DNA from: Patescibacteria group bacterium
GTDB taxonomy: Bacteria > Patescibacteriota > Gracilibacteria > UBA4473
NCBI GenBank assembly: GCA_965660445.1
Contig: CBFIAK010000001.1
Location: forward strand, 736,001 to 800,000
Direction of reading: 5' to 3'
DNA length: 64,000 nt
Position 1 is the stretch's first letter; every line of letters starts with the position of its first letter. Both the position numbers and the translations under genes were made by a program. The notes under the pieces are model-generated. The model was not told the origin of the DNA. It saw only the letters and a program-made list of their open reading frames with translations, and searched no databases. Of this stretch, positions 1-64,000 are shown piece by piece.

Positions 1-654
1 CAAAAAGATTTTCGAGACGGTATTGCTGAAATAGAATTTCACCCACATAGCCAAAGTGATTTTCGATTCGTGGTACAAGGACCTTTTGGAGAAATAAAAT
101 CAAACAGTATTCGTGCACAAATATTTAAAGACATTCCTCCGAGTCATCAATTTGCGAATGCTATTGAAAACTTAAAACAACAAAGAGTAATTGATGGATA
201 CGAAGATGGAACATTTCGTCCACAAGGAACATTAAATCGTGCCGAGGCTGTGAAAATACTTATCAATGGAAATAATGTATCCCTTGCAAAAATGGAAGGA
301 AGTCGGTTTTCAGATGTTCCCACTCAAGCTTGGTTTACAGATTTTGTAAACACTGCTTCTGAAAGAGGTATTATCAAAGGATACCCAGATGGCTTATTCC
401 ATCCAGCAAAAGAAATATCACGAGCCGAGTTTTTAAAAGTAGCAATTCTTACACGAGGAATAAGCCCATCTACACCAACATCTGATCCCTATAGAGATGT
501 AGGGAAAGATGAATGGTTTGCTCCTTATTTTGAGTTCAGCAAAACCCATTCTCTTCTACTTATAAAAGGAGATATTGCAGACCCCGCATTTCCTATTACC
601 CGAGGAGAAGCAGCTTATATCATTGATAAACTCTCAAAACTAAACATTTTATAA
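1..654 (+). CDS. S-layer homology (SLH) domain protein, 5' end outside window
   Basis: Frame is open from base 1; three SLH-type repeats (FKDIP..GYEDGTFRPQGTLNRAEA, FSDVP..GYPDGLFHPAKEISRAEF, YRDV..ITRGEAA). Confidence 0.85.
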   Translation, partial: QKDFRDGIAEIEFHPHSQSDFRFVVQGPFGEIKSNSIRAQIFKDIPPSHQFANAIENLKQQRVIDGYEDGTFRPQGTLNRAEAVKILINGNNVSLAKMEGSRFSDVPTQAWFTDFVNTASERGIIKGYPDGLFHPAKEISRAEFLKVAILTRGISPSTPTSDPYRDVGKDEWFAPYFEFSKTHSLLLIKGDIADPAFPITRGEAAYIIDKLSKLNIL

Positions 655-716
655 CACCGAAATAACATCTGTTTACAGAATTTGACTTTTTACTAAAAAT
701 ATATAGAAATAAGTTA

Positions 717-1685
717 ATGAAGAGATGTTATTTTGGTGTTTTTGTAATTATTACTCTGTTTTTCTTTCAGAGTGTTCAAGCACAATATTTTGAATTTGAA
801 ACAGTACGAACACCACAAACTCCAGGGTTTTTCATGATTCGTATTTTTCCATTAGAAGGAAACAAGGCGCTTCAAACAACACCTGTATTTGTTCGAAATT
901 ACGCGGAAAATAAAGCCTCATTATACACTCCATTGCTTCCCGTTATTCAAGAGATGGGTGGACGAATTATAGAAAAACAAGACGTATCGTTTTATGAAAA
1001 AGATCCACAGTACACCATCGTTTTTTTAGGAGATCAAGAAAAAGGATATGCATGGTTTCGATTATCTCCACAAGAAAATCCGCTTGAATCATTTGAAGTA
1101 TTTCAAGAAAATTTTTTACAAGACATTGTGTTACGAAATATTGAAGTAGAGTTTGGAGGAAATGTCTATGACATACTCCCCTCTTATATTCCACACGTAA
1201 CAAAAAACCCGATTACTCTTGTTGGAAAGTTTCAAAAAGATCAAAAAACTCGATTTCATATTCGAGGAGAAATAAGTGATGGAATTATCGAATCAACTGA
1301 GTTTTTACCATTTGATGAAAAAGAAAACGGAGACATTATGGCAACCGGTATTGAAGACATATGGGAACAAATGTGGAACGAAGAAAACATCGATCCTGTT
1401 GTAGAAACTGTTTCTTCTCAATGGTGGAGATGGAATAATAGTTTTCCGTTTTTACTGTTTGGTTTAGGAGTTTTATTTTTTGCATGGGGCATTCGAAGTA
1501 TTCAAAAACGAAGATCCTTTATGGATGACTTATGGGATCAAACGGATCTTCCCTCGCAAAAACAGCTGTATCATGAGATACAAAAAAACGAAACAAAAAA
1601 AATCCCTAAAGAGAGTCTCCCCAAAGACCTTTCTGATTCTGCTTCGCCCTTTGTAGATATACCTCAAACTCGTTCCGACGACTAA
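717..1685 (+). CDS. Secreted, membrane-anchored hypothetical protein; middle part resembles the region C-terminal to VWA in VIT-VWA proteins
   Basis: Signal peptide (…SVQA), LRNIEVEFGGNVYDILP…ITLVGKF segment, C-terminal TM helix. Confidence 0.5.
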   Translation: MKRCYFGVFVIITLFFFQSVQAQYFEFETVRTPQTPGFFMIRIFPLEGNKALQTTPVFVRNYAENKASLYTPLLPVIQEMGGRIIEKQDVSFYEKDPQYTIVFLGDQEKGYAWFRLSPQENPLESFEVFQENFLQDIVLRNIEVEFGGNVYDILPSYIPHVTKNPITLVGKFQKDQKTRFHIRGEISDGIIESTEFLPFDEKENGDIMATGIEDIWEQMWNEENIDPVVETVSSQWWRWNNSFPFLLFGLGVLFFAWGIRSIQKRRSFMDDLWDQTDLPSQKQLYHEIQKNETKKIPKESLPKDLSDSASPFVDIPQTRSDD

Positions 1686-2178
1686 ACGGAAAATAAAAAA
1701 GTCCACGAGCAAACCCATTTTCGATCAAAAAAGCATTTAAATCTATTCCAGAATCGGTAAATACATAGGCAAGTCTTCTTTGATAAGCATCAAATTCATC
1801 AGATTCTGGATCTGTAATTAAACACACCTTGTCCCCTTCTTGTATATGTTTTAATAATGCATAGGTTGCTGATAAAGCACCTCTTTGAATTGGTTTTCTC
1901 TCATCTTTAGATTCTGGGGTATCGATACCAATAAAACGAACTTTTTCGTTATTCTCTATTTCAATAGTATCTCCATCAATCACCCGCGCCACGTTATGCC
2001 AAAGACAATTATTTGGATAATGGGTTTCAGCAAAAGAGAAATCAACATATGTTTCATCGATTTCATTTTTTTCTTGTGGGAGAGGGATGAAATCATTGAT
2101 ATTTCGTTCATGAAGAACAATTCCACCACGTTCACAACCAAAAAGTAAAACTGATACAAAAAAGAGACGAAAAAACAT
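1606..2178 (-). CDS. Thermonuclease (SNase) family lipoprotein
   Basis: Lipobox LFGC; VIDGDT, VRFIGIDTPE, D.Y.R.LAYV, A…KGLW motifs. Confidence 0.9.
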   Translation of the reverse strand: MFFRLFFVSVLLFGCERGGIVLHERNINDFIPLPQEKNEIDETYVDFSFAETHYPNNCLWHNVARVIDGDTIEIENNEKVRFIGIDTPESKDERKPIQRGALSATYALLKHIQEGDKVCLITDPESDEFDAYQRRLAYVFTDSGIDLNAFLIENGFARGLFYFPFSRRNEFEVYLQRAKQNQKGLWGDSL

Positions 2179-2242
2179 TGATAATCCTCAAAAAAATTAT
2201 AGGATTATTCTACTGTAAAATTCAAAAAATAACGAAATAATC

Positions 2243-2968
2243 ATGCTTCATATTCAAAATATACATGCACAATGTGATGACAAAAAAATTATAAATGGTA
2301 TCTCTTTGCGGGTTGGAAAAGGTGAGATTCATGCTATACTCGGTCCTAATGGGGCAGGAAAATCAACGCTTGGGCACATTCTTTTAGGAAACCCAAAATT
2401 TGAAGTAACGCAAGGAGATATTGAATTCGAAGGTGTTTCGTGGAACACACTTGAACCATGGGAACGAGCTCGACAAGGATTTTTTTTATCGTTTCAATCG
2501 CCTCCGACTCTTGAAGGTGTACACACAAAAGAGTTTTTATTTGGAGCGAAGAAATCAATTGATAGTTCATTTCATTCAAGTTTTCGGTTTCAAAAAACGA
2601 TCGATACGTATTTACAAAGTATGCACTTAGACCCATCATTTAAAACGAGAGAACTCAACAAAGGCACCTCTGGAGGGGAAAAGAAAAAACTCGAAATTGT
2701 ATCGATGCTCGCACTCGAACCAAAACTAGCATTTTTAGATGAAATTGATTCTGGAATCGATGTTGATGCTTTAAAGAACATCGCTCAAAATATTTCCGAG
2801 TTTATGAAATCAGGCGAAAAGTCAATTATCATCATTACTCATACTGAAAAATTACTCTCTCTTATTCATCCTACACACGTTCATATTTTAAAAGACGGAG
2901 TATTTGAAAAATCTGGAGGGAAGGAGCTCATAGAAGAAGTTCACACACACGGATTTAATCGTTCATAA
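2243..2968 (+). CDS. sufC: Fe-S cluster assembly ATPase SufC
   Basis: GPNGAGKST, SGGEKKK, LDEIDSGIDVD; directly upstream of sufB. Confidence 0.95.
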   Translation: MLHIQNIHAQCDDKKIINGISLRVGKGEIHAILGPNGAGKSTLGHILLGNPKFEVTQGDIEFEGVSWNTLEPWERARQGFFLSFQSPPTLEGVHTKEFLFGAKKSIDSSFHSSFRFQKTIDTYLQSMHLDPSFKTRELNKGTSGGEKKKLEIVSMLALEPKLAFLDEIDSGIDVDALKNIAQNISEFMKSGEKSIIIITHTEKLLSLIHPTHVHILKDGVFEKSGGKELIEEVHTHGFNRS

Positions 2969-2980
2969 TTATTTATTTTC

Positions 2981-4384
2981 ATGACACAAGTAACTTTTGA
3001 CACACTTCAGAGAGATGATCTTGATAAAGGAAACAACCAAGATTATGTACATCAGTTTGTAAAAGGATTAAATGAGTCAGTTGTTCGTATGATTTCACAA
3101 GACAAAAACGAACCAGAATGGCTTTTAGATATTCGATTACAAGCATTCAAAAAGTTTGAGAAAATGCCTATGCCTCAATGGGGGCCTGATATTCATAAAT
3201 TGGATTTTTCGGATATTCGGTTCTTTTCAAAAGCAACTGATCAGATACATAAAAAAACATGGGATGATGTACCAGAAGATATTAAGCGCACCTTTGAACG
3301 ACTAAAGATTCCTGAAGCTGAACGAAAAGTATTAGCGGGAGTCGGCGCTCAGTATGAATCAGAAAATGTATACCACAATCTCAAAGAACAATGGACCCAA
3401 AAAGGGGTTATTTTTGAAGATTTTGATAAGGCTGTCCAATTACATCCAGAACTGGTACAACAATATTTTACTCGTTCAGTGCCTATCAATGATCATAAGT
3501 TTGCAGCATTACATTATGCTGTTTTTTCAGGGGGCACGTTTTTATATGTTCCAAAAGGAGTAAGAGTCGATCAACCATTGCAGTCTTATTTTCGAATGAA
3601 TTCAATGAATCAGGGACAATTTGAACACACTCTTATTATTATTGAAGAAGAAGCAGATGCTCATTACATTGAAGGATGTTCGGCACCAAAATACGGATCT
3701 CAATCACTACATGCAGGATGCGTGGAGGTATTTGTACACAAAAGTGGAAAAATGAGGTATTCGTCGGTTGAAAACTGGTCGGAAGACACGTATAACCTCA
3801 ACACAAAACGAGCCATTGTGCATGAAAATGGGGCTATGGATTGGGTTGGTGGAAATTTAGGATCAGGGGTAACGATGCTGTATCCGTGTTCAGTGCTTGT
3901 AGGTAATAACGCACAATGTGAACACTTAGGTATTGCGTTTGCGTCTACCAATCAAAACCAAGACACGGGAGCAAAGATTATTATCAGTGGAAAAAACTGT
4001 AAAGGAACAGTTATTAGCAAAAGCATTGCTCAAAAAGGAGGTATTAGCACCTATAGGGGGTTGGTGAAAATCAACAAGCATGCAGACAATGCGACCCTGA
4101 ATATTGAATGTGATGCCTTAATGATGGATCGAGAATCAGTATCTGACACGATTCCACACATAGAATGTGAAAACAGCAGTGCTTCTATCACTCATGAAGC
4201 CAGTGCGGGGAAAATGGATCCTGATATTTTACTCTATTATCAATCACGGGGGTATGATACAGAAAAAGCAAAAAGCATGATTGTGAATGGATTCTTTAGT
4301 GAAGTAGTAAGAACACTTCCTTTAGAATATGCCGTGGAACTGAATCGACTTATGGAATTAGAAATGGAAGGGAGTGTTGGATAA
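2981..4384 (+). CDS. sufB: Fe-S cluster assembly protein SufB
   Basis: GVGAQYESE, GQFEHTLII, YIEGCSAP, HEASAG, LEMEGSVG C-terminus. Confidence 0.97.
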   Translation: MTQVTFDTLQRDDLDKGNNQDYVHQFVKGLNESVVRMISQDKNEPEWLLDIRLQAFKKFEKMPMPQWGPDIHKLDFSDIRFFSKATDQIHKKTWDDVPEDIKRTFERLKIPEAERKVLAGVGAQYESENVYHNLKEQWTQKGVIFEDFDKAVQLHPELVQQYFTRSVPINDHKFAALHYAVFSGGTFLYVPKGVRVDQPLQSYFRMNSMNQGQFEHTLIIIEEEADAHYIEGCSAPKYGSQSLHAGCVEVFVHKSGKMRYSSVENWSEDTYNLNTKRAIVHENGAMDWVGGNLGSGVTMLYPCSVLVGNNAQCEHLGIAFASTNQNQDTGAKIIISGKNCKGTVISKSIAQKGGISTYRGLVKINKHADNATLNIECDALMMDRESVSDTIPHIECENSSASITHEASAGKMDPDILLYYQSRGYDTEKAKSMIVNGFFSEVVRTLPLEYAVELNRLMELEMEGSVG

Positions 4385-4429
4385 ACTGTATAGAGAAGAT
4401 ATATTTTTAATTTTTAAGAGCGTATACAT

Positions 4430-4960
4430 ATGAAACTCATAAATCCCGAAGGTAAAAAAATCATTGAAATACAAGACACAACCCCACTCCACATAAAACT
4501 CGAAGATTACAGTGAGGAAAATCGGTCGTTTCAATTGATTATAAAACTCAAAAGCGAAGGGGCTTCTTGCGTAGTAGAAGGACGCATACAAGCCAAATCA
4601 AACGCACAAAAATCATGGACGGTTCATCAGGTATTTGAAAACAAAGACCAAAAAGGAGTTATTGTCTTACGAGGTGTATCCGAAGAAAAAGGGGTAATCG
4701 AACTCAATGGGGCAGGGATTTTAATGTCGAGTTCTCAAAATTGTGATGCACGCGTGGAAGAAAAAATTTTATTATTCGATGAAGGCCGTGGGCGGATGCT
4801 ACCGGTATTAACCGTTAAAACAAATGAAGTTGGAAGTGCATCACACAGTGCATCACTCACTCCTATTAACGAAGAAATACTACTCTATGCACAATCGAGG
4901 GGATATGATCTGAATACAGCAAAAGAAATGATTAAAAACGGATTTTTATCATTTAAATAA
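4430..4960 (+). CDS. Short SufD-like protein (C-terminal beta-helix part only)
   Basis: PVLTVKTNEV..ASHSAS…LLYAQSRG…MIKNGF matches SufB/SufD C-terminus; operon position. Confidence 0.75.
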   Translation: MKLINPEGKKIIEIQDTTPLHIKLEDYSEENRSFQLIIKLKSEGASCVVEGRIQAKSNAQKSWTVHQVFENKDQKGVIVLRGVSEEKGVIELNGAGILMSSSQNCDARVEEKILLFDEGRGRMLPVLTVKTNEVGSASHSASLTPINEEILLYAQSRGYDLNTAKEMIKNGFLSFK

Positions 4961-5204
4961 GAATTTTATTGACAAACATACAAATGAGTGATAAAAAGTA
5001 AAAGCATATATATATACTTTTACTTTTGTTCTCTTTCACACTCATAGTACAGTGAATATTTATAATTAATTATTTAAAACGTATATATATTGCACTCTTG
5101 AGAGGTTTTGTTCGTTATTTATTACTCCAAAACGATATTTAACACAAAACCTCTCTTCTTTTTATTGTTCTTTTTTATCAATCCAAAAAAGCGAGGAGGA
5201 TTAA

Positions 5205-5345
5205 ATGGCAGAAAAACAAAAAACACCAAAAAATTTTTATTTTTGGGCAAGTATTATATTTGGTGCTTACGTATTTCTCATGATAATATCTATTCTGTTT
5301 TCTGGAATATTTGATATTCCAGAAGTTTTGACAAGATTTTTTTAG
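5205..5345 (+). CDS. Small single-TM protein, 46 aa (not in ORF track)
   Basis: GAGGAGG RBS ahead of ATG 5205; MAEKQKTPKNFYFWASIIFGAYVFLMIISILFSGIFDIPEVLTRFF; terminator follows immediately. Confidence 0.7.
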   Translation: MAEKQKTPKNFYFWASIIFGAYVFLMIISILFSGIFDIPEVLTRFF

Positions 5346-5353
5346 AACAATAT

Positions 5354-5387
5354 ATCACTTCATAGAAATATGAAGTGATTTTTTTTT
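5354..5387 (+). terminator. Intrinsic terminator
   Basis: ATCACTTCATA-GAAA-TATGAAGTGAT then T-run. Confidence 0.8.
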
Positions 5388-5450
5388 GACACTCTTTAAT
5401 TTTTTTCTAAGATATTGGAGTTGTTTTTAGAGTTGTCTTCGACAACAAAC

Positions 5451-5527
<77 letters not shown>

Positions 5528-5528
5528 T

Positions 5529-5600
5529 AAAAAAATCGGTACCCTTTACGGGTAGCGATGTTTTTATATTGTATATGGACTTTGAACGAGCGGTCTCTGA
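5529..5600 (+). repeat. tRNA-downstream hairpin plus degenerate antisense T-arm copy
   Basis: AAAAATCGGT…CGATGTTTTT hairpin then GGACTTTGAAC, a near reverse complement of the tRNA GTTCAAGTCC. Confidence 0.55.
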
Positions 5601-5683
5601 ACGTATCAGAATGAGTCTTTAGTTGTTCATTTAAACCAGAAAAAATTGAGCAACGCGAAATAATTTTTTCTAGGAATAAATAG

Positions 5684-6058
<375 letters not shown>

Positions 6059-6133
6059 TAAATAATAAAAGAGAATAAAATTTAAAACATAATTTTATTT
6101 TTTGGAATATGGAATTTATTTATAATAGAAAAG

Positions 6134-6553
6134 ATGAAAATTTATTTTGCTGGTTCCATTCGTGCAGGGCGTGAAGACGCCCCATTATATCAATTCCTGA
6201 TTCATCATATGTCTCAGAACCACACCGTGCTTACGGAACACATTGGGGATATATCTCTGGGAAATATGGGAGAATCAATAAAAAGAGATATTGATATTTA
6301 CAACCGAGATGTTTCATGGATAGAAGAATCTGACGTTATTGTAGCAGAAGTGAGCACTCCCTCTTTAGGTGTTGGATACGAAATTGGAATAAGTGAGAAA
6401 CTCAAAAAACCAGTTTTGTGTCTATTTCGTACACAAAACGAAGGAAAAAAACTTTCAGCCATGATACAAGGAAACCAATATATAAAAGTTGAACAATATA
6501 AGACCAAAGAAGAAGCAATACAGGTTATTGATCTCTTTTTAAACAGTTTATAG
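6134..6553 (+). CDS. Nucleoside 2-deoxyribosyltransferase family, DNPH1/Rcl-like N-glycosidase
   Basis: KIYFAGSIR, VLTEH, D…VAEVSTPSLGVGYEIG, SAMI. Confidence 0.88.
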   Translation: MKIYFAGSIRAGREDAPLYQFLIHHMSQNHTVLTEHIGDISLGNMGESIKRDIDIYNRDVSWIEESDVIVAEVSTPSLGVGYEIGISEKLKKPVLCLFRTQNEGKKLSAMIQGNQYIKVEQYKTKEEAIQVIDLFLNSL

Positions 6554-6562
6554 AATACTTTC

Positions 6563-7072
6563 ATGTTTAGAAAAGGAAGCATCATTGCCTACCCAACCGA
6601 TACGAGTTTTGGACTTGGTGTTCGTGCTGACGACTCACAAACACTTGAGCGATTATACATTCTTAAAAAACGACCAATTCAAAAATATATATCACTTATG
6701 GTTCGTGACTGGGAAATGCTTGAAAAATTCGCTTTTATCCCAAAAACACTTTCTAAAGATTTATTCTTTAATACTCCTTACACGGCTCTTTTAAAACCAA
6801 AACCAATACTCCCCTCTTCTCCGTTTTGGGATTCTGAAAAAGTAGGGTTTCGTATATGCACTATTGAGGAAGTCGCTCGTTATATAACCTACCCTATAAC
6901 GGCTACTTCAGCGAATATATCAGGAGAGACGTCTTTGTTTTCAGAAAAAGATATACACACTTTTTTTGGAGATAAAATAGAAGTTTTATCAACACATCTG
7001 CATACACTTACTCCCCTTCCCCCTTCACAGATATGGGATCACACCGTTGATCCACTTCATCGGATTCGTTAA
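6563..7072 (+). CDS. L-threonylcarbamoyladenylate synthase (TsaC/Sua5/YrdC family)
   Basis: AYPTDTSFGLG, KKRP, ATSANISGE. Confidence 0.88.
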   Translation: MFRKGSIIAYPTDTSFGLGVRADDSQTLERLYILKKRPIQKYISLMVRDWEMLEKFAFIPKTLSKDLFFNTPYTALLKPKPILPSSPFWDSEKVGFRICTIEEVARYITYPITATSANISGETSLFSEKDIHTFFGDKIEVLSTHLHTLTPLPPSQIWDHTVDPLHRIR

Positions 7073-7136
7073 AAAAAATTGCATTTTGAACACAAAAAAA
7101 ATAGAATATCAAACGTAAAATTATCTATTAGACTTT

Positions 7137-8027
7137 ATGAATTTTGCTGAATTTCTTGCCCCCTTTATCCGAAGAAAAAACCAGTTTCTTATTAGTTTTT
7201 TTCTTGTGTTTGGGTTTTGCATGAGTGTATTTTTTATGCTTCCTCAAACAGAACGAACAACACTTTATTTTTCACTCAAACCACTGACCACCAATAGTGA
7301 TTCTTATGTACTCTCAAATGGTATAGAAGAAGGAAGTAAAGTAGCAGAAACTATTGCTGGATGGGCAAAGAATCCTGGATTTCGACAAGATATTTTAAAA
7401 GAAGCGAATCTTGATATTCCAAAATTCAAACGAAAACTTTCAGCACAACGTCAAAACAGACTCAATGTGTTTTGGACTCTGAAGCTGAGCGGAAAAGAGA
7501 CGCAGTATTCAGACGAAATCACAGAAGCATTAACAACGGTTCTGGATAGAAACATGGCTGAGTTTAACGATAACAATGCGTTCCCATTTGGGTATTCTGA
7601 ACCAAGTTTGTTTCAAGAAAAACGACCTATTCCACTTTCTTTACAAATTATTATCAGTCTTTCTATTGCTTTTATGGGAAGTTTGTTTGGGTTCTTTATT
7701 ATTGCAAGCATACAAGAACGACTTTTATTCACGAGTCAAATACGAGACTTGTTCCCAAAAAGTCCAATATTAAACATAAAAACAGAAATTGGATCACATG
7801 ATGAAGTTTTGCTGAAATATTTCTTATCAACGTTTCCAAACCCTCAATTACTTGGTGGGTTTAAAGAAGCTGAAAAGTTTTTTGATTTACAAACACTTCA
7901 AACACTCCAAAGAGAATCTGATACCCCTGTTATTTTAGTGCGATTATGGGACACAAAACGAGAAGACTTAGAAAACTTTAAAGCATTATTTGATGATAAT
8001 GTTGCTTTTATTCTTTTTGAACGATAA
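7137..8027 (+). CDS. Two-TM membrane protein, Wzz/polysaccharide co-polymerase-like topology
   Basis: N-terminal TM, about 130 aa loop, Pro-containing segment before a second TM, cytoplasmic tail. Confidence 0.5.
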   Translation: MNFAEFLAPFIRRKNQFLISFFLVFGFCMSVFFMLPQTERTTLYFSLKPLTTNSDSYVLSNGIEEGSKVAETIAGWAKNPGFRQDILKEANLDIPKFKRKLSAQRQNRLNVFWTLKLSGKETQYSDEITEALTTVLDRNMAEFNDNNAFPFGYSEPSLFQEKRPIPLSLQIIISLSIAFMGSLFGFFIIASIQERLLFTSQIRDLFPKSPILNIKTEIGSHDEVLLKYFLSTFPNPQLLGGFKEAEKFFDLQTLQTLQRESDTPVILVRLWDTKREDLENFKALFDDNVAFILFER

Positions 8028-8029
8028 AA

Positions 8030-8494
8030 ATGCCACGAAAAAAAACACCTCAGTTTGGTGATATTATTTTCTTTCACCCTCGAAGTTTAAAAAGTAAGAT
8101 CATTACGCATTTTGATGATGGAGACTGGTCTCATGTAGGGCTTGTGCTTGATATATATGAATCAAGAATCCTTTTTATAGAAAGTCATTGGGACGGAGTA
8201 CGAATACAGCTACTTGATGAAACATCACAAAATTTTACTATCGTTCCCGCACCCGTAAAAATAAAAAAATCAAAACAGGAGTTACTTCAATTTGTAGGAA
8301 AAAAATATGATTACAAACACTTGGTATCTATGGGGCTTCATTTAGGAAGTCGAAAACGAATAAAACTCCGATCCACCAACGAAGATCAATTAATCTGTAG
8401 TGAACTGGTAAACTGGGTCTATGATTACACATTGAGTCCAAAAGGAGAAGCTACTCCAAACTCTATTTATCGTTTTCTTACACAAAAGACCTAA
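8030..8494 (+). CDS. Permuted papain-like NlpC/P60 enzyme (YiiX/YebB family)
   Basis: GDIIF, SHVG, GKKYD, CSELV, TP motifs in His-before-Cys order. Confidence 0.85.
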   Translation: MPRKKTPQFGDIIFFHPRSLKSKIITHFDDGDWSHVGLVLDIYESRILFIESHWDGVRIQLLDETSQNFTIVPAPVKIKKSKQELLQFVGKKYDYKHLVSMGLHLGSRKRIKLRSTNEDQLICSELVNWVYDYTLSPKGEATPNSIYRFLTQKT

Positions 8495-8503
8495 ACTTAT
8501 TTC

Positions 8504-9349
8504 ATGACCAATTTTTTCAAGGACAGACAACTTTTAATTGCGAGTATGCATGAAAAAGAACGAGTTCTTCAACCATTATGTGAAACTCATTTAGGGGTTT
8601 CTTGTCGTGTTGTAGAAGGATTTAATACTGATGTTTTTGGAAGTTTTACAGGCATACCTCCACGAAAGGAATCACCAAAGAAAACACTGAAGCAAAAAAT
8701 AGAAACGGCTCTTGATTTGTTTGGGTATGATCTTGGTATTGGCAGTGAAGGAAGTTTTTATCCGTCCCCCGCGACTCCTTTTGCCACACAAAATACAGAG
8801 ACGATTATGATTATTGATAGAAAAAATAATATCAGTATTGATGAATCGTTTACAACACTGAAAACAAACGCGAACCAAAAAAAAGCATACTCTTTGGAAG
8901 AAGCTTTTGAGTTTGCTCGGCAAATCGGATTTCCTGACCATGGAATACACATACGTCCGAAAAAAAATGCTTCAAAAATATATCATATTGTTGATGAAGA
9001 AATGCTCAAAGAAACAGTGCAACACATTCTGTCTCACTGGTTTCAGTCTTCTTTTTGGATTGAAACAGATATGAGAGCACATAAAAACCCAACTCGCATG
9101 GTTGCTATTGAAGAAGCGATGAAATCACTCCTTAAAAAACTTTCTTATCATTGTCCTGAATGTAGAACTCCGGGATTTGGCGTACAAGAAAAAAAACAAG
9201 GGCTTCCTTGCTCATGGTGTGGAAAAGAAACTGTTGAGACACGGTTTGAAATCTCTCAATGTGTCAAATGCGATCATACAAAAATATATGACAAAACGAA
9301 TGATGGTTTCTATGCAGACCCCGCACAGTGTGAACACTGTAATCCTTAA
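8504..9349 (+). CDS. DUF6671-like protein with C-terminal Cys clusters
   Basis: MHEKE, TD.FG.FTG, SEGSF, ETDMRAHKNPTRM, CPEC, CSWC, C..CNP end. Confidence 0.75.
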   Translation: MTNFFKDRQLLIASMHEKERVLQPLCETHLGVSCRVVEGFNTDVFGSFTGIPPRKESPKKTLKQKIETALDLFGYDLGIGSEGSFYPSPATPFATQNTETIMIIDRKNNISIDESFTTLKTNANQKKAYSLEEAFEFARQIGFPDHGIHIRPKKNASKIYHIVDEEMLKETVQHILSHWFQSSFWIETDMRAHKNPTRMVAIEEAMKSLLKKLSYHCPECRTPGFGVQEKKQGLPCSWCGKETVETRFEISQCVKCDHTKIYDKTNDGFYADPAQCEHCNP

Positions 9350-9603
9350 GACTTTTTGTTGTAGATATATCGCTGTACGGCAAAACAAGTCCAAACAAAC
9401 CCAGAAAGAAATGTTACGACCCCAGAGAGCAGTAATCCTGATGTCCACAAGGCGACAGATATAGTAAATAAACAAAGTGCATACGGAACAGATGTCGAAA
9501 ACCCAATAGGTCCTGTTTTCGTTCGAAATCCATTATATACTTGAGGAAGCAAAGACATACTCAAGATTATATTACAAACCGTAATCACAATATCTTGCCA
9601 CAT
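9346..9603 (-). CDS. PQ-loop / SemiSWEET-like small transporter
   Basis: LLPQV motif, three TM helices; ATG 9603 preferred. Confidence 0.7.
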   Translation of the reverse strand: MWQDIVITVCNIILSMSLLPQVYNGFRTKTGPIGFSTSVPYALCLFTISVALWTSGLLLSGVVTFLSGFVWTCFAVQRYIYNKKS

Positions 9604-9778
9604 AAAATTTTCAGAAAAAAAGTGAATCAAGTATACCAAAAACGGTTCTCTAAAAAAACAGAGTTTATATGGAAATACACTTGCCGTTTTTATATTTCAT
9701 GTTATTATGGTAATAGAAAGAAAAGTTCTTTTAAAACTCGGATAATAAAAAATATTTCAAACAAATTAAGGAGCCTAT

Positions 9779-11338
9779 ATGGATACCCATATACGTTTAC
9801 AGTTCTTAGGTGGTGTGTCAGATGGATCAAATCTTACAGGATCAGCAACAGTACTCACAATACGAAGAAAAAAACAAATAACTCGTATTTTGATTGATGC
9901 TGGTTTGGTTCAATGTGATATGCGTCATTTTTTTGAGCGCAACAACCAAATTTTAAATCATATTGATCCAAAAACAATTGATCATGTGGTATTAACCCAT
10001 GGACATACTGATCATATTGGCAGACTTCCACATTTAGTACGACATGGATTTGGAAGTCGATCTCGTTCATCTCGTATCTTCTGCACCCCGCAAACGGCAA
10101 GTTTACTTGAAGTTATGTTTGAAGACAGTGCAAAGATTCAATCAGAGATGGTTAATATTTTGCGAAAAATCAGTAATTCAAACACAAAGCTTCTCAAAAA
10201 CAGAGACCGATCTCAGTGTTATTTAGGGTCGTATGATCGTAAAAAACAAAAGATCAAACACAATACAAAAAGAGGGGTAGAACCTCTTTTTAGCACAGAA
10301 GATATTCCGAAAACATTAGAAATGGTGAAAGGAGAAGGATGTGCTTACAATGAGTGGATAAAAATATCGAAATATATTTTCGTAAAATTTTATCCAGCAG
10401 GACACGTTTTGGGAAGTGCTGTTTGTGTTTTTCGAATTGAAAGTGAATTTGATACAAAATACATTGGATTTAGTGGAGACTTAGGAAGAAAAGATGGAAT
10501 AATTCTTCCTCCTCCTGAAAACATAAAAGAACCTCTTGATTTTCTGTGTATTGAATCCACTTATGGAAACAAAAGTCACCCAGAGAGAGATTCTGAAATT
10601 CAGAAACTCTTACAGGTTGTCAAAACAGCACAAGAAAAGAAAGAGAAAATACTTATTCCTTCTTTTGCATTAGAACGAGCACAAGAAATTATATACTTGT
10701 TATCGTATTACATACAAGAAGGAAAAATTGATCCAATAAACATATATTTAGATTCCCCCATGGCACAAAAAATCACTGATATTTTTGCTCATGCGTGGAA
10801 CAAAAAAATGTTTCTCGATCAAGACCGATTAGAATTCAATCCTTTTGATAGAGAAAATAATCCATATTTTCATATCATAAGCGATTGGGAAGAATCAAGA
10901 ACATTCATACACACAGAAAAAGGACCATACATTGTTATTGCTGGATCTGGTATGTGTGATCATGGACGCATTCGTTCACACTTAAAACACAACCTTGAAT
11001 CAAATAAGGCTCATATTTGTCTAATCGGCTACATGGGAGATAAAACTCTTGGTAGACGACTCAAAGACAAATGGCCTGTGATTAAGATGAATGGACAAGA
11101 AATAAAAGTAAATGCTCATATTCATAGCTTCGAAAGCTTTTCTGCTCACGCAGATAAAGATTTTCTTCTTGAATATATTATTGCATCTACATGTGATGAA
11201 AAAACTCCGAAAATATTCATCAATCATGGAGAAAGAGAAGGAGCAGAAGAACTTAAAAAACAGATACTTCGATTCTTTGATTTTCATTATGATGATATAA
11301 CGATTCCTTCTTTAAATGAAGAATTCATTTTAGCTTAG
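9779..11338 (+). CDS. MBL-fold beta-CASP ribonuclease (YSH1/RNA-processing family)
   Basis: THGHTDHIG, AGHVLGS, SGDLG, ESTYG, AGSGMC, FSAHAD, NHGE; AAGGAG RBS. Confidence 0.92.
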   Translation: MDTHIRLQFLGGVSDGSNLTGSATVLTIRRKKQITRILIDAGLVQCDMRHFFERNNQILNHIDPKTIDHVVLTHGHTDHIGRLPHLVRHGFGSRSRSSRIFCTPQTASLLEVMFEDSAKIQSEMVNILRKISNSNTKLLKNRDRSQCYLGSYDRKKQKIKHNTKRGVEPLFSTEDIPKTLEMVKGEGCAYNEWIKISKYIFVKFYPAGHVLGSAVCVFRIESEFDTKYIGFSGDLGRKDGIILPPPENIKEPLDFLCIESTYGNKSHPERDSEIQKLLQVVKTAQEKKEKILIPSFALERAQEIIYLLSYYIQEGKIDPINIYLDSPMAQKITDIFAHAWNKKMFLDQDRLEFNPFDRENNPYFHIISDWEESRTFIHTEKGPYIVIAGSGMCDHGRIRSHLKHNLESNKAHICLIGYMGDKTLGRRLKDKWPVIKMNGQEIKVNAHIHSFESFSAHADKDFLLEYIIASTCDEKTPKIFINHGEREGAEELKKQILRFFDFHYDDITIPSLNEEFILA

Positions 11339-11348
11339 GAAAAATAAT

Positions 11349-11382
11349 AAAAGACGTTCCGATAAATCGGGACGTCTTTTTT
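11349..11382 (+). terminator. Intrinsic terminator / palindromic repeat copy 1
   Basis: AAAGACGTTCCGAT-AA-ATCGGGACGTCTTT plus T-run. Confidence 0.8.
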
Positions 11383-11441
11383 CTTGATTTTAATAAATAA
11401 TAAAATAAAATAAATAAAAAAACAAATAAGGAGAATATAAG

Positions 11442-12104
11442 TTGGCAGCTCTTTTTAGTACGAAAACTACACGGTATTATTTAGAAATAATAACCGTTAT
11501 AGCATTTAGCTATATTGTTATACATATGAGTGGGCATGGTGTTATGATGTTAAGTGAAGACCATTCACATCATATTTCTCATAATCATGAACATCATGAA
11601 CAAATATCCTTTATCGGGACTATTTTCGAAACGAGTATTGGTATTGGTATAAGTGCTCTTTTTGTCTGGCTATGGCAAGGAACAAAATTAAAAAGTATAA
11701 TCCCTTGTAGAGAAGACAATACACTTATTCGAAACAAAAAATCTCACATAATAGCTATTATTGCGCTTTGTCTCCATTTTATACCGGAATCTGGCGTGCG
11801 ACATGAAGTATTCGATACATATAACCAAAATGAATGGATGCACATTCTTATTCTTATTGGTTTTCTGGCTCATATAGGAATTGATATAATCATTGCATTG
11901 CATTTATCTTCCTATTGGGGTAAAAAACATGAACGCATGCTTTCTTTTGTAGGAATATGTATTGCATGGGTTCTAAGTATTGCATTCTACGAATATGTTG
12001 ATATATCAGTATCACAAATACATGAAGGGGTCTTATTATTATTTGGTGGGTTTATATTAAGTATGTTTATTCACATGCCTCATAGAAATCCCGTCCAGAT
12101 ATAA
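11442..12104 (+). CDS. His-rich multi-TM membrane protein, possibly ZIP-like metal transporter
   Basis: AAGGAG RBS with TTG start; HSHHISHNHEHH loop; LHFIPE and AH in TM segments. Confidence 0.55.
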   Translation: MAALFSTKTTRYYLEIITVIAFSYIVIHMSGHGVMMLSEDHSHHISHNHEHHEQISFIGTIFETSIGIGISALFVWLWQGTKLKSIIPCREDNTLIRNKKSHIIAIIALCLHFIPESGVRHEVFDTYNQNEWMHILILIGFLAHIGIDIIIALHLSSYWGKKHERMLSFVGICIAWVLSIAFYEYVDISVSQIHEGVLLLFGGFILSMFIHMPHRNPVQI

Positions 12105-12111
12105 TTATCTC

Positions 12112-12142
12112 AAGCGTCCCGATATATCGGGACGCTTTTTTT
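12112..12142. terminator. Intrinsic terminator / palindromic repeat copy 2
   Basis: AAGCGTCCCGAT-AT-ATCGGGACGCTT plus T-run, between convergent genes. Confidence 0.8.
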
Positions 12143-12156
12143 ATAAAAAGAGTATT

Positions 12157-12522
12157 TTATTTAATACGCAGGATTTTCTCTATTTTTCGCCCTTTGGCTA
12201 ACTCATCAACAAGTTTATCTAAATACCGTACTTGTTTCGTTAATGGGTTTTCAATTTCTTCTATACGATACCCACAAATAACCCCAGTAATCAGATGAGC
12301 ATTTCGATTGAGTGTTGCCTGTTGAAAAAATGTTTCAAATGTTTCTTTGTTATTGATAAATTGTTGTATTTGTTTCTCATCAAAGCCAGTCAACCAAGAG
12401 ATAACATGATGAAGTTCTTTTTTGGTTCGACCTTTTTTTTCAATTTTTGTTATATAACACGGATACACTTCCGAAAAAATCATTTTTGCCATACGCTCAT
12501 TGTGTGCTGGTGTTGGTTTCAT
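12157..12522 (-). CDS. DUF2200 family protein
   Basis: KGRTK.EL..VI.WLTG, ITGVICGYRIEEIE, RYLDKLVDELAKG. Confidence 0.88.
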   Translation of the reverse strand: MKPTPAHNERMAKMIFSEVYPCYITKIEKKGRTKKELHHVISWLTGFDEKQIQQFINNKETFETFFQQATLNRNAHLITGVICGYRIEEIENPLTKQVRYLDKLVDELAKGRKIEKILRIK

Positions 12523-12534
12523 ATTATGTCTTTT

Positions 12535-13170
12535 TTAAAAGAGAAACAGAAAACAGTAAAAAATAAGGAACAAAAAAAACAATAGACTGATAATTTTCTT
12601 CGCAAAAATCACATCTTCCTGTTTTAACATTTTTCTTAATGTAAAGACCGATCCAATCATAGCAAAAATCAAAAGACAAACGTAAATAGAAAGTATCTCT
12701 GCATAAGAAAGAGTAAGTCCTCTCATAGTCCCCAGCACAAGTGCGGAAAACCAAGACACCAGAGAAACAGCTCCGCTCAATACTAAGATTACACCTTGAT
12801 GTCGAGAAGAATAATCAAAAAGTTTTCTATGAAAACTTCTTTTTATATATGGAATATGGAGAAAATGAAACACAATTCCATTGATAAGAATAATAGTAAG
12901 AATAGTCATCTTCGCTAAGAACTTGGATGACTCAATAAATTTTTCCGCATCAAGAGCAAACAAACCAATACCCGATATTAAAAGCACGATAAGACCAAAC
13001 CAAACAACCTTGCTTAAGAGATTTAAAAACGAAAACTCAATTTTATCAATATTTTTATCCTCAATACTTTTTAAAAAAATTATATCACTTATAAAAGCAC
13101 CTCCAGCACCAATAACAGCTCCTAGAATATGCACAATGGTAAAAAATTGTTTCAGTATTTCAGTTTCCAT
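12535..13170 (-). CDS. Multi-TM hypothetical membrane protein
   Basis: About six hydrophobic helices; H…G.GG, SG..L, K…NG…H pattern; start could be 13185. Confidence 0.7.
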   Translation of the reverse strand: METEILKQFFTIVHILGAVIGAGGAFISDIIFLKSIEDKNIDKIEFSFLNLLSKVVWFGLIVLLISGIGLFALDAEKFIESSKFLAKMTILTIILINGIVFHFLHIPYIKRSFHRKLFDYSSRHQGVILVLSGAVSLVSWFSALVLGTMRGLTLSYAEILSIYVCLLIFAMIGSVFTLRKMLKQEDVIFAKKIISLLFFLFLIFYCFLFLF

Positions 13171-13321
13171 ACGAACAGTATACAACGTATGTATTGTTTA
13201 TTGAAATTTTAGTGTATTAAGTATAAAACTGACGAGGAAACTTTTTCCTTTGAATTATATAAACGAAATACATACTATGAATTTAAATAGCTTGCCATTC
13301 GTAGCAGAGCACATAACCATT

Positions 13322-13640
13322 AAAAAAACAGATATGAGACATATCCGTTCTTATAAACAAAATTCTAGATTCTGGATTCTAGATTCTCGTTTCTAGAATC
13401 TAGTCCGCTTAAGCGGCTGGTGGGCAGGTGAAAGGATTCGAACCCGCGATCGCTCCTTCGGTGTAACCGAGATGCTCTACAATATCAAAAAAAACAGATA
13501 TGAGACATATCTGTTCTTATAAACAAAATTCTAGATTCTGGATTCTAGATTCTCGTTTCTAGAATCTAGTCCGCTTAAGCGGCTGGTGGGCGATGAGGGA
13601 TTCGAACCCGCGACCTCCTCGGTGTAAACGAGATGCTCTA
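13322..13640. repeat. Tandem duplication, 166-bp period, of the tRNA-Val 3' part plus downstream flank
   Basis: 13322-13425 equals 13488-13591 except one base; unit contains terminator hairpin AACAGATATG-AGA-CATATCTGTT, TTCTRGA heptamers and a CCGCTTAAGCGG palindrome. Confidence 0.9.
13418..13479 (-). pseudogene. Degenerate 3' fragment of tRNA-Val
   Basis: Aligns to 13584-13640 with several indels and substitutions; lacks the 5' end. Confidence 0.8.
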
Positions 13641-13660
13641 GCCAACTGAGCTAATCGCCC
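13584..13660 (-). tRNA. tRNA-Val(TAC)
   Basis: GGGCGAT…ATCGCCC-ACCA; anticodon loop TTTACAC; GTTCGAATC T-arm. Confidence 0.96.
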
Positions 13661-13702
13661 TTATTTTATAAACTCTTATCTTTTGTACGGCAATCGGAGG
13701 AA

Positions 13703-13751
13703 ACCTCCTCGGTGTAAGCGATTTGCTCTGCCCTACTTCAGCTAATCGCTC
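13703..13751 (-). pseudogene. Degenerate 5' fragment of tRNA-Val
   Basis: ACCTCCTCGGTGTAA…GCTCT…GCTAATCGC repeats 13613-13660 at a 90-bp offset. Confidence 0.7.
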
Positions 13752-13805
13752 ATACAAACGTGAAGAAATTATAAACACTTCAACACGAAAATCAAATTAT
13801 TTTTT

Positions 13806-13841
13806 AAAAAAAAGTGGTGGGATTTCCCCCACCACTTTTTT
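13806..13841. terminator. Terminator downstream of rplA
   Basis: A-run AGTGGTGGG-ATTTCC-CCCACCACT T-run. Confidence 0.8.
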
Positions 13842-13849
13842 CTATTTTT

Positions 13850-14533
13850 TTAAAGATCAGGAGAAACTCGAATCCCCACTCCCATTGTAGAATTAATCGT
13901 AATTCCTTTTATATACAACCCTTTTGAAGTTGATGGTTTTGCGTCTTTAATAGTCTGAATCATTGTTCGCAAATTCTCTTCTAATTGAGATTCTTTAAAA
14001 CTGAGTTTTCCAAAAATAGTATGAACAATTCCTGTTTTATCGTTTCGAAACTCTAATCGCCCAGCTTTTAATTCACCAATTGCTTTCTCAATATCAGGGG
14101 TTACCGTTCCTGCCTTTGGATTTGGCATCAACCCTCGCGGACCAAGCACACGAGCAATCTTTGCTAACTCTTTCATCATTTCTGGCGTTGCAACAGCAAC
14201 ATCAAAATCTGTCCATCCTTTCTGAATTTTATCAATCAAGCTTTCAGACCCTGCCTCTATTGCTCCAGCAGATTTTGCGCCTTTTACTTTATCGTCACTA
14301 CAAAAAGCAATAATGTTTACTTTTTTTCCTGTTCCATGTGGTAACTGAATAGTAGACCGAATTTGTTGGTCTGCATGTTTTGGGTTAATCCCTAAGTTAA
14401 AATGAATCTCTGCTGTAGCATCAAACTTTACTGTTGAAGTTTTTTTCATTAAGGCAACAGCTTCTGATACTGAATACAATTTCTCCTTATCAAAGGATTC
14501 ATACGCCGATCTGAGTGATTTCGATTGTTTCAT
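13850..14533 (-). CDS. rplA: 50S ribosomal protein L1
   Basis: KFDAT.E, DQQIRS, LPHGTGK, LGPRGLMPNPKAGTV, STMG. Confidence 0.98.
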   Translation of the reverse strand: MKQSKSLRSAYESFDKEKLYSVSEAVALMKKTSTVKFDATAEIHFNLGINPKHADQQIRSTIQLPHGTGKKVNIIAFCSDDKVKGAKSAGAIEAGSESLIDKIQKGWTDFDVAVATPEMMKELAKIARVLGPRGLMPNPKAGTVTPDIEKAIGELKAGRLEFRNDKTGIVHTIFGKLSFKESQLEENLRTMIQTIKDAKPSTSKGLYIKGITINSTMGVGIRVSPDL

Positions 14534-14549
14534 AAGAAAATAAAATTAA

Positions 14550-14592
14550 GTGGTAATAATGGATCAAAAATTTTTAGTGGCGATCCTCCCAC
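14550..14592 (-). promoter_or_regulatory. Putative L1-binding autoregulatory mRNA element between rplK and rplA
   Basis: mRNA GUGGGAGGAUC…GAUCCAUUAUUACCAC forms the GUGG-GAG/internal loop/ACCAC structure of L1 leaders. Confidence 0.75.
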
Positions 14593-14610
14593 AAGTGGTC
14601 AATCCAAAAA

Positions 14611-15051
14611 CTATACAATTTCTGGTTCTAATCCCATTCGTTTTGCCGTTCCTGCAATAATCTTTACAGCCGCATCCATATCATTTGCGTTTAAGTCTTT
14701 CATTTTGATAGTTGCGACTTCTTCTAATTGTGAACGTGTAATTTTTCCAATCTTATCGGTATTTGGTTTACTTGATCCTTTTGCAATACCAAGCACTTTT
14801 TTAATCAATACTGATGCTGGTGGAGTTTTAAGTTCTAATTCAAAACTTTTGTCTTCAAAAACATAACAAATAACAGGAATAATAAGACCTTCTGCTTTTT
14901 GATCAGCAGTCTTATCATTAAATTCAGAACAAAAAGCTTGAATATTAACTTTGTGTTGTCCTAACACTGGCCCAACTGGCGGTGCAGGAGTAGCAGCTCC
15001 AGCTTTTAACTGGATTTTAAATTTCGATACAAACGGTTTTTTAGGAGGCAT
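14611..15051 (-). CDS. rplK: 50S ribosomal protein L11
   Basis: [30 protein letters not shown]. Confidence 0.98.
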
Positions 15052-15079
15052 GATAAAATAAAATTATAAAAATGAAATA

Positions 15080-15628
15080 TTAAATTTTTTTGTTTACTTG
15101 GTTAAAATCAAGTTCTACAGGTGTTTCTCGGTCAAAAATAGAAACCATAACCGTTACTTTTCCTTTTGCATTATTTACTTCTGAAATAACACCTTCGTAA
15201 TTTAAGAAAGGTCCTTCTTTAATAACCACTAAATCCCCTTTCTCCATTTTAATCTCAGTCGTTGGATTTTGAGATCCAATACGTCGTTTAATAACACCAA
15301 ATTCTTCTGGAAGTACTGGTACCGGAATATTCCCCGACCCTACAAACCCTGTTACGTTTGGAGTGTTTCGCACCACAAACCATGAAGCGTCTGTTACAAT
15401 CATATTCACAAGCACATACCCCGGAAACAAGTTTTTTTCAACTGTTTGTTGTTTCCCATTTCGGTACACAACAACTTTTTCTTTTGGAACAATAACTTCA
15501 AAAATGTATTCCTGCATACTCATCGATTCAATTCGTTGTTCTAACGCACGTGAAACAGCGTCTTCATACCCAGAATAGGTGTGAATAACATACCATTGCC
15601 GCCCAAGCGAAGAATCTTGTTTTACCAT
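15080..15628 (-). CDS. nusG: Transcription termination/antitermination factor NusG
   Basis: WYVIHTYSGYE, FPGYVLV, TPNVTGFVG, KOW, FDRETPVEL. Confidence 0.97.
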   Translation of the reverse strand: MVKQDSSLGRQWYVIHTYSGYEDAVSRALEQRIESMSMQEYIFEVIVPKEKVVVYRNGKQQTVEKNLFPGYVLVNMIVTDASWFVVRNTPNVTGFVGSGNIPVPVLPEEFGVIKRRIGSQNPTTEIKMEKGDLVVIKEGPFLNYEGVISEVNNAKGKVTVMVSIFDRETPVELDFNQVNKKI

Positions 15629-15642
15629 AGTTGTCTCGAAAA

Positions 15643-15816
15643 TTAAAGAAAAGAAAGAAAAGTTGTTCCTAACACGTTATCAAGAACACTCAAAAACACA
15701 CCAACAATAAACATAATGGTCACAACTGTTACCATAGAATGAACCGCTTGGTTCTTTGTTGGCCAAGTGACATTATGAAGTTCCGCAATATGTTTTTTTA
15801 GAAAATTATTCATCAT
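15643..15816 (-). CDS. secE: Preprotein translocase subunit SecE
   Basis: ELHNVTWPT motif plus one TM; upstream of nusG; ATG 15816 preferred. Confidence 0.92.
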   Translation of the reverse strand: MMNNFLKKHIAELHNVTWPTKNQAVHSMVTVVTIMFIVGVFLSVLDNVLGTTFLSFL

Positions 15817-15893
15817 GGTCGCAAAAATTGTCCGCTTGATTGTGACTTCTTTTTTTGTTTTGTCAACATTTTTTTGTCTCCAATTCGCAATTT

Positions 15894-16376
15894 TTAAGTC
15901 CTCTGATTGAAGTATTGCCACATCAAAAACCCACCTTCTGTAATACCGGCAATAATTAGAGCACTAAAACAAAGCCCTATACTGATAAGAAGAATGCTTT
16001 TTTTCTTTGATACTCCAAACAAATACGATACCAATACCCCACTCCACACTCCACTACCCGGTAAAGGAATAGCGACAAACGTAATCAACATTATATCGCC
16101 TAAAAGTATCATTTTTTGTGAATGTTTGCGGCGAGTTCTCTCTAAAAACCATTCCAGTATTTGGTGTAAAAAATAAATATGACGTTGTGTGTAATAGACC
16201 AAAACTGGAAGTCCGTACACTAAAGCCCATGTAAGAAGAATACCAGCCACAACAGAAACCACTACCGATTGCCAAAGCTCAAGTCCATACTCAAGATACC
16301 CCATCGGAATCGATGCTCGTATTTCCACTAAAGGCAATATTGCCCAAAAAGCTGTTTTTAAAATTGATGGAATCAT
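15894..16376 (-). CDS. COG2426 / small multi-drug export family membrane protein
   Basis: LP.VE.RASIP, FVAIPLPGSGVWSG. Confidence 0.85.
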   Translation of the reverse strand: MIPSILKTAFWAILPLVEIRASIPMGYLEYGLELWQSVVVSVVAGILLTWALVYGLPVLVYYTQRHIYFLHQILEWFLERTRRKHSQKMILLGDIMLITFVAIPLPGSGVWSGVLVSYLFGVSKKKSILLISIGLCFSALIIAGITEGGFLMWQYFNQRT

Positions 16377-17389
16377 ACAGAAGAAAATGAATAAGTAATC
16401 GTTTCACTCGCATTATGAATACGAGAATCGTTTAGGGTTTTTTGTAATTGATCATCATGTAGCACTGACTCTACAATATCAGGAAATCTCATACAAGTCT
16501 CTTTATTTTGTGGTGCGATAACACACAACCCTTTTTTTTCAAAAAACTGAGCATTGTGCATCTGGTGGTTTCGTGCCACCGATGGCAATGGAATAATAAT
16601 ACTTTTTTTCTGTGCGGAAACAATTTCAAACAAAGAGTTTGCCCCAGCCCGAGCCACAACTATATCACACGATCTTAAAAAAGAAGAAAGATCATCAACA
16701 CTTAAAAACTCATACTGTCTTAAATAATCGTGCTGAATATCTATCTTTTTTCCAAGTCCGGTTACGAGCACCACTTCATATTTCGCACATAATCGATCAA
16801 TATGGTCTAAAACAAGAGTATTTATAAACACAGACCCTTGAGACCCTCCAAATACAAAGAGTTTTGGTCGTTTTGTTTTCCAATCCCCTTTCTTATGTTG
16901 TAATGGTTCATAAAAAAGAGGTGATGGTGATTTCTCATCAAAACTTTCAAACACTCGATCCGCATGCCGACGAATAAATTTCGTCATTTCTCCAGCGGAT
17001 ATATCCGATTCATGAGCAAACACTTTCCCTTTATATCGTGGGTACAACCAAAACCCAGCGATAAGAAAAGGAAACCCCACAAAACCTCCTTTAAAAAACA
17101 AAATATCCGGTTTCAACGTTCGCAAAAGAGTTCGAGCACTCCATATAGACTGAATAATAAGAAAAATATCGACTATATTTCTCCATGATATATACCGACG
17201 CATCTTTCCTGTGCTTAAGAAATATACAGGAATGTCTTGAAAATTTTCTTGCACAATAGTTCTATCTAAAGCAGCATCATGCACTACCAATGAAACAGAA
17301 ATACCTTTTTTCTGACAAGCGGAAACGAGCGGACGCAAAGGCAATATATGTCCCCCCGTTCCCCCACCGATGAGTAGTGCTTTTTTCAT
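16373..17389 (-). CDS. murG: MurG glycosyltransferase
   Basis: GGGTGGH, GK.RRY, KGGFV, HESD, GGSQG, RAGA, HQ..NA. Confidence 0.93.
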   Translation of the reverse strand: MKKALLIGGGTGGHILPLRPLVSACQKKGISVSLVVHDAALDRTIVQENFQDIPVYFLSTGKMRRYISWRNIVDIFLIIQSIWSARTLLRTLKPDILFFKGGFVGFPFLIAGFWLYPRYKGKVFAHESDISAGEMTKFIRRHADRVFESFDEKSPSPLFYEPLQHKKGDWKTKRPKLFVFGGSQGSVFINTLVLDHIDRLCAKYEVVLVTGLGKKIDIQHDYLRQYEFLSVDDLSSFLRSCDIVVARAGANSLFEIVSAQKKSIIIPLPSVARNHQMHNAQFFEKKGLCVIAPQNKETCMRFPDIVESVLHDDQLQKTLNDSRIHNASETITYSFSSV

Positions 17390-17397
17390 ATCTGTGT

Positions 17398-18510
17398 CTA
17401 AAGAATATATCGTCTCTTTGGTTTTTGGTTTACTCGAGAAGAAATATTCAAGAGTAATCCTAAAGATGCTAAAGTAACAACCAGTGATGTTCCTCCATAC
17501 GACAATAAAGGCAACGTAATTCCTGTATTAGGCAATAACGCCATATTCACTCCAATATTAATAAAAGCTTGTCCCGTAAACCATGTTGTTATTCCAACAG
17601 CTAAAAATTGAGTAAACTTATCCGATGCCGATTGAGCTATTGAGTATCCTTTAAACGCAATAAATAAGTAAACCCCCAATAAAATAAGAACTCTAAAAAA
17701 CCCCATTTCTTCTGATATTGCTGAAAATATCGTATCCGATTGCACTTCTGGCAAGTAATCATATTTCTGAATTGAGTTTTGAAACCCTCGTCCAAAAACA
17801 CCACCCGATCCAATAGCAATAAGAGCTTGTTTGATCTGAAACCCTGTATTGAGAGGATCTAAATCCGGGTTTAGGTATACGCGAACACGGTGCAAAATAT
17901 AATCGTTTGTAAACACAACAACAAGAGCTGACATCATCATAAAAAGAGCTCCAAAAAGAACATGTTTTATGTTGGCTCCAGCAACAAGATAAATAGAAGT
18001 CACTGATATCACAAGAACCAATAATGATCCAAAATCTGATTGAATAGTTAAGAGAATTGCTGGAATTCCAAGCGCTACAGCAAACGGAATAAGTCCGTTT
18101 TCAAAACTATAAGCGTTTATTTTTTCACTCGAAAATAATGCCGCGACAAAAGCCACCATCGCCAGCTTCACAAGCTCTACTGGTTGAAACGAAATTGGTC
18201 CTAAACGAAGCCACAGCGTCGCCGTTGTTCCATAACTCTCACCCGAAAGAAGTGTTGCGAGAATAAGCACAATACCAATAATGTAAAAAATATGAGACCA
18301 TTGACGAATCTTTTCAAGAGAAAATCGTGTCATAACGAGCAAAGCTCCAATTCCAATAACCATATATGAAAAATGTTTCCAGAAATAGAAATCGTTTTCT
18401 CCTGTTACATTAAAACTTCCCGCAATAGAAATCGAACTCATCATCACGAGTCCAAAAAACGTGAGAAGAGTTACTGCAATCAAGAGTCCTTTATCAAAGC
18501 GTTCGAACAT
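17398..18510 (-). CDS. ftsW: SEDS peptidoglycan polymerase FtsW
   Basis: FQPVE..K, GFQ…AIGSGG..G.G, LPEVQSD.IF, P.TGITLP..SYGGTS; next to murG. Confidence 0.92.
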   Translation of the reverse strand: MFERFDKGLLIAVTLLTFFGLVMMSSISIAGSFNVTGENDFYFWKHFSYMVIGIGALLVMTRFSLEKIRQWSHIFYIIGIVLILATLLSGESYGTTATLWLRLGPISFQPVELVKLAMVAFVAALFSSEKINAYSFENGLIPFAVALGIPAILLTIQSDFGSLLVLVISVTSIYLVAGANIKHVLFGALFMMMSALVVVFTNDYILHRVRVYLNPDLDPLNTGFQIKQALIAIGSGGVFGRGFQNSIQKYDYLPEVQSDTIFSAISEEMGFFRVLILLGVYLFIAFKGYSIAQSASDKFTQFLAVGITTWFTGQAFINIGVNMALLPNTGITLPLLSYGGTSLVVTLASLGLLLNISSRVNQKPKRRYIL

Positions 18511-18559
18511 GCGACTTTACTCTACCCAATTTTTCAAAAATGAAAAGAAAATAAAGAGG

Positions 18560-19159
18560 TTACATATTTGTTTTCTTCTGTGATATCCACGAACGAAGAA
18601 TAACAATACTGGTATGAAGAAAAGAATACACAAAAATAGCCAGTATAATATATTTCCAGTAAGGTCCCATCCAAAACCAAAACACATCCCCCCAAAAAGA
18701 AGCCACAACGGTAACCATTGCAACCATTATAATCACCCCCATTATATTAAAAAAACTAAAAAGACGCCCATTCATGTGTAGTGAACCCGCAATAAAAGCC
18801 CCAAAAGGACGAAAAGTAGGCACTAAGGAAGTAAGGAATATTGTTTTTGAACCATACCGATGCATAAACGTTTTACATTGTTCAACTCGTTTATGAGAAA
18901 GAAAAAACTTATAGCCATGATCCACTAACCACCGTGCACCATTACGATGTCCAAACTCAAACAAAATACGGTTTGAAAGAGGCGGAATCACAACCGCTAT
19001 TAAAACAATCTGCCATACAGGAAACGCATGAGTACTCTGGGCATACAAAATAGACGTAAAAAGTATGGTTATAGTCGGGAAAAAGAACCCCAAATCGTCT
19101 AAAAAAAAGACAACACAAAGCACATATAAACCATAGGAGTGAAGCAAATCTTGAATCAT
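18560..19159 (-). CDS. DedA family membrane protein
   Basis: G.FFP, F..YG, P.FR…F.AG..M…F..FN. Confidence 0.85.
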   Translation of the reverse strand: MIQDLLHSYGLYVLCVVFFLDDLGFFFPTITILFTSILYAQSTHAFPVWQIVLIAVVIPPLSNRILFEFGHRNGARWLVDHGYKFFLSHKRVEQCKTFMHRYGSKTIFLTSLVPTFRPFGAFIAGSLHMNGRLFSFFNIMGVIIMVAMVTVVASFWGDVFWFWMGPYWKYIILAIFVYSFLHTSIVILRSWISQKKTNM

Positions 19160-20385
19160 TAACTTTCTTGTTGTATCAAAAGATCGTTAATTTGTAAAAT
19201 AGGAACATAGATAGCCATAATCATAAACACAACCCCAATCGCAATAACAATCAAAATAATAGGTTCCATTATTGTTGAAAACCGTTTCATTGTTCGCTCT
19301 ACAACATCTTCATAATACAAGGCAATCTTAATCATAATCTCACTCGTGGAAGCACTTTTTTCACCAATAGCAACCATTTTTACAAACATATTCGGAAACA
19401 TATATTCCGCATCTGATATATTCTCAGCAATAGATATACCTCGACTCAAATCGTCTGCAGAGAGTAATATTTTTTCTTCATATAATGGATTATTTGTTGC
19501 TTTTGCAGTGAGTTTCAAAACCTCAATAATAGGCACTCCTGCTGTAATTAAGAATCCAAACATACGAGAAAACCGAGAAAGAATCATGCCTCTATAAATA
19601 TCCTTAATAACTGGAATATGAAGCACAAAACGAGTCCACATTTTTCCACCAGTTCTGGTTTGTTTCCAATACAAAAATCCTCCAATAAGAGTCATTACAA
19701 AAAATGAAATAAGAACCCATTGCTTTTGAAGCAACTCACTACTGGCAATCAGTATTTGTGTTGGAATAGGTAAGGATGATACATCTTTAAAAATTTCCAT
19801 CAGTTGTGGTACAACTTGAATCAAAACAACAACTGCCGCCAAAACCATAACAATTACAACCATAACGGGATACACAAGCATTCCACTTACTTTTTTACGA
19901 ATAAGACTCATACGTTCATACTGCTCAACAAGCTGATTCAGTACTTCATCAAGTTTTCCTGATTTCTCCCCTGCTTCAATAATGGTATAAATTGTTTTAT
20001 CAAATATATCAGAATGATACTGTAAAGATTCGGCAAAACTATATCCTTCTTCAATAAGACTTCTCAAATGAAAAATAACACTTCTTAGTCGTTTATGTTG
20101 TGTTTGTTCTCCAATAAGACTCAGTGATTCTTGAAGCGTAATTCCTGCATTATGCGTTGCAGATAAAAGCTGAAAGAAGATCAATTTATCCTGCAAAGAA
20201 ACCTTCATTTGGCTTGTAAACCATTCGTTTATTGATTGAACAATATCAAGCCCAGAACGGTAAGAATCTTTATGAGCAATAGTGGCTTTCTTTTTCTTAA
20301 TCGTTAAAAAAATATCATTGTTTTCCATTTCTTTTTTCAATGTTTCTTGGTTGGTATGGAAATACTGATTATTATCTTGATTCAT
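19159..20385 (-). CDS. pilC: Type IV pilus/T2SS inner-membrane platform protein (PilC/GspF)
   Basis: AGI.L, AGE.SG.L, YP, GVPI, GEKS, MEP, AIY.PI. Confidence 0.9.
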   Translation of the reverse strand: MNQDNNQYFHTNQETLKKEMENNDIFLTIKKKKATIAHKDSYRSGLDIVQSINEWFTSQMKVSLQDKLIFFQLLSATHNAGITLQESLSLIGEQTQHKRLRSVIFHLRSLIEEGYSFAESLQYHSDIFDKTIYTIIEAGEKSGKLDEVLNQLVEQYERMSLIRKKVSGMLVYPVMVVIVMVLAAVVVLIQVVPQLMEIFKDVSSLPIPTQILIASSELLQKQWVLISFFVMTLIGGFLYWKQTRTGGKMWTRFVLHIPVIKDIYRGMILSRFSRMFGFLITAGVPIIEVLKLTAKATNNPLYEEKILLSADDLSRGISIAENISDAEYMFPNMFVKMVAIGEKSASTSEIMIKIALYYEDVVERTMKRFSTIMEPIILIVIAIGVVFMIMAIYVPILQINDLLIQQES

Positions 20386-20388
20386 AAT

Positions 20389-21633
20389 TTAGTTTTTTAC
20401 GTGTTTATAGACTTCTTCAAACGAAGTTTCTCCTTTTAAAGCCTTAATAAGACCATCTTGTTCGAGTGTAATCATACCACACTCTTTTTGAGCAATTTCT
20501 TCGAGTTGTTTTGGAGCAAGCCCTTTCATAATAGCCTCTTTCATACGTTCTGTCATTTCTAATACCTCAAATATAGCCAGTCGCCCAACATACCCTTGTT
20601 CTTTACAATGCGGACACCCTCCTTCTTTTGGAACATGCATAATTGGGTCATTCAGTAAATTTAAATCAAACTCTTCATAATCGGGAGTATGTTCAAACGC
20701 TTCTTGAATATTTTTTAATGCTCCACGACTCGGAGGAATAGCTTGTTTACAATGATCACACAATTTTTTAATCAATCGTTGTGCAATAATAAGATTAATA
20801 GAAGCCGTCAGTAAAAAATCTGGCACATGCATATTCAGCATTCTTGTCAGTGTATCGACTGCGGAATTGGTATGAATAGTCGAAAGCACTAGATGCCCGG
20901 TTAAACTCGCTTCAATAGCAATATCAATGGTTTCTTTGTCTCGGATCTCCCCTACCATAATAATATCAGGATCTTGTCGTAATGCCGTTCGAAGTCCACT
21001 TGCAAAAGAATAGCCAATACTTGGACGCATTTGACTTTGATTAAGCCCCTCCATCTGATTTTCCACCGGATCTTCAAACGTAATAATATTTTTTGTAGAA
21101 GAATTAAGATACGACAATGCTGAATACAGAGTGGTTGTTTTTCCTGATCCTGTTGGACCAGTTGTTAAAATAATACCATTTGGTTGGGCTAACGCCGACA
21201 TAATTTTTTTATAATTACTCCCAACGGCTCCCAAAGACTCAATATTGGGAACTTTTTTTGACTTATCAAGCACACGCATAACCACCTTTTCTCCATTAGG
21301 AGTAGGTAATGTCGAGACTCGCAAATCTACTTCTGTTTTCCCAATAAATGTATTGATACGACCATCTTGAGGAATTCGGGATTCATCAATTTTAAGGTTT
21401 GCCATAATCTTTATTTTCGAGATAACACTCGGGTGTAAACTTAAAGGATACTCAACAATAATTTGGAGATCTCCATCCACACGCAAACGAACCTGTACTA
21501 AATTTTTCCGAGGTTCAATATGAATATCAGAAGCTTTTATATTTAAAGCAACGCCAATCATTGCTTCAATAATATGTGGAATATTAGAAGCAATAATAGC
21601 ACTTTTTAATTCTTTATCAGCTTCTTGTATCAT
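20389..21633 (-). CDS. pilB: Type IV pilus assembly ATPase (PilB/GspE), lacking the N-terminal domain
   Basis: ASDIHIEP, PQDGR, GPTGSGKTTT, RQDPD, GHLVLSTIH, CDHC/CPHC zinc motif. Confidence 0.9.
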   Translation of the reverse strand: MIQEADKELKSAIIASNIPHIIEAMIGVALNIKASDIHIEPRKNLVQVRLRVDGDLQIIVEYPLSLHPSVISKIKIMANLKIDESRIPQDGRINTFIGKTEVDLRVSTLPTPNGEKVVMRVLDKSKKVPNIESLGAVGSNYKKIMSALAQPNGIILTTGPTGSGKTTTLYSALSYLNSSTKNIITFEDPVENQMEGLNQSQMRPSIGYSFASGLRTALRQDPDIIMVGEIRDKETIDIAIEASLTGHLVLSTIHTNSAVDTLTRMLNMHVPDFLLTASINLIIAQRLIKKLCDHCKQAIPPSRGALKNIQEAFEHTPDYEEFDLNLLNDPIMHVPKEGGCPHCKEQGYVGRLAIFEVLEMTERMKEAIMKGLAPKQLEEIAQKECGMITLEQDGLIKALKGETSFEEVYKHVKN

Positions 21634-22391
21634 TATTCAGTCGGATGAGAAAAGAGTACTGTTTTAAGGGTAACACTTAATACATCAGATCGTTCATCAA
21701 GAGTTGATTGCGCCACACCACGACGGTCTCGAGAAGAACCTGTTTCGTTTTGACGTCGCGGTTGATACGCAATAGAAGTAATGTGAAGAACTGGTAATTT
21801 GTAAGTTGTTAAAAACTGATAACTATTCGCATCTATTTGAGATGGAACCATCTCTATTCCAGAGAGAAACCGTGGAGTTGGATTCCCAGACTGAAGAAAA
21901 AGAATAAAGTCTTCAAAACTCTCTTGATCTGCTTCGAATGAAATTGTTGTTTCTGTTTCATCATAGAGACTCTCATCTGTTTTTTGTGTCCGGCCAAAAT
22001 CAATATTTTTTAGTTCAAAATAAGGCGTATAGTCAGAACGAACAAGGTTTTTTAGTTGCAAAGTATAAACCTCTAAAATCTGAGCTATTTTTGAGTAATC
22101 AATAGAAGTTGGAAATGTTTGGAGTTCCTCCAACTGTTTTTCCTGCTGAAACTGTTGTAACTCTTTTTCTTTTTGATCAAGAAGATCTCGAGTTTCTGAC
22201 TCAAGCATTTGTAGATCCTCAATAAGAACAAGTGATCTATTATACTCTTTTCGTTTTGTATTCCATTCTTGTGTTTCAGGAAAAACAAAAAGCAATAAGA
22301 ACGCAAGAAGAAGAACAAACAAAATTCCCCATTTCAGAAGAGAATCTCTATGTGAGTGATGTATTTCTTTTTTTGGTGTTTGTGTATTCAT
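21633..22391 (-). CDS. PilO-like protein
   Basis: N-terminal TM, coiled coil, ferredoxin-like C-terminal pattern; upstream of pilB. Confidence 0.5.
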   Translation of the reverse strand: MNTQTPKKEIHHSHRDSLLKWGILFVLLLAFLLLFVFPETQEWNTKRKEYNRSLVLIEDLQMLESETRDLLDQKEKELQQFQQEKQLEELQTFPTSIDYSKIAQILEVYTLQLKNLVRSDYTPYFELKNIDFGRTQKTDESLYDETETTISFEADQESFEDFILFLQSGNPTPRFLSGIEMVPSQIDANSYQFLTTYKLPVLHITSIAYQPRRQNETGSSRDRRGVAQSTLDERSDVLSVTLKTVLFSHPTE

Positions 22392-22396
22392 AATTA

Positions 22397-23506
22397 TTAT
22401 TGAAATAAAAGGAGATCTTCATTGGTTGTATCAGACTGAAACCAGTCTTGAAAATCAAGAAATAAGTTTTGTTGTTGAGTATCGTTCGTTTCTTCAGTAT
22501 CCGATTGCAATCCATGATACGCATCTCGCACAATACGAAACCGAATTGTTGAACGCATCATATAATTCTCTATTTCATCTTTTTCTTTTTCAAAAACCGT
22601 TAATTCACCATCTTCTAAAAATGGAAACGCATTCAATAAATCAATAAATTTTGTATATAAGTAAAAAGTCGTTCCAAAAAGTGTATTTCCTGCTTCGACT
22701 TCAAACGTTAAAAAGTTACGATTGATAGTTACGTTCTGAATATCAATCACATTATCAGAAGACAAAATAATATCTTCAAATGAAGGTGATGATAAATAAT
22801 TCTTTACATGAAATGGTGTTTCTAATATACCATATTGACTCTCTGTTGCCCCAATATCAGTCAAGAGCAGTCTTAATGGATCTGTATCTGTCACTGGAGC
22901 ATCTCTATACGATTCTATTTCCATTTGCTCTTGTTGTGTCGTTATTAATCCATATCGTTTGAGCACATCAGCAACTGGTTCAGAAGAAGACCGTAAATCT
23001 TGAATAAGCGTTGTCACAACATCTGGCGTATTAAAAAACACTAATTGTTCTGATTTTAAATCTCGAATAAGATTCGTAAACGATGAATACTCTTTATTTT
23101 CAATTTGATCATTAATCTCTGTTATCCGATATTCGTAATCTGCAATTTGTTCTTCTAAATCCTCTTGTCGATTTCGGGCATCATCAAACCGAGTAAAAGT
23201 ATTGTCTTGTATCCCATACTGAGACAAATACTCATTTTTTTCATTCATATCCACAAATAACCACAATGCCCATAATACAGACACAAAGAGTAAAATAGAC
23301 GTCACAGAGCGCAACCAAAAAAGCCACATTTTAAATTGATCGTCATCCTCATCTTCATGAACTTGAAATCGTTTTTTCACAGCAGAAACAGAAGCATTCG
23401 AAGAATTTGGTGGCAGGGAAGATTCTTTTTTTTCGGCGTTTCCTTCGAGTTCAAAGGAATCTTTATCCTCTTCTGAAATTGGATTTTGTGGAATATCTGA
23501 AGTCAT
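22397..23506 (-). CDS. PilN-like protein
   Basis: Acidic N-terminus, single TM, coiled coil, F…L…PF motif; operon position. Confidence 0.45.
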   Translation of the reverse strand: MTSDIPQNPISEEDKDSFELEGNAEKKESSLPPNSSNASVSAVKKRFQVHEDEDDDQFKMWLFWLRSVTSILLFVSVLWALWLFVDMNEKNEYLSQYGIQDNTFTRFDDARNRQEDLEEQIADYEYRITEINDQIENKEYSSFTNLIRDLKSEQLVFFNTPDVVTTLIQDLRSSSEPVADVLKRYGLITTQQEQMEIESYRDAPVTDTDPLRLLLTDIGATESQYGILETPFHVKNYLSSPSFEDIILSSDNVIDIQNVTINRNFLTFEVEAGNTLFGTTFYLYTKFIDLLNAFPFLEDGELTVFEKEKDEIENYMMRSTIRFRIVRDAYHGLQSDTEETNDTQQQNLFLDFQDWFQSDTTNEDLLLFQ

Positions 23507-23538
23507 AGTGTGTATGTGTGTGTAGAAAAAACAAGTAT

Positions 23539-23853
23539 TTACTTTTTAGCGTCATGAAACTTTTGAATTTGCGCTTTCAACTTATCTTTCAAAAGGTCTG
23601 CCCCTTTTTTAATATTATCAGCAGACACTTCTGCATGAAACTTTCCATGATGTGGTGCTACTATATGCGCTGACGCAATAAATCTATTACCAGAATGTTC
23701 TTTTGTTTTTTCAAGATGAACACTGACTTCAATAGAGTCTTCATCTCCTTTTTCCCACCCAAATATTTTTTCTAAATCTTGAATACGTTTTTCATAATAA
23801 GCCTTGTCTTCATCAAAGAAAGTAACATCTTTAAACTGAAAATTGATAATCAT
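23539..23853 (-). CDS. Ribosome hibernation factor HPF/RaiA family (short form)
   Basis: 104 aa; K.Y.EK.I..L.K…F.A…HAE…D…K.Q..K pattern; ATG 23853. Confidence 0.8.
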   Translation of the reverse strand: MIINFQFKDVTFFDEDKAYYEKRIQDLEKIFGWEKGDEDSIEVSVHLEKTKEHSGNRFIASAHIVAPHHGKFHAEVSADNIKKGADLLKDKLKAQIQKFHDAKK

Positions 23854-24139
23854 ACGATAAATACATTTAAAAAATACCACTCGTATTATCCCGAAGATTA
23901 CAAGAAAGTGCAAATTTTTGTTTCTGTTTTTCTTCGATTCATAAATTCAATCATCCGTAAATATTGTTTATCACACACAAGAAGGTTCGCTCAAGAAAAA
24001 TATATCCGAGAGTGATAACTCAAAATCTAATTCTACGTACAGGAATAAAAGCACATGCGTGCTTTCAAAATCAAAGATTTTCATTGTCCGTAGCGTCGTC
24101 ACTCGGAAAAAATAAGCGAGCTTTCTTTTTCCTTCGTTC

Positions 24140-24314
<175 letters not shown>

Positions 24315-24366
24315 GCTCAAGATTGTACGAAAAAAAAATAAAATACCAAATTTTTTTTGAGTTTTT

Positions 24367-27300
24367 TTATCCTTTTAAAATTCTTTCCAATGATCGCTCT
24401 ATATCACTATTTGATTCAACTAAAAATGGTAATCGAATCACCTGCCCTTGAAAATGAATAAGAACAGGAAGTCCTCCATCTAAAACAGCATGACTTTGCA
24501 AATACCGTTTCAATTCCCCAATAGTTGTTTTCAACGTATCAGCAGGAATATGTATTGTGTATTGTCGTTTTTCTTTGAGTTCATTCTCATTATCCTGCCA
24601 CTCCCCTACCGCATGAATATCTCCTATTTTTATTTCATCAGCAATAATATTGAGCATCGAATCGCGCTCATTCACTTTTCCACGCACACGCACAAACGCA
24701 TCAACTTCAAACACTTTTTGACTCACGCCCTCATACACTTTTGGAAATACAGCAATTTCTATTTTTCCTGATGTGTCTTCAAGCGTTACAATACCCATGT
24801 TCGCCCCTTTTCGGGTCGTTATCTTTCGAGCAGCAACTACTAACCCATGAAGGGTTACTTGATTTCCCTCATCTTCTTCAGAAGTAAGACTCCCAATAAG
24901 TCGACCATATTTTTGAAAATAATCATTTAATCCCTTTAAGGGATGATCTGAAACAAAAAGCCCTAGACTTTCTCGCTCCCAACGCAAAATATCTTCTTTC
25001 GTTGCAACCGTATCTTTTAATACAAAATCAATAGATTCTTCCCCTATACCCCCAAACAACCCCATTTGTCCAGCACCTGATTTATCTTGATGCTCTTTTG
25101 CAAAACGAGCTAAGTCTTCTAAAGAATCGACAATAGCTTTTCGGTCAGCAAACATATCAAATGCTCCTGAAAATGCCAAAGCTTCAAGCGTCTTTTTGTT
25201 TATAAGTTTTTGAGGTACTCGCTTGGCAAAATCCTGTAAAGAAGTAAATTTTCCATTTCGGTTTCGCTCAAAAATAATTTGGTTCGCGGTTTCTTCTCCC
25301 ATTCCTTTAATAGCGGTTAATCCAAACCGTATTTGGTAAGGATAAGACGATTTCTTTTCCTCTTCCACAACGAGCAACGATGAATCTTGATTTCCTAAAT
25401 CTCGTTTTACAACCGTAAAATGAGATCCCGACTCATTCACAGAAGGAGGTAAAACATCAATCCCCATCGAATGACACTCGTTCATCTCAAGTACAATACG
25501 ATCAGTATTACTCCGATCAGTGGTCATCATTGCGGCCATAAAACAAACCGGATAATTCGCTCTTAAATACGCTGTTTCATAAGCAATTCTTGCATAACAA
25601 ACCGCATGAGATCGGTTAAATCCATATCCCGAAAACGGCACGACAATATCATCAAATAATTTCACCGCTTTCTCTTTTTCGTGTCCTTGCTCAACAGCAC
25701 CATCAATAAATCGCATTCGCTGTTCTGCTAATAAATCCATTTTCTTTTTTCCAATCGCTTTTCTTAAAATATCAGCTTGTCCCAAAGAAAACCCTGCAAA
25801 CTCCTGTGCAATTTTCATAATCTGTTCTTGATATACCGCAATTCCATATGTTTTCTTTAAAATAGGTTCAAGTGTCGGATCAAAATATTTTACACTCTTG
25901 GGATCATGTTTTCCTTTAATATACATTGGAATATATTCCATAGGCCCCGGACGATACAATGCATTCATGGCAACCAAGTCTTCTAATTCCGTAGGTACAA
26001 GTTCTTTTAAATACCGACGCATCCCCGCAGACTCAAACTGAAACACTCCAGTTGTATGCCCTTGTGAAAGCATTTCAAACGTTTTTGTGTCATCTAAAGG
26101 AATAGCGTTTAAATCAAGATCTATTCCATGAATATTTTTTATATGCTGTAACGTTTTTTCAATAACAGATAAGTTCTTAAGTCCTAAGAAATCCATTTTT
26201 AATAACCCCAAATGCTCTAATTGCTGATACGGAAACTGTGTGATTTTTAATTGATCAGAAGTTGGTGCATGTTGAATGGGTACATACTGCGTTAAGTCCT
26301 CTTTTCCAATAATAACAGCACACGCATGTACTGATACATGACGAATACACCCCTCAAGTGTAGAAGCAATATCATACACCTTTTGAATATTTGCATTCGT
26401 CTCAAGGAGTTTTTTAAACTCTGATATCTCTAACGCATCTTTTAAAGAAAATCCGGGTTTATTGGGAAGCAGTTTTGTACACGCATTCATATCTGCAAAT
26501 GGAACCCCTTGCGCACGCCCTACATCTTTTAAAGCTGCTTTTGCACTGAGCGTTCCAAAGGTACAAACCTTTGATACTTTTTCTGCACCATATTTTTCAA
26601 TAACATAATGAAGCACTTCATCACGTCGTTCATCAGAAAAATCAATATCAATATCGGGCATTGATATTCGTTCAGGATTTAAAAACCGCTCAAAAAGCAA
26701 CTCATACCCAATCGGATCAATATTCGTAATTTCTAATAAATACGCCACAATAGATCCAGCAGCCGATCCCCTCCCCGGCCCAACAGCAATACCATTGCGT
26801 TTTGCAAAATGAATAAAATCAGCCACAATCAGAAAATAAGCATCAAACCCCATTTTCCCAATAACAGAAAGTTCATAATGAAGTCGTTTTTCAACTATTT
26901 CATTTGAGGTTCCATATCGCTTCTTAATAGCTTCTTCACATAGTTTTCGCAATTGAGAACTTTCTGTTTCCCCTTTCGAAACAGAAAAACTGGGTAATAA
27001 ATCACGATCAAACTCTAACTGCAATGTTATCGATTGAGTAATATCTAAAGCATTTACACGAGCTTGTTCAAGTGTATCCGCATCAATATATTCGCTACAC
27101 ACAGCACACATTTCCTCAAAAGAAAGAAAATAATTCTTCTCTGCAAACCGAAACCGATTTGGATCATTCACTTTTAAGTTCTGACCGATACAATACAAAG
27201 TATCAGTTGCTTCTTCTTCCGAAGGCTCTATAAACCGAGCATCTGAAGTTATAACGAGTTTTACTGAATGCTTTTGAGATAGTTGTATAATAAATTTATT

Positions 27301-27867
27301 CAACTTTTTTTGTACATCAAAAGAACGAGCAACAATTTCACCATACAATCGGTCTTGAAAAATATCTTTTAGTTGTACGAAAAATGATTCTGCTCGTTCT
27401 TCACCAAATCGTTCTAGTAGTTTCCCTACATTTCCAACAGTAGACCCCGTAAGCACTATAAGGCCTTCATTGTATTGACTTAACACTTCAAAATCGATAC
27501 GAGGTTTTCGAAAAAACCCTTCTAAATGAGCAATCGAAATAAGTTTGAGCAGGTTTTCGTACCCTGTTTTGTTTTGAGCCAAAAGCACAATATTCCCTTC
27601 ATGCCCATCAATATTAGGACGTTGTTCAAACCGAGAATCCATACTTATATACAGTTCTACTCCTAAAAGAGGCTGAATATCACCAATGCGTTCTGATTGT
27701 TCATAAAAATCTATAAGCCCATATCCAGCCCCATTATCCGTCAAAGCAACGGCTGGACACCCGAACGATTTTGCTTTTTGCAAAATGCGCTCAGGACTCG
27801 CTGAAGATTCCAAAATTGAATAATACGAGTGCGTATGAAGATTTACAAAATCTTTACCAACTGTCAT
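24367..27867 (-). CDS. dnaE: DNA polymerase III alpha subunit
   Basis: PHP HTHSYYS, GRGSAAGS, FERFLNPER.SMPDIDIDF, KMDFLGL, GFNRSH, OB fold. Confidence 0.98.
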   Translation of the reverse strand: MTVGKDFVNLHTHSYYSILESSASPERILQKAKSFGCPAVALTDNGAGYGLIDFYEQSERIGDIQPLLGVELYISMDSRFEQRPNIDGHEGNIVLLAQNKTGYENLLKLISIAHLEGFFRKPRIDFEVLSQYNEGLIVLTGSTVGNVGKLLERFGEERAESFFVQLKDIFQDRLYGEIVARSFDVQKKLNKFIIQLSQKHSVKLVITSDARFIEPSEEEATDTLYCIGQNLKVNDPNRFRFAEKNYFLSFEEMCAVCSEYIDADTLEQARVNALDITQSITLQLEFDRDLLPSFSVSKGETESSQLRKLCEEAIKKRYGTSNEIVEKRLHYELSVIGKMGFDAYFLIVADFIHFAKRNGIAVGPGRGSAAGSIVAYLLEITNIDPIGYELLFERFLNPERISMPDIDIDFSDERRDEVLHYVIEKYGAEKVSKVCTFGTLSAKAALKDVGRAQGVPFADMNACTKLLPNKPGFSLKDALEISEFKKLLETNANIQKVYDIASTLEGCIRHVSVHACAVIIGKEDLTQYVPIQHAPTSDQLKITQFPYQQLEHLGLLKMDFLGLKNLSVIEKTLQHIKNIHGIDLDLNAIPLDDTKTFEMLSQGHTTGVFQFESAGMRRYLKELVPTELEDLVAMNALYRPGPMEYIPMYIKGKHDPKSVKYFDPTLEPILKKTYGIAVYQEQIMKIAQEFAGFSLGQADILRKAIGKKKMDLLAEQRMRFIDGAVEQGHEKEKAVKLFDDIVVPFSGYGFNRSHAVCYARIAYETAYLRANYPVCFMAAMMTTDRSNTDRIVLEMNECHSMGIDVLPPSVNESGSHFTVVKRDLGNQDSSLLVVEEEKKSSYPYQIRFGLTAIKGMGEETANQIIFERNRNGKFTSLQDFAKRVPQKLINKKTLEALAFSGAFDMFADRKAIVDSLEDLARFAKEHQDKSGAGQMGLFGGIGEESIDFVLKDTVATKEDILRWERESLGLFVSDHPLKGLNDYFQKYGRLIGSLTSEEDEGNQVTLHGLVVAARKITTRKGANMGIVTLEDTSGKIEIAVFPKVYEGVSQKVFEVDAFVRVRGKVNERDSMLNIIADEIKIGDIHAVGEWQDNENELKEKRQYTIHIPADTLKTTIGELKRYLQSHAVLDGGLPVLIHFQGQVIRLPFLVESNSDIERSLERILKG

Positions 27868-27930
27868 GGTCTTTAGTATTCCTATTTTTTTGTTTTTTTC
27901 AATTTTTCTCTCTTGATTCTTTCTTCGTTT

Positions 27931-28995
27931 TTACATTCCATTCGCTTTGAGAATAGAACGCAATTGATCGATATCATCAGAATACGCTTCTGCGACTTCT
28001 TTTGTGATTTGTTTATTGATATATAACCCCGCTAGAGATTGTTCAAACTGCACCATTTCACCAGACGAATCTGTCTGCAGTACGTTTGGAATTTGAAATA
28101 TTTTATTTTGACGAATATAGTTTTGTACCGCGTAATTACTTGATAAAATCTCATATACAAGCGTCAGTCCACCATCAGCTTTTGGAATTAATCTTTGTGA
28201 AATAATAACTTTTAAGGTAGAAGCGAGTTGAGACCGCACTTGATCTTGTTGAGACTCAGAAAACACGTCAATAATACGGGTAATTGTTTCTGGTCCATTA
28301 TTCGTATGAAGCGTTGAAAACACCACATGCCCAGTTTCAGCCATAGTAAGAGCGGATGTAATGGTCTCTAAGTTCCGCATTTCCCCCACCATAAGCACAT
28401 CTGGATCCTCCCGCAAAGACGACTCAATTCCAAACTTAAAATTTAATACATCACGCCCAACTTCTCGTTGTTGAACAATCCCCTTTCCATTATCTAAAAT
28501 ATATTCAATTGGATCTTCTATGGTAATTAAATGTTCCATCTTATTACGCATACGTTCTTGAAGCACAGCTGCTAATGTTGTTGTTTTCCCTTGTCCAGTA
28601 GGTCCAACAACCAAAACAAGTCCTTGACGCATATGGAGTAATTTTTCGAGCAAGAAATCAGGAAACCCAATAGTATCAAGTGGACGAATTGTTCGTGGAA
28701 TCAACCGAAACGAAAAAGATATTCCATTTTGTTGATGAAATGCGTTTCCTCTTAAACGAAGTCCTGTTTTCGTAATCGTTAAAAAATCTGTTTGTTTTTT
28801 CTCTTTCAGTGTTGCCATATTTTCTGAAGACAACAATTGTTTTAATAAGGCATCAATATCTAATTTCGTAATATTTGTTTCTTTAATAGGCAGCATATTT
28901 TGTGCAATTCGCAAAAATATAGGCATACCAACAACAATGTGAATATCTGAGGCTTTTTGTTTTTCAGCGAAAGCAATTATTTTTTCAAAATCCAT
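27931..28995 (-). CDS. pilT: Type IV pilus retraction ATPase PilT/PilU family
   Basis: ASDIH, GPTGQGKTTT, TIEDPIE, LREDPD, AETGH…STLH, N.IR; ATG 28995. Confidence 0.9.
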   Translation of the reverse strand: MDFEKIIAFAEKQKASDIHIVVGMPIFLRIAQNMLPIKETNITKLDIDALLKQLLSSENMATLKEKKQTDFLTITKTGLRLRGNAFHQQNGISFSFRLIPRTIRPLDTIGFPDFLLEKLLHMRQGLVLVVGPTGQGKTTTLAAVLQERMRNKMEHLITIEDPIEYILDNGKGIVQQREVGRDVLNFKFGIESSLREDPDVLMVGEMRNLETITSALTMAETGHVVFSTLHTNNGPETITRIIDVFSESQQDQVRSQLASTLKVIISQRLIPKADGGLTLVYEILSSNYAVQNYIRQNKIFQIPNVLQTDSSGEMVQFEQSLAGLYINKQITKEVAEAYSDDIDQLRSILKANGM

Positions 28996-29121
28996 ATAAA
29001 AAAAAGAAAGAAAGAACGACTCTGAGTATAACACACAACAAACAAAAAAAGAAAAAAACTTTTTTATTTCTCTCGTTTCTGTAGAATCACGCCGTATTAT
29101 ATTTTGTTATATTATTCAACA

Positions 29122-31716
29122 ATGCTTCAAAACATATGGAACACCGTCTTTGGGAGTTACAACGAACGACAAATAAAGAAAATCGAGCCAATTATTCATA
29201 TCATCAAACAATACGAAAAGGATTACGACAAACTCTCAGACAGTCAATTAAAAGACCTTTTTGCTCAATGGAAAAAAGAGTTATCACAAGACCCTCAAAA
29301 AAGAGATCTCTATACTGAAAAAGTTTTTGCAGGAATCAAATGCGCCTGCAAAAGGCTTATTGGTTCATCTTTTCCTGTTCGTGGAAAAGACCAAGCATGG
29401 GACATGGTCCCCTATGACGTACAACTCATTGGAGGGCTTATTCTTCATCAAGGAAAAATCGCTGAAATGAAAACAGGAGAAGGAAAAACACTTGTTTGTA
29501 CGCTCCCTGTTATTCTTAATGCTTTAACCGGAAAAGGGGTTCATGTGGTGACCGTGAATGATTACCTCGCACAACGAGACGCTGAATGGATGCGTCCTTT
29601 ATACGAATTTTGTGGATTACAAGTGGGAGTTGTTGTTGGTGGTACTGACAATACCGAACGGAAAGAAGCGTATCAGCACGATATCACTTATGGAACCAAT
29701 AACGAGTTTGGGTTTGATTATCTTCGAGATAATATGGCACAAGACCCAAATGATCTCGTGCAACGCAATTTGCATTTTGCAATTGTGGATGAGGTTGATT
29801 CAATTTTAATTGATGAATCAAGAACACCGCTTATTATTTCAGCTCCTGCAGAAGAATCCACTGATAAATACGTTCGATATGCACAAGTTATTCCAATTCT
29901 TAAAGAAAACGAAGACTACAACATTGATGCAAAACAAAAAGTAGCAACGTTATCTGAAGCTGGAATCTCAAAACTCGAAAAAGAATTAAAAATCGATAAC
30001 ATTTTCACTGATAAAGGATTTGATGAGGTTCATCACATAGAAAACGCATTACGAGCAAAAGTCATCTTTGAACGAGACCGAGATTATGTAGTGCAAAATG
30101 GACAAGTAATCATTGTCGACGAATTCACCGGTCGTCTTATGCCAGGACGACGGTTTTCTGACGGACTTCATCAGGCATTAGAAGCGAAAGAAAATGTCAC
30201 TATACAACGAGAATCAAAAACCCTCGCCACTATCACGTTTCAAAACTACTTTAGGCTCTATGAAAAACTTTCAGGAATGACAGGAACCGCTGAAACTGAA
30301 GCCGAAGAGTTTGGGAAAATATACAAACTCGACACACTCGTTATTCCAACAAATAAACCCATCCAGAGACAAGACCTTCCTGATCAGATATTTAAAAATG
30401 AAGGAGGAAAATACAAAGCACTGGTGAAAGCCGTAAAAGAGTTTTACGAAAAAGGACAGCCTGTTCTTATTGGAACCGTGAACATTGACCAATCAGAACT
30501 TATTTCTCATTTACTTCAAAAAGAAGGACTCCCTCATGAAGTCTTAAATGCAAAGCATCACGAAAGAGAAGCTGAAATCGTTGCTAAAGCTGGACAAAAA
30601 GGTTCTATTACTATTGCGACGAATATGGCAGGACGAGGAACTGATATTAAAATAAACCAAGAAGTAAAAGACTTAGGAGGACTCGTAATTTTAGGAACAG
30701 AACGACATGAGTCTCGACGAATCGATAATCAGCTCCGAGGACGAGCTGGTCGACAAGGAGATCCAGGGATAACTCAATTTTATATATCAATGCGAGACAA
30801 CCTCATGCGTCGGTTTGGAGGAGAACGAATGTCTGTTATTATGGACCGATTACAGATTCCTGATGATGAACCCATACAAAACAACATGATTTCTCGATCT
30901 GTTGAAAACGCACAAAAAAAGATAGAAGGGTTTCATTTTGATGCTCGAAAACACTTGGTGCAATACGATGATGTTATGAATATTCATCGAGAAAAAATAT
31001 ATACTCGACGAAGAGAAATTTTATTTCACGACGATATTGAAGAAACGATACATCAGGTTATCAAGAATACTGTTGAACGAATTGTTTCCATACACGCACC
31101 TACACCAGAAATAAGTGAGTTATGGAATCAGGAGGAAATCAAAGAAAGCATCATCAATATTCATAATAATGAAGAAAAAGATTTCAGCGAAAACCTTATC
31201 CAGTCTCACACCTACGCTCAAGACCTACAAGAAGCATTAACACAATATCTTCTCAAAAGCTGGGAAACAAAAAAAAGTGATGCCGACCAAGAATGGAGCC
31301 TGAAAGTAGCAAAGTATGTCACACTGAGAACCATTGATGAAATATGGCTTAATCATATCAATGAAATGACTCATTTGCGTGACAGAGTGGCACTTTCTGG
31401 GTATGCACAAAAAGATCCCGTCATGGAATACAAACGACAAGCATTTGAAATGTTTAAAACCATGATGGAAGAAATTAATACACGAGTGACACACAATTTG
31501 TTTCGAATCGAGTTTCAAAAACGCATTACACTCACAAAAGCTGATTACTCGAAAGCGAATACAAACACGCAAGAAATCATATCAACACTTCAAAGTCAAA
31601 GTCAAAAAAACACAATTTCATCACTTCAGAAATCAAACCAAACACAAAACAGAGGAACATCACCAGAACCTCAAATTCCCCGTCGACTTCGGAGAAAAAT
31701 AGATCGTAAGAAATAA
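29122..31716 (+). CDS. secA: Preprotein translocase ATPase SecA (no C-terminal zinc finger)
   Basis: MKTGEGKT, DEVDSILIDE, GMTGTA, TNMAGRGTDI, QLRGRAGRQGDPG; ATG 29122. Confidence 0.98.
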   Translation: MLQNIWNTVFGSYNERQIKKIEPIIHIIKQYEKDYDKLSDSQLKDLFAQWKKELSQDPQKRDLYTEKVFAGIKCACKRLIGSSFPVRGKDQAWDMVPYDVQLIGGLILHQGKIAEMKTGEGKTLVCTLPVILNALTGKGVHVVTVNDYLAQRDAEWMRPLYEFCGLQVGVVVGGTDNTERKEAYQHDITYGTNNEFGFDYLRDNMAQDPNDLVQRNLHFAIVDEVDSILIDESRTPLIISAPAEESTDKYVRYAQVIPILKENEDYNIDAKQKVATLSEAGISKLEKELKIDNIFTDKGFDEVHHIENALRAKVIFERDRDYVVQNGQVIIVDEFTGRLMPGRRFSDGLHQALEAKENVTIQRESKTLATITFQNYFRLYEKLSGMTGTAETEAEEFGKIYKLDTLVIPTNKPIQRQDLPDQIFKNEGGKYKALVKAVKEFYEKGQPVLIGTVNIDQSELISHLLQKEGLPHEVLNAKHHEREAEIVAKAGQKGSITIATNMAGRGTDIKINQEVKDLGGLVILGTERHESRRIDNQLRGRAGRQGDPGITQFYISMRDNLMRRFGGERMSVIMDRLQIPDDEPIQNNMISRSVENAQKKIEGFHFDARKHLVQYDDVMNIHREKIYTRRREILFHDDIEETIHQVIKNTVERIVSIHAPTPEISELWNQEEIKESIINIHNNEEKDFSENLIQSHTYAQDLQEALTQYLLKSWETKKSDADQEWSLKVAKYVTLRTIDEIWLNHINEMTHLRDRVALSGYAQKDPVMEYKRQAFEMFKTMMEEINTRVTHNLFRIEFQKRITLTKADYSKANTNTQEIISTLQSQSQKNTISSLQKSNQTQNRGTSPEPQIPRRLRRKIDRKK

Positions 31717-31753
31717 AAAAAGAGGATATGGGAATTCCCATATCCTCTTTTTT
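31716..31753. terminator. Bidirectional terminator
   Basis: Perfect palindrome AAAAAGAGGATATGGGAATTCCCATATCCTCTTTTT between convergent genes. Confidence 0.85.
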
Positions 31754-31759
31754 ATTGTT

Positions 31760-32950
31760 TTATTGTAATGATATATCCGTACCTCCTAAAGGAAAGAATC
31801 CTATTTTTTTCTCCGTATTGGCATCAATCCAATCCGGACGATACAATACTAACCTTGAGAACGCATTTGGTGTTGGTGTTGAACCAAGATCGGCTTTCAG
31901 TACAAACGGACGAGAACTCGACGTAATAGTAATAGACCGATTGAATGGTATATAAATAATATCCCCTTCAACACTTATTTTTTCAGACACTGTTTCGTCA
32001 TTTGACTCAAGCCATAGATTCTTAAACACATCTGAACCAGCTGTTCCCATAAGACGGAAATACATCCCCCCAAGACGAACCGTGCCCGACTGAGATCGGA
32101 ATGTAATGGCGTGAACTGGTACATTTGTTGTATTTTTAGAAAGAGTTACTCGACGAGCCAAAGATGATGTTTTTTCCACATACAATGTTCCTGCATTTGG
32201 ACTCAGTGGCATTGTTTGTGGCATGGTGTCTGTATACTCATACAGAGGGGCATCTGATGTTGTTGGTGTAACGTCTCCTCTATCCGTTTGATTTGATTCT
32301 GTAGTCGGATCAAATGTACTGGGAAGTTGAGTATCAGAAAGTGATGTTTGAGAAGATTCCTCATCTGATGACAGTTTTCCTGTATATTTCATACACCGAT
32401 AAATCTGATCTGTAATTTCAATTCGCGAAGGAGTATGCGATTTATCAATATTTTCGAGGGTTACCCCATAAGGCAACAGTTGCGCATCAGACAAAGCTCT
32501 AAAATACGGCATACTCCAATCGTCACCTTCTTGCACATCTCCAACAGGAATACTAAACGCAAGCGTTAATATCTTTGCTACTTCTGCACGATTGATGGTT
32601 CCCCCTGGTTGAAAAGTACCATCTGGATATCCTGAAACCCATCCATACTGACGAGCTGTTTCTATAAAATCAAAAAACCAATCTTCTTTTTGGATATCAG
32701 GAAATCGAGATTGTAATGGCAAATACCGAGTGACGTTTGTAGCGGTCACAACAAGTTTTGAAAATTCCGCTCTATTCATTGGTCGATCTGGAGCAAACGA
32801 ACCGTCATCATTCCCAGATATAATACCTTCATTGTAAAGAGTTTCTACAGCCGGTAATGCCCATTGTTCAATAGTATCAGCATCTGAAAAAGAAGCGTGT
32901 GCAGGAATCGTAGTTCCAATAGCAACAAGAAACAAAAAGAATGAGTACAT
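31760..32950 (-). CDS. Secreted SLH-domain protein
   Basis: Signal peptide (PAHA), SLH repeats (G..DG.F.P…NRAE), S/T/D linker, beta-rich C-domain. Confidence 0.85.
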   Translation of the reverse strand: MYSFFLFLVAIGTTIPAHASFSDADTIEQWALPAVETLYNEGIISGNDDGSFAPDRPMNRAEFSKLVVTATNVTRYLPLQSRFPDIQKEDWFFDFIETARQYGWVSGYPDGTFQPGGTINRAEVAKILTLAFSIPVGDVQEGDDWSMPYFRALSDAQLLPYGVTLENIDKSHTPSRIEITDQIYRCMKYTGKLSSDEESSQTSLSDTQLPSTFDPTTESNQTDRGDVTPTTSDAPLYEYTDTMPQTMPLSPNAGTLYVEKTSSLARRVTLSKNTTNVPVHAITFRSQSGTVRLGGMYFRLMGTAGSDVFKNLWLESNDETVSEKISVEGDIIYIPFNRSITITSSSRPFVLKADLGSTPTPNAFSRLVLYRPDWIDANTEKKIGFFPLGGTDISLQ

Positions 32951-33032
32951 AAAAAAGAAGAGTTATAAACACTCTTCATTCTAAAAAGAAGCAAAAAGAA
33001 AAGCAAATAATTAAACCTATTGTGAAAAACTA

Positions 33033-33581
33033 TTACGAAACAAGATGTGCTGGAATGATATTATCAACCGCTCCCCAACTTGCATCAATTTCTTCTGGTA
33101 TAAGGATTGTTACATCATCCCCTATTTTCCCTTTATAAAAAGTAACAGACGCATACAATATATTGTATTCTCTCTGAGGTGTCAGTACTTTATATTGATT
33201 TCCATCGAGAATAAGTTTTCCATTGACTGCACGGCGAGGAATCATTTCTATTTGTTTAAAGATAAAAGCTCCATTTGGTTTAATAGAAAGCTTTAATCGA
33301 TCACCTTCAACGAGTTTTGATTTTGAAGCATAATTCGCTGGAATTGGAAATTGACCTCCATCATCTGCCACCATACGAACACCATCAAATATTCCTTCAA
33401 GGACTCGTTCGTCCTCTGATGCTTCATTATAGATACTCAGATGATCAGGTTGCGTTGAAATTGATTCGATACCGGCATCTTCTTGAAGCAGTTTTGTCCA
33501 TTTCTCAACCGCTAAAAGAGAAGCTTTTGTTGCTTGTAATGACTGAATAAGGTTCTGAATAATCTGAGTATCTTTTTTCAT
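33033..33581 (-). CDS. Conserved hypothetical protein
   Basis: EG.FDG..M…P.PANYASKSKLVEGD.LKL.I…G.F.FKQI motif, recalled (unverified) as common in CPR genomes. Confidence 0.7.
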   Translation of the reverse strand: MKKDTQIIQNLIQSLQATKASLLAVEKWTKLLQEDAGIESISTQPDHLSIYNEASEDERVLEGIFDGVRMVADDGGQFPIPANYASKSKLVEGDRLKLSIKPNGAFIFKQIEMIPRRAVNGKLILDGNQYKVLTPQREYNILYASVTFYKGKIGDDVTILIPEEIDASWGAVDNIIPAHLVS

Positions 33582-33654
33582 GAGATAAAAATATTTAAAA
33601 AACGAAACATCTGTTCATTATACTCCAAAAAACAAGAAAATTCAAGCAAAAACA

Positions 33655-33691
33655 AAAAAACCTCCTGTGTTTTGTGTACAGAAGGTTTTTT
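33655..33691 (-). terminator. Intrinsic terminator
   Basis: Minus strand ACCTTCTGT…ACAGGAGGT plus T-run. Confidence 0.7.
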
Positions 33692-33711
33692 GATACGAAC
33701 AAAGCTATTAC

Positions 33712-34713
33712 TTACACCCCACAATTCGCTGTTGTTGCCGAAGTTCCGGCAGCACTGGTATTATATCCAAACCCAGGAGATGGTTGTGTTGAGGGCAATT
33801 GCGTATCACATGCCTCAGGTGCATCTTCAAACCCAGCACATACGGTTTCAAGCAAACTCGCTGAATCTCGAGCCGTAGTGACCACTTGTCCGTTAATAAC
33901 AAGTGTTGGTGACCCTCGAACTCCATATTTTTCATTGTCAGCTTGATAAAGTGGATATGAAGGGAATTGCCCCATCCATGTCGATCGATCTTCAAAATTA
34001 GCCAGTGTATTAAACTCATTTTCAAGGTCTGCCAAACAAGTGTCATATGACGCTTCTGTTTCTTCGATAACTCCAAGACATCGTTCAGAATTTTCATCTT
34101 CTAAGAAACACCCGAGGTATGTTAATAACTTATCAGGAGTTTCTTCTTTTATACAATGTTGAAGATTTTGCTCGACCAATTCTTTATATTGATGCATAGC
34201 ATAGGTATTAAACTTTAATTGAAAATCCACACTCTCACCAAGAGCATCAAGCACTGGAAGCATTCCTTTTTGCATCTGTGTTCCAAACGGACAATGACTC
34301 ATTACAAAAAGTTCCACTACTGGTTTTTCTGCTTTTGGAATAGATCCTAATTGTTGTTGTTTTTGTTCGTCAGCTGCTTTTTGCGCTGTTGCTTTTTCAG
34401 TTCGCACTTGTTCAATATCCATTGCTTGAGGAAAGAATGTTTTTCCATCCTTTGTAAGATAAGCGGGTAATATTTGTCCATTTACTTCTACTTCCATACG
34501 ATAAAGAGAACCTTCATCAGTAAAGTTTTGAACCTTTACGGCTTGTCCAGGGGGAAGTAAGTCTTGGTTTATAAAATCAATAGCAATTAATTTTGCTTCT
34601 TCAAATGAGAGGTCACTTGATGAATTCTTTGGAGAAATTCCATTTGATGCACACCCCACAATAAGAAGTGAAAACACTGCAAATGCACTGAAAAATAGAG
34701 ACTGAAGTTTCAT
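33712..34713 (-). CDS. Thioredoxin-fold (DsbA-like) lipoprotein
   Basis: Lipobox IVGC; FVMSHCPFG; GVRGSPTLVING cis-Pro loop. Confidence 0.75.
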   Translation of the reverse strand: MKLQSLFFSAFAVFSLLIVGCASNGISPKNSSSDLSFEEAKLIAIDFINQDLLPPGQAVKVQNFTDEGSLYRMEVEVNGQILPAYLTKDGKTFFPQAMDIEQVRTEKATAQKAADEQKQQQLGSIPKAEKPVVELFVMSHCPFGTQMQKGMLPVLDALGESVDFQLKFNTYAMHQYKELVEQNLQHCIKEETPDKLLTYLGCFLEDENSERCLGVIEETEASYDTCLADLENEFNTLANFEDRSTWMGQFPSYPLYQADNEKYGVRGSPTLVINGQVVTTARDSASLLETVCAGFEDAPEACDTQLPSTQPSPGFGYNTSAAGTSATTANCGV

Positions 34714-34836
34714 ATAAAAAAACAATAATAAATAAAAAAACTAGTTTTATTGTAGAAATGATTTTTTTTTCGTCAAACAGTAAAAAAAAGAAAAAAGAAT
34801 AGAATTTATCTTTTGTTTTTATTACAATAGTCTCTG

Positions 34837-35730
34837 ATGAGCATAAGTATACAAAAAGACGTTTCATTTCGAACCATTACTTTCTATGGCGTAGGAGGGT
34901 TAATTGATGAATTATATAGCATTAAAACAATAGATGGGTTTGATGAAATATGGGCAGAGACCCAACAAGAAAAAATTCCTTTTTTTGTTTTAGGAAAAGG
35001 TTCAAATACTCTTTTTTCAGATAAGGGGTTTCGTGGACGAGTATTTTTGTTACAGTGTCAGGAAACCTATTGGAAAACGAAAAACATTGTTTGTGTAGAA
35101 ACTGGAAAAAACTGGCAACAGTTTATTGAGGAAACAAACCAAAAAGGATTTCGAGATTTGTGTCCATTAAGTGGAATTCCTGGGAACGTTGGAGGCTTTA
35201 TAAGAGGTAATGCTGGAGCTTTTGGCATGGAAACTTCTGATAGAATTATTGAAGTAGAATATAGAGATGAATATGGCTTACAGAAAAGGATATCACAGAA
35301 GGACTGTGGTTTTGGGTACCGAGAAAGCATTTTCAAGCACCATCCCGAATGGTGTATCACCAAAGCTACATTTGGTTTCCATGAAGAATCTGATCCCGCA
35401 GAAGCACTTGCATCATCACAAGCATTACTAAAAGAACGATGGGAGAAATATCCAAAAGGTCGTTCTGGTGGGAGTTTTTTCAAGAATCCCGATGGATACT
35501 TTACAGGTCAATTATTTGATACGCTTGGAGCTAAGGGCGATCAAATAGGCATGGCACAAATTTCTGAGAAGCACGCAAATTTCATTATCAACAAAGAAGG
35601 AAAAGCCACTCAAAGCGATATTCTCCAACTAGCTCGAAAATGGAAACAAAAAGTATATGATGTTTATGGTCTTACCCTTGAAGCTGAAATTTCTATTTGC
35701 GATGAATATGGTCATAAGATTGTACTCTAA
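34837..35730 (+). CDS. murB: UDP-N-acetylmuramate dehydrogenase
   Basis: GKGSN, GIPG.VGG…NAGAFG, FGYRES.F, GSFFKNP, KHANFIIN, LEAE. Confidence 0.96.
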   Translation: MSISIQKDVSFRTITFYGVGGLIDELYSIKTIDGFDEIWAETQQEKIPFFVLGKGSNTLFSDKGFRGRVFLLQCQETYWKTKNIVCVETGKNWQQFIEETNQKGFRDLCPLSGIPGNVGGFIRGNAGAFGMETSDRIIEVEYRDEYGLQKRISQKDCGFGYRESIFKHHPEWCITKATFGFHEESDPAEALASSQALLKERWEKYPKGRSGGSFFKNPDGYFTGQLFDTLGAKGDQIGMAQISEKHANFIINKEGKATQSDILQLARKWKQKVYDVYGLTLEAEISICDEYGHKIVL

Positions 35731-35804
35731 GAACAAAAGCCGTACACAAAAAGAGAAGTATACAGCTTCAAGATTGAAGAGAAAAGAGAACCAATTAACC
35801 GTAT

Positions 35805-36380
35805 TTACAGCACTAAATCCACCGTGTCTTTTTTGAGCTTATTTTTTAGAATAATAATTTCGTTATCTTTAAATATATCTTTTACAAATTTATCTTTGAG
35901 TGTCACTCGATACAAGAAATCTTCTCGATTCATAAGTGAAAAACGAATTGTTTTCCCAGGAAAATAAGAATCTAAAAAAGATTGAAGTTCATTTTTATTC
36001 ACATCTCCTACGACAAACACATCAATATCCATTTTGTCTTTATCAATAAAAGAACCTGTAAGAATCAAAATATCAATATTTCCAAGTTTTGATATTTTCT
36101 TTAAGAGTTCTTCGTTTTCTTCTTGGCTTTTTCGTATAATCGAAGCGAGTTCATGATACAAAGGAAAATGCGGATTAAGTCGGTAATACTTTTTTCTATT
36201 TTTTTCAACTGATTTAAAAAGACCAATATTTTCCAAATTCTCAAGCTCCCGTCGCATAGAGTTTATCTGTTCGTCGAGAACTCGAGTTAATTCTCGAATA
36301 AAAAACTCATCTTCCGGGTGTGAAAAAAACTGTGTCAGAATTTTTACCCGAGATCCAGAACCAAAAAGTTTTTTGAGCAT
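35805..36380 (-). CDS. Winged-helix regulator fused to a minimal nucleotidyltransferase-like domain
   Basis: LFGS..R.K.L, F.REL.R…N..RREL..LE, then GSF…DID.FVVG; ATG 36380. Confidence 0.75.
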   Translation of the reverse strand: MLKKLFGSGSRVKILTQFFSHPEDEFFIRELTRVLDEQINSMRRELENLENIGLFKSVEKNRKKYYRLNPHFPLYHELASIIRKSQEENEELLKKISKLGNIDILILTGSFIDKDKMDIDVFVVGDVNKNELQSFLDSYFPGKTIRFSLMNREDFLYRVTLKDKFVKDIFKDNEIIILKNKLKKDTVDLVL

Positions 36381-36739
36381 TTTTTTTGTGCAAAACGAAA
36401 AGTTCAAAAAAAGTATTCCTCTTTTTCAAAAAAATGTCAAAAGTTTTTTTCAAAAAAACGAATAAAGGCTTATTTAAAAGGAAAACTTTGATAAAAAAAA
36501 TAAAACATGAACCATTTTTTTTAATAAAAATATATAGAAAGAATAATTTTTTTATACAAAAAAACAAGAAAAATAAATTTGTGTTCATGAAAAAAATAAG
36601 AGAACAGTAAATAAACAACAAAATGAGAAATAAAAAATCATAAAATCTCTTTAATAAGCCGAAAACAATAAATTTAAAAACAAAAAAAGTAAATACAAAG
36701 TAATGACAAAGTAAAAACAAAGATCAAAAAGAGAGATTC

Positions 36740-36773
36740 AAAAGAAAGAGCCTCTGCAACGCAAAGACTCTTT
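36740..36773 (-). terminator. Intrinsic terminator
   Basis: Minus strand AGAGTCTTTGC-GTT-GCAGAGGCTCT then TTCTTTT. Confidence 0.6.
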
Positions 36774-36845
36774 TTTGAGGCGATATCTCCTTTTTCAAGA
36801 AGAACGATTTTTAATACAAATACGAATACGAATACAACAAAATAT

Positions 36846-37085
36846 TTAGAATTCTAATGATTGAACATCTTCTCTTTTTGCTTTTCGAACCATAAATCCC
36901 ATGCCTAATGGTAATCCTGATAAAAACCCAATTAAGAAAATAACAAAAATTGGTTTGGGAAGTGATCCGGTAATCTGATCAAATAGTACTTGGTAAGTAC
37001 AGTCATACACCGCTGCGTTCTGCAGAGCAATAACAACTCCAATAGAAGCAAAGATACCGGAAAGAATAAATAAGAATTTCTTCAT
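36846..37085 (-). CDS. Small two-TM protein, LapA/DUF1049-like
   Basis: TM-ALQN-loop-TM pattern. Confidence 0.6.
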   Translation of the reverse strand: MKKFLFILSGIFASIGVVIALQNAAVYDCTYQVLFDQITGSLPKPIFVIFLIGFLSGLPLGMGFMVRKAKREDVQSLEF

Positions 37086-37108
37086 AAAAAATGAAAATCA
37101 AAATCAGT

Positions 37109-38359
37109 TTAAAGTGTAAGCCCCTTGAGATATTTGTCAATTTTGAGGTGAAACACAAATCGCGGCAATTGTGACGCTCCATCTTTTCCATCTTGTTTCT
37201 GTGCTAAACTTTGTGCATGAGCCATTTCATCTTTATCAAGCTCAATCCCCTCTTTTTCCACAATATGAGAGAGCGCCAAGAAAACAAGTAATGATTCTTT
37301 TGCGGGAGTTCGAAACTCTTTTCGCAAATCTTCTTCTGTTTTCTTCATAGATTTCCAAAACTGATCTGGATTTTTTTGAAAATGAGGCGATTGTTTAATA
37401 TTGTTTATTTTTGCGTTCACATCATCTTCAATCCAAGACTCAGGTAAATCCGTTTTCACAAGTGGAACTAATTTTTTTGTATACTCGTCAATACACTTCT
37501 TCTGCTCTTCTTGTAATTGACGTTCTGTAATAACTTTCTCGATATCAGATCGAAACTCTGATACGGGTTTTTTTTCTCCTACTATTTCTTGAATAATGTC
37601 TTCCGTTAAAGCAGAAACATCACATGTTCGCACTTCAATTAAGCGAATATCAAACGGAATCTTTTTACCAGCCATATCTTGAGCATGGTAATCTTTTGGG
37701 AAAGAAACTTTGACGCCTTTCTTTTCTTCACCAGCTTTCATACCCACAAAAGCGTTTTCTAAATCTTCTAAAAACTGACCCGACCCAATCTCAAACACAA
37801 CATCTTTCGCAGCAGTAGCAGGGAGAACATTCCCCTTTTCATCTTTTCCTTCAAAGTCAACCGTCACAATATGTCCTTTTTCAGCTTTTCCAGAAACAGG
37901 TTGTAATACGCCTCGTTCTTTTAATATATTCCGAATAACCATATCAATTTCATCTTGAACAATAGAAACCGATGGTTTTTTCATAGTTATTTTTGTGTAG
38001 TCCCCTACTTTCACTTCTGGATAAACCTCCACTGTTACTTTTAATGAAAATGGAGGTGTTGCTTTTTTCTCATCCATATGAATATGTGGTTCAGAAACTG
38101 GTTTTAATTTGTTTTGAGATATAAATTCTTGGTATTGTTTATTCACAGCTCGATGAAGTGATTCATAATAAATACGGTCTTGCCCAACAGAAGCAATCAC
38201 CATGTCATCAGGCGTATGACCTTTTCGAAACCCTTTAACCGATACATCTTTTCGGAAATGCTCAAGCACGGGTTTCATTTCAGACTGAATAGCTTTTTCT
38301 TCAATAGTAAGGGAAAACTCAACTTTTGATCCGGGTTTTTTTGTATACGGGGTAGACAT
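37109..38359 (-). CDS. tig: Trigger factor
   Basis: GFRKGH.P ribosome-binding motif; FKBP domain (VDFEG, FP.DYH…AGK). Confidence 0.95.
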   Translation of the reverse strand: MSTPYTKKPGSKVEFSLTIEEKAIQSEMKPVLEHFRKDVSVKGFRKGHTPDDMVIASVGQDRIYYESLHRAVNKQYQEFISQNKLKPVSEPHIHMDEKKATPPFSLKVTVEVYPEVKVGDYTKITMKKPSVSIVQDEIDMVIRNILKERGVLQPVSGKAEKGHIVTVDFEGKDEKGNVLPATAAKDVVFEIGSGQFLEDLENAFVGMKAGEEKKGVKVSFPKDYHAQDMAGKKIPFDIRLIEVRTCDVSALTEDIIQEIVGEKKPVSEFRSDIEKVITERQLQEEQKKCIDEYTKKLVPLVKTDLPESWIEDDVNAKINNIKQSPHFQKNPDQFWKSMKKTEEDLRKEFRTPAKESLLVFLALSHIVEKEGIELDKDEMAHAQSLAQKQDGKDGASQLPRFVFHLKIDKYLKGLTL

Positions 38360-38391
38360 AAGAATGCAAATAGATAAAAAATTATAGTGGC

Positions 38392-39402
38392 ATGATAATC
38401 AAAAAAAAGAAATACTCAACGAAAAAACAGAAAAAAACAATACAACTTGTTTTGATCTTTTTGAGCGCAATGATCTCCACGAATAGAGTATTCTCACAAT
38501 GGAATCCTTTTGAACTTCATTCCTTACAAGAAGAAGTTTTTATCGAACGTCCAACATTCCAAAAATACAAACTTCACGGGATAAAAATCGCTCATAAATA
38601 TTCAAACGACCTTTCGTTTAAATGCATATCTCAACGAGTCAATTTTCATATAGCACACCATATAAATAACAATGAAACACAAAAAAAAATACTGAAATCA
38701 TCACCAAATGTATCAACTATTGCTCTTCGAGTAAACAAAGAATACGATTTTACTCAGTGGCTTTTGCGTCAAGGATATGGTCGCATAGAAAAATCTGAAT
38801 TTGTTTCAAACGCCGAACAAAAACGCTGGGAAAAAGCAGAAAAAGAAGCTCAAAAATATAAACGCGGAATATGGTCTCATTGCGAAAAAGAGTATCGAAT
38901 CGAAAAACAACCAACACAATGGAAACGATCGTTTGATAAAAAAGCTCATTCTTATTATGCTCCCATAAGTACCGCAAAAGTACGAAAAGTGATCACTGGA
39001 AACGTAATAGAAATTGAGAATGGTATTCGCATTGCTCTCTTAGGACTTCGCGTTCCTTCTTTAAAAAGCGAAAACAAAGCTGAACAATGTTTTGCGCAAT
39101 TATCAAAAAAATATCTTCGTTCTCGAATAGAAGGAAAAACTGTATTCTTAAAGAGAGAATCCACCAATATAGATAGAAATAGAAACCTTCTTCGCCATAT
39201 ATATCTCCCTCTGTTTGATAAAGCTCAAACAGAAATTCATATCAATAAAGAAGTTATTCAAGAAGGATATGCTCAAAGCCATTGGGAATCAGAAAGAATC
39301 GATACCTCTTTTAAAAACAAGTTTGAAACAATTCAGAACCATGTTTATCAAAACCCAAAAGGAGCGTTTCTAGAATGTTTACAACTTATATTCAATCAAT
39401 AA
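38392..39402 (+). CDS. Tandem thermonuclease-like (two SNase domains) membrane or secreted protein
   Basis: LL.QGYG…AEKEA…RGIW, then KVITGN.IE…I.LLG..P…D…LLR.IY…N…EGYA; catalytic DGDT not intact. Confidence 0.7.
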   Translation: MIIKKKKYSTKKQKKTIQLVLIFLSAMISTNRVFSQWNPFELHSLQEEVFIERPTFQKYKLHGIKIAHKYSNDLSFKCISQRVNFHIAHHINNNETQKKILKSSPNVSTIALRVNKEYDFTQWLLRQGYGRIEKSEFVSNAEQKRWEKAEKEAQKYKRGIWSHCEKEYRIEKQPTQWKRSFDKKAHSYYAPISTAKVRKVITGNVIEIENGIRIALLGLRVPSLKSENKAEQCFAQLSKKYLRSRIEGKTVFLKRESTNIDRNRNLLRHIYLPLFDKAQTEIHINKEVIQEGYAQSHWESERIDTSFKNKFETIQNHVYQNPKGAFLECLQLIFNQ

Positions 39403-39405
39403 ACA

Positions 39406-39834
39406 CTATCCCGTCGAACCAAACCCTCCTCGAGAATCACCTTTTGGAACATGTGATTCCTCAAATTCAGCTCTGTGAACATGGACGAAAAGTCCTTGCG
39501 CGATACGTTCACCTCGATCAACAAAAACTTCCTGATCACTTATATTGAGAACTTGAATTCGAATTTCATCTTCTGGCCCATGATAGTCAGCATCGATAAG
39601 TCCGGGGGCGTTTGGAATAAGTAAATGCTTCTTACGAGCTAATGAGCTACGAGGTAATATGAGTAATGCAAGATGCTCTGGACAAGCAATAATAACATTC
39701 GCGGGGATAAGTGCAATTCCTCGAGGAGGGATCACTGTTTTTTCACGTACAATAAAATCAAAAGCAAAAGATCCCTTTGTTTCATATTGCGGCAACGGAA
39801 GTGTTTTATCGATTCTACAAATTTGTATATTCAT
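39406..39834 (-). CDS. dut: dUTP diphosphatase
   Basis: PRSS, GLIDADYHG, GERIAQG, RGGFGSTG. Confidence 0.96.
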   Translation of the reverse strand: MNIQICRIDKTLPLPQYETKGSFAFDFIVREKTVIPPRGIALIPANVIIACPEHLALLILPRSSLARKKHLLIPNAPGLIDADYHGPEDEIRIQVLNISDQEVFVDRGERIAQGLFVHVHRAEFEESHVPKGDSRGGFGSTG

Positions 39835-39912
39835 ATAAAGAGCATAACGGGAAAGATGAAGAAATTCAATTGATTAGACACAAAAAAAAAGTTTTCTATA
39901 CTGCATTATGAC

Positions 39913-41436
39913 ATGAAAAAACACATTATAACAGCTTTCTTCCTTACTCTTCCCCTCACACTCTTTGCACAAGAAGACACCACCCCACTCCCACAAACAA
40001 CCATAGGTCCTGTTTTCGAGGAAGAACGTATTATTCCTGAAATGAAGATTCCTTCCCATATTGCTTTGCATAATGAAGCTTCTTTTGATGCCTCATCATC
40101 ACGGCTTATGTCACCTTCTTCTGGGCAAGCAAATTATGCATGGGATTTTGGTGATGATTCCCCTCTTGCTTGGGGAAGTAATGTAAGACACACCTATACA
40201 AAACCCGGACTCTACACAGTAAAACTCAAGGTATCACAAGGACGCCGAAGTGAATCACTCGCACAAGAAATTATTGTTTATGATCGCATAGGAACACTAA
40301 TCACTGACTCAACCGATCCCACTGAAATACTATACCAAGCTGGTACAAACGGAATTCATTTACGAACCATTACGTATGAATCAGGGTCTGGGTTTTCTTC
40401 AGAAGAGGATTTTATTCGACGGTTACAAGAGAACGTAACGAGTCTTTCTGAATCAGAAATTATTATATTCTATACAAGCTCCACAAGGGCCCTTCAAAAT
40501 GTCGGACAATGGTGGCAAAAGTTGTCGGAAGAAAATCGATTTAATATTCGTGAAAAATTATGGGTTCAGATACTAGCAGAAGGTTCTCTCACCAATTCCC
40601 GAAAATCATTACAACCTGTTTTTTCTATATTAAAACCCAACTTTATACTTTTAACCCGTCCGAGTAGTTTAAATATTTTATTTAAAAATGTTGACCCAAG
40701 CCAAGCATTAAAAATAATAGAACAGCGACGAATTGAAAATGTTATTGTTGACGAAAGATCTGCCACTTCAAAAATACTCATTCTTTCTAACCTGACGAGT
40801 TATTTTGTGACCAATGGAATTTCACAAAACGTGATTTACCTCCTTTTAGCCGTTCCAATGATTGCTTTTATCATTGCGTTTTTCCGTCAATTTGTTGGTA
40901 TTTCTACTTTTGGGGTCTATACCCCTTTAATGCTCAGCCTTAGTTTTTTGATTCTCGGGTTTTGGTTTGGACTCTTTGTTTTTTTATCAGTTATGATTGT
41001 GAGTTATATCATTCGTCTTATCTTTGAAAAAGTAGATCTTCTCTATATTCCCAAAGTAAGTCTCTTATTTAGTGTTTTATCGATTTTGTTTTTTTTCGTT
41101 CTTGGACTGGCTATTTATTTCGAAACACCCATTAACCTCACGCTGACAATATTCCCAATGCTTATGATGGTATCACTTTCAGAGAAATTTATTTCTACCC
41201 AATCAAGCAGTGGAATGTTTCGTGCATTTTTAGCGACAGCCGAAACTATTGTTGTGTCTCTCATCGGATATATTTTTGTTGTATGGGAATGGGTACAAAG
41301 TAGTATTATTTCTATTCCAGAACTTATTTTGATTCCTCTTATCGGAACTATCTGGCTTGGAACATTTACAGGGCTTCGAATAAGTGAATACATAAAATTT
41401 CGAACACTTTTTCAAGAAGACAACCAAGAAGAATAA
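39913..41436 (+). CDS. PKD-domain plus 7TM (7TM_transglut-like) membrane protein
   Basis: Signal peptide; YAWDFGD…HTY..PG.YTV.L.V (PKD); LL..P…FRQ.VG..TFGVYTP…FPM…E…G.FTGLR.SEY..FR. Confidence 0.85.
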   Translation: MKKHIITAFFLTLPLTLFAQEDTTPLPQTTIGPVFEEERIIPEMKIPSHIALHNEASFDASSSRLMSPSSGQANYAWDFGDDSPLAWGSNVRHTYTKPGLYTVKLKVSQGRRSESLAQEIIVYDRIGTLITDSTDPTEILYQAGTNGIHLRTITYESGSGFSSEEDFIRRLQENVTSLSESEIIIFYTSSTRALQNVGQWWQKLSEENRFNIREKLWVQILAEGSLTNSRKSLQPVFSILKPNFILLTRPSSLNILFKNVDPSQALKIIEQRRIENVIVDERSATSKILILSNLTSYFVTNGISQNVIYLLLAVPMIAFIIAFFRQFVGISTFGVYTPLMLSLSFLILGFWFGLFVFLSVMIVSYIIRLIFEKVDLLYIPKVSLLFSVLSILFFFVLGLAIYFETPINLTLTIFPMLMMVSLSEKFISTQSSSGMFRAFLATAETIVVSLIGYIFVVWEWVQSSIISIPELILIPLIGTIWLGTFTGLRISEYIKFRTLFQEDNQEE

Positions 41437-41451
41437 ACTGATTCCCCTACC

Positions 41452-43782
41452 ATGATTCCTTTTTTGACTCATACGACAGATATTTTAGGACTTAATGCCC
41501 GAAATTTACTGTATATCCAAAAATATAACTCAAGGGCTCATAAAAAATTAGCAAATGATAAAATATATACGAAAAATTTTTTAGAGTCCCGTAATATAAA
41601 AGTTGCAAAAACATACCATGTTATAAAAAGCTATAAGGAACTCACACCTGCATTTTTCAAAAACCTCCCTGATACTTTTGTTTTAAAACCCAATAAAGGA
41701 TGGGGGGGGAACGGAATTCTTATTATAGAAAAACGAAAAGAAGACCGTTGGATTACTTCATCAGGAAAAACACTCAACCTTGAACGACTTTTTCAACACT
41801 GTGTAGCCATATTAGATGGGAAATACTCACTTTCTGGTATTGATGATGTTATTATCTTCGAAGAAAAACTCGAAAAACATCCATCGCTGCGATATTTCAA
41901 TGACATAGGACTTCCCGATATTCGATTGATTGTCTTTAATATGGTTCCTATTATGGCTATGATTCGTATACCCACCGAAGATTCTGATGGAAAAGCAAAT
42001 ATGGAAATCGGGGGGATTGGTGTTGGAATAGATATTGGAACGGGTATCACTACTCGCGCAGCACAATATGTAAAAAGCATATCAAGAATGCCAAACGGAA
42101 ACTCTGTTTCTGGTTTTCATGTTCCTCATTGGAATGAACTGTTACTTAATGGTGCGAAAATACAAAATACAACAGGCATTGGGTATATTGGTGTTGATTT
42201 TGTACTCACGAAAACCGGATTAAAAGTATTAGAAATAAACACGCTCCCCGGACTAAAAATACAAGTCGCCAATAAAATACCTTTAAAAAGAAGACTCGAA
42301 AAAGTTCATGACTTAAAAATAAAAACCCCCGAAGAAGGCGTTGAAATAGCGAAAACTCTATTTACACAAAAAGTTACAGCTGAAAAAACAGATTCAATAA
42401 AAATAAAAGAAGTAATTGGTGTAACAGAATCTGTGATTGTAAATATGGAAAAACCACTTCCTCTTATTGCTCATATTGATACATTGGCAGAGAAAAACAC
42501 GATTCGATCAACACTCTATTCAGGAGGAGTTCTTGATATAACTATTGGGAAAAAAAGGTTAAAATTACCAGTCGAAAAATCTGACTCACAAGAACACGAT
42601 ATTATTCTCGCGAGCAAGTTTTTACACGATTTTTATATAGACCCCAACAAGAAACCAGCACACCCCATTGGCAACCCATTGACAGCACAACTGGATGAAA
42701 AGATGATGATAAAACTTGATGAAAAAGTGTTTGAAATGGAACGCAATATTAATTTACTTCGTCATGTAAACCCTCAAAACTTAGAAGAACAACGAGAACT
42801 TTTTTTGCGTAATCCTGAATTTTCACCAAAGTTTGTTTACAAACCCGTGACCGATGATTTGTCTTATTTTGAAAAAGAACTCAAAAAAATACCAAAAATA
42901 AACCATCCTTTGTTTTGTTTATTTGAGGCAAAAGTACAAGAATTACATTCAAAAATTCATCTTATTCAAAACATTGGAAGTCCCCTCTTTCAAGACGCCA
43001 GTGAAAAAATGTTTGGTCGTGTATCAACAAAAACGTATAAAGAAGCGATTCAATTCTGTAAAAAGAATCCCCTCATTGAGGACCCAAGTAAAGAACTGGA
43101 TATAAAAAGTTCCCGAAAAATAATTACAGAGTTTCTCAACTTATATAATCTTGGACACTGGAACATAAAAATTATTAATGAAAGTGTGGCTGATATTCAA
43201 GTAACAAAAGGTGGCAATATTTTGTTACGAGACGGAGCCGTGTTTAAAGAAAACAGACTCAAAGCGCTTTTAGTACACGAAGTAGGCACTCATATTTTTC
43301 GGTTCGAGAATGGACGAAATCAGAGATTTCGCATATTTGAACGTGGAACAGCTGGGTATTTACGAACAGAAGAAGGACTTGCTATTTGGAACCAAAACCA
43401 ACTAGGACTCCAATTAGGCACAAAATATCTTTCTCCCGCACATCAAGTAATTGCTATCTACAAAGGACAATCAATGTCTTTCTTAGACCTCTTTCATTCC
43501 TTAAAAAAAGAGTACCAGTTTGATGACAAAAGAGCATGGAAAATGTGTTTACGATCAAAAAGAGGGCTTACTGATACTTCACAAAAACAATCATTCACAA
43601 AAGATGCGGTGTATTTTCAAGGAAACCAAGATATAGAAGCGTATATATCAAAAGGGAAAAAAATTGAAGACCTCTATATTGGAAAAATATCTATCGACGA
43701 TATCCCACTACTCAAAACATATCCTGATATAAAAAAACCAAAACTACTCCTTTCTCCAAAGAAAAATGCGCTATTACTCTAG
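41452..43782 (+). CDS. RimK-like/sugar-transfer-associated ATP-grasp ligase fused to a degenerate retropepsin domain and a DUF1704 (MATCAP-like) metallopeptidase
   Basis: LGLNARN, DK..TK, KPN.G.GG.GI, PDIR, KAN…GG.GVGID, GVD, LEIN..PGL.IQ.AN; IG..E…AHIDTLA…IDP; HEVGTH, TEEGLA, R.KRG, FTKD.VY. Confidence 0.85.
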   Translation: MIPFLTHTTDILGLNARNLLYIQKYNSRAHKKLANDKIYTKNFLESRNIKVAKTYHVIKSYKELTPAFFKNLPDTFVLKPNKGWGGNGILIIEKRKEDRWITSSGKTLNLERLFQHCVAILDGKYSLSGIDDVIIFEEKLEKHPSLRYFNDIGLPDIRLIVFNMVPIMAMIRIPTEDSDGKANMEIGGIGVGIDIGTGITTRAAQYVKSISRMPNGNSVSGFHVPHWNELLLNGAKIQNTTGIGYIGVDFVLTKTGLKVLEINTLPGLKIQVANKIPLKRRLEKVHDLKIKTPEEGVEIAKTLFTQKVTAEKTDSIKIKEVIGVTESVIVNMEKPLPLIAHIDTLAEKNTIRSTLYSGGVLDITIGKKRLKLPVEKSDSQEHDIILASKFLHDFYIDPNKKPAHPIGNPLTAQLDEKMMIKLDEKVFEMERNINLLRHVNPQNLEEQRELFLRNPEFSPKFVYKPVTDDLSYFEKELKKIPKINHPLFCLFEAKVQELHSKIHLIQNIGSPLFQDASEKMFGRVSTKTYKEAIQFCKKNPLIEDPSKELDIKSSRKIITEFLNLYNLGHWNIKIINESVADIQVTKGGNILLRDGAVFKENRLKALLVHEVGTHIFRFENGRNQRFRIFERGTAGYLRTEEGLAIWNQNQLGLQLGTKYLSPAHQVIAIYKGQSMSFLDLFHSLKKEYQFDDKRAWKMCLRSKRGLTDTSQKQSFTKDAVYFQGNQDIEAYISKGKKIEDLYIGKISIDDIPLLKTYPDIKKPKLLLSPKKNALLL

Positions 43783-43798
43783 AGTAATAGCGCATATG

Positions 43799-43975
43799 TC
43801 ATAAAATACGTCGTGAAGAAAACCAATCGGTTATCCTCCATCGAACGGGAACAGCGACACAAAAAAATGCCATTAACATTACATAGTAAACTGGATGGTG
43901 AAAAATCAACCACCATAGGAACCCATCCACACCTATAATAATGAGAATAAAAAAGAAGAAAAAAAATATCTTCAT
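43799..43975 (-). CDS. Possible small two-TM protein
   Basis: Hydrophobic 58-aa ORF downstream of argS; no recognisable motif. Confidence 0.35.
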   Translation of the reverse strand: MKIFFFFFFILIIIGVDGFLWWLIFHHPVYYVMLMAFFCVAVPVRWRITDWFSSRRIL

Positions 43976-44042
43976 AGAAGATTCCCCCAAGTACTGTGAA
44001 ACAACATATGCACACTATAAAATAGAAAAGGGAAAAATCAAG

Positions 44043-45725
44043 TTACATTTTTTCAGGGACTGATATACCGAGTAATCGGAGTCCATGTTCAAGAACTGAT
44101 AATGTTTTTTGAGCGAGTGAAAGTCGAGCTATAACAATTTTTTGATCAGACGCATTCAGAATTGGTGTTTCTGCATAATACCGTGACCATACTTGTGCAA
44201 GCTCAAGCAAATAGGTCGCAATATAGGTTGGATTTTTATGATGAGCGGCTTTAAAAAGCACCTCTTTCCATTCGAGTATTTTGATACCCAGTTCTTTTTC
44301 TTCTGAGCCTAAAGAATCCATATGAAATCCATCAGACAATGAAACTGATGATTTTCGCAAAAGTGATTTAATACGAACTCCCGCATATTGCAAATACGGA
44401 CCAGTCGCTCCCTCAAAAGCTAAAGAAGCTTCTGGGTCAAATGTAATTGATTTTTTAGGACCACAAGAAAGCAGATAGAATTTCCATCCAGCGTTCATAA
44501 TTGATTCAGCAATAGCACGAGCTTCTGATTCTGAAAGTTCTGGGTTTCGTTCTCGCACTTTTTCAAACGCATTATCAGACAATTCATCCATTAAGTTATC
44601 AGCATCAACCACTGTTCCTTCTCGTGATTTCATTCTCCCAGTAGGTAAATGCACCATACCGTATCCTAAATGAAATAATCGGTCTGTATCCAAAACGCCT
44701 AATCGATCAAGACACAAGAATAAAACCTGAAAATGATAGTTTTGTTCATCAGCAACAATATAAATCATTTCATCTGGATGATGAAAATCCGTATCTCGTT
44801 GCACGGCAACAGCTAAGTCTTGCGTTAGGTAAATAGAGGTTCCATCAGCACGCAAAACGACTTTTTCATCAAGCTTTGCATCAGTAAGATCAATGACGAT
44901 AGCTCCATCATCTCGGCGTTGAAACACTTCTTTTTGAACTCCTTCTTCGGCAATAGTTTTGCCTTGTAAATACGTTTCCGATTCTTTATAGACTTTTTCA
45001 AATTGAACGCCTTGTCTTGTGTATGTTTGAGCATGTCCAGCAAGAGTCCATTCATTCATTTTTTTCCATAAGGCTCGAGTTGATTCATCTCCTTCTTCCC
45101 ATTGTTGAAGTACCTCTTGCACTTTATTTTTTAGGGTCTCGTCTTCCTTTGATTCTTGTTCAAATCGAACATAATAGTCTCCCACAAAATGATCTGGTTT
45201 TTTACTGACTGATTCTGGTGTTTCTCCGTTACCAAACAGCTGATACGCAAGCAATGATTTACAAATATGTACGCCCCTATCATTAATAATATTGACTCTG
45301 TGCACTGTCGCTCCCACTGCTTCTAAAATACAAGACAAAGAGATACCAAGCGCATGATTTCTCATATGACCTAAGTGAAGCGGTTTATTAGTATTAGGCC
45401 CTGAGAACTCAAGTACAATATTTTTTTGGGTATGTGAAAACGAAAGTTCAGTCGCAAACACTGATCGGAAAAACGATTCGTTTCGAAACGAAACATTGAG
45501 ATATTTGCCCGACACCAAAAGGTCTTCTATATCTGGTGACTGCTTGAGTATATTCTGTACTTTTTCAATCCATTCATCAGGATTTGTGTTTGTGTGACGT
45601 GCCAGACGAAAAAACGTAAGAGCCTTGTCTCCTTTTTGTCCTTTTGGAACAGGTGAGAAATCAATCAAATCAACGAGTTCTATATTGATATGATTTTGCA
45701 AATACGAACAAATAATGTCTTGCAT
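44043..45725 (-). CDS. argS: Arginine--tRNA ligase
   Basis: EFSGPNTNKPLHLGHMRN, RADGTS.Y, MKSREG, GPYLQYA..R. Confidence 0.97.
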   Translation of the reverse strand: MQDIICSYLQNHINIELVDLIDFSPVPKGQKGDKALTFFRLARHTNTNPDEWIEKVQNILKQSPDIEDLLVSGKYLNVSFRNESFFRSVFATELSFSHTQKNIVLEFSGPNTNKPLHLGHMRNHALGISLSCILEAVGATVHRVNIINDRGVHICKSLLAYQLFGNGETPESVSKKPDHFVGDYYVRFEQESKEDETLKNKVQEVLQQWEEGDESTRALWKKMNEWTLAGHAQTYTRQGVQFEKVYKESETYLQGKTIAEEGVQKEVFQRRDDGAIVIDLTDAKLDEKVVLRADGTSIYLTQDLAVAVQRDTDFHHPDEMIYIVADEQNYHFQVLFLCLDRLGVLDTDRLFHLGYGMVHLPTGRMKSREGTVVDADNLMDELSDNAFEKVRERNPELSESEARAIAESIMNAGWKFYLLSCGPKKSITFDPEASLAFEGATGPYLQYAGVRIKSLLRKSSVSLSDGFHMDSLGSEEKELGIKILEWKEVLFKAAHHKNPTYIATYLLELAQVWSRYYAETPILNASDQKIVIARLSLAQKTLSVLEHGLRLLGISVPEKM

Positions 45726-45838
45726 AACAGATAAATCTTATAAATCTTTGGGTATTATGATTATTTCATAAAAAAGAACAACTTGACATTTATTTTTATT
45801 GAGCATAAAGTTTGATCAACAATAACCTTTTTTCTTTC

Positions 45839-46063
45839 ATGAATTCATTTTCACAGCCTGAAAAAACAAACACAGACTATTTTCTTCAATATGCTGGGTA
45901 TTCTCAAGCACAACTCGAAACCGAGCGTATAGAAGCACAAATACAGGGTGACTTTAAAAAAGAAGATTTTTTAAACGAATTGTTATGTCAAACAGATGTA
46001 CTCAAAACACCTAAAGATTTACAAAAAGAAATCGAGAATCGAGTTTTAGAAATGATTGATTAG
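45839..46063 (+). CDS. Small hypothetical protein
   Basis: 74-aa acidic ORF downstream of a TTGACA element (45783). Confidence 0.5.
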   Translation: MNSFSQPEKTNTDYFLQYAGYSQAQLETERIEAQIQGDFKKEDFLNELLCQTDVLKTPKDLQKEIENRVLEMID

Positions 46064-46371
46064 AGAAAATCGTTCATATTTACAATGCGATTATGACTAT
46101 CAAAAACGCATCCAAGTTCTTCAAGCTTGATGCGTTTTTTTTGCACCATGTTTTCATCTTCACTCCCTCTGTATCCGCCCAGAAAACCATCTGATCGAAC
46201 AACACGATAACAATTGCCCGTTTTCCAGTAAGGATAACAAGACAACCATTTTCCAACAGCACGAGCCAGTTTTTTATTTCCGAGCTGTTCTGCTAAACGA
46301 GCATAGGTTGTTATTTTTCCATGAGGAAGTGTTTCTAAAAGATGATAGAGTTTTTGTTGTTGAGTATTCAT
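46060..46371 (-). CDS. MGMT/Ogt-family alkyltransferase-like protein
   Basis: P.GK.TTY..LA, ARAVG, NCYRVV.SDG.LGGY, K…L..G. Confidence 0.85.
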   Translation of the reverse strand: MNTQQQKLYHLLETLPHGKITTYARLAEQLGNKKLARAVGKWLSCYPYWKTGNCYRVVRSDGFLGGYRGSEDENMVQKKRIKLEELGCVFDSHNRIVNMNDFL

Positions 46372-46661
46372 AGATGATCAAAAGAAACGACAAAAGCCCC
46401 ACTACCTCCTTCTTGTAATTTTGCATCACGAAAAGAAAAATTATTCTGTACTAAATAGTCCTGAATGGCTGGTTTTAAAACTGGTTTCAATGCAGATCGG
46501 TTTCCTTTCCCAGTAATAATACTGACTCGTTTTTGGTTCTTTTTTTGTGCCTCACAAAGAAAATGTTCTACGGCAAATAGAGCTTCTGTAGTAGAAAATC
46601 CATGAAGATCAAGAGAATTTTCGATAGTTGATGGATATTTGTTTTTCTTCGTTTGTTTCAT
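46368..46661 (-). CDS. Smr domain protein
   Basis: LDLHG, IITGKG, GGSGA. Confidence 0.92.
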   Translation of the reverse strand: MKQTKKNKYPSTIENSLDLHGFSTTEALFAVEHFLCEAQKKNQKRVSIITGKGNRSALKPVLKPAIQDYLVQNNFSFRDAKLQEGGSGAFVVSFDHL

Positions 46662-46688
46662 ACAATAATAAGAAAATCAATATCTATA

Positions 46689-47192
46689 CTAAAACGAAAA
46701 CAAAGAAGAAACAAATGATGATACTTTTTTTCGAATTGGTTCTGTTTCTGGTGCTACAGAAGATGCATAAAAAAGTTGTGGATACCTGTTTTGTAGAGGA
46801 AATAAAAACTCTCTTAGAATCATTTGATGTGTCTCACCCGCATTCAATCTTGTATATATATCTTCAAGTTGATACACAGAAAAAACAGACGGTAAATGAC
46901 TCTCTGGGCGCACAATCCGATTTCCTTCTTCATAAGGGATAAAATCCTGAGGAAAATAAGAAGCTATGCATTCTACAAAACGGATATATTCTGGAACTCG
47001 CTCAAGCACAATAGATCGAGGAACGCTGTTTGAACGTTTGCATTCTGATGCATACTGAATATATTCAGACAACCGGTCTAAATAAGCAATAAAGGCATCG
47101 TGTATATCTGTTCGAGGAGAGAGTATATATCCCGAGGGTTCAGGATCATCAGAATCTAAAGGAGAGAACTGAGGAGAAGACATATTATTCAT
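46689..47192 (-). CDS. Hypothetical protein
   Basis: Open frame co-oriented in the pheT run; start uncertain (47192 or 47183). Confidence 0.5.
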   Translation of the reverse strand: MNNMSSPQFSPLDSDDPEPSGYILSPRTDIHDAFIAYLDRLSEYIQYASECKRSNSVPRSIVLERVPEYIRFVECIASYFPQDFIPYEEGNRIVRPESHLPSVFSVYQLEDIYTRLNAGETHQMILREFLFPLQNRYPQLFYASSVAPETEPIRKKVSSFVSSLFSF

Positions 47193-47400
47193 CTTGTGTA
47201 TCAGAAGATTTCGATTTGTTTTTTTGGGTGTATTTTTTGAGGAACTTTTCAGCCGTGGAAAGTCCACGAGAATACGCTTTTTTTGTGTATTGATGAGCTA
47301 TATTTCTATTTTTCTTACTTGAGAAAAGCAAAGACAAAACCGAACCAATGGCTCCACCAACAATCATGCCGGTCAGTAAACTATTTTTTTTCTTTGTCAT
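47185..47400 (-). CDS. YtxH-like small protein
   Basis: G.IVGGAIG…LLF….R motif with basic tail. Confidence 0.7.
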   Translation of the reverse strand: MTKKKNSLLTGMIVGGAIGSVLSLLFSSKKNRNIAHQYTKKAYSRGLSTAEKFLKKYTQKNKSKSSDTQDE

Positions 47401-47453
47401 TGAGAAACAAACAATCAAATTATGCAGACAGAGTACTCAAAACAAAAAGAAAA

Positions 47454-49844
47454 TCAAGACGTTTTCCCCCGAAGTTGAGCTGATAAATTCTTTGAAAGTG
47501 CAGAAACAATCGATTCGAAATCTGATTCAACTTCAGTATCTCGAAGTGTTTTTTGAGAAGATCCGAATGTAAGATGAAACGAAAGATTTTTTATATTTTT
47601 TCCAATATGTGTTTCGTCTTCAAACTCATCAAATAACTGGATATCTTGTATATATGAAGACGAAGAACGAATCACCTTCACAACATCACGCATATGCGTT
47701 CGAGATGGCACCAATATTGATATGTCTCGCAAAAACACAGGATACGCAGATATTGGCACATACTTTTTTTGAGGACTCGAGAGTGTCGACAATAATGGTT
47801 CGAGTTGTATTTCTGCACATACTAAAGAAGCATTTTGGATGGAATGCTTTTGTGGATGTATACAAAAAAGGTCTCCGATATGCACGTCTTGACACACAAT
47901 ACGAGCATGTTTATTCGGATGAGCATATGGTAGTGGCGTTTTTGACGGTTCAAACTCAAATTCTTGCGACACAAAAGACGCCAGTGAATCAAGATGTGAT
48001 CGAAGATCAAAAAACATATCTGTTTCGTCTTTTTGCATATCAGCCATAAAAACACAAAGACGTGGTTCTTCTCGAGGAGAAGTATTCGTTTGATTCAAAA
48101 ACACACGCCCTATTTCAAAAAAGGCAATACTTTTATGCGTTCTCAGTTCAGATTCAAGGTTTTTAATCATATTACTCACTAAGTTTGTACGTAAAAAAGC
48201 TTGTTGTGATGACAACGGGTTTTTAATGCTCACAAACTCGTCTCCATTTTCTGAAAAGTCTTTATCTGCTTGGTTTGCAAACGAGTACTGAAACACTTCC
48301 AGAAACCCTGAAAGCGACCAAAAGTCTCGTAATTTCCATTCTAATGACCGCAATGGATATGGTGTCGGAACGCGAACTGGCAAAGAAGGAAGTTTTGAAG
48401 GAACCCGATCAAACCCATACAAACGCACAATTTCCTCAATAATATCTTCTTCTAAAGCTATATCTTTTGTAGCTCGAAATGATGGCACTTGCACATGAAA
48501 TCCTTTTTGAGTTTTTGTTCCCTCAAAATCAAGACGAGAAAGAATCTGCATCATTTCATCATCAGTTATATCAGCAATACCGGAAACCAATCTCACTTTA
48601 TCAGGGGAAATGTGTATATCAATGTTTGGAAACGGTTTTGGATAATGATCGGCTATTGATGAAGTAAAAACTTTATTGGGACATTGTTTTTCTAAAAACG
48701 CTAATGCTTTTAGAAGCGCTGGCATACAATTGTTTGGATCAAGTGTTTTTTCGAATCGCATTGAACTTTCTGAACGAAGTCCGAGTCGAGCTGATGTTTT
48801 TCGAATACGTACTGGATCAAAATGGGCTGACTCAAAAACAATACTCGTTGTGTCTTTTGTAACGCTTGAGTGCATCCCTCCCATAATACCCGCAATAGAC
48901 AGTACTTTTTCATCATCTGCAATAACGATATCTGAAGGTTCTAGCTGATAAGTTTCTCCATCTAAAGCAAGAAGAGTTTCTCCTTTTTGTGCTTGTCGAA
49001 CAGTTATTCCTCCTTGAATTTTCGAAGCATCAAACACATGCATTGGTTGACCATACTCTAAAAGAATAAGGTTTGTGATATCAACCAATGATGATATTGA
49101 ACGCACTCCAAGTGTTTCAAGGCGAACTGTTGTGCGCAAATCAGAAACATCATTACACACATTCGAAAGACTCACCGCACAAAACCGATGACAATAATCT
49201 GTATCTATACGAACAGGAAACGGATCAAGGGAGGTGTTATTTATTTCTGTTGGAACAGAATAAAACGGTATATTTTTTTTAACATTATAAAGAGCCGATA
49301 ATTCACGAGCAAACCCATGAACGCCCCACATATCAGGACGATGCGTTAAACTTTTATTATCAATATCAAGAAGTGTGTCTGCAAACAACGGTTCTGCTTC
49401 ATACACAGGAATTCCAAGTGGAGTATCGGAAGGAAAAGTAATAAGTGCATCGGTTTTAAATCCAATTTCTGTTCCGACACAAATCATCCCTTCTGATATT
49501 TCGCCCCCCATGGTTCGTTTTTCGATTTTCATACCATTGGGAAGAATGGCTCCTTCAAGAGCCACAAAAACAATCATCTCTTTTTGAAGTGGAAGACTTT
49601 CTCCAAAAAGAATAGATCGAAGTCCATGTGTATGAGTATCTACAACTGCTTTTTTAAGTGTTTCAGAATGTGGATGATCAACGATATCAAGTACTTTTCC
49701 AGTAACACAATGCTTAAACTGGTTTTGTAATGACACTACTTCTTCTAATTCACACGTATGGAGTGTTAATTTTTCACCAATGCAATGAGGATTTTCTTCA
49801 GGCACATCCACAAACTCACGAAGCCAAAGAAGCGAAACTTTCAT
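47454..49844 (-). CDS. pheT: Phenylalanine--tRNA ligase beta subunit
   Basis: SLLWL.EFV, DNKSLTHRPD, VDITN, GQPMH.FD, AGIMGG, ESSMRFEK, EE..R.YG, RDIS. Confidence 0.97.
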   Translation of the reverse strand: MKVSLLWLREFVDVPEENPHCIGEKLTLHTCELEEVVSLQNQFKHCVTGKVLDIVDHPHSETLKKAVVDTHTHGLRSILFGESLPLQKEMIVFVALEGAILPNGMKIEKRTMGGEISEGMICVGTEIGFKTDALITFPSDTPLGIPVYEAEPLFADTLLDIDNKSLTHRPDMWGVHGFARELSALYNVKKNIPFYSVPTEINNTSLDPFPVRIDTDYCHRFCAVSLSNVCNDVSDLRTTVRLETLGVRSISSLVDITNLILLEYGQPMHVFDASKIQGGITVRQAQKGETLLALDGETYQLEPSDIVIADDEKVLSIAGIMGGMHSSVTKDTTSIVFESAHFDPVRIRKTSARLGLRSESSMRFEKTLDPNNCMPALLKALAFLEKQCPNKVFTSSIADHYPKPFPNIDIHISPDKVRLVSGIADITDDEMMQILSRLDFEGTKTQKGFHVQVPSFRATKDIALEEDIIEEIVRLYGFDRVPSKLPSLPVRVPTPYPLRSLEWKLRDFWSLSGFLEVFQYSFANQADKDFSENGDEFVSIKNPLSSQQAFLRTNLVSNMIKNLESELRTHKSIAFFEIGRVFLNQTNTSPREEPRLCVFMADMQKDETDMFFDLRSHLDSLASFVSQEFEFEPSKTPLPYAHPNKHARIVCQDVHIGDLFCIHPQKHSIQNASLVCAEIQLEPLLSTLSSPQKKYVPISAYPVFLRDISILVPSRTHMRDVVKVIRSSSSYIQDIQLFDEFEDETHIGKNIKNLSFHLTFGSSQKTLRDTEVESDFESIVSALSKNLSAQLRGKTS

Positions 49845-49932
49845 ACGAACAGTAATGTAGTAAAAAGCAAAGAAAGAATCAAGCAGAAGCCAATGGTTTT
49901 AAACACACTCAAGCTTCTCGAAAAAAGTTCTC

Positions 49933-51834
49933 TTATTTTTTTTGTTTTTGAAACGGCAACCGAAACACAAACTTTTTGTAATACCAATACCAAATCAGAG
50001 TCCCTACAAAAAGAATACTCACGCTCCAAATCCACACCCATTGGTTCATAAACCATCGATTATCTTCTTCATCACAGGCATCACCAATACCATCACTATC
50101 CATATCTTCTTGCCGAGGGTTTGAGACATCTACACAATTATCAAGACCATTCGCAATACCGTCTTGATCATTATCGTCACATACATCCCCTACTCCATCA
50201 TCATTGAAATCTGCTTGGTTTGGGTTTGGAATATGAATACAGTTATCATCTATACCTTGTATACCATCACCGTCACTATCTTCACAAACATCCCCCACTC
50301 CGTTGTAATTAAAATCATTCTGATTCGGATTGAAAACTTGAATACAGTTATCACACACATCTCCTACTCCATCACTATCAGTATCTCGTTGGTCAGCATT
50401 CGGCACATAAAAACAATTATCAGTAAAATCCAAAACACCATCCCGATCGAAATCGTGTTGCCGAGCATGATTTTCTCGGGCTTCACACGCATCACCTCTA
50501 TTGGTATAATTTTGATCTTTTTGGTCAGGGTTGTAGATTTCACAGTTATCACACACGTCCCCTATCCCATCAAGATCTATATCTCGTTGGTCAGCATTCG
50601 ATACATATGGACAATTATCAAGAACATCTGGTACTCCATCTTCATCAAGATCAGAGTCACACGCATCCCCGGCCCCGTTATTATTCACATCTCGTTGATC
50701 TGGATTGGCTGTATACACGCAATTATCACGAAGTCCGATGATACCATCTTCATCTGAATCTTCACACAAATCCCCTATTTCGTTTCCGTCTTTATCTTCT
50801 TGATACGGATTATAAATATCTCGGCAATTATCAATACTATCACCTATTCCATCTCCATCGGTATCAATATCAAAAAAATGTCGTTCATTTGGGTTATAAT
50901 CACAAGCATCTCCAAGTCCATCGCTATCTACATCTTCTTGACGAGGATTCGGCACAAATGGACAATTATCTTTTTGGTTTAAAACTCCGTCCTTATCTAG
51001 ATCTGATATAAAATGAGGATTTTCTTCAAGCACAGGATTATAAATAGGCGTTGCAATACTCACTCTATAAGGAGGAGGATTCGTGGTATTTCGATTATGA
51101 ATCGCTGGAAAAAGTGTTTGAGGTTCACAAGTATAGTTTTGATATATATGCACACCTGTTAAATCGTTCAGGCGAAGAAGATACGTATCTTTTTCTTGTT
51201 CCCATACTCGGATATCATGAACCATGAGACGATCCTGATCTTCTTCAAATGCGAAAGAAGTGATTGGTTCGAACTGAATAAGAAGATACCGAAACGCATG
51301 CTGTTCAGGATTTTTCACTTGCTGAAAATTCTGATTGTCACTTGATACGAAATAATACGGCACATAATTACCTGAAAACTGAAGTCGAATAAACGTTTTT
51401 TGTGGATCAAGAATTCGTTTCATATCGAGTAATAATCGTGCCGGATATTCTCGCATAAACTGAAAAGAAAGAGCTGTTTGATAATTATTATCTTGGAGTG
51501 TTGCTGTTTGTAAAGAAGTGGTATTTCCTTGACTCCAAAGAGCTTGATAATTCACATTTGTTTGGATTCCTTTTTCTAAAAGACTGAGGGCTTGAATCGT
51601 ATTTTGATGAACGAAGAAAAGGTCTGGGGAGGAATGAATATTTACTTTCACGGTTCCGTATTCTGTATTTTCAAAAAATGAATACTTCGAAAAACAAGCT
51701 TCATTCGCAACATCGTCCCATGTTTGAGCGTATACAATAGGAAAAAGAGCGCATAAAACAAAGCTTCCCCAGATAAATAACCGGAGTGTATACGCTTGAA
51801 AAAAGAGTTTATATGTTTGTGTTTGTCTTGTCAT
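49933..51834 (-). CDS. Thrombospondin type 3 repeat surface protein with C-terminal TM anchor
   Basis: Many D.D.DG…DNC…N..Q.D.D.DG.GD.C repeats; signal peptide; C-terminal TM and basic tail. Confidence 0.9.
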   Translation of the reverse strand: MTRQTQTYKLFFQAYTLRLFIWGSFVLCALFPIVYAQTWDDVANEACFSKYSFFENTEYGTVKVNIHSSPDLFFVHQNTIQALSLLEKGIQTNVNYQALWSQGNTTSLQTATLQDNNYQTALSFQFMREYPARLLLDMKRILDPQKTFIRLQFSGNYVPYYFVSSDNQNFQQVKNPEQHAFRYLLIQFEPITSFAFEEDQDRLMVHDIRVWEQEKDTYLLRLNDLTGVHIYQNYTCEPQTLFPAIHNRNTTNPPPYRVSIATPIYNPVLEENPHFISDLDKDGVLNQKDNCPFVPNPRQEDVDSDGLGDACDYNPNERHFFDIDTDGDGIGDSIDNCRDIYNPYQEDKDGNEIGDLCEDSDEDGIIGLRDNCVYTANPDQRDVNNNGAGDACDSDLDEDGVPDVLDNCPYVSNADQRDIDLDGIGDVCDNCEIYNPDQKDQNYTNRGDACEARENHARQHDFDRDGVLDFTDNCFYVPNADQRDTDSDGVGDVCDNCIQVFNPNQNDFNYNGVGDVCEDSDGDGIQGIDDNCIHIPNPNQADFNDDGVGDVCDDNDQDGIANGLDNCVDVSNPRQEDMDSDGIGDACDEEDNRWFMNQWVWIWSVSILFVGTLIWYWYYKKFVFRLPFQKQKK

Positions 51835-51959
51835 TATCGCAACAATTATAGTATTTTATTGCAACGAGTGCAAAAAAGAAATGCATCACTTTTACTTGCC
51901 TCAAAAAATATTTATGCCTAGAATAATTGGGAAGACTATTTCTTAATATTTGTATTCAC

Positions 51960-52511
51960 ATGGGATTCTTTTCAAAACTCTTTGGCATGAAGAAATCATG
52001 CTGTAAAAGCGAATCTTCGCATTCAGGATGTTGTGGTTCTCACGCACCTCAACCCGAAAAAAAGTCATGTTGTGGTGGTGGCGGATGTCATTCTGCTCAT
52101 GAGTCAAATGAATTAACAGAAGAAGACCACGCCATTGTGCGGTCTTTAGACGACCGCATTCTCATTGGAAAAGTTCTTGAAGTATCAGCACACCCTGATG
52201 CAAAAATAACAAAAGTAAAAGTAACAAAAGTTGATGTAGGCCGTAGCGATCCGTTACAGGTTCTATGTGGTGGTATCAATGTTTCTGTGGGGCAGATTGT
52301 AGCTGTGGCATGTGTTGGATCTGAATTATCAGACGATTTTTCTATAGAAGAACGAGATATTCGAGGTGTAAAAAGTTCTGGCATGATTTGCGCTCGATCG
52401 GAGCTTGGTATTTCTGCTGGAAACGAAAAAAAAGGAGAAATCTGGTCACTTCCATCACAATACGAAGCATCTGTTGGAAAACCACTACGAGATATGGTGG
52501 AAGCGCAGTGA
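51960..52511 (+). CDS. Stand-alone tRNA-binding OB domain (PheT B2/YtpR-like) with Cys/His-rich N-terminus
   Basis: IGKV…HPDA…VDVG…QVLCGG.N…IRGVKSSGMIC…ELG; N-terminal CC..CC..CC..CH; ATG 51960. Confidence 0.85.
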   Translation: MGFFSKLFGMKKSCCKSESSHSGCCGSHAPQPEKKSCCGGGGCHSAHESNELTEEDHAIVRSLDDRILIGKVLEVSAHPDAKITKVKVTKVDVGRSDPLQVLCGGINVSVGQIVAVACVGSELSDDFSIEERDIRGVKSSGMICARSELGISAGNEKKGEIWSLPSQYEASVGKPLRDMVEAQ

Positions 52512-52640
52512 AGGCTCCGATTTCAGAATTAGAAATTATGGGGAATCGCAGGAATCACGAGGTGGTGCACAGCCTTGTGATTTTTGTGTTACTTGTGATT
52601 CATTCCAGATTCAAGATTCAAAATTCCAGATTCCAACTTT
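52500..52640 (+). repeat. Structured repeat element, copy A
   Basis: Imperfect direct repeat of 56124-56278; internal hairpin AATCACGAGG/CCTTGTGATT; GATTC-type heptamer tail. Confidence 0.85.
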
Positions 52641-52651
52641 GATTGACGCTC

Positions 52652-52680
52652 TTGATATTTCTTCTTTTTTATAGTATAAT
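52652..52680 (+). promoter_or_regulatory. Sigma70-type promoter
   Basis: TTGATA-N17-TATAAT upstream of 52701. Confidence 0.6.
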
Positions 52681-52700
52681 AATATGATAATAAACCATCT

Positions 52701-54482
52701 ATGCTCATCTCTTTTCCTATGGAATATTCCCTCTCCCGATTCATTTTTCAACACCAATCTCCTGAAAAAAATGTAGATACAACTTCACAACCTCTAGAAC
52801 AGACACAAGAACAAAAAATTCAAAAAATTGTTGATACCATTATTCAGCTTCACCAAGAAAGTTTCACACAAAACAAAAACATCATTCAAAAAATCCTTGA
52901 TGAAGAACTCGAACCACTGCTTGAAACTTTAGAAAGTAATTCTGAAATTCATAAAGCGGTACAAGACCTAAAAAATCTTTCTTATAACGTAGAGATACTC
53001 CTCCAAGAAAAAAATAAAACCATCACAATAGATGTTTTAGACCCAGAGAAAACAGGTGTTGTTTATCAATACTTGTCGGATGACCATACTCGGTTTATAC
53101 CCGATGAAGGTCTTCTTCTCAATGGAGAAATAATTCAACGTGCTGATGTGATAAAAACTGATTTCCAAAAAATGAAAGTGTCTGATCTCACTCCTCAAAG
53201 TATTCAAGATGCTATCACAGAAGCTCTATCTACTCAGTCTCTTGACGGAACCATGCCTTCTTCAGAAGAAATTCGTTTTCTTCTTCATGCTATCCACACA
53301 GGAGAAGCAAACATACAAACACTCCAATCAATCCTTAAAAAAATTGATACCAGACTCAATAATACCCTTGATCAAAACCAAGGTATTGATGGAAAATACG
53401 GATACGCCACTTCTGAAGCTGTTCAAAAACTAAGTCTGACCCTCAGTAAATTCCTGTCTCGGGAAATAAATGTAGCTCCCAATACTTTTGAAATTGAAAA
53501 ACAAAAAGAGATTCAAGAAAAAGCAGAAAAAAGATCTCAATATAATCATATCTTTTACATAATAGATGCAAGTGCTAGTAACCAGAAAAATATAAAAATA
53601 GGATTAGATATTATAAAAAGATCTAAATTATTAAATAAAAATTCAAAAATAGAGATACATAGTTTTGAAAACATTTATTCAAAGGATAAAAATAAAGAGA
53701 ATATTGCACAAGAATGTCTCAGATTTATACAAAAAATCAAAGAACATATTGAAGATAAAAAAATAGATGGAAAAGAACCAGTTCTTCTCATACTCCAAAC
53801 CGACACTGATATGGATAGTCCTTTACAAGGTTTTGATATAAATACAATAAATGAAATTAATACACTTATAAAAGATACGAATATAATCATAGAGTTTGAG
53901 AGACGAACAACGAGTGGTCATTACCATAGCACAACTTCATTTCAAGAACTCTATACATCTTATAAAGAACAAAAAGAACTTGTAACATCACTTATTAGAA
54001 TAGATGAAATAGAACAAGAATTTAAAAAACGTTTTAAAAAATCCATGATAGAAAAATTTGGAACGAGTACTGTATACAATTACAGTATACAAAATTTCGA
54101 TAAAGAATATAAAGAAAGCAATAGGAGAGAAGGATCAGAAGGTGATATAGTAAACATTTATTATAATTCATTTAGGGCTTATAATAATTTTACAAATTTC
54201 ATACAAAAAGAAATAAATAATTTAAATCGTAGTGAATTCGTCGTAACACATGAATCAAAAAAGTATCAAGCACTACTAAATGAATACAAAAAACTACAAG
54301 AAGCTATAATAAAACAATATGAAAATCCTTATGCTGGTGAAGTAAATGCAAGAAAGGAAATTGGATTTACAATGACAACAAAAACAGAATTTGATACAAA
54401 TAACAGAAATAAAAGAAATAAAAGAAAACAATATTTCAATTTTTATCCGCAATTTACTCAATTCAAAAAATCAACGCAATAA
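52701..54482 (+). CDS. Hypothetical protein with peptidoglycan-binding-like and VWA-like motifs
   Basis: IQTLQSIL…GIDGKYG..T..AV (PG_binding_1-like); IFYIIDASAS and LILQTD (MIDAS-like). Confidence 0.6.
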   Translation: MLISFPMEYSLSRFIFQHQSPEKNVDTTSQPLEQTQEQKIQKIVDTIIQLHQESFTQNKNIIQKILDEELEPLLETLESNSEIHKAVQDLKNLSYNVEILLQEKNKTITIDVLDPEKTGVVYQYLSDDHTRFIPDEGLLLNGEIIQRADVIKTDFQKMKVSDLTPQSIQDAITEALSTQSLDGTMPSSEEIRFLLHAIHTGEANIQTLQSILKKIDTRLNNTLDQNQGIDGKYGYATSEAVQKLSLTLSKFLSREINVAPNTFEIEKQKEIQEKAEKRSQYNHIFYIIDASASNQKNIKIGLDIIKRSKLLNKNSKIEIHSFENIYSKDKNKENIAQECLRFIQKIKEHIEDKKIDGKEPVLLILQTDTDMDSPLQGFDINTINEINTLIKDTNIIIEFERRTTSGHYHSTTSFQELYTSYKEQKELVTSLIRIDEIEQEFKKRFKKSMIEKFGTSTVYNYSIQNFDKEYKESNRREGSEGDIVNIYYNSFRAYNNFTNFIQKEINNLNRSEFVVTHESKKYQALLNEYKKLQEAIIKQYENPYAGEVNARKEIGFTMTTKTEFDTNNRNKRNKRKQYFNFYPQFTQFKKSTQ

Positions 54483-56092
54483 TGTTCATCCCTATAGATA
54501 TCGACAACGGATTCGAAAAACAAAAGGAAACAGAAATAAATACACGATCTATTCCGATAGTACAACAAGTTTCTGAAGATTTCAAAACTCAATATCTTGA
54601 TACCATTAAAGATAAAGATGGAAATTCTATTGAATTAGAAGACGCAAGTTGTGAAAATTGTGTAAGAATGAATGGGTTAAGTTCATCTGAGAAAAAAGAA
54701 TTAGACGAGTTACTGAATAAACAAGAAATAAATGAAATCGATCAAGCGATAAGAATTGCAAGTGAATCATCATTTTTTTATGACTACATAGCCTCTGAAG
54801 AAGTACAAAGATATTTCTCGAATCCTGATTTTCAGAAACATTTACTTCTTACAATGATTTCTAAAAAACACTACGGTCCGGTTCTTTCAACTATTCCATA
54901 TATAGATTTCCCTGGGAAGATGGAAATATTCTCAAAAGCCTGTGCTGAGATAGAAGTTAATATTGGAGGTGCATTAGATAGTTTTGAATCTCTCTATAAA
55001 AATAAAAAAATAACTCTTGAAGAACACGAAAAACTTAAAAACATACTCCTTTCAAAAAAAGGAGATTTTCGTTCTTTACTTGCTCAAAGTGAAGATAATA
55101 CATTCTCTTTATTTCAAGCTCATCCTGCTTACAATTTTGCAGTTCAATACAAATCGCACATAGAAAACGTTTTGCAAACCAATACCGATATTGCTCAATA
55201 CTATGACCTCGACAAAAAACGTCAACGCGAAGAAATAATTTTCCTTATCGCCGAAAACTTGTTTCACAAAGGTATCACTCAAAATATCGATGACACCATC
55301 ATTGAAGAATGTATTCAAGATTTTCTTCAGTTTCGACACAAATATGAAGACATGACTCTTTTTGAAGACCGAAACGTTTTATTGATTGCCAGTAACGAAG
55401 AGAGATTAGAAGAAGATGAACGTGGTGAGGATCAACACACTGGTGAGTTTCGGTTTGGACAAGAAAAAACGATTAAAATGATGAAAAAACAAGCTGATGA
55501 TTTTGATATTCTCCGTCCAGCAGATCTTAGCATGAAAACCGCCAAAGAAGAACTCAAACAAAAAATTATCAATGCGCCTAAAAACACAACATTTGTATTT
55601 GCTGGTCATGGAGGAACATGGAAAAATGGAAGTATAAGTTTTGGTGAATACAAAGAATCAAAAAAAATTGATTGGTTTATTTTTGATACTGATGAAATGG
55701 TTGATGCTTTTGTGGAGCGATACCAAAAACATAATAATATTTCGAAAGACAATCCCGATATAATTATTTTTTCGAGTTGTTACAACAACAATATTTATCA
55801 TCGCTTCATTGAGATACTAAAACAAAAAATGCCCAATGCTCCTTTGCCAATCGGAGTTCTTCCCGCAGAGTTTGGACAAGTACTGATCGATACCGACACA
55901 CAATACGACCATGATATTTTTTTAAACCTTGAAAAAAAATACGGTGAAAAACATGATATAAAACTCAAAGACATTTTTGATATCGAGTTTGATCCCCATA
56001 CCCCAGATAACCCTTCGATCTATATCCCCCATCAAGGAAATATTCAGAAGATAGCAGTAAATTTGGATAAATCTCCAAATTTAGAATCTTGA
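54482..56092 (+). CDS. Hypothetical protein with C-terminal clan CD (caspase-fold) cysteine peptidase-like domain
   Basis: FVFAGHGG and IIFSSCYN give a His-Gly/Cys dyad after hydrophobic strands; TAATG coupling to upstream gene. Confidence 0.6.
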   Translation: MFIPIDIDNGFEKQKETEINTRSIPIVQQVSEDFKTQYLDTIKDKDGNSIELEDASCENCVRMNGLSSSEKKELDELLNKQEINEIDQAIRIASESSFFYDYIASEEVQRYFSNPDFQKHLLLTMISKKHYGPVLSTIPYIDFPGKMEIFSKACAEIEVNIGGALDSFESLYKNKKITLEEHEKLKNILLSKKGDFRSLLAQSEDNTFSLFQAHPAYNFAVQYKSHIENVLQTNTDIAQYYDLDKKRQREEIIFLIAENLFHKGITQNIDDTIIEECIQDFLQFRHKYEDMTLFEDRNVLLIASNEERLEEDERGEDQHTGEFRFGQEKTIKMMKKQADDFDILRPADLSMKTAKEELKQKIINAPKNTTFVFAGHGGTWKNGSISFGEYKESKKIDWFIFDTDEMVDAFVERYQKHNNISKDNPDIIIFSSCYNNNIYHRFIEILKQKMPNAPLPIGVLPAEFGQVLIDTDTQYDHDIFLNLEKKYGEKHDIKLKDIFDIEFDPHTPDNPSIYIPHQGNIQKIAVNLDKSPNLES

Positions 56093-56278
56093 ATCTCGAA
56101 TCTGGAATCTTGTTCCCATCGCAGAAGCGCAGTGAAGTCTTCGACTTCAGAAGCATGAATTAAGAATTATGAATTATGAGGAATCGCAGGAATCACAAGG
56201 TGGTGCAAAGCCTTGTGATTTTTGTGCTCCCTGTGATTCATTCCAGATTCCGGATTCTAGATTCCAGATTCTAACTTT
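56081..56278 (+). repeat. Structured repeat element, copy B, with heptamer-built inverted arms
   Basis: Core matches copy A; TTAGAATCTTGAATCTCGAATCTGGAATC is complementary to the GATTC-heptamer tail ending GATTCTAA. Confidence 0.85.
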
Positions 56279-56333
56279 TTCCTATTCTCATTTCTCTTCG
56301 TTGACAATGGAAATGACTTCATTAGTATAAAAA

Positions 56334-56501
56334 ATGATGAAAACAAACCAAGATATTTCTTATACGATTGAAAAGAAAGGACATCAAGAATACATTGTTA
56401 TTCCTCTTCATCTTTTCGAGGAAAACTCATTAGAAGATTTACATGATATTCTTTTTGCGAAACACCAACTCAAAACACAAGATTTTGTGCCATTCCAATA
56501 A
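56334..56501 (+). CDS. Putative antitoxin, 55 aa (not in ORF track)
   Basis: MMKTNQDISYTIEKKGHQEYIVIPLHLFEENSLEDLHDILFAKHQLKTQDFVPFQ; TTGACA-N16-TAGTAT just upstream; TAATG overlap with the RelE-like frame. Confidence 0.7.
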   Translation: MMKTNQDISYTIEKKGHQEYIVIPLHLFEENSLEDLHDILFAKHQLKTQDFVPFQ

Positions 56502-56764
56502 TGTATAGTCTTTTTATAGCGAAAAATACTCAAAAGAAACTTCTTAAAATAAATAAAAAAGAGAACAAAAAATACAAATCGACATTTTGTCTTTGCGTTA
56601 TTTTCCGGATGTAAAAAACATCAAAAAAACTAACCTCACAGGAGCCATTTTGGAGAATGAAATCAGGCACGTATCGCATTATTCTTGTTGTTGATACAAA
56701 GTTAGAACAAATACAAATAACACATATTCGGAAGCGCAGTGAAAAGACATATAAATCTTTATAG
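56501..56764 (+). pseudogene. RelE/ParE-family toxin interrupted by two compensating frameshifts
   Basis: Joined frames give MYSLFIAKNTQKKLLKINKK/KIQIDILSLRYFPDVKNIKK/LTSQEPFWRMKSGTYRIILVVD…ITHIRKRSEKTYKSL; shifts in A-runs near 56555-56572 and 56623-56629. Confidence 0.75.
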
Positions 56765-56785
56765 GAGAGAAAAAAACAAAAAAAA

Positions 56786-56813
56786 ATCCGATGCAATATA
56801 TATTGCATCGGAT
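56786..56813. terminator. Terminator palindrome
   Basis: Perfect palindrome ATCCGATGCAATATATATTGCATCGGAT preceded by an A-run. Confidence 0.75.
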
Positions 56814-56837
56814 AATTGAGTTATAAAACAAATCGTC

Positions 56838-57740
56838 TTATGAAGACACTTTTACAAACCGAAAGGTTTGTGAAGCGTTTTTGATAGTCAGGCGCACAAA
56901 GTATATACCCGCTGGGTATGTGTGAGTATGTATGGGTATATGGAATTGAGTTCCAGAAACCATAAATGACTCTTTTGTGTTTCCCATTATATCAACAATT
57001 TCAAGAGATATTGTTTCAAATTGTTTGAGTTGTATGTCCATATACCCGAAATCATTCATCGGGTTTGGATACACCTGTGGTACTTTCACTGTAAATGACG
57101 CTACAGAATTTGTAGGGTCATAAATCGTGATTTCAATGGCACTATCGTCTAAGTCTTGGCGAAGCGCGTTTTTATGCGAAAGAGTAAGGGTTTCATTCCC
57201 TACTTTTATCGCACGAAACGTAGCTGAAGACTGTGTGTAGTTTATGAGTTCTATGTTTCCGTTTTGAGCGAGAAACGTCGGAACCCATGAAGTCATTTTA
57301 TCTGTATCACCCTTCAAAGTGACAGTAAACTCATCACCGACTCGAATAGAATCAGGCAGAGAACTTGGATCAAGTGTTGGAATCTCTAAAGACTCCACAT
57401 ACTTCACCAATATGTAATCCATGGCAAACGCATCTTCTATACCGTTTATAGAAACGGAGTAGGCTACAAGTCTACTGTTTAATGCTTGTGTACCTGGATT
57501 TTGAGAATAATCCGCATGAAGTTTGCTTTTTTCTGGAAACAGAACTTCATTAAGAAAAAAGCTTTCTCCCCCTGTATACAAAACATTACCTGTATTTTCA
57601 TCGTTCCATCCCGGAAATACTTGTATACGACGAGTAACACCCGCTTCTATTGTAAGGGTGTCTGGTCGAGTTTGTGTTTGCGCATAAAGCGATGTGATAC
57701 TGGAAAGTATCAGTATAAGAGATATAAGAATATAGCGCAT
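56838..57740 (-). CDS. Secreted protein with T9SS type A (Por) C-terminal sorting-like domain
   Basis: Signal peptide; VYPNP…I.DI.G…PAGIYFVRL…F.FVK; AAGGAG RBS. Confidence 0.85.
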   Translation of the reverse strand: MRYILISLILILSSITSLYAQTQTRPDTLTIEAGVTRRIQVFPGWNDENTGNVLYTGGESFFLNEVLFPEKSKLHADYSQNPGTQALNSRLVAYSVSINGIEDAFAMDYILVKYVESLEIPTLDPSSLPDSIRVGDEFTVTLKGDTDKMTSWVPTFLAQNGNIELINYTQSSATFRAIKVGNETLTLSHKNALRQDLDDSAIEITIYDPTNSVASFTVKVPQVYPNPMNDFGYMDIQLKQFETISLEIVDIMGNTKESFMVSGTQFHIPIHTHTYPAGIYFVRLTIKNASQTFRFVKVSS

Positions 57741-57807
57741 AATGCACTCCTTTTGAATTAGTTTTTAAAAATTTTATTTTCAATTTTTGTGTCTCAAATC
57801 ACGATTT

Positions 57808-57855
57808 GTGTCAAAGAACTGCATCAAATATACAATGTTTTCTTGTTTATGTCAA
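57808..57855 (-). promoter_or_regulatory. Sigma70 promoter with CAGTTCTTTGA motif at the predicted +1
   Basis: TTGACA-N17-TATATT-N5-CAGTTCTTTGACAC. Confidence 0.75.
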
Positions 57856-57929
57856 ATTGAATTAGAATCTAGATTCCATATTCCGTATTCTAATCTGTTC
57901 CTTTTTTCGCGACTTTCGAAAGACATGCG

Positions 57930-58048
57930 AATGATTGATGAAAGCAGTGGAATAATGAAGCTCTGCTGTCTGACAATTTTTCTCTTCTTTTGTGATTCTA
58001 AATTTATGAAAAAATTGGAGTTCAGAGCTTCCCACTGATGAATCATTT
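57930..58048. other. Long nested inverted repeat, possible structured RNA
   Basis: Pairs AATGATT/AATCATT, CAGTGG/CCACTG, GAAGCTCTG/CAGAGCTTC, CAATTTTT/AAAAATTG. Confidence 0.45.
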
Positions 58049-58165
58049 CATTCCCATAGCTTGAGAACCGTCGCCCACCTTTTTTCGTTCTTTTTTGGTG
58101 GTCAAAAAAGGACAAACAGAAATAAATAGGAATCACAGTGAAGTCTCAAAAAAACAAAACAATAT

Positions 58166-58213
58166 TTGACAAATTGGTAAAAATATTATATAAAAATTAC
58201 AGTTCTTTGAAAA
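58166..58213 (+). promoter_or_regulatory. Sigma70 promoter with CAGTTCTTTGA motif at the predicted +1
   Basis: TTGACA-N17-TATAAA-N5-CAGTTCTTTGAAAA. Confidence 0.75.
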
Positions 58214-58299
58214 TCAATCAATAAAAAGTCTTTTGTTGGAAACAACAAAAAAAGAAAAAAGAAAATAAATATTCATGAATTAATAAAAAGGAGTCAGCA

Positions 58300-59103
58300 A
58301 TGACAAACCAAACACACACAAGCATTCTATTGTTTGTAATAAGCTTATTCTTTGCCACTTGTGCTTTTGCTCAAGAGGAAAGAACAAATCACTACACACA
58401 AGTAATCGTTTATTTTGCATTCGAGTCACTCATGAGCGAACTCGAACCAGCACAATATATGAAAGAACACACGTACGCTCAGGCGTATATTAAAAGAATT
58501 ATGGAAGGCACAGACACCACGATGAATCTTCATCAAAGAGGTTTTGGCCCCTTCCCACTTGAAGATGACCCAGCACGCGATAGCATTATGGCTGCTGAGG
58601 GACAAACTGGCAAAATAACAAATTCTGCACGAGCATGGAGTGCGATGAACACTCTCATCAAAAATGATCCATCACACCCAGTGAGCCAAAAAGTGCAAGA
58701 AATAAAGGAAATGACTGGGGCTGAAGTAATAACGATTGTTATTATCGGATACAAAGATCATTATGCACATTATGGTCAAAGTAATATTCCTATTTATGTT
58801 CTAAACCATAATAGTGACGAATCAAACCATTTAGAAGTGCATAATAAAATAATCTTTGATGAAACAAGCACTAAAGCAGTAGGATTTGGCTCCACTTATC
58901 CCCAAAATCACCCACAAGAAGGCAAGACCTATAGAACCATATTCGGATTTAATCCTAATATTCTTATATATCCAAGACTAGGATTTTATAAAGACCGATA
59001 TGGATTTTGGTTACAAGTTGGTGATGAAGACCACAATGTGCTCGACCCAGAAAATGGATGGAAACTCCATTATTTATACAACAAAGGACTTTTGCAGTAT
59101 TGA
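58300..59103 (+). CDS. Secreted hypothetical protein
   Basis: AAGGAG RBS, signal peptide (AFA), own promoter and terminator. Confidence 0.75.
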   Translation: MTNQTHTSILLFVISLFFATCAFAQEERTNHYTQVIVYFAFESLMSELEPAQYMKEHTYAQAYIKRIMEGTDTTMNLHQRGFGPFPLEDDPARDSIMAAEGQTGKITNSARAWSAMNTLIKNDPSHPVSQKVQEIKEMTGAEVITIVIIGYKDHYAHYGQSNIPIYVLNHNSDESNHLEVHNKIIFDETSTKAVGFGSTYPQNHPQEGKTYRTIFGFNPNILIYPRLGFYKDRYGFWLQVGDEDHNVLDPENGWKLHYLYNKGLLQY

Positions 59104-59133
59104 TTGATATTGAAAAAGACTTACAAACACAGC

Positions 59134-59166
59134 AAAGCTGAAAGTATATACTTTCAGCTTTTTTTT
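59134..59166 (+). terminator. Intrinsic terminator
   Basis: AAAGCTGAAAGTATATACTTTCAGCTTT plus T-run. Confidence 0.85.
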
Positions 59167-59294
59167 AAAGAAAAATCTCATAAAGACACACAAAAAAAGA
59201 ATTACACATAAAAATCAACCAATTTTATATCTTTTTTTTGATTTCCGAGGAAAGAAAAGGAATAATAGAAATTGAATTTTTACCCCCGATTCGC

Positions 59295-62183
59295 ATGAAA
59301 AAATTATTCTTATTCGGACTCTTTGGTGTCGCACTTTCTCTCTTTATACCACAGAATACAAATGCTCAGTGTACGGAATTAACCAATAAAGGAGATAGTT
59401 GTGCATATAGTATCTTTGAAGGCTCTTTTGATAATCTTGATGACGGAAACTCTTTTAATACAACTCAGTTTTTAAATCTTTTAAAAGCAGTAGACAATAA
59501 TTTTGGATATCTGTATTGGAAAGAAAATGGAGTGAATCCAGAAAAAATAGAACTCAGAGGAGGAACTAATAGCATCGAACAAGTAGGAATTGGAACCACC
59601 CCATCAGCAAAGCTCCACATCAAAGGTGATGGAGCAACCAGCAGTACTTTTTCATTACAAATACAAAATAGTGCTGATGCACATAACATGGTCGTTCGAG
59701 ACAACGGGTTTGTTGGAATCGGAACAACAACTCAAAATACAGGGGATGAAACCGTGCTTTTAGGAGTAAATGGAGTTGTGGGAGCGAGTGCGTATTGTGA
59801 TTTGAACGGGAATAACTGTACAAGCCCTTCTGGAACCGGAATCGGGCAATTGGGGTGGATTATTGAAACGAATTCACTCGATTATTCCGTTGATTCACGA
59901 ACAAATGCGGAAACAGTATCTATCACCAGTACGAATATGGATACAGCAACCAGCAATATACTCGTCAATGAAGAATGGGATGAAGCGGGTGGGTTTACTT
60001 ATGGAACACTCGTCTACATTGGAGCTGATGCTCCTGTTACTTGGGCAAACATGAATGGACGACGGTTTATTTATAATGTAGGCGTAGAAGGAGGACTCAA
60101 TGAAGGGTGGTTTAATATTTTTCCAAACGGAGGTGCCGCACCAGCAAACCATAAACCAATTATTGTAGCTGATAATGTTTCTACCACTACTATTGATTAC
60201 GTGGTACGAGCGGAATTTGTGTTTGATGCATCAGAAGATGCTTGGGTGTTGGTTTCGTATTCTACTCACCATGCTTTTGATGATCTAAATGGATGGACAA
60301 ATGAAAGCGATAGTTCTATTGCTACACAAAGAAATGAAGGTGATGTGGTAGAAATGACAAGTGGATTTTTAGACAATGAAACTGGTAGAGCTCTTCATAT
60401 TTCAAAAGATTTTTCTTATGCGGCAGAAACGCCAACAACACTTGGAACTATTCATTTCTTAGGAACAACCGGAGATATTGAAGACATAGACGAATGGAAA
60501 GGACGATTCTTTTCACTGTCTACAAAAGATGGAGCTTGGTTTAACATCAAACACAATTCTGGAGAGACTCCAACTATAACAGGAGCTCCTATCGACACTC
60601 GAACAAAAAAAGACATTAAAAAAGTCGAACGAGCTTTGTTTTCTTATAACCAAAACTCTGACATGTGGAATTTAGTGTCCTACACACTCGCTAATAATAA
60701 CGGAAATCCTTCGTGGAGTGTTTTAGATTACACAACAACAGGTGGAAAACTTGATGAGGTGTTTAATATTGAAACTCCTGTCTTAGATGCATCAGCAGAT
60801 AACTTACATATTCGACTCCCTGAAGAAATTCAGTCAGCAGGATTACTTTCATTTATCGGTTCAGATGCAACTATCAGTGATTGGAGTTCTCTGCACGGGC
60901 GACAATTAGTGGTTACCGCAGAATTTGGGTCATGGTTTGATATCAGAGAAAATTGTCGACAGTCAGTAGCGACTAACAACGCTGGTTGTAACACAGGAGG
61001 AACTATTTTAGATAAACATCGACCAATAATGGGAAATGGAGCAGGAGCTACAGCAGACTCAACATATCTTCCAACTATTAGACGAGTAAAACAAGCGAAG
61101 TTTGTATATGACAACGAAGAAGAAGCATGGTTACTCCAAAGTTTTACCTATCGACGAAACGGAGACAAACAAGAAACTCAGTTTACTGCTGAATCAGTTG
61201 ATACAACTGGTGGGTATAGAAACGATGGCGATGTTGTATATGCAAATATTAATCTATGGGATGCGACAAATGGAGATGATACGAGCAACTACGAACACCA
61301 TATCTATCAAATGAATTATGATGATAATGCCGTGAATCGAAGTTTTGGAACGTTCCATTTTTTAGGAGGAGATATAGATCCGTTTGGAACCGACATCGAT
61401 GATTGGTCTGAATTCGATGGACGAGAAATAACACTTGTTGCAGGTGATAAAGGATGGTTTAACCTCGCGCATGATTCTGGTGAAACGATTGATGCCGGAT
61501 ATGAAGACGCCGATGCAACCCCAAGAGTACAACCTATTGATTTGATCGGGCAAATGGACGCTAATGATGAACTCAAATACTTACGATCAGCAACACTTCG
61601 ATTTAGTGCCACTGGTGATTCAAATAACGATTATCCAACAGGTGGAAAATGGTACTTACTATCATACGAAAAAATTGGAGATTTTGTAGGGACCTACCCT
61701 ATTGGTTCAGGGGCTCCTTCTCCAACGTCAGTGACGTTTTATGGAAACGCCCCAGATGCAACAGGAGCTCCTATGGCGAACAGTATTCCGCCAGCTACTC
61801 AGTATTTACCCCTCAATGGATATTACCAAGTAGATGTGTATGTAACAGTATCAGAAGATGATGGAAACCAAGGACCGAATACAGCAATCGCACAGACACT
61901 CGCTATCCGAAACGGGGCAAGTGGAGCATTCTTAGGGTTAGATATGAGTCCTGTATTTGTACCACCAGTGGCTTCAGCGGCAAAAATGAAAAATTTATCC
62001 CTCCAAGGAAGCGCGATTATAAACGTAAATGAAGCTCTTGATTCAAATCGGTATCTTACTTGGAGAGTGCTTCTGCCAAACGTTACAACTCCAAGCCCTC
62101 CAATAGCTATGGGACAAATTAATGGAGGGTATGTGCATGTACGGTATATCCATAACGAACCAGAAGGAACCACCCTACCGTAA
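59295..62183 (+). CDS. Large secreted fibre/adhesin-like protein with four internal repeat domains
   Basis: Signal peptide; VGIGTT fibre-type motifs; four 140-175 aa repeats; ATG 59295. Confidence 0.75.
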   Translation: MKKLFLFGLFGVALSLFIPQNTNAQCTELTNKGDSCAYSIFEGSFDNLDDGNSFNTTQFLNLLKAVDNNFGYLYWKENGVNPEKIELRGGTNSIEQVGIGTTPSAKLHIKGDGATSSTFSLQIQNSADAHNMVVRDNGFVGIGTTTQNTGDETVLLGVNGVVGASAYCDLNGNNCTSPSGTGIGQLGWIIETNSLDYSVDSRTNAETVSITSTNMDTATSNILVNEEWDEAGGFTYGTLVYIGADAPVTWANMNGRRFIYNVGVEGGLNEGWFNIFPNGGAAPANHKPIIVADNVSTTTIDYVVRAEFVFDASEDAWVLVSYSTHHAFDDLNGWTNESDSSIATQRNEGDVVEMTSGFLDNETGRALHISKDFSYAAETPTTLGTIHFLGTTGDIEDIDEWKGRFFSLSTKDGAWFNIKHNSGETPTITGAPIDTRTKKDIKKVERALFSYNQNSDMWNLVSYTLANNNGNPSWSVLDYTTTGGKLDEVFNIETPVLDASADNLHIRLPEEIQSAGLLSFIGSDATISDWSSLHGRQLVVTAEFGSWFDIRENCRQSVATNNAGCNTGGTILDKHRPIMGNGAGATADSTYLPTIRRVKQAKFVYDNEEEAWLLQSFTYRRNGDKQETQFTAESVDTTGGYRNDGDVVYANINLWDATNGDDTSNYEHHIYQMNYDDNAVNRSFGTFHFLGGDIDPFGTDIDDWSEFDGREITLVAGDKGWFNLAHDSGETIDAGYEDADATPRVQPIDLIGQMDANDELKYLRSATLRFSATGDSNNDYPTGGKWYLLSYEKIGDFVGTYPIGSGAPSPTSVTFYGNAPDATGAPMANSIPPATQYLPLNGYYQVDVYVTVSEDDGNQGPNTAIAQTLAIRNGASGAFLGLDMSPVFVPPVASAAKMKNLSLQGSAIINVNEALDSNRYLTWRVLLPNVTTPSPPIAMGQINGGYVHVRYIHNEPEGTTLP

Positions 62184-62200
62184 ACAAAAACTATAACCAC

Positions 62201-62236
62201 AAAAAAAGACTTGCTGAACAAAAGCAAGTCTTTTTT
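62201..62236 (+). terminator. Intrinsic terminator
   Basis: AAAGACTTGCT-GAACAAA-AGCAAGTCTTT plus T-run. Confidence 0.8.
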
Positions 62237-62293
62237 GTGTATTTCAGTAAAAAAACTTGAACCAAACCGAAAACCACAGTATACAATAACACT

Positions 62294-63526
62294 ATGAAAA
62301 AACATTTCCTCGGCTTCGTACTCGTTTGTGCTATAACACTTATTCCCTCTTTTGCTCACGCAAAAATACAAAATCTTGATGTAAAAATAAGTGATCGGTA
62401 TATATCGTTTACGTGGTCACCTCTTGATGATGCAACTATAAAAGCATCTGAAGGGTATGCTCTGCAATGGGGAAAATCAGAAAGTGAAGTTGCAAAAGAC
62501 AAAACCGATAACGTGCGTCGATGGGTAGAAGGTATAGACCCAACTGTTCCCTCAATGCTGACGTCAACAGTGTTTGATAACAACGAAACTTATTACGCAC
62601 GAGTCTATACATGGACAAAAGGCGGATATAAAGACCGTGTTCGTAGTTTAGGGAACGGATCAGATATATTAAAATTCACTCTCAACCGTACAGGAAACGA
62701 AGTGATCAATATCGAACGTATACCAAAAACTGATCTACAAACCGATAATACGTCTTCCTCTTCGTCTTCAAACACAAACTACGATGCCGATGAATACCAA
62801 TTTGGATACATTCAATCAACACGGTTTGATAACTATGTTGTGCTTTCTTGGTCACGAAGCAAACTTGCTCGAGGAGAAGCACTTGGTCGACGTATAAAAC
62901 TCTCCAAAACAGCCGATATGAAAGAAGTCGTAGCCAATTTTACTATACCTGTTGCAACGCAAAGTCTCAAAATTCAAAACCTTACGCCCAATACCACGTA
63001 TTACCTCCAAGGAAGTTATTATACCCTTTCAGGTGGAGAAGAACAAGACTTCGGACACAGTACCGCTCAAACACTCCAAACATTACGAGCTATGACCCAA
63101 GCCGAAAAAGACAGAATCACAATGCTTCAACGACGAGGAGTGTTTACTATTCCAACAGCAGACCTCACCAAAACTATTGGGAAAAATGATTCCCCTCAAA
63201 CCACATCCACAACAACAAACACTGAAACCACAACCGAAACAACACCACCTCCATCACAAACAAATACCACCACTTCCACAAACCCAACAAATGCATTTAC
63301 GTACAGTAAAAACGATATTGTTGAAAAAATAAAAGCACTCGAAACAGAACTGAACCTTTGGAAAACTCGGTACCGAAATCTCACTGGTGAGTTTTATGGA
63401 TCAACAAGTAACAACACTACGAATCTCACCACATCAACAAACAAAAACTCAACATCATCATCAACAAATACCAATAGACGAATGACACTCGCCGAACGAA
63501 TACGAATGCTTCGGTCTGGAAAATAG
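62294..63526 (+). CDS. Secreted fibronectin type III-like protein with Thr/Ser/Asn-rich tail
   Basis: Signal peptide (AHA); ISFTW…GY.LQW…TYYARV and VVLSW…NLTPNTTYY. Confidence 0.7.
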   Translation: MKKHFLGFVLVCAITLIPSFAHAKIQNLDVKISDRYISFTWSPLDDATIKASEGYALQWGKSESEVAKDKTDNVRRWVEGIDPTVPSMLTSTVFDNNETYYARVYTWTKGGYKDRVRSLGNGSDILKFTLNRTGNEVINIERIPKTDLQTDNTSSSSSSNTNYDADEYQFGYIQSTRFDNYVVLSWSRSKLARGEALGRRIKLSKTADMKEVVANFTIPVATQSLKIQNLTPNTTYYLQGSYYTLSGGEEQDFGHSTAQTLQTLRAMTQAEKDRITMLQRRGVFTIPTADLTKTIGKNDSPQTTSTTTNTETTTETTPPPSQTNTTTSTNPTNAFTYSKNDIVEKIKALETELNLWKTRYRNLTGEFYGSTSNNTTNLTTSTNKNSTSSSTNTNRRMTLAERIRMLRSGK

Positions 63527-63596
63527 AAAATTTAAACGAATTATATTGACTTTCTACCCCTTGTTTTTAATATAGCACAGATTTTAATTTTGAAAC

Positions 63597-64000
63597 ATGC
63601 AAAAGATTTACGAAAATATCGAATCAATCGCTGGACCTATTGTAGTGGTTGAAGGCGTTGATGGAGCAAAATATGAAGAACTTGTAGAAATTACGAACCA
63701 ACAAAACGAGGTTAAAATGGGAAAAGTTTTGGAAGTCAATGGATCACGTGCGTTGGTACAAATGTTTGAATCTACTCAAGGGTTGTCAACCAGTGGACTG
63801 AAAGCAAAATTCTTAGGAAAAGTTGCAACTATCGGAGTGTCTCAAAATATGATTGGACGTATCTTTAACGGAGCCGGAAAACCAATTGACGGAAGCCCTG
63901 ATATTATCCCTGAAAAAGTGATTGAGATTTCTGGAAAATCAATTAATCCGTATTCTCGTGAGTTTCCTGAAGCGTTTATTCAAACAGGAATTTCTTCACT
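63597..64000 (+). CDS. V/A-type ATP synthase subunit B, 3' end outside window (not in ORF track)
   Basis: MQKIYENIESIAGPIVVVEGVDGAKYEELVEI…GKVLEV…VQMFESTQG…MIGRIFNGAGKPIDG…INPYSREFPEAFIQTGIS. Confidence 0.88.
   Translation, partial: MQKIYENIESIAGPIVVVEGVDGAKYEELVEITNQQNEVKMGKVLEVNGSRALVQMFESTQGLSTSGLKAKFLGKVATIGVSQNMIGRIFNGAGKPIDGSPDIIPEKVIEISGKSINPYSREFPEAFIQTGISS

Follow-up and report, generated by a model that had tools for sequence, protein, structure and literature searches.

A predicted ATP-grasp ligase, decayed retropepsin domain and MATCAP-type carboxypeptidase in one Patescibacteria protein, encoded beside a 7TM gene with an acidic tail

A two-gene locus in a small genome

The window analyzed here is a 64,000-nucleotide stretch of forward-strand DNA from a Patescibacteria group bacterium, and all coordinates are counted from its first letter. 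Within it, a gene for a PKD-7TM protein resembling RloB is followed, 15 nt after its stop codon, by one long ORF that encodes three fused domains (Table 1). The two genes form a predicted co-transcribed pair. A sequence-only reading of the same DNA had already placed the motifs AHIDTLA, HEVGTH, EEGLA and FTKD within an open frame, and all of these positions proved correct. Its picture of the three domains has also held up, although the PKD-7TM partner, the -EE tail of that partner and the ancestry in split operons with an intact D-T-G had escaped it.

Table 1. Features of the locus (window coordinates)
Feature	Position	Strand	Remarks
PKD-7TM partner gene, RloB-like	39913..41436	+	507 aa; PF14402, PKD_4, NF052267
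Acidic C-terminal tail of partner (...FQEDNQEE), candidate substrate or docking tail	41410..41433	+	predicted cytoplasmic
Three-domain fusion ORF	41452..43782	+	776 aa; TAG stop; open under table 11
ATP-grasp amino-acid ligase domain, RloC/RimK-like	41452..42372	+	aa 1-307; PF14397, TIGR02291
Degenerate retropepsin-fold domain, all beta	42385..42669	+	aa 312-406; fold and transitive profile match
AHIDTLA, onetime D-T-G-A active-site loop, Gly gone	42469..42489	+	aa 340-346
MATCAP/DUF1704-type metallocarboxypeptidase domain	42718..43779	+	aa 423-776; PF08014, Foldseek
HEVGTH, HExxxH metal/catalytic motif	43276..43293	+	aa 609-614; alignment to human MATCAP
EEGLA, with putative third metal ligand E641	43369..43383	+	aa 640 on
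FTKD motif		+	aa 715; motif coordinates in fusion ORF
Inverted repeat, 13-bp stem	43766..43795		overlaps TAG stop codon of fusion ORF

The fusion product is predicted to be a cytoplasmic three-domain enzyme, and hydropathy analysis found no hydrophobic or transmembrane segment and no signal peptide in it. Its full-length AlphaFold2 model is of good quality (mean pLDDT 90.4, pTM 0.78). At the end of the ORF, the inverted repeat has a T-run 3′ of its stem on the minus strand only, so that its terminator score applies to the convergent argS side.

The host genome comprises 991 kb in 5 contigs and is rated 100% complete, in keeping with the minimal genome that the earlier reading had supposed. An alternative genetic code was considered and rejected, since 6 of the 52 long ORFs end in TGA and about 90% of the sequence is already coding under table 11. 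Many in-frame TGA codons do occur in some genomes of the same class. No RNA runs containing the stretch were listed; one DNA run contains it and may be its source.

Three domains in one chain

The N-terminal domain had been called an ATP-grasp ligase from its motifs, and this call is confirmed by two family models. Pfam ATPgrasp_ST (PF14397) matches aa 17-286 over profile positions 2-277 of 278, well above its gathering cut-off (E 1.3e-59; 202.1 bits versus 31.4). The NCBIfam model TIGR02291, "alpha-L-glutamate ligase-like", matches aa 9-307 (E 2e-74), but its equivalog cut-off is missed (250.4 bits versus 314.2). A Legionella gene adjoining an RloB-like gene passes TIGR02291 at 436.1 bits, and its ligase region is 36.9% identical to the fusion ligase (tblastn). 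RimK models matched less well, with 38.8 bits against a cut-off of 143.4 for the NCBIfam family and a weak local Pfam match at aa 236-271. In Foldseek searches the domain resembled ArgX (3vpb_A; E 3.2e-8, rmsd 3.7 over 269 columns) and RimK (5zct_C; E 3.7e-8), with RimK 4iwx and CphA1 7wae also among the matches listed, while phmmer of the domain against PDB sequences returned only chance-level ribosomal S2 matches. The tubulin tyrosine ligase-like alternative found no backing, as the TTL family (PF03133) was absent from the Pfam matches at E≤1 and no TTL structure was among the listed Foldseek matches. Residues K79, D132, E137, R158, D249, E261 and N263 are invariant in all 115 homologues compared, and we take K79, D249, E261 and N263 to be the nucleotide/Mg-binding positions (Lys; Asp/Glu-x-Asn), after RimK. 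From its sequence, then, the ATP-grasp domain appears intact, belongs to the RloC/RimK branch and retains all the conserved positions taken to be catalytic. The PF14397 family carries the name "sugar-transfer associated".

The C-terminal half folds as MATCAP, as its earlier assignment to DUF1704 requires. It is matched by Pfam MATCAP (PF08014) at aa 456-756 (E 1.7e-43; 149.4 bits versus a cut-off of 27) and by the NCBIfam "QEGLA" model TIGR02421 at aa 423-756 (E 5.3e-48), the latter below its cut-off (164.1 bits versus 338.65). A profile search of PDB sequences retrieved human MATCAP 7z5g (E 1.8e-26), and human MATCAP structures 7z5g and 7z6s filled Foldseek ranks 1-5 (E 9.2e-13 to 4.1e-12, TMt 0.61-0.62, identity about 20%), headed by 7z5g_C (E 9.2e-13, TMt 0.61). 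The HExxxH, EEG(LA) and KRG..DT....F.KD..Y motifs all align with the human enzyme; HEVGTH falls on its HEIGTH, which reads HQIGTH in the E281Q chain 7z6s_C. Among the homologues, H609, E610 and H614 are kept in 114/115, and the second Glu of the EEG motif likewise in 114/115 (EEG in 102, QEG in 12). As given in PMC10499314, the EEG motif of TMCP provides the third metal ligand, and TMCP1/2 are carboxypeptidases sensitive to a penultimate Glu; the title of PMC10499314 credits the TMCP family with deglutamylation. The domain is thus predicted to be an intact MATCAP/DUF1704 gluzincin, with HExxxH and the EEG Glu both kept.

The middle domain required more indirect evidence. No Pfam match was obtained at E≤10, including PF05618, nor did PF05618 match any of 29 aligned fusion members at that threshold; the NCBIfam RloA3 model matched 3 of the 29 (best E 0.015) but not the host's own domain. 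Among PDB sequences, the middle-domain profile retrieved no retropepsin at E≤10. Of the three families anticipated by the sequence-only reading, ATPgrasp_ST and DUF1704 were therefore returned by Pfam, and the retropepsin was recovered by fold but not by Pfam. The AlphaFold2 model of the domain (pLDDT 90.3) is closest to the DUF785 protein Lpg0085 (2pma_B; Z 11.6, rmsd 2.2 over 87 aa, VIA), followed by RloA2 (9g59_B; Z 11.3). Retroviral and Ddi1 proteases come next in the fold ranking after DUF785/RloA, with foamy-virus protease lower at Z 8.6, and Foldseek concurs (2pma_B, E 4e-5; RloA 9g58_B, E 1.1e-4). A transitive link was provided by hhalign, which joined the middle-domain profile to the C-terminal domain of a protein from a split operon (locus L045; 97.5%, E 8e-12), a domain that itself passes PF05618 (34.8 bits versus 27). 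The same profile aligned weakly with one Legionella RloA-like sequence (5%, E 0.0077).

This fold and profile evidence agrees with the earlier call of a degenerate RimB/RloA-type retropepsin with D-T-L in place of D-T-G. In the hhalign alignment, D343 falls on the Asp of D-T-G-A-G in the PF05618-positive relative, and the change from D-T-G to D-T-L is real. None of the 115 homologues has D-[TS]-G at the active-site loop, with D343 itself kept in 80/115, whereas split and other-class relatives carry DTGA or DTGE there. The domain is best read as homologous to the RloA/RimB-type aspartic peptidases. Its D-T-G signature is gone throughout the lineage, and because of that loss the domain is very probably no longer a protease. 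The host genome yielded no further PF05618 gene at E≤0.01. Shorter homologues, where sought, were all PF08014 proteins, either cut or standing alone, and no retropepsin on its own turned up among them.

What the remnant might still do is suggested by its predicted homodimer, which reached an ipSAE of 0.58 (0.58, 0.54 and 0.59 in separate runs) against 0.00 for the best of 3 controls, a pass that may echo solved retropepsin dimers. The runs had at least 73% of contacts in common, with partner pLDDT of at least 85. Of proteins solved as pairs of one chain, 20 of 30 attained the ipSAE mark, against 1 of 23 whose solved structure has a single chain. The predicted interface comprises aa 319-324, 341-345 and 388-399, with the AHIDTLA loop inside it, presumably in the dimer geometry of retropepsins. 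The earlier suggestion of a dimerizing remnant thus gains support from the model, qualified by that possible echo. Taken as a whole, the single chain combines a ligase, a dead protease domain and a carboxypeptidase that would remove amino acids, all activities being predicted.

Relatives, ancestry and the acidic tail of the partner

The fusion was found in 52 of 61 related genomes (34 of the 36 in the host's own family), several times on contigs of megabase size, and an assembly artefact or chimera, a concern raised in the earlier reading, is rejected on these grounds. Among the matches listed, PF14397 and PF08014 occur together in 119 of 120 homologues. By comparison of coordinates, 38 of the 51 genomes that match the fusion strongly have the 7TM gene immediately before it on the same strand. 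In the 9 genomes lacking the fusion, a 7TM query gave matches to the PKD region only.

In relatives from other classes these parts occur as separate genes, or D-T-G is intact, which makes the host fusion a fused and partly decayed form of an older split operon whose retropepsin had D-T-G. Split operons of this kind, with genes for a 7TM protein, an ATP-grasp-retropepsin and a MATCAP, occur at loci L040 and L045. Linkage of a ligase to MATCAP recurs as Mur-ligase / ATP-grasp / MATCAP / FGase at locus L034 and as FGase / MATCAP / GSH-synthetase-like ATP-grasp in Shinella, and a 7TM gene is followed by a ligase gene in Legionella, in the order seen in the host; the proteobacterial gene context was taken from plasmid records. 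Loci that pair mreB with MATCAP exist as well, and the MreB tails there are not acidic.

The partner protein has a signal peptide, a PKD domain (PKD_4, E 2.1e-13), about 170 aa without a family match and seven TM helices. Pfam 7TM_transglut (PF14402) matches aa 294-499 (E 2.4e-26), and the NCBIfam RloB model NF052267 covers aa 304-501 only (E 9.2e-11; 41 bits versus a cut-off of 900). Hydropathy confines the TM segments to aa 302-488, and in aa 121-295 no Pfam family was found and no transglutaminase was detected. Seven TM helices and the positive-inside rule, both read from sequence, put the C-terminal tail in the cytoplasm.

What is new here is that this predicted cytoplasmic C-terminus is conserved in the class as Glu or Glu-Glu. 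Of 50 class genomes, 48 have a partner with E as its final residue and 37 one with EE as its final two; these counts come from orthologues and so represent kin rather than independent events. Position -3 varies freely. All 7 additional class genomes have a partner ending in EE, against a background of 7 of 940 ORFs in the genome. The exceptions among the class genomes are one partner ending in ..FKK (G038) and another in ..DDEEV (G044). Tails of this type are lengthened by RimK and TTL and shortened by MATCAP-type enzymes. Of ten 7TM partners inspected from other classes of the phylum, however, 8 have a C-terminus of basic or small residues (KHDKSA, KHGKSS, KKHRA, ARKSH, KTRK, KKKGA) despite the presence of the enzymes, and the tail is therefore no universal substrate of the family. 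The RloB-like tails of Legionella and Aeromonas are not acidic. A strict rule linking a dead retropepsin with an EE tail was tried and rejected, given one genome with DTG and EE (G220) and another with ETGS and no EE (G083).

A possible tail cycle, its alternatives and known systems

ATP-driven addition of amino acids to the C-terminal carboxylate of a peptide is the chemistry of RimK, LysX/ArgX and cyanophycin synthetase. We lean, by a modest degree, towards an ATP-driven cycle in which residues are added to and trimmed from the C-terminal end of a peptide, much like the reversible tagging cycle inferred in the earlier reading. The cycle would be linked to the envelope, and the 7TM tail is a candidate for its substrate. 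The ligase would activate the C-terminal carboxylate with ATP and attach one or more amino acids, and the MATCAP domain would take off C-terminal residues singly. The dead retropepsin domain would pair two chains, perhaps gripping the acidic peptide as it does so. These events could take place at the inner membrane face, together with the PKD-7TM RloB-like protein, whose conserved cytoplasmic -EE end would be the likeliest acceptor tail. Opposed activities in one chain would amount to an ATP drain unless regulated.

The specific proposal that the co-transcribed 7TM protein is the substrate, with the ATP-grasp domain extending its -EE tail, the dead retropepsin dimer holding it as a reader of acidic tails and MATCAP cutting it back, is a tentative one that we put forward with clear reservation; the conserved acidic end could instead be a docking or regulatory motif. 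FtsZ, as another acidic-tail substrate, was ruled out by its C-terminus. That the added residue is Glu is a guess by family resemblance. The biological role might likewise be guessed to be envelope-related or osmotic, as in the Pseudomonas rlo operon; in that genus, osmotic tolerance, biofilm and antibiotic resistance are all influenced by the Rlo-type pathway (PMC11957051).

The strongest competitor, though itself rather unlikely, is biosynthesis coupled to export, in which an oligo- or poly-amino acid (e.g., poly-Glu), either free or bound to a carrier, is made by the ligase and passed to the surface by the 7TM protein, and MATCAP only sets its length, primes it or recycles it, with no protein tagged at all. 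In PMC11957051, cytosolic RloC and membrane RloB of P. aeruginosa act upstream of secreted RloA proteases with polyglutamate-cleaving activity in vitro, as would suit a product that crosses the membrane, and free poly-alpha-Glu is also made by RimK. PMC12096838 describes overproduction of membrane vesicles by a Shewanella RloB-like mutant. Cyanophycin synthetase is among the nearest ATP-grasp folds in the matches listed, and the name of the ligase's Pfam family also points this way. Against it, both peptidase-type domains are cytoplasmic and ligase-fused here, unlike the secreted RloA, and nothing in this reading accounts for the -EE end conserved in the 7TM protein. 7TM_transglut proteins are not known to have a transport function.

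Sequential maturation is improbable. Here, the carboxypeptidase would trim a precursor to expose an acceptor, and the ligase would then add the final residue or residues once and irreversibly. Fused enzymes often catalyze successive steps, the domain order is compatible, and the partner ending in ..DDEEV would supply an encoded residue past EE that needs removal. Yet the partner already ends in EE in 37/50 genomes and requires no trimming there, and the precedent of TTL and MATCAP is one of opposed enzymes. The same is true of RimK and RimB (PMC11957051).

Still less probable is a place in small-molecule or short-peptide metabolism, glutathione-like or gamma-glutamyl, with the 7TM gene linked by co-expression only. 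In Vibrio, Shinella and some Patescibacteria, MATCAP relatives are indeed fusion partners or neighbors of N-formylglutamate-amidohydrolase-type enzymes and GSH-synthetase-like ATP-grasps, and such FGase-linked operons hint that small Glu-containing peptides, and not proteins, are the substrates of some bacterial MATCAP relatives. The host locus, however, has no FGase gene, the fusion gene's strict pairing with the 7TM gene and their joint loss would go unexplained, and the nearest ATP-grasp structures among the matches listed use peptide or protein carboxylates. Finally, RimK-like modification of ribosomal protein S6, which the RimK fold and the weak RimK Pfam and NCBIfam matches of the ligase might suggest, is scarcely credible, as the host S6 ends in ...EDSSLDL without an acidic EE tail and the fusion gene is paired with a membrane-protein gene and not with ribosomal genes.

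If the cycle acting on the 7TM tail were correct, a bacterial membrane protein would undergo a "tubulin-code-like" tail cycle in which one chain serves as writer, reader and eraser, and the pairing of ligase with MATCAP would predate eukaryotes. To our knowledge, MATCAP/TMCP enzymes are known only as tubulin-code erasers, and we know of no substrate for any of their many bacterial relatives. A full-text literature search for DUF1704 or bacterial MATCAP together with ATP-grasp found no paper. In these bacteria, whose genomes measure about 1 Mb, a MATCAP-type eraser is joined to a ligase in most of the related genomes searched, and the -EE protein is encoded next to it. The question of bacterial MATCAP/RloC-type substrates thereby becomes testable with peptides. 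The two-gene host system also offers a simple model for the Rlo-type envelope pathway.

Peptide tagging was reportedly proposed by Iyer et al. in 2009 for operons that combine ATP-grasp, 7TM and retropepsin proteins. The closest of the known systems is RloABC of Pseudomonas and other Gammaproteobacteria, with its secreted retropepsin RloA, inactive-transglutaminase-7TM RloB and ATP-grasp RloC. The host has a 7TM region matching the RloB model, a ligase matching TIGR02291 and a middle domain with the RloA fold, and it shares the order of 7TM gene and then ligase with the Legionella RloB-like locus. Its retropepsin, however, is ligase-fused, cytoplasmic and without D-T-G, whereas RloA is secreted and active, and the outer part of its 7TM protein consists of PKD and an unassigned region with no transglutaminase detected. 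It also has a MATCAP domain, misses the RloB and TIGR02291 cut-offs, and differs from the Legionella and Aeromonas RloB-like proteins in a 7TM tail that ends in EE. In P. aeruginosa, PMC11957051 reports that loss of RloB or RloC suppresses the defects of a triple RloA mutant and that RloA cleaves polyglutamate in vitro.

The RimK-RimB system is similar in its pairing of an ATP-grasp alpha-L-glutamate ligase with a retropepsin, and RimK is among the nearest folds in the matches listed. According to PMC11957051, RpsF receives Glu at its C-terminus from RimK, and RimB takes the added Glu off again and also binds and regulates RimK. The host differs in that its retropepsin is dead, its predicted active peptidase is a metallocarboxypeptidase and its S6 lacks an acidic tail. 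With the tubulin tail cycle of TTL/TTLL, MATCAP1/TMCP1 and TMCP2, the host has in common an ATP-grasp ligase, a MATCAP-fold HExxxH gluzincin and a candidate -EE tail, but its ligase, by the Pfam matches at E≤1 and the Foldseek matches listed, is not a TTL, there is no tubulin, both enzymes lie in one chain and the candidate substrate is a membrane protein. The proteobacterial "flavohemoglobin expression-modulating QEGLA motif protein" (TIGR02421) shares PF08014 and, in Shinella, an ATP-grasp neighbor; unlike the host, these QEGLA proteins have an FGase-type amidohydrolase and a GSH-synthetase-like ATP-grasp in the same chain or next to it, without a 7TM protein or a retropepsin. The host system is a variant of the Rim/Rlo kind, and one previously undescribed.

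Predicted catalytic domains of the fusion protein

Read with the standard bacterial code, the fusion gene (see table) is an uninterrupted frame of 776 aa that closes at a TAG stop. TGA is a stop in the window, closing 6 of 52 long ORFs, and table 11 gives a coding share of about 90%. The genome comprises 991 kb in 5 contigs with a completeness rating of 100%, and the closest homologues of the fusion carry the source labels Candidatus Gracilibacteria or Peregrinibacteria. In two relatives of the same class, G057 and G046, the corresponding fusion gene contains 44 and 19 TGA codons in frame, respectively, as expected for TGA-recoding lineages.

The sequence-only reading had assigned the N-terminal part to the ATP-grasp ligases and the C-terminal half to DUF1704/MATCAP, with motif coordinates that all proved correct on the ORF translation. 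Both assignments are borne out by Pfam, which places ATPgrasp_ST (PF14397) at aa 17-286 (E 1.3e-59) and MATCAP (PF08014) at aa 456-756 (E 1.7e-43). NCBIfam likewise gave strong matches, under the equivalog cut-offs, to TIGR02291 “alpha-L-glutamate ligase-like” (aa 9-307) and TIGR02421 “QEGLA” (aa 423-756). An AlphaFold2 model of the whole protein, built with 115 homologues, reached a mean pLDDT of 90.4 and a pTM of 0.78, and only aa 1-5 and the linker at 308-317 fell below 50. Its top Foldseek match was human MATCAP (7z5g; E 9.2e-13, TMt 0.61), followed by cyanophycin synthetase, ArgX/LysX and RimK, all ATP-grasps that extend peptide or protein carboxylates. The family profile also matched the human MATCAP sequence (E 1.8e-26) across HExxxH, EEGLA and the KRG..DT....F.KD..Y block. 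In the alignment of 115 full-length homologues (the 120 listed minus 5 short ones of 512-661 aa), ligase residues K79, D132, E137, R158, D249, E261 and N263 are invariant; 114 sequences retain HExxxH, and 114 the second glutamate of EEG. Considering these family and fold matches, the confident model and the conserved catalytic positions, both domains look active.

Features of the window and related loci
Feature	Position	Strand	Description
Fusion gene	41452..43782	+	ATP-grasp, retropepsin-fold and MATCAP domains
7TM partner gene	39913..41436	+	507 aa; signal peptide, PKD domain, region without family match, seven TM helices
Hairpin	43766-43795		13-bp stem across the fusion gene's TAG stop; followed by a T-run only on the minus strand; lies about 250 nt beyond a convergent argS gene
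S-layer-homology-domain protein	31760-32950	-	E 5.4e-29
Thrombospondin type 3 repeat (TSP_3) protein	49933-51834	-	633 aa; eight repeats; E 4.6e-59
Second MATCAP operon (G048, same class)	L034:5211-10049	-	Mur-ligase-like (549 aa), ATP-grasp_4 (476 aa), stand-alone MATCAP (366 aa), N-formylglutamate-amidohydrolase-type (FGase; 249 aa)
Shinella plasmid locus	L048:5451-9195		FGase, 617-aa MATCAP protein, glutathione-synthetase-like ATP-grasp
Vibrio plasmid locus	L047:6110-8101		FGase-MATCAP fusion, 663 aa
mreB-MATCAP loci (family f42)	L038:5616-7806; L039:4491-6686; L044:5346-7559		Stand-alone MATCAP (384-388 aa) after mreB

The retropepsin-fold domain

Between the two enzymes, aa 312-406 matched no family by sequence in Pfam or in a profile search against PDB sequences. 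In NCBIfam, the window's own copy matched nothing, and RloA3 was reached by 3 of 29 aligned members (best E 0.015). Modelled alone from 29 sequences, the domain is all-beta (pLDDT 90.3) and resembles the DUF785 protein Lpg0085 (2pma_B; Z 11.6, rmsd 2.2 over 87 aa) and P. aeruginosa RloA2 (9g59_B; Z 11.3), ahead of the foamy-virus, Ddi1 and retroviral proteases (Z 8.6 and lower); Foldseek ranked these matches in agreement. At locus L045, from another class of the phylum, the domain at the equivalent place passes PF05618 (34.8 bits against a cut-off of 27) and reads D-T-G-A-G. Since hhalign aligns the profile of the window's domain to it (97.5%, E 8e-12) and pairs D343 with its catalytic Asp, the middle domain is transitively homologous to the PF05618 family by sequence. 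The D-T-G signature is lost across the window's lineage: D-[TS]-G occurs at the active-site place in 0 of 115 homologues, the Asp itself in 80. The earlier description of a degenerate RimB-type retropepsin is thus right.

A homodimer of the domain was predicted with an ipSAE of 0.58 against 0.00 for the best control. Benchmarked on solved structures, the mark was attained by 20 of 30 one-chain pairs and 1 of 23 single chains; contact agreement was at least 73% and pLDDT at least 85. The predicted interface (aa 319-324, 341-345 and 388-399) is presumably that of the classical retropepsin dimer. As such dimers are already among solved structures, the prediction shows likeness more than proof.

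The 7TM partner and its acidic tail

Both Pfam domains occur in 119 of the 120 homologues listed. The survey of conservation that the sequence-only reading had proposed gave a match in 52 of 61 related genomes, including 34 of 36 from the same family; the fusion is conserved. The TM region of the 7TM partner is Pfam 7TM_transglut and aligns with the NCBIfam RloB model over the latter's 7TM part. Of 51 genomes with strong fusion matches, 38 have the 7TM gene as the immediate upstream neighbour on the same strand, judged by comparing coordinates by hand; the remaining 13 include G017, where contig ends break the pair, and G046, whose 7TM copy is 4 kb away. In the 9 fusion-free genomes, the 7TM query matches the PKD region only, and the two genes therefore appear to have been lost together.

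The 7TM protein ends in ...FRTLFQEDNQEE. On a manual reading of the sequence, an external N-terminus followed by seven helices, with basic residues in every other loop, should put this tail in the cytoplasm. Among 50 genomes of the class, 48 tails end in E and 37 in EE, as do all of 7 further ones (E 7, EE 7), against a background of 93 and 7 among 940 ORFs of this genome. Position -3 is free to vary (T, S, E, Q, N and others). The two exceptions of the 50 are G038 (..FKK) and G044. The latter (locus L078) ends ...DDEEV, with one extra encoded residue past EE, which recalls alpha-tubulin genes that encode a terminal Tyr. TTL extends the acidic Glu C-terminus of tubulin. RimK extends that of S6 (PMC11957051), and TMCP enzymes need a penultimate Glu (PMC10499314). 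In this genome, neither S6 nor FtsZ has such a C-terminus.

Among 10 partners from other classes, 8 have a basic or small-residue ending, which speaks against a universal EE rule; acidic tails are also missing from two proteobacterial RloB-like proteins. In 16 extra systems with an alignable retropepsin loop, those keeping D-T-G had a tail other than EE in 7 cases and EE in 1 (G220), while those lacking it had EE in 7 and another ending in 1 (G083, whose loop reads ETGS). Because these systems are related by descent and probably amount to just two subtypes, the association is read as a pattern, not a statistical test.

A proposed tagging cycle and related systems

From the domain anatomy, conserved catalytic residues, lost aspartic signature, gene pairing and tail conservation, a cycle can be proposed in which the ligase domain would add residues to a peptide C-terminus at the expense of ATP and the MATCAP domain would take them off stepwise. 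The dead retropepsin domain may hold the enzyme as a dimer acting at the membrane, where the 7TM tail would be the preferred candidate substrate. In Pseudomonas, the defects caused by losing the RloA proteases, which are osmotic and affect biofilm and cell shape, are suppressed when RloB or RloC is lost (PMC11957051); these genetics fit a ligase and a 7TM protein producing something that a peptidase must trim. A Shewanella RloB-like mutant overproduces vesicles (PMC12096838). Rival explanations are that the system exports a free polymer, that the modification is a one-way maturation, or that the enzyme serves small-peptide metabolism.

PF08014 occurs in 59 of 301 sampled genomes of the phylum. 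In other classes, loci L040 and L045 have a split operon of 7TM, ATP-grasp-retropepsin (DTGA) and MATCAP genes, then FGase and/or a second ATP-grasp, and L046 has a fused form whose loop is still DTGE. MATCAP relatives repeatedly adjoin other ATP-grasps, as in the second G048 operon, in G109 (RimK-like, glycosyltransferase and MATCAP genes together) and in Shinella, so that ligase-MATCAP coupling is a recurrent bacterial theme. The G048 operon also adjoins a TSP_3 protein similar to the window's, and the proteobacterial “QEGLA” proteins (Vibrio, Shinella) exceed the MATCAP domain in size.

In family f42, all 14 sampled genomes have PF08014. The mreB-MATCAP gap was 12-33 nt on the same strand in all 3 loci read, with a RimK-like ATP-grasp nearby in 2. 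Their MreB tails are not acidic. The L039 MreB had no blastp match at E<=1e-10 among 940 crude ORFs of the window's genome, a result specific to that query and not one of absence.

Automatic annotation has already named the parts of the fusion's homologues. Literature searches found no publication linking DUF1704/MATCAP to bacterial ATP-grasp enzymes; Iyer et al. 2009 may deal with related contexts. The Rlo and Rim systems are already described, and the fusion adds a testable substrate hypothesis. In Legionella, a TIGR02291 ligase gene accompanies an RloA-like gene and one for an inactive-transglutaminase-7TM protein, the three-gene arrangement given for the rlo operon in PMC11957051. The window's fusion is the most compact form of ligase-MATCAP coupling.
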